Positions 1-64,000 of a DNA stretch of 64,000 nt are shown here, one piece after another. This DNA is from the human T2T-CHM13v2.0 reference genome, Homo sapiens, in NCBI GenBank assembly GCA_009914755.4, contig CP086569.2, positions 6,080,001 through 6,144,000 on the forward strand. Reading direction: 5' to 3'. Numbering within the stretch: the stretch's first letter is position 1; the number at the start of each line of letters is the position of its first letter. Under the pieces are notes generated by a model. It was not told the origin of the DNA and ran no database searches. It saw only the letters and a program-made list of their open reading frames with translations. Position numbers and translations under genes: made by a program.

Positions 1-1480
1 CTTCTTAGGCTTCTTGGTTCTGCAGGAAGCCCTGCCTTTGAAAGAGCAACCCCAGGGAACACAGGCAGCCTGTGCCTAGAAATTACAGTATGGTAAGTTT
101 TAAAAAGACTCATCCCGACAAAGTCTGGGAGGCTTGAGGCATCCTGCAGATTCTTTTGGATCTGTACGGATTTTGTGGCTTATTCCTGGGGCTGTGCTTG
201 ACTTTTCTTCAGGCTGACTCACCTGCTCCCTCTCCTTAGGCCCATGGGACTATCGTGGGAATCCCACAGGGAAGATAGGCGAGAGTCCACCGCTGACTCA
301 CCTCCACGGAGTTCTTATCCACAAAGTCACAGGGACTTATCCCTAGGCAATGGTGGCCTTCATTGTGATGCTAGCTGGAGCCCATAGCTCAGTCCTTGTG
401 TCTAAGAGTATGCAGGCTTTCGTGATGGGCTGTCAGACCTGTCAGCCAGCCTAAAAAAAAAAGAAAAAAAAAGATACAGGAAGAGCCGGCACGGTATTGA
501 AAAAAATGCTGCCTACAATAACTCAATGAGGGACCATAAATGTCTCAACTGTAGTGCCTCTACAAGTCATTCCTGTGGCCAGGTCCCACTGGAGAAGGAG
601 GTGATTCGAGACTACGAGGTGGTCTTTGGAAAGTGTTACTCTGATTCCATTCCTGAAAGGCTGTGTGCAAGAGTCTGGACAGATGGAGGTTAGAATATAT
701 TCTGGTGAGTTGTTGAGGGCTCTTTGGGTGGTGGAATCATACCTGAGAGACCAGAGGTGGGTGTCATCAAAAGATGGCTGGGCTCTTGACCTCACTGCCT
801 CCCTTCATGCTGGGCCTTGCAGAGGCCCTCTGGGAAAGGAAGGAACCACGAAAAAAGCAAGTCCAAGGCAGAGCAGTGTTCTCTGACCTCGAGCTGACCC
901 CTAACGGATTCAGATGAGGTTGAGACAGTGTCTCAGAGCCCGTCTGTGATGAATGCAAGCCTAAAAAGGGTTTCCAGTAATGCTGTTGAGGGGCACTGTG
1001 GACCCAAGATGAAAGCAAAGAAAATTCAAGGCCTGCCTGAGAGAACCACCTGACTTGTGCTGGAGTCCAAGTAACATTCAAAGATTTCTGTCACAGGACC
1101 CTAAATCCTCCTGCAAATTGCAAACAGCCTCAGCTGCAACAATGAGACCATGACCCACAAGCTGGAGCTCAGCCAGCCTGCCTAAATTCCCTTTTGCTTT
1201 CAGAAATCCCTGGCAGCCAAAAGATTTGTGGTGAGTGGCACCCCCATCCAGAAACAGCCCAATGAAAGATCCCCTCCACAATAAGAAAGGACATATAGAT
1301 GAAATGAAATAGAGTCTAGATTTCCAGGCAAAAGACAGAAATGCCTGCCTGTTTCTCATCCTAGAGAAACTGTGTAGCCCTCTGATAGAAGTGGGAGAAC
1401 AAGAGTTTCCTTGTTGGTGGCTGCAACGGGAATTTACAGTTCTAAAAGTATCACAACTCTCCAGTCATTAAAACGTGACA
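1..1480 (+). repeat. Macrosatellite unit U0, partial (3' ~1.47 kb of a unit; window starts mid-unit).
   Basis: It begins at about unit position 1010, inside the segment around gtttcaaaaagactca. It carries the downstream unit motifs up to the anchor at 1481. Confidence 0.75.
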
Positions 1481-3794
1481 GTGTTTAGAAGGAAACATTC
1501 ACTCAATGAATTCCCATGAGGGTCGTCCTCCATGAACTGGGAACATTTAGTTTGGAAGAAATTGAGCCAGACCAAGGAAACCCTATGCTGAAAAGGAACA
1601 CGGAAGTCAAGAAAACAAGAGGCAAGTGTGGAGGCCACATGCCACCCAGTATCTATCGATTGCCCTCCCATTATGCTTCAGATATAAAAGCCCTCAAATT
1701 GGGAGATTGTGAGGATGGCCCCAGTTTGCACTCCAAATATTCCCTGAACGTTGGAGTACTCCCACCTGAACAATGGGGATTGTGTGGACTGCTTTTGCAA
1801 CTAAAGGAATTTGGCAATGCAGTTGGAAACACCTTCTGTGTCATCTGTTTTAAACTTTTTTGCAAGCTAAGGTGTGGGACCCCATACACCCCTCAGCAGA
1901 TTGTATCCTCACCCCTAACTGTTCTTTTTGCTGCTCACACTCTCTGTTCCAGAAAAAAAATCCCAAAACGATGGAGGAGTTGCCCCTCATGACATGTAGA
2001 ACCTGCTCTCCTGGGAACCAAATTCTAGGTAAATTCAAAGGGTCTTGTGAACAACACTGCTATTGTCTCTCCCTGGGATGGCCACAGAACAATGAAAAAC
2101 ATTGTGATGTCTATTCTTAGGTGTGGTTTTCTCCTGTTCTTTCCTGAAGAGTGACACTTTTGCAGGTGGAGGGGACTTGGACCCTAGCAGGTCATAGCCA
2201 GCCTCTCAATTAACTGCATTCATGATCCACAGAAAAATAAAGAACACACATACCAAGTAAAACAGCAGAGACAAGTCACCAAAATTTTTGGAGACTCAAA
2301 AAAAATGCTATAGTGCAATAGCTACATTCCTTTAAGCAGACTCCACTTACAGACACACACATGCACACACACACAAACACACAATGCCACAAACACACAT
2401 GCAGATTTTGAACATTTGCAACACTCCCACAGAAACATACAGCCTGGTCTCGCCTGAAGCTGTGTGGTTCTGCAGGAAACCCCACATGGCATAGAGCAAC
2501 AATGCACAACACAAGGGGGGCTGTAACTAGAAATCACAGTGGGGCAAGTTTCAAAAACACACCCCTACAATGTCTAGGCAGGCCTGAGGAATCCACTTCT
2601 GCCCTCTCCTAGGATTGTGGGACTATGCCATGGATTTCACAGAGAATAAAAGCAGAGTCCACTGCAGATGCACCCCCATGAAGGTCTCCTTTTTCCACCA
2701 AGCCTCAGGGCCTTGTTGCTAGGCAATGATAACATTCATTGTGATGCTCAAAAGAGCTCACAATCAGGTCTGGTGCCCCAAGACTAGTGCAAACACATTC
2801 ATGAGTTAGGTTCACTTACCTGGCTGTCAGAGCTGTTAGCCTGCCTAACCAAGGAAAATGGTACAGGCAGAACCTGCCTGGTATCAGAAAAAAAGCAGCC
2901 TGTGAAAACCCATTGCTGGACCCAAAAAAGTCTCCATCTCTGGGCCCCTTCGTCCGTCTCTGTGATCGGGTCCCATTGGAGGAGAAGGCATTTTGAGATT
3001 GTGAGGTGGTCTCTGGAAACTGCTGTTCTGACTCCATTCCCAAAAGAGAATGTGTGTCAGAATCAGGTCCCATGGAAATTGGTTTATAGTCTGGCGTGCT
3101 GTTGAGGGGTTTTTGGGTGATAGAATCAGACTTTGTTGAGGGTTTTTTGGGTAAAAGAATCATACTTGAAACCCCAGAGGCGGCACTTGACCTGTTCTTA
3201 CACCTCAGACTGGCCTCTCAAGGGCACAGATGACATTGAAACAGTGTCTCAGATGTCATCTGTGGTGATGGCAAGGGTGAACAGTATGTGCAGTAGTGCA
3301 GTTGGGGGACACTGTGGATCCCCCATGAAAGCAAAGAAAAATCTAGGCTCGCATGAGAGAACAAGCTGCCTTGTGCTGGAGTACAGGCAATGTTCAACGA
3401 TTCCTGTCTGAGGACGCAAAAGCCTCCCACAAAGTGCAAAGAACCTCAGCCCCCAGAACGAGACAACAATCACAACATGGAGCCCATCCAGCATACACAA
3501 AGTCCCTTTTGCTGTCTAAAATTCCTGGCAGTTAATTAAACTGTAGAGAGAGGGAGTCCCATCCAGGAACAGCCCAAAGAAACAGCCCTCCCACAATGAG
3601 AAGGCCGTGAAGATGAAATAAAATAGAGACTAGATTACCAGGCAAAAGCTAGACATGTTTGCCTGCTTCTTATCCTTCAGAAATCGTGCAGCTTTCTGAT
3701 GCAAGTGGGAGAACAAGGGTTTCTTTGTTGGTGACTGTAATACAAATTTACAGTTTTAAAAATATTAAAGCTGTGCAGTCATTAAAATGTGACA
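1481..3794 (+). repeat. Macrosatellite unit U1 (2314 bp).
   Basis: Anchor to anchor. (CA)-rich tract near 2340-2400. Confidence 0.75.
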
Positions 3795-6186
3795 ATGCTT
3801 AGAAACCAACACTCACACAATGGATTCCAGTGAGGGTCATTCTTCATGAACTGGGAAATGTTTAGTGTGGAAGTTGTTGAGCCAGACCCAGGAAACCCTA
3901 GGCCAATGAGGCGCATGGAAGAAAGGAAAAGAAGAGGCAAGTGTGAAGGCCACATGCCACCCAGCATCAATACATTGCACTCCCATTTGCCTCCGTGTAT
4001 GAAAGACCTCAAATCCAGAGTTTGCCAGGATGGTCCCAACTGGCACTTCCAATATTCCTTGCACATTGCAGAACTCCCACCTGAACATTGGGGCCATGGT
4101 GTGGACTGTTTGTGCAATTAATTAAATGTGAGTACAGACGTAGAATCACCTCCTGCATCAATTGTCTTCATTTTTATTGCATGGGAAGTTGTGGGACCCC
4201 TTCCACCCCTCATCTAATTGTATCCTCACTCCAGTCTCACCTTATTCCTTCTCACACTCAATGTCCCAGAATGAAAACCTAAGACAATGGAGAAGGGACC
4301 CTTCATGATTTGAAGCACCTGCATGGCTGGAAACTGAATTTGTGGTAAATTCAAGGGCACCTGCAGACAGGACTTTAATTGCCTCTCCCTGGGTTGGAAG
4401 CAGGGCAATGAAATGTGGCAGATGTCAATTTTTCCACTTTTTGTGGTGTGGTGTGTCCTTCTTCTTTCTAGAAAAGTGGACTTTTTTTTCAGGAGGAGGT
4501 GATTTGGATGCCAGTGGATCCTTGCCCGCCTCCCAATTCACTGCGGATTCACGATACACAGAAAATTTAAAAACATGGAGCCCCGCAAGCCAAGCAGAGC
4601 CACACATAAAGGCCAAACAGAAGGTTTGGAGACACAGAAAAAGAAGCAGTGAAGTGTGATAGCCACATTTCTTTAAGCAGACTGCACATACAAGCACAAA
4701 CACAGAGACACACAATCACACAATGCCACACACATACACAGACTTTCAACACTCACAACACTCCCACAGAAACACACAGTCTGGCAGCCTCTGAGGTTGT
4801 GTGGTTCTGCAGGAAGCCACACCTGGCATAGAGCAACCCTGGGGAACACAGGCGAGCTGTAACTAGAAATCACATGGGGGCAAGTTTCAAAAAAACTCAC
4901 ACCTACATCTAGGCAGGCCTGAGGTAAACAGCAGATCCTTTTGGATTCCTAAAGATTTTGCAGTTTATTCCTGGGACTATGCTTTCATTTCCTCACACTG
5001 TCTCTCATCTGAAATCTCCTAGGATCATGGGACTATCCCGCGGATTCTGCAGAGAAGACAGGTGACAGTTCACCATGGACAAACCTCTACGGAGGTCTCC
5101 TTCTCTGACAGGAGGCAGGGACTTGTGGCTAGGCAGTGGTGATATTTTTGGGATGCTAGCCAGAGCTCACAGTCTGACCTGGAGAATAGTGCATGTGCAT
5201 TCATGAAGCAGGCTCGGGCACCCAGCTCTTACAGCTGTCAGTCTGACTAGCAGAGAAAAATGGTAGAGGCAGAGCTGGCATACTATCAGAAAAAATGCTG
5301 CCTGTGAAAACCCACTGTGGGTCCCCAAAAGTCTCAACCTCAGGGCCCCTTCAGGCAGCCTCTGTGGTCGGGTCCCACTGGAGGAGGATGCATTTCAAGA
5401 CTGTGAGGTTGTCACTGGAATCCACTCTTCCAGCTTCATTCCCATAGGAGGCTGTGTGCCAGAATCGAATACGATGGGGTGTCAGTGAAAGATGGCCAGG
5501 CTTTTGACCTCACTGTCTCCCTTCATCCTGGGCCTTGCAGGGATTCTTTGAGAAAGGAAGGAACCATGAAAAAGCCAAGTCCAATGTGAAACAGTACTTT
5601 GGACTGGCCTCTCATGGGTGCAGATAAAATTGAGACCATGTCTCAGAGGTTGTCTGTGGCAATGGCAAGCCTGAGAAGAGTGTCCAGTGGTGCTATTGAG
5701 GGGCACTGTGGATTCAACATGAAAACAAAGAAAAATCAATGCTCACCAGAGAGAATGGGCTGCCTTGTGATGGAGCCCAGAAATTTTCAATATTTCCTGT
5801 CAGAGGACCCAAAACCCTGCTGCAAAGTGCTAACAACCTCAGTCACCACAATGAGAAAATGACCCAAAACCTATAGTGCAGCCAGCCTACCCAAAGACCT
5901 TTTTGCTTTATGAAATCCCTGGCAGCTAAATAATTTGTGGTGAAAAGCAGTCCAATCCAGCAGCAGCCCAATAAAAAATCACTTCCACAATCAGAAGGTG
6001 GTGCAGATGAGATGAAACAAATGCTGGATTACTGGGCAAAAGCCAGACATGGCTGCCTGATTTTCATTCTTCAGGAATCATGCAGCCCTCCAATAGAAGA
6101 GGGAGAACAGGAGTTTTCTTGCTGGCAGCTGTAATGGGAATTTATTGTTTTAAAAGTATCTAAGATGCCCAGTCATTAAAACATGA
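3795..6186 (+). repeat. Macrosatellite unit U2 (2392 bp).
   Basis: Anchor to anchor. CA-rich tract near 4690-4750. Confidence 0.75.
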
Positions 6187-8581
6187 CTGTTTAGAAGGAA
6201 ACACTCATGCAATGGATTCCCATGAGGGTGATTCTCTGTGAACTGGGAAATGTTTAGTGTGGAAGTCATCGAGCCAGTCACAGTAAACCCTCAGCCAATG
6301 ATGGACATGGAAGTCAGGAAAAGAAGAGGCAAGTTTAGGGGTCACATTGCACACAGCATTAATGCATTCCACCCCCATTTGGCTGAGATATGAAAGCTCT
6401 CATGTGAGAAGTTTGCCAGAATGGCCCCAATTTGTATACCAAGTGTCCCTTGAAGGTTGAAGTAATTCCACCTGAAACCAGGACATGGTGTGGACAATTC
6501 CTTTGCAGGTGAAATTGTGGGACTCTATCCACCCCTCAGTAGATTATATACTCACCTCTATCTGACCTTATTGCTGCTCACATTCTATTTCACAGGATGA
6601 AATCCCAAGACAATAGAAGTGTGTCCCTTCATGATGTGAAGCATCTGATTGAATTCGAGGTAAATTCAAGGGGCCTTGAAGACAGGATGACTAGTGTCTC
6701 TCCCTGATTTGGCCACAGGATGAGAAAACACTGGGATATGTTTGTTTGTGTGTGTGTGTGGTGTGCTCCTCTTCTTTCTAGAGAGGGCCTTTTTTTATTT
6801 CAAGGGGAGGTAATTTGGATGCCGGGGGGTCTCAGGCCACCTCCCAGTTCACCATGGATTCATGATCAACAGAAAAATAGAGAACATGGAGCCCTGCAGC
6901 TCCAGCAGAGCCACACAAGCCAACAAAAGATAGGAGTCTCAAAAAAAAAAGAAATGCTGGAGTGTGTTAGCCCCATTCCTTTAAGCTGACTCCACTTACA
7001 GGCACACACACACAAACACACACAGACACAAACACACATGCAGACATCCAACACTTGCAACACTCCTACAGAAACACACAGCCCAGCAGCTCTAGAGGCT
7101 GTGTGGTTCTTCATGAAACCCCACCTGGGAGACATCAATCCTGGGGAACAACTGGGGGCTGTATCTAGAAATCACAGTGGGGCAGTTTCTGGAAGACTAA
7201 TTTCTACAATATCTTGGTGGAACTGAGAAATCCTGCAAATACTTTTGGATCTTTGGGGATTTCACAGTTTATTCCTTGGGCTATGCTTGAATTTTTTCAG
7301 GCTGGCTCATGCCTGCCCTCTCCTAGGATCATGTGTCTATCCCATGGATCCCACAGAGAAAACAAGCAAGAGTACAACACCACTGCACCTTCACAGAGGC
7401 CTGTTTCTCAGCTAAGTAGCAGGGACTTGTCACTAGGCCACGGTGACATTTAATGTGATGCTAGCCAAAGCTCACAATCAGGCCTGGTGCCCTGAGACAA
7501 GCATGTGCATATTCGTGATGTCAGCGTAGGAACTTGTCTGTCAGAGCTGTCAGCCTGCCTTAGCAGAAAAAAATGGTACAGGCAGAGCCAGGTTGGTATC
7601 ATGAAAAAGGCTGCTGGCAAAAATCCACTGTGGGATATTAAGAGTCTCAACCTCAGGAATGCTTTGGGCCATCTCCGTTGTCAGGTTTCTCTGGAGAAGG
7701 AGGTGTTTCATGACTGTGAGTGAGTCTCTGGAAACTGCCCTTCTGACTCCATTCTGAAAAGAGGCTGTGTAAGAATCAGGTCGCTTGGGGATTGGAATAT
7801 AGTCTGGTATGTTGTTGAGGGTTATTTTGGTGATAGGAACTTACCTGAGAACCCAGAAGTGGGTGTCAGTGAAAGATGGCTGGGCTCTTGACCTCACTGT
7901 CTCCCTTCATCCTGGTCCTTGCAGGGCCTCTCTGCAAAAGGCAGGAACCACGACAAAGGATAGTCCACAGTAAAGCAGTGTGCTGACACCTGGGGCTCAC
8001 AACTCACAGGTGCAGATGAGGTTGAGACAGTGTCTAAGAGGCTGTTTGTGGTGATGGTAAGCCTGAAAATGGTGTCCAGTACTACTGTTGAGGGGCAATG
8101 TGGATTCCCCATGAAAGCAAAGAAAAATCAATGCTCACCTGAAAGAATGAGCTACCTTGTGATGGAGTCCAAGCAATGTTCAATGACTCATATCAGAGGG
8201 CTCAAAAGCCTCTGACAAAGTGCAAACAATCTCAGTCCCCACAACAGGACAATGACACACAACCTGGACTCAGCCAGCCTACCTGAGGTCACTTTGGTTC
8301 TCAGAAATCTTTGGCAACCAAATAATCTGTGGCAAGAGGCCGTTCCATCCAGCAACAGCCCAATGAAAGAGCCCCTCCGCAATGAGACTGCAGTGCAGAA
8401 GAAATAAAACAGAGGCTAGATTACCAGACAAAAGCCAGAAATGGCTGCCTGCTTCTCATCCTACAGGAATCCTGTAACCCTCTGGTAGAAGTGGGAGAAA
8501 CAAGAGTTTCCTTATTGGTGGCAGTAATGGGAATTTATGGTTTTAAAAGTATCAAAGCTCCCCAGTCATTACAACCTGATA
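6187..8581 (+). repeat. Macrosatellite unit U3 (2395 bp).
   Basis: Anchor to anchor. CA-rich tract near 7000-7050. Confidence 0.75.
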
Positions 8582-10385
8582 GTGTTTAGAAGGAAACATT
8601 CATGCAATGAATTCTCATGGGGGTTGTTCTTCATGAACTGGGAAATGTTTAGTGTGGAAGTCGTTGAGCCAGACCCAGGAAACCATATGCTCATGAGAAA
8701 CATGAAAGTCAGGAAAAGAAGAGGCAAGTCTGGAGGCCACATCCCACCCAGCATCAATCCATTCCACCTCCATTTGACTCCAGGTAAGAAAGCCCTCAAA
8801 TCTGGAGTTTGCCAGGACGGCCTCAATTTGCACTCCAAATGGTCTTTTACTGTGGAGTACTCCCAACTGAACAGTGGGCCATGGTGTGGAATGCTGGTGC
8901 TTAAAGTAATGTGGAAATGGAGTTGAAAGCTCCTTGTTTGTCATCAGTATTCATATTTTTTTACAGGTGGGGTTGCAGAACCCCATCCAACCCTTACTAG
9001 ATTGTATCCACACCCCTATCTGACTTTATTTCTGCTTACACTCTATTTCTCAGGATGAAATCCCAAGATGATGGAGGCTTTCCCCCTTATGACATGAAGC
9101 ACCTGCTTGGCTGACAACTGAATTCGAGGTTAATTCAAGGGGCCCTGTGGACAGGACTGACAGTGTCTCTCCTTGGGTTTGCCTCAAGATAATGAAAAAC
9201 TAGGAGTTGTCTGTTTTTGGTGTGGTTTGCTCCTCTTCTTTCTAGAAGAGTGGCTTTTTTCACAGGGGTGGTGATTTGGATGCCGGGGTATCTCAGCTGC
9301 CATTGAATTCACTGTGGATTCATGATCCACAGGAAAATGAAGAACATGGAGCCCCAAACCCCAAGCAGAGCCACATAGACTGGCCACAAAAAGGTTGGAA
9401 AACTAAAAAAAAAGAAGCACTGATGTGTGTTAGCCATATTCCTTTAAGCAGACTGCACTTAAAAGCACACACACACAGACACACACCAACAAGCACACAA
9501 TGCCACACACACATGCAGACATCCAACACTTGCAACAGTCCCACAGAAACACACAGCCTGGCAGCTCCTGATGCTCAGTGGTTCTGTAGGAAGCCCCACC
9601 TTGGAGTGAGCAACCTCGGAGAACAGAAGAAGGATGTACCTAAAAATCACCTAGGGGCACTTTTCAAAAATTCTCACCCCTACAGCATTTAGGCAGGCCT
9701 AATGAATCCTGCATATCATTTTGGATTATTAGGGATTTTGCAGTTTATTTCTGGGGCTCTGCTTGAGGTTTCTTCAGGCTGAATCATGTCTGCCCTTTCC
9801 TACATTCATGGGACTATTACATGTTGCTGGCAATGGTGACGTTCATTATGGTGCTAGCCAAAGCTCACTTTCAGGCCTGGTGCTCTGAGAGTGGTGCTTG
9901 CTTGTTCATGAGACAGGTTGGGCACCAGGCTGTCAGAGCTGTCAGCCTGCCTAAGCAGAGGAAAAGGTTACAGGCAGAGATGGCCTATTGTCAGGAAAAA
10001 GGCTGCATATGAAAACCCTCTGCAGGACTGTTAATGTCTTGACCCCAGGGCCTCTTCCAGCTGTATCAGTGGTTTGGTCCTGCTGGAGGAGGAGGCAATT
10101 TGAGATTGTGATGGGGTCTTTGGAAACTGCTCTCTGACTCAATTTTCAAAAGAGGCTGTGTGGAAGAATCAGATAGCTATGGGGACTGGAAGATAGTCTG
10201 CAGATGAAGGGAAACAGAGCCTAGATTACAAGGCAAAAGCCAGACATGGCTGCCTGGTTCTCCTCCTTCACGAACCCTGCAGCCCTCTGATAACGGTGGG
10301 AGAACAAAAGTTTCCCTGTTGCTGGTTGTAATAGTAGTTTATGATTTTAAAAGTATCACAGAAACTCAGTCATTAAATCGTGACA
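8582..10385 (+). repeat. Macrosatellite unit U4 (1804 bp), shortened by two internal deletions (~130 bp near 9812 and ~560 bp near 10200).
   Basis: Junction catgggactattac|atgttgctggcaatggtgac and junction ggaagatagtctg|cagatgaagggaaacagagcctagattac. Each joins non-adjacent parts of the unit. Confidence 0.7.
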
Positions 10386-12740
10386 GTGTTTACAAGTAAA
10401 TACTCACACAATGCATTTTTATGATGGTCTTCTGTGAACAGGGAAGAGTTTAGTGTGGAAGATGTTGAGCCAGATCCAGGAAGCCCTACACCAATGAGGA
10501 CAATGGAAGTCAGTAAAAGAGGACACAAATGTGGAGGCCACAACCCACCCAGCATCAATCTATTCCACTTCCATTTGACTACAGGTATTAAAACCCTCAA
10601 ACCAGGAGTTTTCCAGATTGGCCACAATTTGCACTCCAAATTTTTCCTGCAGGTTGGAGTACTCCCACCTAAACACCAGGCCATGTTGTTGACTGATTTT
10701 GCAATTATGGGAATGTGGGGATGGAGTTGGAAGCACATTCTGTGTCATCTATTTTCACCCTTTTTGCTGGTGAAGGTACGGGACCCCATCCACCCTTCAC
10801 CAGGTTGTATACTCACCCCTATCTGACCTTATTGCTGTCACACTCTCTGTACCAGCATGAAATCTCAAGATGATGGAGGATTGCACCCTCAGGACATGAA
10901 GCACCTACTTGGCTGGGAACTGAATTCTAGGTAAATTAAAGGGGCTATGCAGACCAGAGTGCTAGTGTCTGTGGGTTGGCTGCTTTATAATGCAACACTG
11001 GGAGATGTCTGTTCTTGGGTGTGGTGCTCTCCTCTTCTTTGTAGAAGAGTACCTGTTTTTTTGGCAGGGGCAGACGATGGGGAACCCGGCTGGTCACAGA
11101 CAGCTTAACTAGTCATTGCTGATTCCTGATCCACAGAATTCATTTACATACACACACACAGACACATACACAAACACACAAAGCCACACACACATGCTGA
11201 CATCCAACACTCGCAACACTCCCACAGTAACACACAGCCCAGTAGCTTCTGAGGCTGTGTCATTCTGCAGAAAGCCCCACCTGGGAGAGAGAAACTGCTG
11301 GGAACACAGGAAGGCTGAAGTTGGAAATTACAGTGGGACACATTTCAATAAGACTAACCCCTACAATGTCTAGGCAGGCCTGACAAATTCTGCAGATCCT
11401 TTTGGATCTGTAGTGATTTTGTGCTTCATTCCTGGGGCTCTGCTTGACATTTCTTCAGGCTGGCTCACATCTACCCTCTCCTAGGATCATGGAACTGTCC
11501 CATGGATCCCACAGAGAAGACAGGTGACAGTGCACCACCATTGTACCTCCACAGAGGTCTCCTTCTCTACCAAGCCAAAGGGAATTGTTACTAGCAAAGC
11601 TGGCATTCATTGTGACACTAGCTACAGCTCACAGCTCAGGTCCATTGCCCTAAGACTAGCACATCCACATATAGTGACTCAAACTGGAGCACCAGGGTGT
11701 CAGGGCTGTCAGCCTGCCTAAGCAGAGGAAAATGGTACAGGCAGAGCTGGCTTGGTATCAGGATAAAGGCTGCCTGTGATAACGCATTGCAGTACCCTAA
11801 AAGTCTCAAACTTAGGGCCCTTATATGCCATCTCCATGGTCAGATCACATGGGAGGCAGAGCCGTTTCAAGACTGTGAGGTTGTCTCTGGAAACTACTCT
11901 TCTGACTCCATTCCTGAAAGGGGTTTTGTGAAAGAATCATGCCCCATGAGGATTGAAATATATTCTGGTGAGATGTTGAGCAGTCTTTGGATGATGGACT
12001 TATACCTGAAATACCAGAAAAGGGTGTCAGCAAAAGATGGCCTGGCACTTGACCTCTCTGCACTCATTCATCCTGGGTTGGGTAGGTGCTATCTGGGAAA
12101 AGCAGGAACCAAGACAAAGGCAAGTCCAAATTGAAACAGTGTTCTCATACCTCAAACTGGCCTCTCACAGGTGCAGATGTGGTTCAAACAGTGTCTCAGA
12201 GGCCATCTGTGGTGATGGCAAGCCTGAAAAGTGTATCCAGTAGTGTGGTTGAGTGGCAATGTGAATCCCCCATGAAAGCCAAGAAACATCAAGCATCATC
12301 TGAAAGAACGAGCTGACTTGTGCTAGAGTCCAAGCAATGTACCAATATTCCTGTCACAGAAATAAAAAGCCTCTTTCAAAATGCAAACAACCTCAGACCC
12401 CACAACAAGACAATGACCTAAAACCCGATGTGCAGCCAGTCTACTCTATAACCATTTTGCTTCCTGAAATCCCTGGCAGCCAAAATATCTGTGGCAAGAG
12501 GCATACCCATCCATTAACAGCCCAATGAAAGAACCCATTCACAATGAGAAGGAGGAGCAGATGAAATGAAGCAGAGGCTAGATTACCAGGCAAAATCTAG
12601 ACACAGCTACATGCTTCTCATAATACAAGAATCATGCAGCCCTCTGAGAGCAGAGGGAAAAGAAGAGTTTCATTGTTGGTGGCTGTAATGGGAATTTAGT
12701 TTTAAAAGCATCAAAGCTGCCCAGTTATTAAAACGTGACA
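10386..12740 (+). repeat. Macrosatellite unit U5 (2355 bp).
   Basis: Anchor to anchor, with a diverged anchor gtgtttacaagtaaatactcacacaatgcatt. Confidence 0.72.
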
Positions 12741-15175
12741 GTGTTTAGAAGAAAACACTCACTCAGTGGATTCCCATGAGGGATGTTCTCCATGAACTCA
12801 GAAATGTTTAGTGTAACAGTTGTTCAGCCAAACCCAGGAAACCCCAGGCCAATGAGGAACATGCAAGTGAGGAAAAGAAGAGGCAAGTTTGGAGGCCACA
12901 TCCCACCCAACATCAATTCATTCCACTCCCATTTGGCTCCGGGTTTGAAAGCCTTCAAATCAGAAGTTTGACAGGATGGGCCGGATTTGCACTCCAAATG
13001 TTCCTTTCACATTGCAGTGCTCCAACTTGAACCCACATTATGGTGTGGACTACTTGTGTAATTAAGGGAATGTGGGGGTTGAGTTGGAAGCACCTTCTGT
13101 GTCATCTGTCTTCATGTTTTTTTTGCAGGTGAAGTTGTGGGGCTTCATCCAACCTTCACCAGATTGTATCCTCACTCCTACCTGACCCTATTCCTGCTCA
13201 CCCTGTATGTCCCAGGATAAATGCCCAGACGATGGAGGAGTGCCGTCTCATGACCAGAAGAACCTGCTTGGCAGTGAACTGAATTCTTGGTAAATTCAAG
13301 GGGCCATGAGGACAGGACTGACAGTGTCTCTTTCTTGGTTGGCCACAGGACAATGAAACACTGGCAGATGCCTGTTTTTTTTTTTCTTTTTTTTTTTTTT
13401 TGTTTTGTTTTGTTTTGGTGTGGTGTGCTCCTCTTCATTCTAGAAGAGTGGCTTTTTTTGCTGTGGTAGGTGACTTGGATGCTGGTAGGTCTCAGCCCGG
13501 CCCCCAATTCACTGTGGATTCATGAGCCACAGGAAAATAAAGAACATGGAGCCCTGCGGCCCAAGCAGAGCCACACAGACAGGCCACCAAATTTGTGAGA
13601 CTCAATTAAAAAAAGAAGCACCAAAGTGTGGTAGCCACATTCCTTAAGCAGACTCCACTTACAGGCACACACAAACACACACACACAAAAAACAAAGCCA
13701 CACACCCATGCCAACATCCAACTCTCACAACACTCTTTCAGAAACAGTTTGTCAGCTCCTGTGGCTGTGTGGTTTTGCAAGAAGCTAATGTGGCATAGAG
13801 CAACCCCAGGCAATACAGGTGGCCTGCTCCTAGAAATCACAGTACTGCAAGTTTCAAAAAGACTCACACCTACAAAGTCTAGGCAGGCCTAAGGAATCCT
13901 TCCGATTTTTTTGGATCCTTAGGGATTTTGAGGTTTATTCCTAGTGCTGTGGTCGATGTTTCTTCAGGCTGGCTCTCATTTGCCCTCTCCTAGGCTCATG
14001 GGACTATCCTGTGGTTTCCACAGAGAAGACAGGCAAGAGTTCACCAACCACGCAGCTCCACGTAGGCCTTTTTCTCTGCAAAGATGAAGGGACTTGTTGC
14101 TAGGCAACAATGACATTCATTGGGATGCTCACTAAAGCTCAATATCAGTCCTGGTGCCCTGAGACTTGTGCATGCACATTCGTGAGGCAGGCCCAGGTGC
14201 CTGGCCATCAGACCTGTCAGTCTGCCCAAGCAGAGGAAAATAATACAGGCAGAGCCAGACTGGTATTGGGAAAAATGCTGCCTGTGAAAACCCACTGCAG
14301 GATCCTAAAACTCTCAACCTAAGGCCGCCCCTTTCTGGCCACCTCTCTGGTCAGGTCCTACTGGAGGGAGAGGCATTTCCAGACTGTGAGGTGGTCACTG
14401 GAAACTGCTCTTCTGAATCCATTCCCAAAAGAGGCTGTGTGCCAGAAATGGGTCCCATGGTGATTGGAAAATTGTCTGGTGTGTCGTTGAGGGTTCTTTA
14501 AGTGATAGAATCATACCTGAGACCCCAGGTGTGAATGTCAAAGAAAGACAGCCTGGCTCTTGACCTCATTGCCTCCCTTTATTTTGGGCCTTGCAGGGGC
14601 CCTCTGGGAAAAGCAGGAACAACAACAAAGGCAAGTCCAAGGTAGAGCAGTGTTCTCATAGCTCATACTGGCCTCTCACAGGTGCTGATGAGATTCAGTG
14701 TCTCAGAGGACATCTGCAGTGATGGCGAGTCTAAAAAGGGTGTCCATTAGTGCTGTTGAGGGGCACTGTTGAATCCCAGTGAAAGCAAAAAAAAAATAAA
14801 AAATAAAAATATGAAGGCTTGCCTGAGAGAACAAGCTGCTTTGTGCAGGAGTTCAAGCTTTGTTGAATAATTCCTGTCAGAGGACCCAAAATCCTCCTGG
14901 AAAATGCAAACAACCTCAGCTCCCACTATGAGACAAGCATCACAACCTGGAGTGCAGCCAGCCTAACCAAAGTCCCTTTTGCTCTCTGAAATCCCTGGCA
15001 GCCAAACAGAGGCTAGATTACAAGACCAAGGCAGACACGGCTGTCAGCTTCTCACTTTTCAGGTATCATGCATCTCTCTGATAGTAGTGGGTGAACACGA
15101 GTTTCCTTATGGCAGCTGTAACAGGAATTTATCGTTTTAACAAATTCAAAGCCATGCAGTCATTAACACATGACA
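12741..15175 (+). repeat. Macrosatellite unit U6 (2435 bp).
   Basis: Anchor to anchor. Long T-rich tract at 13375-13418. A-rich expansion at 14783-14812. Confidence 0.75.
13375..13418 (+). repeat. Long poly-T/(TTTTG)n tract at the second fixed intra-unit position.
   Basis: ttttttttttctttttttttttttttgttttgttttgttttgg. Homologous tracts in other units are 7-45 bp, for example 15855-15900, 35004-35040, 46021-46048 and 48100-48130. Confidence 0.85.
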
Positions 15176-17693
15176 GCGTTTAGAAAGAAAAATTAATGCA
15201 ATGGATTTTCATAAGTCCCATTCTCCATGAATTCTGAAATGTTTAATGTGGAAGTCGTTGAGCCAGACCCAGGAAACCCTAGGCCTATAAGGAACATGGA
15301 AGTCAGGAAAAGAAGAGGCCATTGTGGAAGCCACATCCCAGACATCATCAATCTATTCTACTCACATTTGACTCTGGGTATAAAAGGCCTCAAATCCAGA
15401 GTTTGCCAAGATGGCCCCAATTTGCAGTCCAAATGTTTTTTGCACATTAGAGTACTCCCACCTGAACACTGGGCCAAGGTGCAGACAGATTGTGCAATTA
15501 AGAAAATGAGGGGATGGAGTTTGAAGAACTATCTTTGTTACCTGTCTTCATTATTTTTTTTTTTTGCAGATGAAGTTGCAGAACCCCATCCACTCCTCAC
15601 CAGATTTTATCCTCACCCCTATCTGAACTTTTCCCTGTTCACATTCTAGGTCCAAGGATGATATCCCAAGATGATAGAGGAGTTCCCCATCATGACATGA
15701 AGCACATGCTCAGCTGGGAGCCAAATTCTATGTAAATTCAAGGGGTCCTGCATACAGGACTGCTAGTGTTTCTTTCTGGGTTGGCCACAGAACACTGAAA
15801 CACTGGGAGATGTCTGTTTTTTGGTGTGGTGTGCTTCTCTTCTTTCTAGAAGTGTGTTGTTTTTTTGTGTGTGTGTGTTTTTTTGTTTGTTTGTTTTTGC
15901 AGGGGGAGGTGATTTGGACATTGGCGGGTCCCAGCCCACATCCTAATTTACTGCAGATTCATGATCCACAGAAAAAAAATAACACAAAGCCTCGCAGCCG
16001 AAGCAGAGCCACAGAGACAGGCCAACAAAAGGTTGGGAGATCCAAAAAAATGAAGCTCTGGAGTGTGTTTGCCACATTCCTTTAAGTAGACTCAACTTAC
16101 AGGCACACATAGACACACACAAACACACTCATACACAAATACACAATACCAAACACACACAGACATCCAACACTTGCAACACTCCTGAAGAAACACAGCA
16201 CTTGGTAGCTTCTGAGGCTGCATGGTTTTGCTGGAATCCCCATTTGGGTGAAAGCAACCCGGGGGAACATGTGGGCTGTAACTAGAAATCATAGTGAAAC
16301 AAGTTTCAAGAAAACTCACCCTTACATCATCTAGGCAGGCCTGAGGAATCTTGCGATCTTTTGGATCCTTAGGGGTTTTGCCGTTTATTCCTGGGGCTCT
16401 GTTTGATGTTTCTTTCAGCTGGCTCATGTCTGCCCTCTTGTAGGATCATGAGACTGTCCCAAGTATCCCACAGAGAAGACAGGCAAGAGTCCACAGCTGA
16501 CATGCCTACAGCGAGGTCTCCTTCTCCCTCAAGAGGCAGGAACTTGTCTCTAGGCAATGCTGACATTCATTGTGATGCTAGCCAGAGTTCACAATGAGAA
16601 CTGGTACCCTGAGACTAGTGCATATGCATTCCCGGGGCAGGTACAAGTGCATGGCTGTCAGAGCTGTCAGCCTGCCTAAGCAGAGAAAAAATGGTACAGG
16701 TAAAACCGGTCTGGTGTTGTGAAAATGTTGCCTGCTAGAAGCCATGGTCAGACTCTACAGTCTCGACCTCAGGGCCCCTTCAGGCCATCTGCATGGTTGA
16801 GACCGGCTGGAGGAGGAGGCATTTTGAGACTGTGAGGTGGTGGCTGGAAACTGCTCTTCCTACTCCATTCCCAAAGGATGCTTTTTGCAAGAATCGGGTC
16901 TCATGGGAATTGGAATTTGGTCTGGTGTGTTGCTGAGGGTTCTTTGGGTGAGAGAATTATACGTGAGACCCCAGAGATGGGTGCCAATGAAAGATGGCTG
17001 GGCTATTTACCTCACTGTCTCTCTTCAGCCTGGGCCTTGATGGGGCCCTCTGCAAAAGGCAAAAACCATGACAAAGAGAAGTCCAACATGGGTCAGTGTT
17101 CTCACTTCGGTCTGGTCTCTCACGGGTGCAGATGAGGTTGAGACAATGTATCAGATGCCCTCTGTGGTGATAGCAAGCCTGAAACTGACCAGCAGTGCAT
17201 TTGTAGGGTACTGTGGATTCTCTATGAAAGAAAAGAAACATCAAAGCTCACCTCAGAGAATGACCTGTTTTGTGCTGGAGTCCAAGCAATGTTCAATGTT
17301 TCCAGGCAGAGTACCCAAAAGCCTCCTGAAAAGTGCAAACAACCTCAGTACTCACAATGAGACCAAAAACCACAACCCGGAGGGAGTCAGCCTACCTGAA
17401 GTTCTTTTCATCCTTGAAATCCCTGGCAGCCAATAGATCTGTGGTGAGAGGCAGTCCCATCCAGCAACAGCCCAGTGAAAGACCTTGTATACAAAGAGAA
17501 AGGACTTGCATATGCAATGAAACAGAGGCTAGATTTCCAGGCAAAAGCCCAACATAGTTGCCTGCTTTTTATGCTACAGGAATCATGCATCCCTCCAGTA
17601 AAAGTGAGAGAATAAGAATTTCTTTGTTGGTGGCTGTAATGAAAATTTACAGTGTTAAAATCATCACATCTGCCCAGCCTTTAAAACGTGACA
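15176..17693 (+). repeat. Macrosatellite unit U7 (2518 bp).
   Basis: Anchor to anchor. (TG/TTTG)-rich tract at 15855-15900. Confidence 0.75.
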
Positions 17694-18530
17694 GTGTTTA
17701 GAAGAAAACACTCATGCATTGGATTCCCATGAAGGTCGTCCTCCATGAACTGTGAATTGCTTAGTGTGGAAAGTGTGAAGCCAGACCCAGGAAATCCTAG
17801 GCCATGAGGAACATGGAAGTCAGGAAAAGAAGAGACAAGTGTGCAGGGCACATCCCACCTACCATCAATACATCCCACTCTCATTTGGCTCAGGGTATGA
17901 GAGCTCTCAAATTGGGAGTTTGTTAGAATGCCCTCAACTTGCACTCCAAATGTTCCCTGAACATTGTATTACTCCCACCTGAACACCGGGCCATAATGTG
18001 AACTGCTTCTGCAATTAAAGGAATGTGGGGATGCAATAGGAAGCAGCTTCTGCGTCATCAGTCTTCACGTTTTTTTTGCGGGAGAAAGTGCGGGAGTCTA
18101 TTTACGCCTCACCAGATTGTATCCTCACCCATATTTTACCTTCTTTCTGCTCATACTCTCTGTCCTAGAATGAAATCACAAGTTGATGGAGGAGTGCCAC
18201 ATGACGACATGAAGCCTCTGCTTGTCTGGGAACCAAATTCAAAGTAAATTCAAAGGGCCCTTCAGATAGTTCTGCTAGTTTCTCTCCCTGGGTCTGCCGC
18301 AGGACAATGAAACACAGAGATATTTGCTTTGGAGTGTGATGCGCTGTCTCCTAATTCACTGAGAATTCATACTCCACGGAAAAATAACGGAGATGGAGCC
18401 CTGCAACCCAAGCAGAGCTACACCAACAGGCCACCAAAAGGTTTGGAGATTCAAAAAGAGGAAGTGTTGCCGTGCGTTATCCACATTCCATTAAGCAGAC
18501 TCCACTTACAGCCACACACAAACACATAAA

Positions 18531-18550
18531 CACACACACACACACACACA
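18531..18550 (+). repeat. (CA)10 microsatellite at the fixed intra-unit position.
   Basis: aaacacacacacacacacacacacaaacac. Confidence 0.85.
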
Positions 18551-18708
18551 AACACACAAAGCCACGCAGATATGCAGACATCCAACACTTTCAACATTTC
18601 CACAGAAACACACAGCACGGCAGCTTCTGAGTTTGCGTGCTTCTGCAGGAAGCCCTAACTGAAAGAGAGGAACTTTGGGGAACACAGGTGGGCTGTACCT
18701 AGAAATCA

Positions 18709-18724
18709 CAGTGGGGTAAGTTTC
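18709..18724 (+). repeat. Candidate degraded target-site duplication (poly-A side) of the L1 at 18725-21879: cagtggggtaagtttc.
   Basis: The other flank at 21880-21897 reads cagtggggtataggcttc. The first 10 bp are identical and the remainder is related with indels. Confidence 0.5.
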
Positions 18725-18933
18725 TTTTTTTTATTGTACTTTAAGTTTAAGGTACATGTGCACAATGTGCAGGTTTGTTACATATGTATACATGTGCCAT
18801 ATTGGTGTGCTGCACCCATTAATTCATCATTTACCATTAGGTATATCTCCTAATGCTATCCCTCCCGCCTCTCCCCACCCCACAATTCCCAGTATGTGAT
18901 GTTACCCTTCCTGTGTCCACGTGTTCTCATTGT

Positions 18934-21920
<2,987 letters not shown>

Positions 21921-22557
21921 TAGGCATGCCTGAGTCATCCTGCAGATCCTTTTAGATCCTTATGGATTTCATGGTTTATTGCTGAAGCTCTGCTTGATGT
22001 TTCTTCAGGCTTGTTCACATCTGCCCTCTTCTAGGATCATGGGACTATCTCGAGGATCCACACCTCCACAGAAGTCTCCTTCTCAGCTGCCAAGATGCAG
22101 AGACTTAGGCAACTATGACATTCATGGTGATGCTAGCCAGAGCTCAAAGCTAAGGCCTTGTGCCCCTGACACTAGCGAATATGCATTTGCGAGGATGGCT
22201 CATGCACACAGCTCTCAGACCTGTTAGCCTAGGCAGAGGAAAATGGTACAAGTAGAGCCAGCTTTGTATTTAGAAAAAGGCTGCCTGAGATAACACACTG
22301 CGGTACTCTAAATGTCTTCAACTTAGGACCACGTCTTGTGATCTACATGGTCGGGTCCCACTGGAGTATGAAGCATTCCAGGACTGTGAAGTGGTGGCTG
22401 GAAACTGCTCTTCTGACTTCATTTCCAAAAGAAACTGTATGCAAGAATCTGGTCCCAAGGGGATTGGAATATAGTACGGTGAGTTTCCTTGTTGGCGGCA
22501 GTAATGGCAATTTACAATTTTAAAAATATCAAACCTGCCGAGTCATTAAAACATAAC

Positions 22558-24986
22558 TGTGTTTAGAAGGAAACACTCATGCAATGGATTCCTAAGAGGG
22601 TTATTCTCCATGCAGGGGGAAACCTTTAGTGTGCAAGTGATTAAGCCAGACTCAGGAAACTGTAGGCTGACAAGGAACATGGAAGTCAGGAAAAGAAGAG
22701 AAAAGTGGCCACATCCCATTCAACATCAATCCTTTCCACTCCCATTTGGTTCTGGGTATGAAAACCCTCAAATTGGGAGTTTGCCAAAACAGCCCCAATT
22801 TGCAGTCCAACTTTTCCTGAAATATTGGAGGACTCCATCTGAACACTGGGTCATTTTATGGACTGCTTGTGCAATTAAAAGAATGTGGGAATGGTGTTGG
22901 AAACACCTTCTGTGTCATGTAATTTTTTTTGCAGGTGAAGTTGCAGAACCCCATTTACTCCTCATCAGATTGTATCTTCCCTCCTATCTGACTTTATTGC
23001 TGCTCACACTCTATGTCCCAGAAGGAAATCCCAAAATGATGGAGGAGTGTTTCCTCATGATGTGAAGTGCCTGCTGGGCTGGGAATTTCAAGGTATATTC
23101 AAGGGGACCTGCAGACAGGACTGCTAGTGTCTCTCTGTGTGTTGGCCACAGGAAAATAAAACACTGGGAGATGTCTCTTTTTTGGTGTGGTGTGCCCTCT
23201 TCTTTCTAGAAGAGTCAATTTTCTTGCAGGGTGAGCTGACTTGGATGCCTGCAGGTATCAGCCCACCTTCCAATTCACTGTGGATTAATAATCCATAGAA
23301 CACGGAGCTCTGGACCCCAAGCAGAGACACACAGAAAGGCCACCAAAAGGTTTTGAGTCCCCCACCAAAAAAGTGCTGAAATTCATTAGCCATACTTCTT
23401 TAAGCAGACTCCACTAACAGGCACACACACACACAGGCATGCATGCAAACACACACACACCAAGCCACAAACACAGAAAGACATCTAACACTTGCAGAAA
23501 ACACTCCCATGGAAACACAGCCTGGCAGCTTCTGATGCTGCCTGGTTCTGCAGGAAGCCCCCACTGGGAGAGAGCAAACCTAGGGAACATAGTTGGGCTG
23601 TAACTAGAAATCACAATGGGACAAGTTTCAAAAAGATTGACCCTACAATCTCTAGGCAAGCCTGTGGCATTGTGCAGATTTTTTTTTTTTTGTATGCATA
23701 GGGATTTCTTGGTTTATTTCCAGCGCTCTTCTTGACATTTCTTCAGGCTGGCTCACATCTGCCCTCTCAAAGCATCATGGGACTATTCCTTGGATCCCAC
23801 AGGGAAGACAGGGGAAAATCCACAGCCAAAGCATCTCCACGAAGGTCTCCGTTTCTGCCAAGCTGCAGGGAGTTGTCACTAGGTAAAGGTGGCATTCACT
23901 GTGACTCTAGCCAGAGACCACAGCTCAGGCCTGGTGCCCTGAGACAAGCACATGGGCATTCACGAAGCCAACTCTCAAAGCTGTCAGACTGCCTAAGCAG
24001 AGGAAAATGATACAGGCAGAGAATGTTTGGTATCGGGAAAAAGGCTGCCTATTATAAGCTACTGTGGGATCCTAAAAGTCTCCACCTGAGGGCTGCCTTC
24101 AGGCTGAGGCATTTCCAGACTCTGAGGTGGTTACTGAAAACTACTCTTCTGACTCCATTTTTGAAAGAGTCTGTGTGCAAGAATCGGGTCCCATGGGGAT
24201 TGGAATATAGTCTGGTGTGTTGTTGAGGGGTCTTTAGCTGACAAAATCAAACCTGAGACATCAGAGGTGGGTGTCAGTGAAAGATGACTGGGTTCTTAAC
24301 CTCACTTCCTCCCTTCACCCTGGGCCTCACTGCCGCTCTCTGGGAAAGCCAGGAACAACAACAAAGGAAAGTCCAAGGTGGAGCAGCATTCTCACACCTC
24401 GAAAGGCCAATCATGCATTCAGATGATGCTAAGAGAATGTCTCAAATGCCCTCTGTGGTGATTGCCAGCCTGAAAAAAGTACTCAGTACTGCTGTTAAGG
24501 GACACAGTGAACCACACATGAAAGGAATGAAAAATCAAGGCTCTCCTGAGAGAATGAGCCGATTTGTGCTGGAGTCCTAGCAATGTTTCAAGATTCCCAT
24601 CAGAGGACCCAAATCCTCCTGCAAAATTCAAACAACGTCAGCGTCCACATACAGACCATGACCCATAACCTGGAGCACAGAAGCCTATGCAAATTCCCTT
24701 TTGCTCCCTGAAATCTCTGGCTGCCAAAAGATCTGTGGCAAGAGGCAGTCCCATCCAGCAACAACCCAATGAAAGACACCCTCCACAATGAGAAAGTACG
24801 TGCAAATGAAATGAAACAGATCGTAGTTTACCAGTTAAAAGCCAGACACGATGGCCTGCTTGTCATCCTACAGGAATCATGCAGCCCTCCAATAGAAGTG
24901 GGAGAAAAAGACTTTCCTTGTTGGTGGCTGTAATGGGAATTTATGGTGTTAAAATATCACAGCTGCCCAGTCATTAAAATGTGACA
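22558..24986 (+). repeat. Macrosatellite unit U9 (2429 bp).
   Basis: Anchor to anchor. Confidence 0.75.
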
Positions 24987-27438
24987 GTGTTTAGAAGGAA
25001 ACACTAGGGATTCCCATGAGGGTTGTCCTCCATGAAGTGAAAACATTTAGCGTGAAAGACTTGGAGCCAGACCCAGGAAAACCTAGGCCCACGAGAAACA
25101 TGGAAGTCAGAAAAAGAAGAGGCAAGTGTGGAGGCCACATCCCACCCACCTTCAATCCATCTCACTCCCACTTGGCTGTGGAGATGAAAGCCCTCAAATC
25201 TGGAGTTTGCCAAGATATCCCCAGTTGCAGTCCAAATGTTCCCTGAACTTTGGAGTACTTCCAACTGAACACCATGCCATGAGGTTGAAAGCACCTTTTG
25301 TGTCATCTGTCTTCATTTCTCTTGCAGGTAAAGTTGTGTCACCCATGCACCCCTCACCAGATTGTATCATCACCCCTATTTGACCTTATTGCTCTCCACA
25401 CTCTATGTCCCAGGATGAAATCCCAAAATGATAAAAAAATGTGCCCACCCCCCACAACATATGAATCACCTGTTCGGCTGGGATGCGAATTCGAGGTTAA
25501 TTTAAGAGGCCCTGTGGACTGGAATGCTAGTGTCTCTCCTGGGTTGGCCAAAAGACAATAAAACACTGAAAGATATCTCTTTCTTGTGTAGTGTGCTCCT
25601 CTTCTTTCTGGAAGGGTGGTTTATGGCACACACAATGCCACATACAGACTCAGACATCCAACATTCGCAACACTCCCACAGAAACACCCAACCCAACAAC
25701 TACTCAGGATGCATTGTTGTGCAGGAAACACCATGTGGGAGAGAGCCCCACAGCCCAAGCAGAGTCACACAGACAAGCCAACAAAAGTTTGGGAGACACA
25801 AAAAAAGGAAGTGCTGAAGTGCATTACCAACATTCCTTTAAGCAGACTGCACTTACAATCACACACACACATACATGCAAACACAAAATGTCACACACAC
25901 ACACACACAGACATCCAACACCCACAACACTCCACCAGAAATGTTTGGAGGCAAAAAAAAAAAAAAGAAGAAGCACTGAGTACATTAGTCACATTATTTT
26001 AAGCACACTCCACTTACAGGCACACAAACACACACAATGCCACAGACACATGCAGACATCCAAGACTTGCAACACTCCTGCAAAATAAGTAAATAAATAA
26101 ATAAATGTTGGGCAGCTCCTGTCGCTGTGTGGTTCTGCAGGAATCCTAATCTGCAAGAGACCAACACCAAGAAACACAGGGGAACTGTACCTAGAAATTA
26201 CAGTGGGACAAGTTTCAAAAAGACTCACGCCTACAATGCCAGACCTGAGGATTCCTGTGTATACTTTTGGATCCTTTGGGATTTCACAGTATATTCCTGG
26301 AGCTGTGGTTGATGTTTCTCCAGGCTAGGATCATGGGACAATCCCATGGATACCACGGAGACTAGTGCCTGTGCATTCATGAGGAAGGATCAGGCACCTG
26401 TCTCTCAGAGCTGTCAGCCTGCTTAAGCAGAGGAAAATGGTACAGGCAGAGCTGGCCTGGCATGGCCAGAAAAACTGCCTGTGATAACCCACGGCCAGAC
26501 CCAAAAAGTCTAGACCATAGGACTGTTTTGGGCAGTCTCCGGGGTCAAGTTCTGCTGAAGGAGTTGTTTTGAGACTGTGAACTGTCTTTGCAACCTGCAC
26601 CTCTGCCTTCATTCCCCAGAGAGGCTGTGTGCAAGATTCCATTCCCATGGGGATTGGAATATGTCTGGTTAGTTTTTGATGGGTCCTTTGGTGATGGAAC
26701 CATAACTGAGACCCAAGAGGCAGATGTCAGCAAAAGATGGCCAGCCCCTTGATTTCACTGCCTCCCTTCATCCTGGACCTCACAGAGACTCTTGGGGAGA
26801 GATAGGAACCACAACAAAATCAAGTCCAAGATAAAGTGTTTGCACACCTCAAACTGGCCTCTCACAGGTGCAAATGAGGTTGAGACACCATATCAGAGGC
26901 CGTCTGTGGCAACTGCAAGCCAGAAAAATTGTGTCCAGTAGGGCTGATGCAGAGCAATGTGGGCCTCCCATGAAAGCAAACATAAATGAAGGCTCACCTG
27001 AGAGAACAAGCTGACTTGTGCGGGAGTCTAAGCAATGTTGAAAGATTTTTGCCAGAGGATTTAAAAGCCTCCTGCAAATGCCAAAAAACATCAGCCCCCA
27101 CAAGGAGACCATGGCCCACAACCTACAGCATAGTCAGCATAGAAAAAATCCTTTTTGGTTCCTGAAGTTTTTGGCAGCCAAATGATTTGTAGCAAGAAGC
27201 AGTCCCATTCAGCAAGAGCCAATGAAAGATCCACTCCACATCGTGGAAGGACTTGCAGATGAAGTAAAACAGAGCCAAGATTACCAGGCAAATACATACA
27301 TGGCTGCCTGCTTCTTATCCTACAGGAATCATGTAGCCCTTTGATAAAAGTGGGAGAACAAGGTTTTTCATGTTGGCGGCTGTATCGGGAATTTACGCTT
27401 TAAAAATATCACAGCTGCCCGGTCATTAAAACGTAACA
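24987..27438 (+). repeat. Macrosatellite unit U10 (2452 bp), variant with a local ~150-200 bp triplication of the CA-repeat module (about 25611-26075).
   Basis: The segment (g)cacacaca...acatccaacac.cgcaacactcc.acagaaa occurs three times: near 25625-25700, 25840-25940 and 25990-26080. The usual tttttgcaggggg tract is displaced. Confidence 0.7.
26082..26106 (+). repeat. (AAAT)n-type microsatellite.
   Basis: aaataagtaaataaataaataaatg. Confidence 0.8.
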
Positions 27439-40608: not shown

Positions 40609-43003
40609 TGTTTAGAAGGAAACACTTACTCAATGGATTCCCCCCAAGGGTCACCTTCCATGAACTGGGAAACATTTAGTGTAGAAGACATTGAGCCATA
40701 CCCAATCATCCTTAGGATTATGAGGCACATGTAAGTCAGGATAGGAGTTGGCCAGGGTGGCCCCAGTTTGCACTTCAAATATTCCCTGCACGTTGGAGTA
40801 CTCCCAACTAAACACCAGGCCAAGTTGTGGACTGCTTCTGCAATTAAGGAAATGTGGGAATGCTGTTTGAAGCACCTTTTGTGTCACCTGTCTTTACATT
40901 TTTGCAGGTGAAGGTGCAGGTCCCCATCCACCCCTCATCAGGTTGTATCCTCACCCCTATCTGACCTTATTGCCATTCACACTCTATGACCCAGGATGAA
41001 ATCCCAAGATGATGGAGGAGTGAACCCTGACGACAGGAAGTACCTGCTCACCTATGAACAAAATTTGAGGTAAATTCATGGGGCCCTGTGGACAGGACTG
41101 CTAGTGTTTCTCCCTGGGATAGCCACAGGACACTGACACACTGAAGGATTTCTGTTCTTGGGTATGGTGTGCTGCAGCTCTTCTTTCTAGAGAGTGGCTT
41201 TTTTTGTTTGTTTGTTTGGAAGTCATTTGTTATGTGGACCTCAGCGTGTCACAGCCAGCCTCGCAATTCACTGTGGATTCAGAAAAATAAAGAACAGGGA
41301 GGTCTACAGCCCCAGAAGAGCCATACAGACAGGGCATGAAAATGTTGGAAGTCTCAAATAAAAGAAGCTCTGCAGTGTGTGACCCACCTCCCTTTAAACA
41401 AACTCCGCTTACTGGCCCGCGTGCACACACACACACACTAAAACACACAAAGCCAAAAAGCCACACCACACCTAGACATCCAACACTTGCAACATGCCCT
41501 CAGAAACAGAGCCTGGCAGCATCTGAGGCTGTGTGTTTGTGCAGAAGGCCCCACCTGGGAGAGAGCAACCCCGGCAAACACAGAGCGCTCTACCTAGAAA
41601 TCACAGTTGGGAAAGTTTCAGAAAGACTCAACCCTACAACTCCCAGGCAGGCCTGAGACATCCTGCAGATACTTTTGTAGCCTTAGGGACTTTGCAGTTT
41701 ATTCCTTGGGCTCTGCTTGACATTTCTGCATGCTGGCTCATGTCTGCCCTCTCCTAGGAATATGGATGTATCCTGTGGATCCCTCAGAGAAGACAGGCAA
41801 GAGTCCACCACCAAGGCACCTCTATGGAGGTCTCCTTCTTGGCCACGCAGCCAGGACTGATCTCTATGTAATGGTGACATTCATTGTGATGCTAGCCAGA
41901 GCTCATAGTCAGGCCTGGTGCCCTGAGGCGTGCATGTGCATTTGAGGGCATGCTTGCTGGCCTGGCTTTCACAGATGTTAGCCTGTGGAAGCAGAAGAAA
42001 ATGGTACACATAGAGCTGGCTCGGTATCCAGAAATAGGCTGCCTGCAATAATGCACTGCGGGACCCTACAATGCTCGAAGTTAGGGCGACTTCAAGCCGT
42101 CTCCCTGGTCAGCTCCTGCAGGAGTAGGAGGCATTCAGAGACTGAGGTGGTCGCTGAAATCTGTTCTTCTGATTCCCTTTTGGAAAGAGGCTGTGTGCAA
42201 GAATCCAGTCCCATGGGGATTGGAATGTAGTCTGGTGAGTTGAGGAGGGGTCTTTGGGTGATGGAATTATACCTGAGAAACTAGAATTGGGTGCCTATGA
42301 ATGATGGTTGGGCCCTTAACCTCACTGTCTCCCATCATTCTGGACCTCGCAGGGTCTCTCTATGAAGCACAGGAACCACAACAAAGGCAGGTCCAATAGG
42401 GAGCAGTGTTCTCAAACCTCGAACTGGCCTCTCACCAGTGCAGATGAGGTTGAGATAGTGTCTCTGAGGCCATCTGTGGCCATGGCAAGACAGAAAAGGA
42501 TGTCCAGTAGTGCTGTTGAGGGGCACTGTGGACTTCCCAGGAAAGCAAAGAAAAATCAAGGCTCGTGTGTGAGAAAAAGATGGCTTGTGCTAGAGTCTAA
42601 GCAACATTCAAAAATTCCTGTCAGAGAACTCAAAAAACTCCTGCAAAGTGCAAGCAACACATAACAAGACACTGATCCACAACCTGGAGTGCCACCAAAC
42701 CTACCCAGAGTCTGTTTTGCTCCCTGAAATCCTTGGCAGCCCATAGATCTATTGTAAGAGGCAGCCCCATCCAGCAACAGCCCAATGAAAGACCACCTCC
42801 ACAATGAGAAAGGATGTGCAGATGCAATGAAACAGAGCATAGATTACCAGGCAAAAGCCAAACACAGCTGCCTGCTTCTCATCCTACAGGACTCATGCAG
42901 CACTCCGATAAAAGTTGAAGAGCAAGAGTTTCCTTGTTGTTGGCTGTAACAGGAATTTATGGTTTCAAAATTATCACAGGGGCCAAGTCACTAAAACGTG
43001 ACA
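40609..43003 (+). repeat. Macrosatellite unit U17 (2395 bp), with a ~100 bp deletion near 40745.
   Basis: Anchor to anchor. The junction gtcaggataggagttggccagggtggcc skips the gcaagtgtggaggccacatcccacc module. Confidence 0.7.
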
Positions 43004-45352
43004 GTGTTTAGAAGGAAACACTGGGAAAACTTTATCGTGGAATACATGAACCAGATCCAGGAAACCCTAGGCTGACAAGAAATACGGAAGACAGGAAAAG
43101 AAGAGGCAAGTGTGGAGGCCACATCCCACCTTGTGTCTATCATTCTCACTTTCAATGGGAGCCGAGTATGAAAGCCCTCAAATTTGCAGTTTGCCAGGAT
43201 GGCCCCAGTTTGCACTTCAAATGTTCTCTGCATGTTGGAGTACTCCCACCTGAACACCAGGCCATAGTGTGAACTACTTGTGTAATTAAAGAAATGTGAG
43301 GATGCAGTTGGAATCACTTTCTGTGTCATCTGTCTTCACATTTTTTGCAATTGGAAGTGTGGGACCCCATCCACTTCTCACCAGATTGCATCCTTACCCC
43401 TTCTGACCTTATTGCTATTCATGTTCTCTTTCCCTAAATGAAATCCCAAGATGATCTAGGAGTTCCTTCTCAGGACGTGGAGCATCTGCTCAGCTAGGAA
43501 GCAAATTCAAGGTAAATTCAAGGGGCTGTGAGGACAGGAATGCTAGTGTTTCCTCCGGGGATGGCCATAGAACAAGGTAATACAGAGGGATGTCCTTTCT
43601 TGGATGTGGTGTGCTCCTCTTCTTTCTAGAAGAGTAGCTTTATTTGCAGGCAGAGGTGATGTGGACTTCGGTGTGTCACAGCCAGCCTCCCACTACACTT
43701 TGGATTCATGATCCAGAGCAAAATAAAAAACGTGGAGCCCTGCAGCCCAAGCAGAGCCACACAGACAGGTGAACTAAAGGTTGGGAGACAAAAAAAAAAA
43801 AGTTGCTGCAGTGCGTTAGCCACATTCCTTTAAGCAGACACAGTGCCAAAAAAGCCACACCCATAGGCAGACATCAAAGACTCAATACTTTCACAGAAAC
43901 ACACAGCTCGGCAGATTCTGAGGCTGCATGGTTCTGCAGAAAGCCTTACCTGGGAGATAACAACTCTGGGCAACACAGGCGGGTTGCACCTAAAAATCAC
44001 AGTGGGTAAAGTTTCATAAAGACTCACCTCTGCACACCTAGGCAGGCCTGAGGCACCCTTCAGATCCTTTTGGAACCTTACGGATTTCGCGGTTTATTCC
44101 TGGGGTTTGCTTGACGTATCTTCCAGCTGGCTCTTGTCTGCTCTCCCCTAGGATCGTGGGACTATCCTGTGGATCCCACAGAGAAGAGAGAGGACAGTCC
44201 ACCACTGATGCACCTCCACAGAGGTCTCCTTCTCCGCCAAACCTCACGGAATTGTGACATTCATGGTGAGGCTAGCCAGAGCTCACAGCTTAGGCCCGGT
44301 GCCCTGAGACTAACGCATGTGCATTTGTGGGTGGCTCAGCACCTGTGTGTCAGAGGAAAATGGTACAGGCAGGGCCGGCCTGGTACTGGGGAAAAAGCTG
44401 CTCCATGTGATAACCCACTGTGGAACCCTAAAAGTCTCAAACTTAGGGCCCCTTTCCGCCGTACCTGTGATCCGGTTCCACTAGAGGAGGAGGTGTTTAG
44501 ACTGAGGGGGTTGTTGAGAACTTCCTGAAAGAGGCTGTGTGCAAGATCAGGTCTCATGGGGATTGGAAGGTTGTCTGGTGAGTTGTGGAAGGTTCTTTCA
44601 GTGATAGCATCATACGTGTGACCCTACAGGTGGGTGCCAGTGAAATATGACCAGGTTCTTAACCTCACTGCCCCCACCCATCCTGAGCCTCGCAGGGGCT
44701 CTTGTTGAAAGGCAGGAACCATGACAAAGGCAAGTCCAAGGTGGAACAGTATTCTCACAGCTCTAAGTGGCCTCTCACGGTTGCAGATGAGGTTGAGACA
44801 GTGTCTCAGAGGACATCTGTGATGATTGCAATCCTGAAAAGTTTGTCAGGTAGTGCTGTTAAAGGGCACTGTGGACCCCCCATATAAGCAAAGGAAAATC
44901 AAGGCTCACAGGAGAGAACGAGCTGTCGTGTGCTGTAGTCAAAGCAACATTTAGAGATTTCTGTCAGAAGACCCAAAAGCCTCTTGCAAATTGCAAATAA
45001 TCTCAGCCCCCACAAGGAAACCATGACCCCAAACCTAAAGCACAGCCAGTCTACCCAAAGTCCCTTTTGCTCTCTGAAATCCCTGGCAGCCAATAAGTCT
45101 GTGGCAAGAGGTAGCACCATCCAGTAACAGCCCAATGAAAGAGCCCTCCACAATGAAAAAAGACCAGCAGATGAAATGAAACAGAGCCTAGCTTCCCAGG
45201 CAAAAGCCAGGTACAGCTGCCTGCTTCTCCTCCTACAGGTATCAAGCAGCTGTCTGATAAAAGCTGGATAAGAAGAGTTTCCTTCTTGGCTACTGTTACA
45301 GAAATTTATGGTTTTAAAACAATCAAAGTTGCCCAGTCATTAAAACCCAATA
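43004..45352 (+). repeat. Macrosatellite unit U18 (2349 bp).
   Basis: Anchor to anchor. Confidence 0.75.
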
Positions 45353-47796
45353 GTATTTAGAAGAAAACACTCATGAAATGGATTCCCTTGAGGGTCGTCT
45401 TCCATTAAGTGGTAAACATTTAATGTGGAATATGTACAGCCAGACCCAAGAAACCTTAGGCTGATGAGGTACATGGATGTCAGGAAAATAAGAGGTAAGT
45501 ATGGTGTCCACATCAAACCTTACATCAAATGGCCTCACTCCCATTTGGCTCCTGGTATAAAGGCCCTCAAATAGGGAGTTTGCCAGGATGGCTCCAGTTT
45601 GCACTCCAAACATTCCCTGCATATTGGGGTGCTCCCAAATGTACACCAGGCCATGGTGTGGATGGCTTGTATATTTAAGGAAATGTGGGGATGCAGTTGG
45701 AAGCACCTTCTGTAACATCTGTCATCACATTTTTTTGCAGGCGAATGTGCGGGACCCCATCCATCCCTCACCAGCTTGTATCCTCAGCTTTATCTGAAGT
45801 TAAAAGTATCTTTCCCATAATGAAATCCAAAGATGATGGAAGAGTGCCCCCTCACGGTGTGGAGGTCCTGCTTGGCTAGCAACTGAATATGAAGTAAATT
45901 CAAGGGACCCTGCGGACCGGACTGCTAGTGTTTCTAAATGGGGTGTACACTGGACAATAAAACACTGAAAGATTTCTGTTCCTGAATTTCCTGTGCTCCT
46001 CTTCTTTCTAGAAGTGTGGCTTTGTTTGTTTGTTTGTTTTGTTTTTGTGGGGGGAGGTTATTTGGACCATGGCGGGTCTCATGCCATCTCTCAATTTATG
46101 GCAGATTCATGATCTGCAGAAAAATAAAGAACACAGAACCCAGCAGCCCAAGCAGAGCCACACAGATAGGCCACAAAAAGTTTGGGAGACTCAAAAACAA
46201 AGAAGAGCTACAGTGTGTTAACCACATTTTTTAAAGCAGATTCCACTTACAGACACACACACACACACAAACACAGACAACCAACACTGGCAACACTCCC
46301 ACAGAAACACACTCCCAGCAGCTTCTGAAGCTGTGTGGTTCTGCAGGAAGTCCCACTTGGGAGAGAGCAATCCTGGGGAACACAGGCATGCTGTATGTAG
46401 AAACCACAGTGGGACAAGTTTCAAAAGACCCCCTGCAACGTCTAGGCAGGCCTGAGGCATCTGCAGACCCTTTAGCATAGTTAAGGAATTCACAGATTAT
46501 TCCTGGGGCCCTGCTTGATGCTTCTTCATGCTGGCTCACATCTGCCCTCTCCTAGGATCATGGGACTATCCCAAGGATTCAACAAAGAAGAGAGGCGAGA
46601 GTCTACCGTGAAGCATCTTCATGGAGGTCTCCTTCTCTGCCAAGACACAGGGACTTTTCACTAGGAAAAGTGTTATTCATTGTGAGGCTAACTGGAGCTC
46701 ACAGCTCAGGGGTGGTGCCCTGAGACTAGCACATGCACATTCACGAGGCAGGCTTAGGTGCTAGGCTGTCAGAGCTAAGCAAAGGAAAATGGTACAGGCA
46801 GATCCAGCCTCATATCGGGAGAAAGGCTGCCTGCGATAACCAACTGTGGGAACCTAAATATGTCAACCTTAGCACCCCTTCCATCCATCTCCTTGGTCGG
46901 GTCCCACTGGAGGAAGAGGTGTTTTCAGACTGTTAGGTTGTCATGGAAAACTGCTCTTCTGACTTCATTCCCGAAAGAGGCTATTTGTAAGAATCAGGTC
47001 CCATAGGGATGGGAATAGAGTCTGGTGAGTTGTTGAGGGGTCCTTTTATCATGGAATCATACGTGAGACTCCATAGGTGTTTGTCAGTGAAATATGGCCA
47101 AGCCCTTGTCCCCATTGCCTCTCTTCATTCTGGGCCCCCCAGGGGCTATCTGGGAAAGGCATGAACCACAACAAATGCAAGTCCAAGTTGGATCAGAGTT
47201 CTCAAACCTCAAAATGCCCTCTCACGGAGGCAGATGACGTTGAGACATTGTCTCAGAGGTCATCTGTGGCTATTGCAAGCCTGAAAATTGTGTCCTATAG
47301 TACTGTTGGGTGGCAATGGGGACACCCCATGAAAGCACAAAAAACTCACGGCTTGCCTGAGAGAAAGAGCTGACTTTTGTTGGAGTCCTAGCAACATTCA
47401 AAGACTCCTGTCGGCATACCCAAAAGCCTCCTGAGAAGTGCAAACAATGTCAGCCTCCACAACGAGACCATGATCCACAACTTGAAATGCAGCCAGCCTA
47501 CCTGAAGGCCCTTTTGCTCCCTAAAATCGCTGGCAGCCAAAAGATCTGTGGTGAGTGGCAGTTACAACCAGCAACAGCTGAAAGACCCTCTCCACAATGA
47601 GAAAGGATCTGCAGTCGAAATGAAACAGACTATAGATCACCAGGCAAAAGTCAGACATGGCTGCATGCTTCTCATCCTACAGGAATCATGCAGCCATCTG
47701 ATAGAAGAGGGAGAACAAGAATTTCCTTGTTGGTGTCAGTACTGGGAATTTATGGTTTTAAATACATTACAGATGTCCAGTCATTGAATTCTGACA
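45353..47796 (+). repeat. Macrosatellite unit U19 (2444 bp).
   Basis: Anchor to anchor. Confidence 0.75.
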
Positions 47797-48197
47797 GTGT
47801 AATCTGTCTTCACCATTTTTACAGGTGAATGTGCAGGAACCTATCTACCCCTCACAAGATCGTATCTTCACACCTGTCTGACCTTATTGCTGCTTGTACT
47901 CTCTGTCCAAGAACAAAATCCCAAGATAATGGAGGATTGTGACAAAAAGCACCTGTTCAGCTGGGAATCAAATTCCTGGTAGATTCAAGGGGCCCTGCGG
48001 ACAGGACTGAAAGTGCCTGTCCCTGGGTTTGCTGCAGAACATGAAACACTGGGAGATGTCTGTTCTAGGGTGTGGTTTGCTATTCCTCTTTCTAGAAGAG
48101 TTTTTTGTTTTGTTTTGCTTTGTTTTTTGCAGTGGTACATAATTTAATTTTGGCATGTCTAGCCAATCTCCCAATTCACTGTGGATTCATGATCCAC

Positions 48198-48221
48198 AAA
48201 AAAAGAAAGAAAGAAAGAAAG
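48198..48221 (+). repeat. (AAAG)5 microsatellite.
   Basis: aaaaaaagaaagaaagaaagaaagg. Confidence 0.8.
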
Positions 48222-48530
48222 GACATGTAATGCCACAGACCAAGAAGGGCCACACAAACAGGCCACCAAAAGTTTGACAGACTCAAAAATAAGTAGTGCT
48301 GAAGTGTAATAGCCACATTCATTTAAGCAGATTCCACTTACAGGCACACACACACACACCCACACACACAAACACAGCCACACCAACATTCGCAACACTC
48401 CCACAGAAACACACAGCCAAGCAGCTTCTGAGGCTGCATGGTTCTGCAGGAAGCTCCACCTGAAAGAGACCATCCCTAGGGAACACAGGTGGGCTGAATC
48501 TAGAAATCACAGTGGGACAAGTTTCAAAAA

Positions 48531-48544
48531 GACTAACCAATACA
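48531..48544 (+). repeat. Target-site duplication (left copy) of the L1 at 48545: gactaaccaataca.
   Basis: The identical 14-mer recurs at 49398-49411, immediately after the second poly-A. The preceding A residues may extend the TSD to ~19 bp. Confidence 0.85.
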
Positions 48545-49071
48545 GAGAAATGCAAATCAAAACCACAATGAGATACCATCTCACACCCGTTAGAATGGCA
48601 ATCATTAAAAAGTCAGGAAACAACAGTTGCTGGAGAGGATGTGGAGAAATAGGAACACTTTTACACTGTTGGTGGGACTGTAAACTAGGTCAACCATTGT
48701 GGAAGTCAGTGTGGCGATTCCTCAGGGATCTAGAACTAGAAATACCATTTGACCCAGCCATCCCATTACTGGGTATATACCCAGAGGATTATAAATCATG
48801 CTGCTATCAAGACACATGCACCTGTATGTTTAGTGCGGCATTATTCAGAATAGCAAAGACTTGGAACCAACCTAAATGTCCAACAATGATAGACTGGATT
48901 AAGAAAATGTGGCACATATACACCATGGAATACTATGCAGCCATAAAAAATGATGAGTTCATGTCCTTTGTAGGGACATGGATGAAATTGGAAATCATCA
49001 TTCTCAGTAAACTATCGCAAGAACAAAAAACCAAACACCGCATATTCTCACTCATAGGTGGGAATTGAACA
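48545..49071 (+). pseudogene. L1 ORF2 C-terminal fragment. The open frame is intact through the native stop, but it is only the last ~175 aa, so it is non-functional.
   Basis: ORF 48550-49068 is [45 protein letters not shown]...[57 protein letters not shown], with only a few substitutions relative to human L1 ORF2p. Confidence 0.88.
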
Positions 49072-49278
49072 ATGAGATCACATGGACACAGGAAGGGGAA
49101 TATCACACTCTGGGGACTGTTGTGGGGTGGGGGGAGGGGTGAGGGATAGCATCGGGAGATATACCTAATGCTAGATGACGAGTTAGTGGGTGCAGCACAC
49201 CAGCATGGCACATGTATACATATGTAACTAACCTGCATAATGTGCACATGTACCCTAAAACTTAAAGTATAAAAAAAA
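48545..49278 (+). mobile_element. LINE-1 (L1PA-like) 5'-truncated 3' fragment (~0.73 kb) with a short poly-A.
   Basis: It starts gagaaatgcaaatcaaaaccacaatgagataccatctcacacccgttagaatggcaatcattaaaaagtcaggaaacaac (L1 ORF2 3' region). It ends ...aacctgcataatgtgcacatgtaccctaaaacttaaagtat-aaaaaaaa at 49271-49278. Confidence 0.92.
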
Positions 49279-49397
49279 GTTCATATAATAATAGTTATGT
49301 AATGGACTCATGAGAATATAATAAAATTAACTGATAAATGTGCTTTATAATATCAAATATTAATTACATATATAATATAAAAACTGAGAAAAAAAAA
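49279..49397 (+). other. AT-rich ~110 bp segment plus a second poly-A between the L1 poly-A and the downstream target-site duplication. Candidate L1 3' transduction.
   Basis: gttcatataataatagttatgtaatggactcatgagaatataataaaattaactgataaatgtgctttataatatcaaatattaattacatatataatataaaaactgag, followed by aaaaaaaaa (49389-49397) and then the TSD. This sequence occurs nowhere else in the array. Confidence 0.6.
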
Positions 49398-49411
49398 GAC
49401 TAACCAATACA
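49398..49411 (+). repeat. Target-site duplication (right copy) of the L1 at 48545: gactaaccaataca.
   Basis: Perfect match to 48531-48544. The unit then continues with atgtctaag as expected. Confidence 0.85.
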
Positions 49412-50154
49412 ATGTCTAAGAAGGCTTGAGGTCTTTTGCAGATCTTTTTGGATCCTTAGGGATTTCACAGTTTATTCCTGGGGCTTTGCTTGATGTTTCT
49501 TCAGGCTGGTTTGCAGCCGGCATCAATCTATTCCACTTTCATTTGGCTATAGCAATGAAAGTCCTTAAATCAGGAGTTTTCCAGGATGGCCTCAATTTGC
49601 ACTCCAAATCTTCCTTGCACATTGGAGTACTCCCCCTTGAACAGTGGGGCATTGGTGTGAACTGGTTGTGCAATTAAGGGAATGTGGGGATGGAGTTAGA
49701 AGCACCTTCTGTATCATCTTTCATTTTTTTTTGCTGGACCGCATCTGCCCCTCACCAGATTGTATCCTCACTCCTATCTGACTTTATTGATTGTCACACT
49801 CTATGTCCTACAATGAAATCCCAAGATGATGGAGGGTGCCTTCTCACGACGTGAAGCACCTAGCTGGCTGGGAACCGAATATGAGGTAAATTCAAAAGGC
49901 CTGTGGACAAGACTGCTAGTGTGCTCCCTGGGTTTCCTGCAGGACAATGAATCTCTGGGAGAGGTTTGTCTTTTTGGTGTGGTGTGCTCCTCTTACTTCT
50001 AGAAGGGTGCCTTTTTTTGCATGGGGAGGTGATTTGGAGGCCAGCCTGTCTCTCAATTCATTTTCAATTAATGAACCACAGAAAAATAAAGAACACTGAG
50101 CCCTGCAGCCCAAGCAGAACCACACAGACAGGCCAACAAAAGGTTAGGAGACTC

Positions 50155-50172
50155 AAAAAAAAAAAAAAAAAA
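50155..50172 (+). repeat. Poly-A tract (18 nt) within a unit.
   Basis: actcaaaaaaaaaaaaaaaaaaggaagg. Homologous units have 5-14 A. Confidence 0.8.
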
Positions 50173-50264
50173 GGAAGGACTGAAGTTCATTAGCCACATT
50201 CCTTTAAGCACACTCCACTTACAGGCACACACAGACATACACATACTCACACAAACCCACAATA

Positions 50265-50288
50265 ACACACACACACACACACACACAC
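50265..50288 (+). repeat. (AC)12 microsatellite at the fixed intra-unit position.
   Basis: aataacacacacacacacacacacacacacgc. Confidence 0.85.
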
Positions 50289-51839
50289 GCAAACATCCAA
50301 CACTCGCAACTTTGTCACAGAAACACATATCCCGGCAGTTCCTGAGGCTGCATGGTTCTGCAGGAAGCCCCACCTTGGAGAGAGCAACCCTGGGGAACAC
50401 AGGTGGGATGCACCAAGAAGTCAGAGAGGGCCAAGTTTCAAAAAGAGTCACCCCTACAACATCTAGGCAGGCCTGAGGAAACCTGCAGATCCCTTTGGAT
50501 CATTACAGATTTCACAGTTTATTCCTGGGCCGGTGCTTGATGTTTCTTCAGGCTGGCTCATGTCTACACCCTCCTAGGATCATGGGACTATCTCAGGGAT
50601 CCCACAGAGAAGACAGGTGAGAGTCCACGGCCGACGCTCCCCCATGGAGGTTTCCTTCTCTGCCAAGCTGCAGGGACTTGATGCTAGGCAATGGTGAAGT
50701 TCACTGTGACACTAGCCATAGCTCACAATTAGGCCTGGTGCCCTGAGACTAGCACATGCGCTTTTGTGAGGCAGGCTTGGGCATCTGTGAGTCATAGCTG
50801 TCAGCCTGCCTAAGCAGAGGAAAATGGTACAGCCAGAGCTAGCCTGGTATCAGGAAAAAGGTAGCCTGTGAAAATCCACCGCAGGATCATAAAAGGCTCA
50901 ACTTTAGGGCCCTTTCAGTGCATCTCCACTGTCAAGTTCTGCTGGAGAAGGAGATGTTTCCAGACTGTGAGGTGGTCACTGGAAACTGCTCTTCTGATTC
51001 TATTCTTGAAAGAGACAGTGTGCAAGAATTGGGTCCCATTGGGATTGGAATATTGTCTAGTTTGTTTTTGAGGATACCTTGTGTGACGGAATCATATCTG
51101 AGACCCCCGAGGTGGGTGTCAGCAAAAGATGTCCAGGATCTTGACCTCACTTCCTCCCTTTATTCTATGCCTTACAAGGGCTCTTTGGGAAAGGCAGGAA
51201 CCAGAAAAGAGGCAAGTCCAAGGTGGAGCAGTGTTCTCACACCTCAGACAGGCCACTCAAGGGTGCAGATGAGGTTGAGACAGGGTCTCAGTGGCAGTCT
51301 GTGGTGATGGCAAGCCGAAAAAAGGTGTCCAGCGGTGCTGTTGAGGCACATTGTGGATTCCCTATGAAAACAAACAAACAAAAAATCAAGGCTCACCTGA
51401 GAGAACTGGCTGCCTTGTGCTGGAGTCCAAGCAATGTTCAATTCTTCCTGTCAGAGGACCCAACACCCTCAGGCAAAGTGCAAACCACCTCATCCCACAC
51501 AACCAGAAAACAACCCACAACCTAAAGCACAGCCAGCCTACATGAAGTCCCTTTTGCTCTCTTAAATAGCTGGCAACTAAATAATCTGTGGTGAGAGGCA
51601 GTCCCATCCAACAAAAGCCCAGTGAAAGAGACCATCCACACTGAGGAGGCCATGCAGATAAAATAAAACAGAGGCAAGGCTGCCAGGCAAAAGCTAGACA
51701 TGGCTGCCTGCTTCTCATCCTGCAGGAATCAAGCAGCCCCCTAACAGAAGTGGGAGAACAAGAGTTTCCTTGTTAGTGGCTGTAACGGGAATTCATGGTT
51801 TTAAATATGTCAAAGCTGCCAAGTCATTAAAATGTGACA

Positions 51840-54288
51840 GTGTTTAGAAGGAAATGCTAATGCAATGGATTCCATAAGCGCCTCTCTCCATGAACTGGGA
51901 AATGTTTAATGTGGAAGTCCTTGAGCCAGACACAGGAAACACTAGGCCGATGAGGTGGAGGCCCACATTCTATCCAGCATCAATCCATTCCACTCACATT
52001 TGGCTCTGAATATGAAAGCCCTCAAATCAGCAGTTTGTCAGGATATCCCGAATTTGCAGTCCAGATGTTTTGTGCACATTGGAGTCCTCCCACTTCAACA
52101 CTGCGCCTTGGTGGGGACTGCTTGTGCAATTAAGGGAATGAGGGGATGAAGTTTGAAACACCTTCTGTGTCATCTGTCTTCATTTTTATTGCAGGTGAAG
52201 TTGCAGGACCCATTCACTTCTCACCAGATTGGATCCTCCACCCTACCTGACCTTATTGCTGCTCACACTCTATGTTCCAGGATGAAGTCCCAAGACGATG
52301 GAGGAGTGCCCCCTCACAGCATGAAGCACCTCCTAGGCTGTCAACCGAATTCAAGGTAAATACAAGGGGCTCTGCGGACAGGACTGCTAGTGTCTCTACC
52401 TGGGTTGGCTACAGGACAATGAAACACTGGAAGATGTTTGTTTTTCAGTGTAGTGTGCTCCTCTTCTTTCTAGAAGAGTGGCTTTTTTTTTTTTGCAGGG
52501 GGAGGTGATTTGGATGGCGGTGGGATTTGGCAAGCTTCTAATTCACTGCGGATTCATGATCCGCAGATCAATAAAGAAAACACAGCCCAAGCAGACCCAA
52601 CAAACAGTCCACCAAAAGGTGTTGAGACTCAAGAAAAGTAGCGCTGAAGTGGATTAGCCACATTTCTTTAAGCAGACTCCACTTACAGGCACAAACACAC
52701 ACACACACACAGACAACACAAACACGCTGTGCCACACACACACGCAGACATCCAACATTTGCAACACTCCCACAGAAACACACAGTGAGGCAGCTCTAGA
52801 GGCTGTGTCATTCTGTAGGAAGCCCCACCTAAGAGAGAGCAACCCCAGGGAACACAGGTGGGCTGCACCTAGAAATCACAGCGGGGAAAGTTTCAAAAAC
52901 ACTCACCCCTACAATGTGTAGGCAGGCCTGAATAATCCTTCTGATATTTTTGGACGCTTAGGGATTTTGTGGTTTATTCCTGGGGCTGTGCTTGACATTT
53001 CTTCAGGCTGGCTCCCACTTGCCCTCTCCCAGGATTATGGAACTATCCCATGGATCCACAGAAAAGACAGGCAAGAGTCCCCTGTGGATGCACTTCCACA
53101 GAGGCCTCCTGCATTGCCAAGATGCAGGAACTTTTTGCTAGACAATGGTGACATTAATTGTGATGCTAGCCAGAGCTCACAATCAGGAATGGTGCCCTGA
53201 AACCAGCTTATATGCATTCATGAATCAGGCTCGGGCACCCAGCTGTCAGAGCTGTCAGCCTTCCTAAGCCAAGTAAAATACTACAGGCAGAGTTGTCCTG
53301 GTATCATGAAAAGGGAGGCCTGCAAAACCCACTATGAGAACCTAAAAGTCTTGACCTCAGCTCCCCTTCAGGCCATCTCTGTGGTCAGGTCCCACCAAAG
53401 GAGGAAGAATATCAATACTGTGAGGTGGTCTGTGGAAACTACTTTTCTGTCTCCCTTTTTGAAAGAGGCTGTGTGAAAGAATTATGTCCCGTGGACATTG
53501 GAATAAAGTCTAGTATGTTTTTGATGGTTCTTTGGATGATAGAATCATACCTGAAACCCCAGGGCCTGGTGTCAGTGAAAGATGGCCAGGACCTTGACCT
53601 CACTGCCTCCCTTCATCCTGAGCCTTGCAGAGCCTCTGTGGGAAAGCAGGAGCCACAGCAAAGGAAAGTCCAAGGTGGAGCCCTACTCTCAGGCCTTGGA
53701 CTGGCCACTCACAGGTGAAGACAAGGTTGAGACCAGTGTCTCAGAGGCCATCTGTGATGATGGCATGCCTAAAAAGGGTGTCCAGTAGTGCTGCTAAGGG
53801 GCACTGTGGATTCCCCATGAAAGCAAAGAAAAATTAAGGCTCACCTGAGAGAATGAGCTGCCTTGCGCTGGAGTCCAAGCAATGTTCAGTGATTCCTGTC
53901 AGAGGACCCAAAAACCTCCTGCAAACTGCAAGCAAACTTAGCCCCCAAAATAAGACCATGAACCACAAACTTGAGTGCAACCAGTCTCTGCAAAGTCACT
54001 TTTGCTCTCTGAAATCCCTGTTAGCAAAATAATCTGTGGCAAGAGGCAGTCCCATCCAGCAAGAGCTCAATGAAAGAACCCCTCCGCAGTGAGAAGGCTA
54101 TGCAGATGAAATGAAACAGAGGCTAGATTGCCAGGCAAAAACCCATACATGGCTGCCTGCTTCTCATCCTACAATAATCATGCAGCCCTCCAATAGAAGT
54201 GGGAGAACAAGTGTTTTCTTATTGGTGGCTGTAACAAGAATTTACTGTCTTAAAAGTATTAAAGCTTCCCAGTCATTAAAATATGACA
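51840..54288 (+). repeat. Macrosatellite unit U22 (2449 bp).
   Basis: Anchor to anchor. Small deletion near 51910-51950. Confidence 0.73.
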
Positions 54289-55704
54289 ATGTTTAGAAGG
54301 AAACAATCACACAGTGGATTCCCATGATGGTCGTTCTCCATGAACTGGGTAACGTTTAGTGTGGAAGTCATTGAGCCATACCCAGGAAACCCTAGCCTGA
54401 TGAGGAACATGAAAATCAGGAAACTAAGAGGGAAGTCTGGAGGCCATATCATACCCAGCATCAATCCAGTCCACTCCCATTTGGCTCCGGGTATGAAAGC
54501 TTTCAAATCTGGAGTTTGCCAGGGTTGCCCCAATTTGCACCCCAAATGTTCCTTGCACTGTGAAGTACTCCCATCTGAACATACAGTGATGGAGTTTGAA
54601 GCACCTTCTGTTTCATTTGTCTTCATTTTTCTGCAGGTGAGGTTGTGGGACCCTATCCACCGCTCACCAGATTGTATCCTCACACCTATCTGACCTCATT
54701 GCGGCTCACACTCTATGTCCCAGGATGAAATCCCAAGAAAATAGAGGAGTAACCCCTCATGATGTGAAGCACCTGCTCAGCTGGGAATTGAATTTGAGGT
54801 AAATTCATGGAGACCTGAGGACAAGACTGCTAGTGTGTCTCCCTGATTTGGCCACAGGAAAATGAAACACCGGGAGATATCTGCTTTTTGGTGAAAGAAT
54901 CTGATTTCCTGGGTATTGGAATGTAGTCTGGTGTGTTGATTAGTGTTCTTTGGGTGACAGAATCACACCTGAGACCCCAGAGATGGGTTCCAGTTGAAGA
55001 TGGCTGGACTCTAGATCTCACTGCCTACCTTTATTTTGGGCCTCGCAAGGGCTCTCTGGGACAGACCGGAACCACAACAAAGTCAAGTGTATGATTGAGG
55101 AGTGTTCTTGCACCTCAGACTTTCCACTATTGGGTGCAGATGAGGTTGAGTCAGTATCTCAGAAACGATGTGTGGTGATGGCAAGCCTGAAAAGGGTGTC
55201 CAGTAGCACTGTTGAAGGGCACTGTGGATTCACCCAATAAACCAAAAAAAAAAAAAAAAATTGGCTCACATGAGAGAATGTGCTGCCTCATGCTGAAATT
55301 TAAGCAATGTTCAATAATTCCTGCCAGAGGACCCAAAAGCCTCCTGCAAAGTGCAAGCAACCTCAGCCCCCATGAAGAGACAATTATGCACAACCTGGAG
55401 CACAGCGATTTTTCCTAAAGTCCCTTTTGCTGTGTGAAATCCTTGGCAGCTAAATAATCTGTGTAAGGCAGTCCCATCCAGCATCATCCCAACAAAGAGT
55501 ACCTCTACAATGAGAATGCCATGCAAAAGAAATGAAACTGAGGCTCTATTACCAGGCAAATCCAGACATGGCTGCCTGCTTCTCATCCTACAGAAATCAT
55601 GTGGCTTTCTGATAGAAGTGGGACAAGACTTTCCTTCTTGGTGGCTGTAATGGGAATTTATGGTTCTAAAAGTATTAAAGCTGCACAGTTATTCAAACCT
55701 GAGA
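54289..55704 (+). repeat. Macrosatellite unit U23 (1416 bp), with a ~1 kb internal deletion near 54895.
   Basis: Junction ctgctttttggtg|aaagaatctgatttcctgggtattggaatgtagtctgg jumps from unit position ~650 to ~1660. Confidence 0.7.
55244..55260 (+). repeat. Poly-A tract (17 nt) within a unit.
   Basis: accaaaaaaaaaaaaaaaaattggc. Confidence 0.8.
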
Positions 55705-58477
55705 GTGTTTAGAAGGAAACACTCATGCAATGGATTCCCATGAGGATCATTTTCCATGAACAGAGAAACATTTAGTATGGAAGTCATTGAGCCATACCCA
55801 GGAACCCCTAGGCTGATAAGGAACATAAAATCAAAAAAGGAGAGGCAAGTGTGGAGGCCACATCTTACCCATTATCAATCCTTTCCACTCCCATTTAGCT
55901 CCGGGTATGAAAACCCTCAAAACAGGAGTTTGCCAGTGTGACCCCAGTTGGCACTCCAAATATTTCTTGCCCATTGAAAATACTCTTACCAGAGCACCAG
56001 GCAATGGTGTGGACTGCTTGTGCAATTAAGGGAATGCTGGAATATATTTGGAAGCACCTTCTCTGTCATCTGTCTTCATTTTGTATTTTTGCAGGTGAAG
56101 TTGAAGGACACCATCCACCCCTCAGCAGATTATATCCTTTCCCATCTGACCCTATTTCTACTCACACTCTGTGTCCCAAGATGAAATCACAAGATGATGG
56201 AGAACTGCCCTCTCACGATGTGAAGCATCTGCTCAGCAGAGAACCAATTTGAGGTAAATTCAAGGGGCCCTTTGGACAAGATTGCTAGTGTCTCTCCCTA
56301 GTTTGGCCACAGTACAATCAAACTCTAGGAGATGCCTGCTTTTTTGATTTCATGTGCCCCTCTTCTATCAAGAAGAGTGGCTTTTTTTGCATGGGTGGGG
56401 GTGATTCGGACACCACCGCATCCCAGCCCACCTCCCAATTCACTGAGGATTCATGATATATGGAAGAATAAAGAACACAGAGCCCCACAGCCAAAGAAGA
56501 GACATCCAGACAGGCCATCAAAAGTGGTGAGGCTCAAAAAAAAAAAAATCACTGAAGTGCATTAGCCACATTCCTTTAAGCAGGCTCCACTCCACTTACA
56601 GGCACACACACACACACATGCAGAAATCAAGCACTCACAACATTCCCTCAGAAACACACAGCCCAGCAGCTCCTGCGGTTGTGTGGTTTTGCGGGAAGCC
56701 CCACCTGGGAGAGAGCAACCCCAGGGAACAAAGGCAGGCTATACCTAGAAATCACAGTGGGGCCAGTTTGAAAAAGACTCACCCCCTACAACATCTAGGC
56801 AGGCCTAAGGAATCCTGCAGATTATTTTGGATCCTCAGGGATTTGCAGTTTATTTCTGGGGCTCTGCTTGATATTATTTCAGGCTGGCTCATATCTGCCC
56901 TCTCCTTGGATCATGGGACTATCCTGTCGATTCCACAGGGAAGACATGGGACAGTCCACCGAAGACACACATCCACGGAGGTCCCTTTATCTGCCAAGCC
57001 ACAGGGACTTGTTGCTAGGCAACGGTGGCATTCACTGTGAGGCTAGCCAGAGCTCACAATCAGGCCTGGTGCTTTTAGACTAGGGTATGCACATTGTCAG
57101 GCAGGCCCAGATGCCCGGCTTTCAGAGCTGTCAATGGGCTTAAGCAGAGGAAAATGGTACAGGCAGAGCCAGCCTGGTATTGAGAAAAAGGCTGCCTATG
57201 AAAACCCACTTTGGGATCATAAAAGTCTCAACCTCAAGGCCTCTTTGGGGCATCTCCGTGGTCAGGTCCCACTGGAGGAAGAGGTGTTTCAAGACTGTGA
57301 GGTCATCGCCAGAAACTTATCTTCTGCCTCCATTTCAGAAAGAGGCTGTGTGCAAGAATTGGGTCCCACGGGTCTGGAATATTGTCTGGTGTGTTGTTGA
57401 GGGTTTGTTGGGTGACAGAATCATGCCTGAGACCCCAGACATTGGTGTCAGTGAAAGATGGCCAGGCTCTTGACCTCCCCCTCTCCCTTCATCCTGGGCC
57501 TTGCAGGGGCTCTCGGGGAAAGGCAGGAGTTACAAAGGCAAGTCCAAGGTGATGCAGTGTCCTCACACCTCTGACTGGCCTCACATGGTTGCAGATGAGG
57601 TTGAGATAGTGTCTCAGAGGCCAACTGTGGTGATAGCAAGCCTGAAAAAGGTGTCCAGTACATTGTGCTGGAGTTGAAGCATTGTTCAATGATCCTTTTC
57701 AGAGGACCCAAAAGCCCCTTCTGAAGTGCATACAACCTCAGCTCCCGCAATGAGACAATTACCCACAACCTGGGGAGCAGACTCTAGACCTCACTGAGTC
57801 CCTTCATCCTGTGCCTCACAGGGGCTCTCTGAGACAGACAGAAACCACGGCAAAGGTAAGTCCAAGGGGAAGCAGCATTCTCACACCTGGGACTGGCCTC
57901 TCACGTGTGCAGATGAGGTTGAGACAGTGTCTCAGAGGCCATCTGTGGTGATGGCAAGACTGAAGAATGTGTCCAGTAGTGCTTTTGAGGGGCACTGTGG
58001 ATTCCCCATGAAAACAGAAAAACTAAGGCTTGACTCAGAAAAATAGCTGCTTTGAGCTGGAGTCCAAGCAATGTTCAATGATTCCTGTTAGAGGACCCAG
58101 AAGCCTCCTGCAAAGTGCAAAAAAACCTCAGTCCCCATAACAAGACAATGACCCACAACCTGGAGCACATCCAGCCTACCCAAAGTCCCTTTTGCTTTCT
58201 GAAATTTCTGGCAGCAAAATAATCTGTTGTGAGAGGCCATCCCTTCCAGCAACAGCCCAGTGATAGAGCTCCTCCACAATGAGAAGGTCATGCAGTTGAA
58301 ATGAAACTGAGGCTAGATTCCCAGGCAAAAGCCAGACTTGGGTGTCAGCTTCTCATCCTATGGGAATCATGCAGCCCTCCAATAGAAGTGAAAGATCAAG
58401 AGGTTTCTTGTTGGCAGCTGTAATGGGAATTTACAATTTTAAAAGTATCAAACTTGCCTAGTCATTAAAATGTGACA
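55705..58477 (+). repeat. Macrosatellite unit U24 (2773 bp), lengthened by an internal ~330 bp tandem duplication (about 57462-58160).
   Basis: The module tcttgacctcactgcctcccttcatcctg.gcc...caggtgcagatgaggttgagacagtgtctcagagg...caacctggagc occurs twice back to back, at ~57462-57780 and ~57781-58160. The first copy has a ~100 bp deletion. Confidence 0.65.
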
Positions 58478-58854
58478 GTTTTTAGAAGAAAACACTCAGG
58501 CAATGCATTCCCATGAGGGTCACACTTTGGGAACTGAGAAACATTTAGTGTGGAAGTTGTTGAGCCAGACCAAGGAAGCCCTAGGCCAATGTGGAATATG
58601 GAAGTCAGAAAAAGAAGAGGCAAGTGTAGATGCCACATGCCACCCAGCATCAATCAATTCCACTCCGATTTGCCTCTGGGTATGAAAAACCTCAAATCAA
58701 GAGTTTGCCAGGAGGGCCCCAATTTTCATTCCAAATGTTGCTTACATAATGAAGTACTCCCACCTGAACACTGGGCCATGGTGTGGACTGCTTGTGCAAT
58801 TAAGGGAATGCTGGGATGGAGTTGGAAGCACCTGCTATGTCATCTGTCTTCATT

Positions 58855-58884
58855 TACTAATTAATTAATTAATTTATTTATTTT
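58855..58884 (+). repeat. (TAAT)n/(ATTT)n microsatellite replacing the usual poly-T tract upstream of gcagg.
   Basis: ttactaattaattaattaatttatttatttttgcagg. Confidence 0.8.
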
Positions 58885-59162
58885 TGCAGGCAAAGTTGCT
58901 GGACCCAGTTCACCCCTCACAAGATTGTATCCTCACTCCTCTCTGACCTTATTGTGGCTCATACTCTATGTCCCAGAATGAAATCCCAAGATGATGGAAA
59001 AATATCCCTTCATGATGTGAAGCACCTGCTCAGCAATGAAATGAATTTGAGGTAAATTCAAGGGGCAACCAGAAGTTTGGAAGACTCAAAAAAAGAAGCA
59101 CTGAAGTGCATTATCCACAGTCCTTTAAGCAGACTCCAGTTAAAGGCAAACACACACACACT

Positions 59163-59183
59163 CACACACACACACACACACAC
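59163..59183 (+). repeat. (CA)10 microsatellite at the fixed intra-unit position.
   Basis: ctcacacacacacacacacacacaccc. Confidence 0.85.
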
Positions 59184-60453
59184 CCCTAAGCACACAATGG
59201 CACACACACATGCAGACATCCAACACTCACAACATTTTCACAGAAACAAGCAGCCTGGTAGCTCCTGAGTTTGGTTGGTTCTTCAGGAAGACCCACCTAG
59301 GAGAGAGCAACACCAGAGAATACAGTCAGGGTGTACCTAGAAATCACAGTGGGGCAAGTTTCAAAACTACTCACCCCCACAACATCTAGGCAGACCTGAG
59401 GAGACTTGCAGATCTTTTTGATCATTAAGGATTTCACGGTTTATTCCTGGAGCAGAGCCAGCCTAGTACTGGGGAAAATGCTGCCTCAGAAAACTCACTA
59501 TCAGACCATAAAAGTCTTCACCTCAGGCCCCCTTTGGGCTGTCTCCGTGGTTGGGTCTCGCTGGAGGAAGAGGCATTTTGAGACTGCGAGGTGATCATTG
59601 GAAACTGCTCTTCTGGCTCCATTCCAGAAAGAAACTGTGTGCAAGAGTCAGATCCCATGGGGATTGGAATATAGCCTGGTAGGTTGTTTAGAATTTTTGG
59701 GTGATAGATTTATACCTGAAACCTGAGACCACAGAGCCAGGTGTCAGTGAAAGATAGCCAAGCTCTTGACCTCACTGCTTCCCTTTATCTTGACCTCACT
59801 GGGGCTTTCTGGGAAAGGCAGAATCCAAGACAAAGTTAAGACTAAGGTATTACAGTATTCCCACACCTCAGACTGGCCTCTCACGGGTGCAGATAAGGTT
59901 GAGACAGTGTCTTAGAGGCCCTCTGTGGTGATGGCAAGCCTGAAAAGGGTGTCCAGTAGTGCTGATGAGGGGCACTGTGGATTCCCCAAGAAAGCAAAGA
60001 ACAATCAAGGCTCACCTGAGAAAATGAGTGCCTTTTGCTGGAGTATAAGCAATGTTCAATGATTCTTGTCAGAGGACTCAAATCTTGCAAAGTGCAAACA
60101 ACCTCAGCCCGCACAATGATGCAATCACCCACAACCTGGAGTGCAACCAGCCTACCCAAAGTCCCTTTTGCACTTTGAAATCCCTGACAGCTAAATAATT
60201 TGTGGAGAGAGGTAGTCACATCTGGCAATAGCCCAATGAAATTGTCTCTCCACAATGAGAAAGGATATGCAGATACAATGAAACACATCCTAGATTACCA
60301 AGCAAAAGCCAGACACACCGGCCTCCTTCTCATGCTCCAGGAATACACTGTCCTCTGATAAAAGTTGGAGAGCAACAGTTTCTTTTCCCACAACTGTAAT
60401 GGGAATTTATGGTTTTACATATATCAAAGCAGCCCAGTCATTAAAATGTGACA

Positions 60454-62909
60454 GTGTTTGTAAGGAAACATTCGTGCAACGGATTCCCATGAGTGTCATC
60501 CTCTGTGAACTAGGAAACATTTAGTGTGCAAGACATTTAGCCAGACCCAGGAAACCCTAGGCAGATGGGGAACATGGAAGTCAGGAAAAGAAGAGGCAAG
60601 TGTGGAGGCCACATCCCACCCAGCATCAATCCATCCCACTCCCATTCGGCTATCATAATGAATCTGGGGTTTGCCCAGATGGCCCCAGTTTGCACTCCAA
60701 ATGTTCCTTTCATGTTGGAGTACTCCCAGATGAACATGGGGCCATGGTGTGCGCTGCTGATGCAATTAAGGGAATGCAGCGATGGAGTTTGAAGCAACTT
60801 CTGTTTCATCTGTCTTCACCTTTTTTGCAGTTGAAGGTGCTGGACCCCATACACCCCTCACCAGACAGTGTCCTAACCCCTCTCTTACCTTATTGCTGCT
60901 CACACCCTCTTTGCCAGAATGAAATTCCAAGAAAATGGAGTGTCCCCTGTTGACTTTAAGCACCTGCTCGGCTGGGGATGGAATTCAATGTAAATTCAAG
61001 GGGTCCTGCAGAGAAGACTGCTAGTGTCTCTCCTTGGGTTAGCGTGAAACACTGAGAGATGTTGGTCTTGGGTATGACGTGCTGCTCTTCTTTCTGGAAA
61101 AGTAAATTTTTTTCAGGGGGAGGTGATTTGGACTCTGGCTCATCTTGGTCAGACTCCTAATTCACTACAGATTCATGATCCACAGAAAAATAAAGAACAC
61201 GGAGCCTTGCATCCCAAGCAGAACCACACACACAGGCAAACAAATGTTAGGTTACTCAAAAAAAAAAAAAAAGGAAGAAGAAGTGCTGCAATGCATTGCC
61301 CACATTATTTTAAGCAGACTCCACTAACAGGCACACACTCCCACACACACACCCACAAATACACAAAGCCACACACACAAGCAGACATCCACTACTAGCA
61401 GCACTCCCACAGAAACAGCAAGCCAGCTTCTGAGGCTGCATGGTTCTGCAGGCAGACACATCTGGGAAACAGCTACCCTAGGGAACACAGGTGGGCTATA
61501 TGTAGTAATCATTTTGAGACAAGTTTTAAAAAGAGTAACCCCTGAAACATGTAACCAGGCTGGAGGCAACCTGCATATCCTTTTGGATCCTTAGGGATTT
61601 CACGGTTCATTCCTGGAACTCTCCTTGATGTTCCTTCGGGCTGGCTCACATCTACCATCTACTAGAATCATGGCACTGTCCTGTGTATCCCACAGAAAAG
61701 ACAGGCAAGAGTCCACCACTGACACACCTCCACAGAGGTCTCATTCTCCACAAAGGTGCAGGGACTTGTCGCTAGGCAATGGTTCCATTTATTGTGACAC
61801 TAGCCAGAGCTCACTGCTCAGGCCTGGTGCTTTAAGACTAGCTCATGCACATTCATGAGACAGGATCAGGTGCCTGCCTGTCAGAGCCATCAGCTGCCTA
61901 AGCAGAGGAAAATGGTACAGGCAGAGCCGTCCTGGTATTGAGAAAAAGGTTGCCTGCATGACCCTAAAAGTCTCAAACTTATTGCCCCATCGGGTCGTCT
62001 TGGTGGTGGAGTTCTGGTGGAAGAGGAGGTATTTAGAAGCTATGAGGTGGTCACTGGAAACTGTTGTTCTGACTCCATTCCTGAAAGAGACCATGTGCAA
62101 GAACCAGGTCCCATGGGGATTGGGACAGGGGCCAGTGAGTTGTTGAGGGTTCTTTATGTGATGGAATCACACCTGAGACCCCAGAGGCAGGTGTCTGCAA
62201 AAGATGGCTGGGCTCTTGACCTCACTGCCTCCCTTCATCCTGGGCCTTGCAGGGGCTCTCTGGGAAAGGCAAGAACCACTACAAAGGCAATTTCAAGGTG
62301 GAGCAGTGTTCTCTCACCTCGAACTGGCCTTGCCTATAGGCAGATGAAGTTGTGACAGTGTCTCAGAGGCCATCTGTGGCAATTGCAAACCTGAAAATGG
62401 TGTCCAGTAGTTCAGTTGATGGGCAATGTGGAATCCCTAGGAAAGCCAAGAAAAATCAATGCTTACCTGAGAGAACAAGCTGCAAAATGCTGGAGTCAAA
62501 GCAATGTTCAATGATTCTTGTCAGAGGACTCAAAATCCTCCTGCAAACTGCAAAAATCTTCACCCCCAACAATGCAACCATGACCCACAACCTGGAGCTC
62601 AGCCAGTCTCTCTGAAGTCTTCTTTGCTGTCTGAAATTCCTTGCAGTCAAAAGACCTGCAGTGAGAGGGAGTCCCATCCAGCAACAGCCCATTGAAAGAG
62701 ACCCGTGACAATATGAAAAGACGTGCAGATGAAACGAAACAGAGCCAAGATTACCAGGCAAATATTAGACACAGTTGCCTGCTTCTCATTCCATATGAAT
62801 CAAGCCACCCTCCGATAGAAGTGGGAAAACAAGAGTTTCCCTGTTGGCAGCTCTAAAGGAATTTACAGTTTTAAAAATATTAAAGCTGCCAAGTCATTAA
62901 AATGTGACA
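60454..62909 (+). repeat. Macrosatellite unit U26 (2456 bp).
   Basis: Anchor to anchor. Confidence 0.75.
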
Positions 62910-63434
62910 GTGTTTAGAAGAAAACAATCACACAATGGATTCCTATGAGGGTCATCCTTTGTGAACTGGGAGATGTTTAGTATGGAAGACAATGAGCCAG
63001 ACCAAGGAAACCCTAATTCAATGAGGAAGATCGAAGTCAGAAAAAAAAAGAGCAACTGTGGAGGCCACATCCCACCCAGCATCAATCCATCCCACTCCCA
63101 TTTGGCCCGGTGTTTGAAAGCCCTCTAAGTGCACAGCCCCAGTTTGTACTCTACATGTTCATGGCATGTTGGAGAACTCCCACTTGAACACCGGGCCCTG
63201 GTGTGCATGGCTTGTGCAATTAAGAGGATGTGGTAATGCAGTTGCAAGGAACTTCTGTGTCATCTGTCTTCACCTTTTTTGCAGGTGCACTTGCGGGACA
63301 CAATCCACACCTCACCAGATTGTGTCCTCTTCTCTATCTGACCTTATAGCTGCTCACACTCTCTGTCCCAGAATGAAAGCCCAAGATGATGGAGTAGTGC
63401 TCCCTCATGACATAAAGCACCTGCTTGGCTGGTC
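62910..63434 (+). repeat. Macrosatellite unit U27, partial (first ~525 bp). This is the terminal unit and the array ends here.
   Basis: Unit sequence continues to cataaagcacctgcttggctgg. It is then replaced by non-repeat sequence tctcatgtattgattaatcatacc where ggaaccaaattcgaggtaaattcaagg is expected. Confidence 0.75.
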
Positions 63435-64000
63435 TCATGTATTGATTAATCATACCTATAATTGTTAACATTCATTGTGAAACATAATGTTTCATTTTTC
63501 TTCCTTATTCTCCACCATTTGTTTTCTTCTCAGATTAGTTATAGTTTGTAAATTATTTTGTCAAACATATGCAATAAGGTAACACCGCAGTATTGCAGAA
63601 TACACTGCATTGGAAACAGATTCATATTGGAATGGGAAAACATCCCTTATTACCTGCAGCTGGGAGATCAATAAGGATGGGATCTGGGGTTCTGACCCCA
63701 GGTACCATCTATGGGTGAATGCTTACACTTCTTGAATCCCTAGCGGGCATGTGTTACACGGTGCTAATTTAGTTTATCCATCTGTAGGCTACTAGTGTTA
63801 ATTCAATTAGACACCCTGCCTTACTGCAAGGACAGAGGGCTTTCCACATCCTGAGCTTATCTGCTTTGCTGTACCTGAAAAATTGGCTCACACATGGGCT
63901 TGGAGAATAAGTGCAAGGTTTCATTGATTGGAAGTGCTCAGCATATGGATGGGGAGCCAGAATGGAGATGGAGTGGGAACGTGGTTTTCCCTTGGAATGG
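63435..64000. other. Non-repetitive flank just past the array end. No recognisable gene or transposable element by eye.
   Basis: The sequence from tctcatgtattgattaatcatacctataattgttaac onward has no counterpart in any unit. I did not recognise an Alu, L1 or LTR signature. Confidence 0.55.

What the first reader, a model, noticed from the sequence alone, without database searches (positions are those of the whole stretch)
48545..49411. Second L1 insertion with a perfect 14 bp TSD and a ~110 bp AT-rich segment between two poly-A tracts (candidate 3' transduction)
A plus-oriented 0.73 kb L1 3' fragment with an intact ORF2 C-terminus to its native stop ends in a short poly-A (49271-49278). It is followed by 110 bp of AT-rich sequence found nowhere else in the array, then a second poly-A (49389-49397), then a perfect repeat of gactaaccaataca that also sits at 48531-48544. 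The arrangement TSD-L1-An-unique-An-TSD is the signature of a 3' transduction. The transduced sequence could identify the source L1 locus.
Basis: partly seen in the sequence, partly recalled or inferred. Interest (0 to 1): 0.5.

Follow-up and report, generated by a model that had tools for sequence, protein, structure and literature searches.

The report
Truncated L1 with probable 3' transduction
A shortened copy of the primate L1 jumping gene landed in one unit of an old 2.4-kb tandem array and most likely brought along about 110 bp of DNA from next to its parent copy, which is a well-known and ordinary by-product of L1 copying.

Summary
An 867-bp block (48545-49411) is a clean insertion. With one copy of the flanking repeat removed, the site lines up colinearly with 22 other units of the surrounding ~2.4-kb diverged tandem array. 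Each of those units carries the repeat's homologue once. The block is a 726-bp 5'-truncated L1 3' end. Its ORF2 C-terminus matches human ORF2p residues 1104-1275 up to the native stop. After it come A8, 110 bp of 82% A+T sequence that is unique in the window and not repetitive, an A-run, and the second repeat copy. The target-site duplication is 14 bp and can be extended to 19 bp (AAAAAGACTAACCAATACA). It starts at a TTTC/AAAAA site resembling the L1 endonuclease consensus as I recall it. There is no duplication next to the first A-run, so the 110 bp lies inside the insertion. The best reading is a short "partnered" 3' transduction by a young L1PA element. The element's own end lacks AATAAA. 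Only variant poly(A) hexamers precede the distal A-run. The decisive test, finding the 110 bp just 3' of a source L1, could not be run because no primate genome was available and exact-word scans found nothing. A later nested insertion or a host-transcript retrocopy remains possible. This is a known phenomenon of low interest.

The parts
48526..48544 (+). Target-site duplication, 5' copy (AAAAAGACTAACCAATACA). The core 14 bp is 48531-48544. The five leading A are part of the ancestral unit motif GTTTCAAAAAG.
   Evidence: repeat extension; the homologous single-copy motif is present in 22 paralogous units.
48545..49270 (+). 5'-truncated L1 (young L1PA type) 3' fragment of 726 bp: the end of ORF2 plus the 3' UTR.
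   Evidence: ORF2p match. (91.5% identical to the other L1 in the window, on the minus strand).
48550..49068 (+). Open remnant of ORF2, 172 aa plus stop. It equals ORF2p residues 1104-1275 and is not a functional gene on its own.
   Evidence: ORF list. (phmmer against PDB chains 8uw3, 9k6g and 8sxt, E 1.5e-113, aligned over residues 1-172 to the last residue of the chain).
49271..49278 (+). Internal A8 run. Under the transduction model it is the remnant of the source element's own genomic A-tail, transcribed through. The L1 end here has only TATAAA (49268-49273) and no AATAAA.
49279..49388 (+). 110-bp non-L1 segment, 82% A+T, unique in the window. It is the candidate transduced 3' flank of the source L1.
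   Evidence: no other copy. (no tandem or internal repeat). (stop codons in all six frames). (absent from all paralogous units).
49374..49381 (+). Overlapping variant poly(A)-signal hexamers AATATA and TATAAA, starting 15 and 13 nt before the distal A-run. They are the only candidates in the usual 10-30 nt window.
   Evidence: The expected 10-30 nt spacing is taken from PMC13009371.
49389..49397 (+). Distal A-run of 9 A: the new poly(A) tail (4-9 A). The last five A may belong to the TSD.
49393..49411 (+). Target-site duplication, 3' copy. The core 14 bp is 49398-49411.

Best explanation
This is one retrotransposition event by target-primed reverse transcription, in five steps.

1. A young L1PA source element elsewhere in the genome was transcribed past its own weak 3' end into flanking DNA. 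The RNA was cleaved and polyadenylated about 110 nt downstream.
2. The L1 endonuclease nicked the bottom strand of this array unit at 5'-TTTTT/GAAA (top strand TTTC/AAAAA).
3. The exposed T-run primed on the RNA's poly(A). Reverse transcription copied the tail, then the 110-nt flank, then the source's genomic A-run, then 726 nt of L1, and then stopped (5' truncation).
4. Staggered second-strand cleavage 14-19 bp away produced the target-site duplication.
5. The copy is dead on arrival and has no function here. The 110 bp is a passive tag of the parent locus.

Shown directly: the insertion boundaries, the TSD, the empty sites, the L1 identity, and the uniqueness and non-repetitive nature of the 110 bp. 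Inferred: the read-through origin of the 110 bp and the use of the variant poly(A) signal.
For: - The reconstructed empty site aligns colinearly with 22 paralogous units, each with one copy of the TSD homologue (consensus GTTTCAAAAAGACTCACCCCTACA).
- There is a perfect 14-19 bp direct repeat flush with the L1 5' end and with the distal A-run.
- No duplication follows the proximal A-run.
- The TSD starts at TTTC/AAAAA, close to the L1 endonuclease consensus TT/AAAA. The consensus is established knowledge recalled from memory.
- The ORF2 C-terminus and native stop are present.
- The L1 end lacks AATAAA and keeps only TATAAA, which fits read-through.
- The 110 bp is unique in the window, not a tandem or simple repeat, and not L1-like against the 3.1 kb of L1 present in the window.
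- Variant hexamers TATAAA and AATATA start 13-15 nt before the distal A-run.
- From PMC13009371: about 25% of L1 insertions carry a transduction, 72% of partnered ones show two poly(A) tracts, and 71% of the somatic transductions there were under 100 bp, so a 110-bp one is unremarkable.
Against: - The source locus was not found. Two exact 22-mers from the 110 bp are absent from the metagenome and prokaryote-genome collections, and the first of them from the viral collection. These hold little or no primate DNA, so the result is uninformative rather than negative.
- There is no canonical AATAAA or ATTAAA within 10-30 nt of the distal A-run. The only AATAAA (49320-49325) is 69 nt upstream.
- The distal tail may be as short as 4 A.
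- The structure alone cannot separate co-insertion from a later insertion into the A-tail.
Confidence: 0.8

Rival explanations
1. Two events. A plain 5'-truncated L1 inserted first. Later, a separate short retro-insert (an orphan transduction or the 3' end of a cellular mRNA, 110 nt plus tail) integrated into the L1's A-tail, with a TSD made only of A residues.
For: A-tails are good L1 endonuclease targets (established knowledge). The junction TAT/AAAAAAAA at 49268-49278 fits the nick consensus. The 110 bp is flanked on both sides by A-runs that could hide an all-A TSD.
Against: If A8 were the TSD, the right-hand A9 would leave about one A for the nested element's own tail, and up to five of those A belong to the outer TSD. 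By my own rough estimate, a second hit inside a target of about 10-30 bp is far rarer than the roughly 25% of L1 insertions that carry transductions (PMC13009371).
Confidence: 0.08
2. The whole 867 bp is a 5'-truncated retrocopy of a host transcript (mRNA or lncRNA driven by a non-L1 promoter). That transcript's 3' region happened to contain a sense-oriented L1PA 3' end followed by 110 nt and a poly(A) site.
For: After 5' truncation the structure is identical to a transduction. L1 fragments are common in 3' UTRs and lncRNAs (established knowledge).
Against: Nothing in the window argues directly against it. It is less likely a priori because L1 proteins act preferentially on the RNA that encoded them (cis preference, established knowledge). 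The source-locus layout would also be the same (L1 end, A-run, 110 bp), so the difference lies only in the promoter used.
Confidence: 0.08
3. The 110 bp is not retro-copied DNA. It is either the L1 A-tail degenerated and expanded into A+T-rich sequence, or filler DNA added during repair.
For: High A+T content of 82%. Old L1 tails often evolve into A-rich microsatellites (established knowledge).
Against: Tandem Repeats Finder at minimum score 30 finds no tandem structure, and no internal direct or inverted repeat is found. T is nearly as frequent as A (39 against 51), and 20 G or C are scattered along the segment, unlike tail-derived repeats. The other L1 in the window keeps a plain T8 tail.
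Confidence: 0.03
4. The 110 bp belonged to the array unit before insertion, and the distal repeat is coincidental.
For: None found.
Against: All 22 paralogous units run straight from the TSD homologue into the right flank with no extra segment. The 14-19 bp repeat is perfect and flush at both ends, against a chance expectation of 0.28 matches per window even with 2 mismatches allowed. No proximal TSD exists.
Confidence: 0.01

Closest known systems
L1 3' transduction of the 'partnered' type. From memory: first shown by Moran et al. 1999 and surveyed in the human genome by Goodier et al. 2000 and Pickeral et al. 2000. Read here: PMC13009371.
   Same: The layout is TSD, L1 3' end, A-run, non-L1 unique sequence, A-run, TSD. 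The transduced length is short (110 bp). The L1 is 5'-truncated. The target site resembles the endonuclease consensus. The element's own poly(A) signal is weak.
   Different: The source locus is unidentified. The poly(A) signal before the distal tail is only a variant hexamer. Both A-runs are short (8 A, and 4-9 A), as expected for an old fixed copy rather than a fresh somatic one.
Ordinary 5'-truncated L1PA insertion without transduction.
   Same: L1 body, TSD, target motif and truncation are the same. The other L1 in this window (about 18726-21879) is of this kind, with a single T8 tail next to its TSD.
   Different: Here 110 bp of foreign sequence and a second A-run lie between the L1 end and the TSD.
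Orphan 3' transduction or processed-pseudogene fragment inserted into an A-tail (nested insertion).
   Same: It would give a short unique segment ending in an A-run and bracketed by A residues.
   Different: It needs two independent events at one site of about 10-30 bp. The right-hand A-run is too short to hold both a nested tail and an all-A TSD without later shrinkage.

Membership tests
LINE-1 (primate L1PA) insertion made by target-primed reverse transcription | Sequence homologous to L1 ORF2 and the 3' UTR, colinear up to the 3' end | tested here: met
   The 172-aa ORF equals ORF2p residues 1104-1275, E 1.5e-113. It is 91.5% identical to a second L1 in the window.
LINE-1 (primate L1PA) insertion made by target-primed reverse transcription | Target-site duplication of roughly 7-20 bp flanking the whole insert | tested here: met
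   Perfect 14 bp, extendable to 19 bp.
LINE-1 (primate L1PA) insertion made by target-primed reverse transcription | Empty site: the flanks are contiguous, with one TSD copy, where the insert is absent | tested here: met
   This was tested on 22 paralogous array units, not on a true allele or orthologue. All are colinear with the reconstructed empty site.
LINE-1 (primate L1PA) insertion made by target-primed reverse transcription | 3' poly(A) abutting the TSD, and a nick site resembling 5'-TTTT/AA on the primed strand | tested here: met
   An A-run of 4-9 A sits before the TSD. The bottom strand reads 5'-TTTTT/GAAA at the TSD start. The consensus itself is from established knowledge.
L1 3' transduction (partnered) | Non-L1 sequence between the L1 3' end and the terminal poly(A), inside the TSD | tested here: met
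   The 110 bp at 49279-49388 is unique in the window, unlike the 3.1 kb of L1 present there, and lies inside the only TSD.
L1 3' transduction (partnered) | Two A-tracts: the source's genomic tail and the new tail | tested here: met
   A8 at 49271-49278 and A9 at 49389-49397. This layout is reported for 72% of partnered transductions (PMC13009371).
L1 3' transduction (partnered) | A poly(A) signal 10-30 nt upstream of the distal tail | tested here: inconclusive
   Only the variant hexamers AATATA and TATAAA start 15 and 13 nt upstream. The canonical AATAAA is 69 nt upstream.
L1 3' transduction (partnered) | The transduced sequence maps immediately 3' of a source L1 at another locus | not testable with these tools
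   No primate genome is available. Exact 22-mer scans of the metagenome, prokaryote-genome and viral collections found nothing. Look-ups of window ORFs found no record.
Human-specific L1HS (Ta / pre-Ta) | ACA or ACG trinucleotide at the diagnostic 3' UTR position (from memory) | tested here: not met
   The window has GATGACGAGTTAGTGG, that is GAG. This points to an older L1PA subfamily. The exact subfamily was not assigned because no Dfam or Repbase consensus was available.

The most novel reading that the evidence does not exclude
The 110-bp tag does not come from the flank of an L1 promoter-driven source. It comes from a host gene or lncRNA 3' end that had taken in an L1PA fragment. In that case the insert would be a piece of a cellular transcript moved into the array, a small case of L1-mediated shuffling of gene sequence. 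A related possibility is that the array's conserved GTTTC/AAAAAG motif is a recurrent L1 integration hotspot. It was hit twice, in different units and in opposite orientations.
Probability: 0.1. Interest if true: 0.2.

Novelty: already known. Interest (0 to 1): 0.08.

Why it matters
It matters little in itself. L1 3' transduction has been known since 1999 and is catalogued genome-wide.

- If the 110-bp tag is mapped, it would name the parent L1PA copy and any sibling insertions.
- The insertion also serves as a time marker for the surrounding array. Neither this L1 nor the older one has spread to neighbouring units, and the units are only about 70-75% identical. The array has therefore not been homogenised by unequal exchange or gene conversion since these insertions.

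Tried and rejected
**Source locus**
- Exact 22-mers TAATGGACTCATGAGAATATAA and AACTGATAAATGTGCTTTATAA were scanned. The first was run against metagenome contigs, genome contigs and viral contigs, the second against metagenome contigs and genome contigs only. There were no hits. These collections hold little primate DNA, so the result is uninformative.
- Exact-protein look-ups were run for the L1 ORF remnant and for two ORFs flanking the insert, hoping for contigs of the same locus, an empty allele or the source. None is on record.
- The search for homologous proteins was not run. L1 ORF2 fragments fall into huge 90% clusters, so the chance of reaching the source did not justify the cost.

**Pfam**
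- Pfam found no family for the 172-aa ORF at E <= 0.001. Identity was established through PDB ORF2p chains instead. An earlier PDB query with a wrong-frame peptide found nothing.

**Identity of the host array**
- It is not a snoRNA or miRNA cluster: no Rfam family reaches its gathering score in 64 kb.
- It does not consist of MUC16 SEA repeats: tblastn with a repeat recalled from memory gave E >= 0.29.
- No exon-like conservation peaks appear across 12 aligned units.
- No long ORFs are present, and stops are dense in all frames.
- It is not SST1 and not the Y-chromosome 2.4-kb repeats, whose units are at least 92-97% alike.
- The array remains unnamed.

**Degenerated-tail or minisatellite origin of the 110 bp**
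- Rejected by TRF and the repeat search.

Full report
**Observation**

- L1-like sequence begins at 48545 (GAGAAATGCAAATCAAAACC...) and ends at 49270 (...CTTAAAGTAT).
- It is followed by A8 (49271-49278), a 110-bp segment (49279-49388) and A9 (49389-49397).
- GACTAACCAATACA (49398-49411) also stands at 48531-48544, immediately before the L1.
- The repeat extends five more bases to the left, giving a 19-bp duplication AAAAAGACTAACCAATACA. The TSD is therefore 14-19 bp and the distal tail 4-9 A.
- The exact 14-mer occurs nowhere else in the window. With up to two mismatches allowed, 0.28 matches are expected by chance and four are found. One of the two inexact matches is the homologous position of another array unit.

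**Is it an insertion?**

The window is a tandem array of about 2.4-kb units that are only about 68-80% identical to each other. I joined the left flank, with one TSD copy, to the right flank and aligned this reconstructed empty site with the same region of 22 other units.
- All 22 are colinear across the join.
- Each carries one copy of the TSD homologue. The consensus is CAAGTTTCAAAAAGACTCACCCCTACAATGTCTAGGCAGGCC.

The whole 867 bp, including the 110 bp, is therefore absent from the ancestral unit.

**What the insert is**

- The ORF at 48550-49068 (172 aa) aligns over its full length with solved human LINE-1 ORF2p chains, residues 1104-1275 (E 1.5e-113), and ends at the same last residue. The stop is native. 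Pfam found no family for this ORF.
- The DNA is 91.5% identical to the other L1 in the window, 18724-19456 on the minus strand.
The translation of that sequence reproduces the PDB ORF2p C-terminus shown. Against it, this copy is about 96.5% identical and the other L1 about 92.5%.
- The 3' UTR carries GAG where Ta elements have ACA (diagnostic recalled from memory). It is therefore a young L1PA but not L1HS-Ta. The exact subfamily was not assigned, because no consensus library was available.
- The copy lacks about 5.3 kb of 5' sequence, which is the usual truncation.
- By the same recollection of L1HS, the last two TSD bases (CA) also match the L1 sequence at the join. This possible 2-bp microhomology is tentative.

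**Target site**

The TSD begins at top-strand TTTC/AAAAA, which is bottom-strand 5'-TTTTT/GAAA. It is one base off the L1 endonuclease consensus TT/AAAA (established knowledge recalled from memory). The bottom-strand T-run is what would prime on a poly(A) tail.

**The 110 bp**

- It is 82% A+T, with A 51, T 39, G 12 and C 8.
- It has no other copy in the window even at word size 7; the best match is 11 bases.
- It does not match the 3.1 kb of L1 present elsewhere in the window.
- It has stop codons in all six frames.
- It has no tandem or internal repeat structure. It is therefore not a degenerated or expanded A-tail.
- The bases after the first A-run (GTTCATATAATAAT) do not repeat the left flank, so there is no proximal TSD. 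The 110 bp lies inside the one and only TSD.
- The L1's own end has no AATAAA and keeps only TATAAA at the junction with the A-run. This fits a weak terminator that is read through.
- Before the distal A-run, the only hexamers in the usual window are the variants AATATA and TATAAA, which start 15 and 13 nt upstream. A canonical AATAAA lies 69 nt upstream, too far to have been used.

**Mechanism**

The best reading is a single TPRT event using a read-through L1 transcript, that is, a short partnered 3' transduction. A recent long-read study gives the following figures (PMC13009371).
- About 25% of L1 insertions carry transduced sequence.
- 72% of partnered transductions show two poly(A) tracts.
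- 71% of the somatic transductions there were shorter than 100 bp.
- 79% of transduction endpoints have a poly(A) signal nearby.

The layout here is the textbook one.

The rivals and my probabilities for them are as follows.
- A later nested retro-insertion into the A-tail: about 0.08. It is disfavoured because the right-hand A-run is too short to hold a nested tail plus an all-A TSD, and because a second hit on such a small target is rare.
- A retrocopy of a host transcript that contained the L1 end: about 0.08. It differs only in the promoter used.
- Tail degeneration or filler DNA: about 0.03.
- An ancestral 110 bp: under 0.01, refuted.

**What could not be done**

The decisive test is to find the 110 bp immediately 3' of a source L1, and that needs a primate genome. 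Exact 22-mer scans found nothing. Both 22-mers were run against the metagenome and prokaryote-genome collections, and the first also against the viral collection. Exact-protein look-ups for three window ORFs found no record. These negatives say nothing about the hypothesis.

**Context**

- The array has no long ORFs.
- Conservation is uniform along the unit, without exon-like peaks.
- No Rfam family is found.
- CpG observed/expected is 0.14 at 46.6% G+C.
- It looks like an old, methylated, neutrally drifting non-coding tandem array. I could not name it. MUC16 repeats, snoRNA or miRNA clusters, SST1 and the Y-chromosome 2.4-kb repeats were considered and rejected.
- Neither L1 has spread to neighbouring units, so the array has not been homogenised since they arrived.

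**Verdict**

The phenomenon is already known and ordinary, so interest is low.

Noticed in passing
window 18709-21897: The other L1 (about 3.1 kb) has a 5' inversion of the twin-priming type. Its 3' part is on the minus strand: a T8 tail at 18726-18733, with ORF2 fragments on the minus strand up to at least 21473. The last stretch before 21879 reads as ORF2 sense on the plus strand (...AGAAGGCAAGAAATAACTAAGATCAGAGCAGAACTGAAGGAAATAGACACACAAAAAACCCTTCAAAAAA). Its TSD is imperfect: ACAGTGGGGTAAGTTTC at 18709-18725 against CAGTGGGGTATAGGCTTC at 21880-21897. It is older, about 92.5% identical to L1HS as recalled from memory.
   Followed up: partly
window 18720-18733 and 48520-48530: Both L1 insertions used the same conserved motif of the array unit, GTTTC/AAAAAG, in two different units and in opposite orientations. 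The top-strand nick TTTC/AA gave the minus-oriented L1. The bottom-strand nick TTTTT/GA gave the plus-oriented one. The motif reads as an endonuclease-like site on both strands.
   Followed up: partly
window 1-64000: The host sequence is a tandem array of at least 24 units of about 2.4 kb, only about 68-80% identical to each other. Conservation is uniform and there are no long ORFs or Rfam hits. CpG observed/expected is 0.14, and each unit holds a CA-rich microsatellite of variable length. I could not identify it. It looks like an ancient, non-homogenised, non-coding array.
   Followed up: partly
window about 49510-49515: The unit that received the L1 is truncated. About 100 bp to the right of the insertion, homology jumps from unit position about 100 to about 1515-1610, so about 1.4 kb of the unit is missing. 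The next unit boundary is only 1047 bp away. Because the L1 has an intact TSD, this deletion is a separate event. Other short spacings between successive unit starts (1681, 1738 and 1931 bp) point to further partial units.
   Followed up: no
window 28244-28493: Local tandem duplication with a 134-bp period, 1.9 copies and 80% matches. It covers the A-rich and CA-rich part of one array unit.
   Followed up: no
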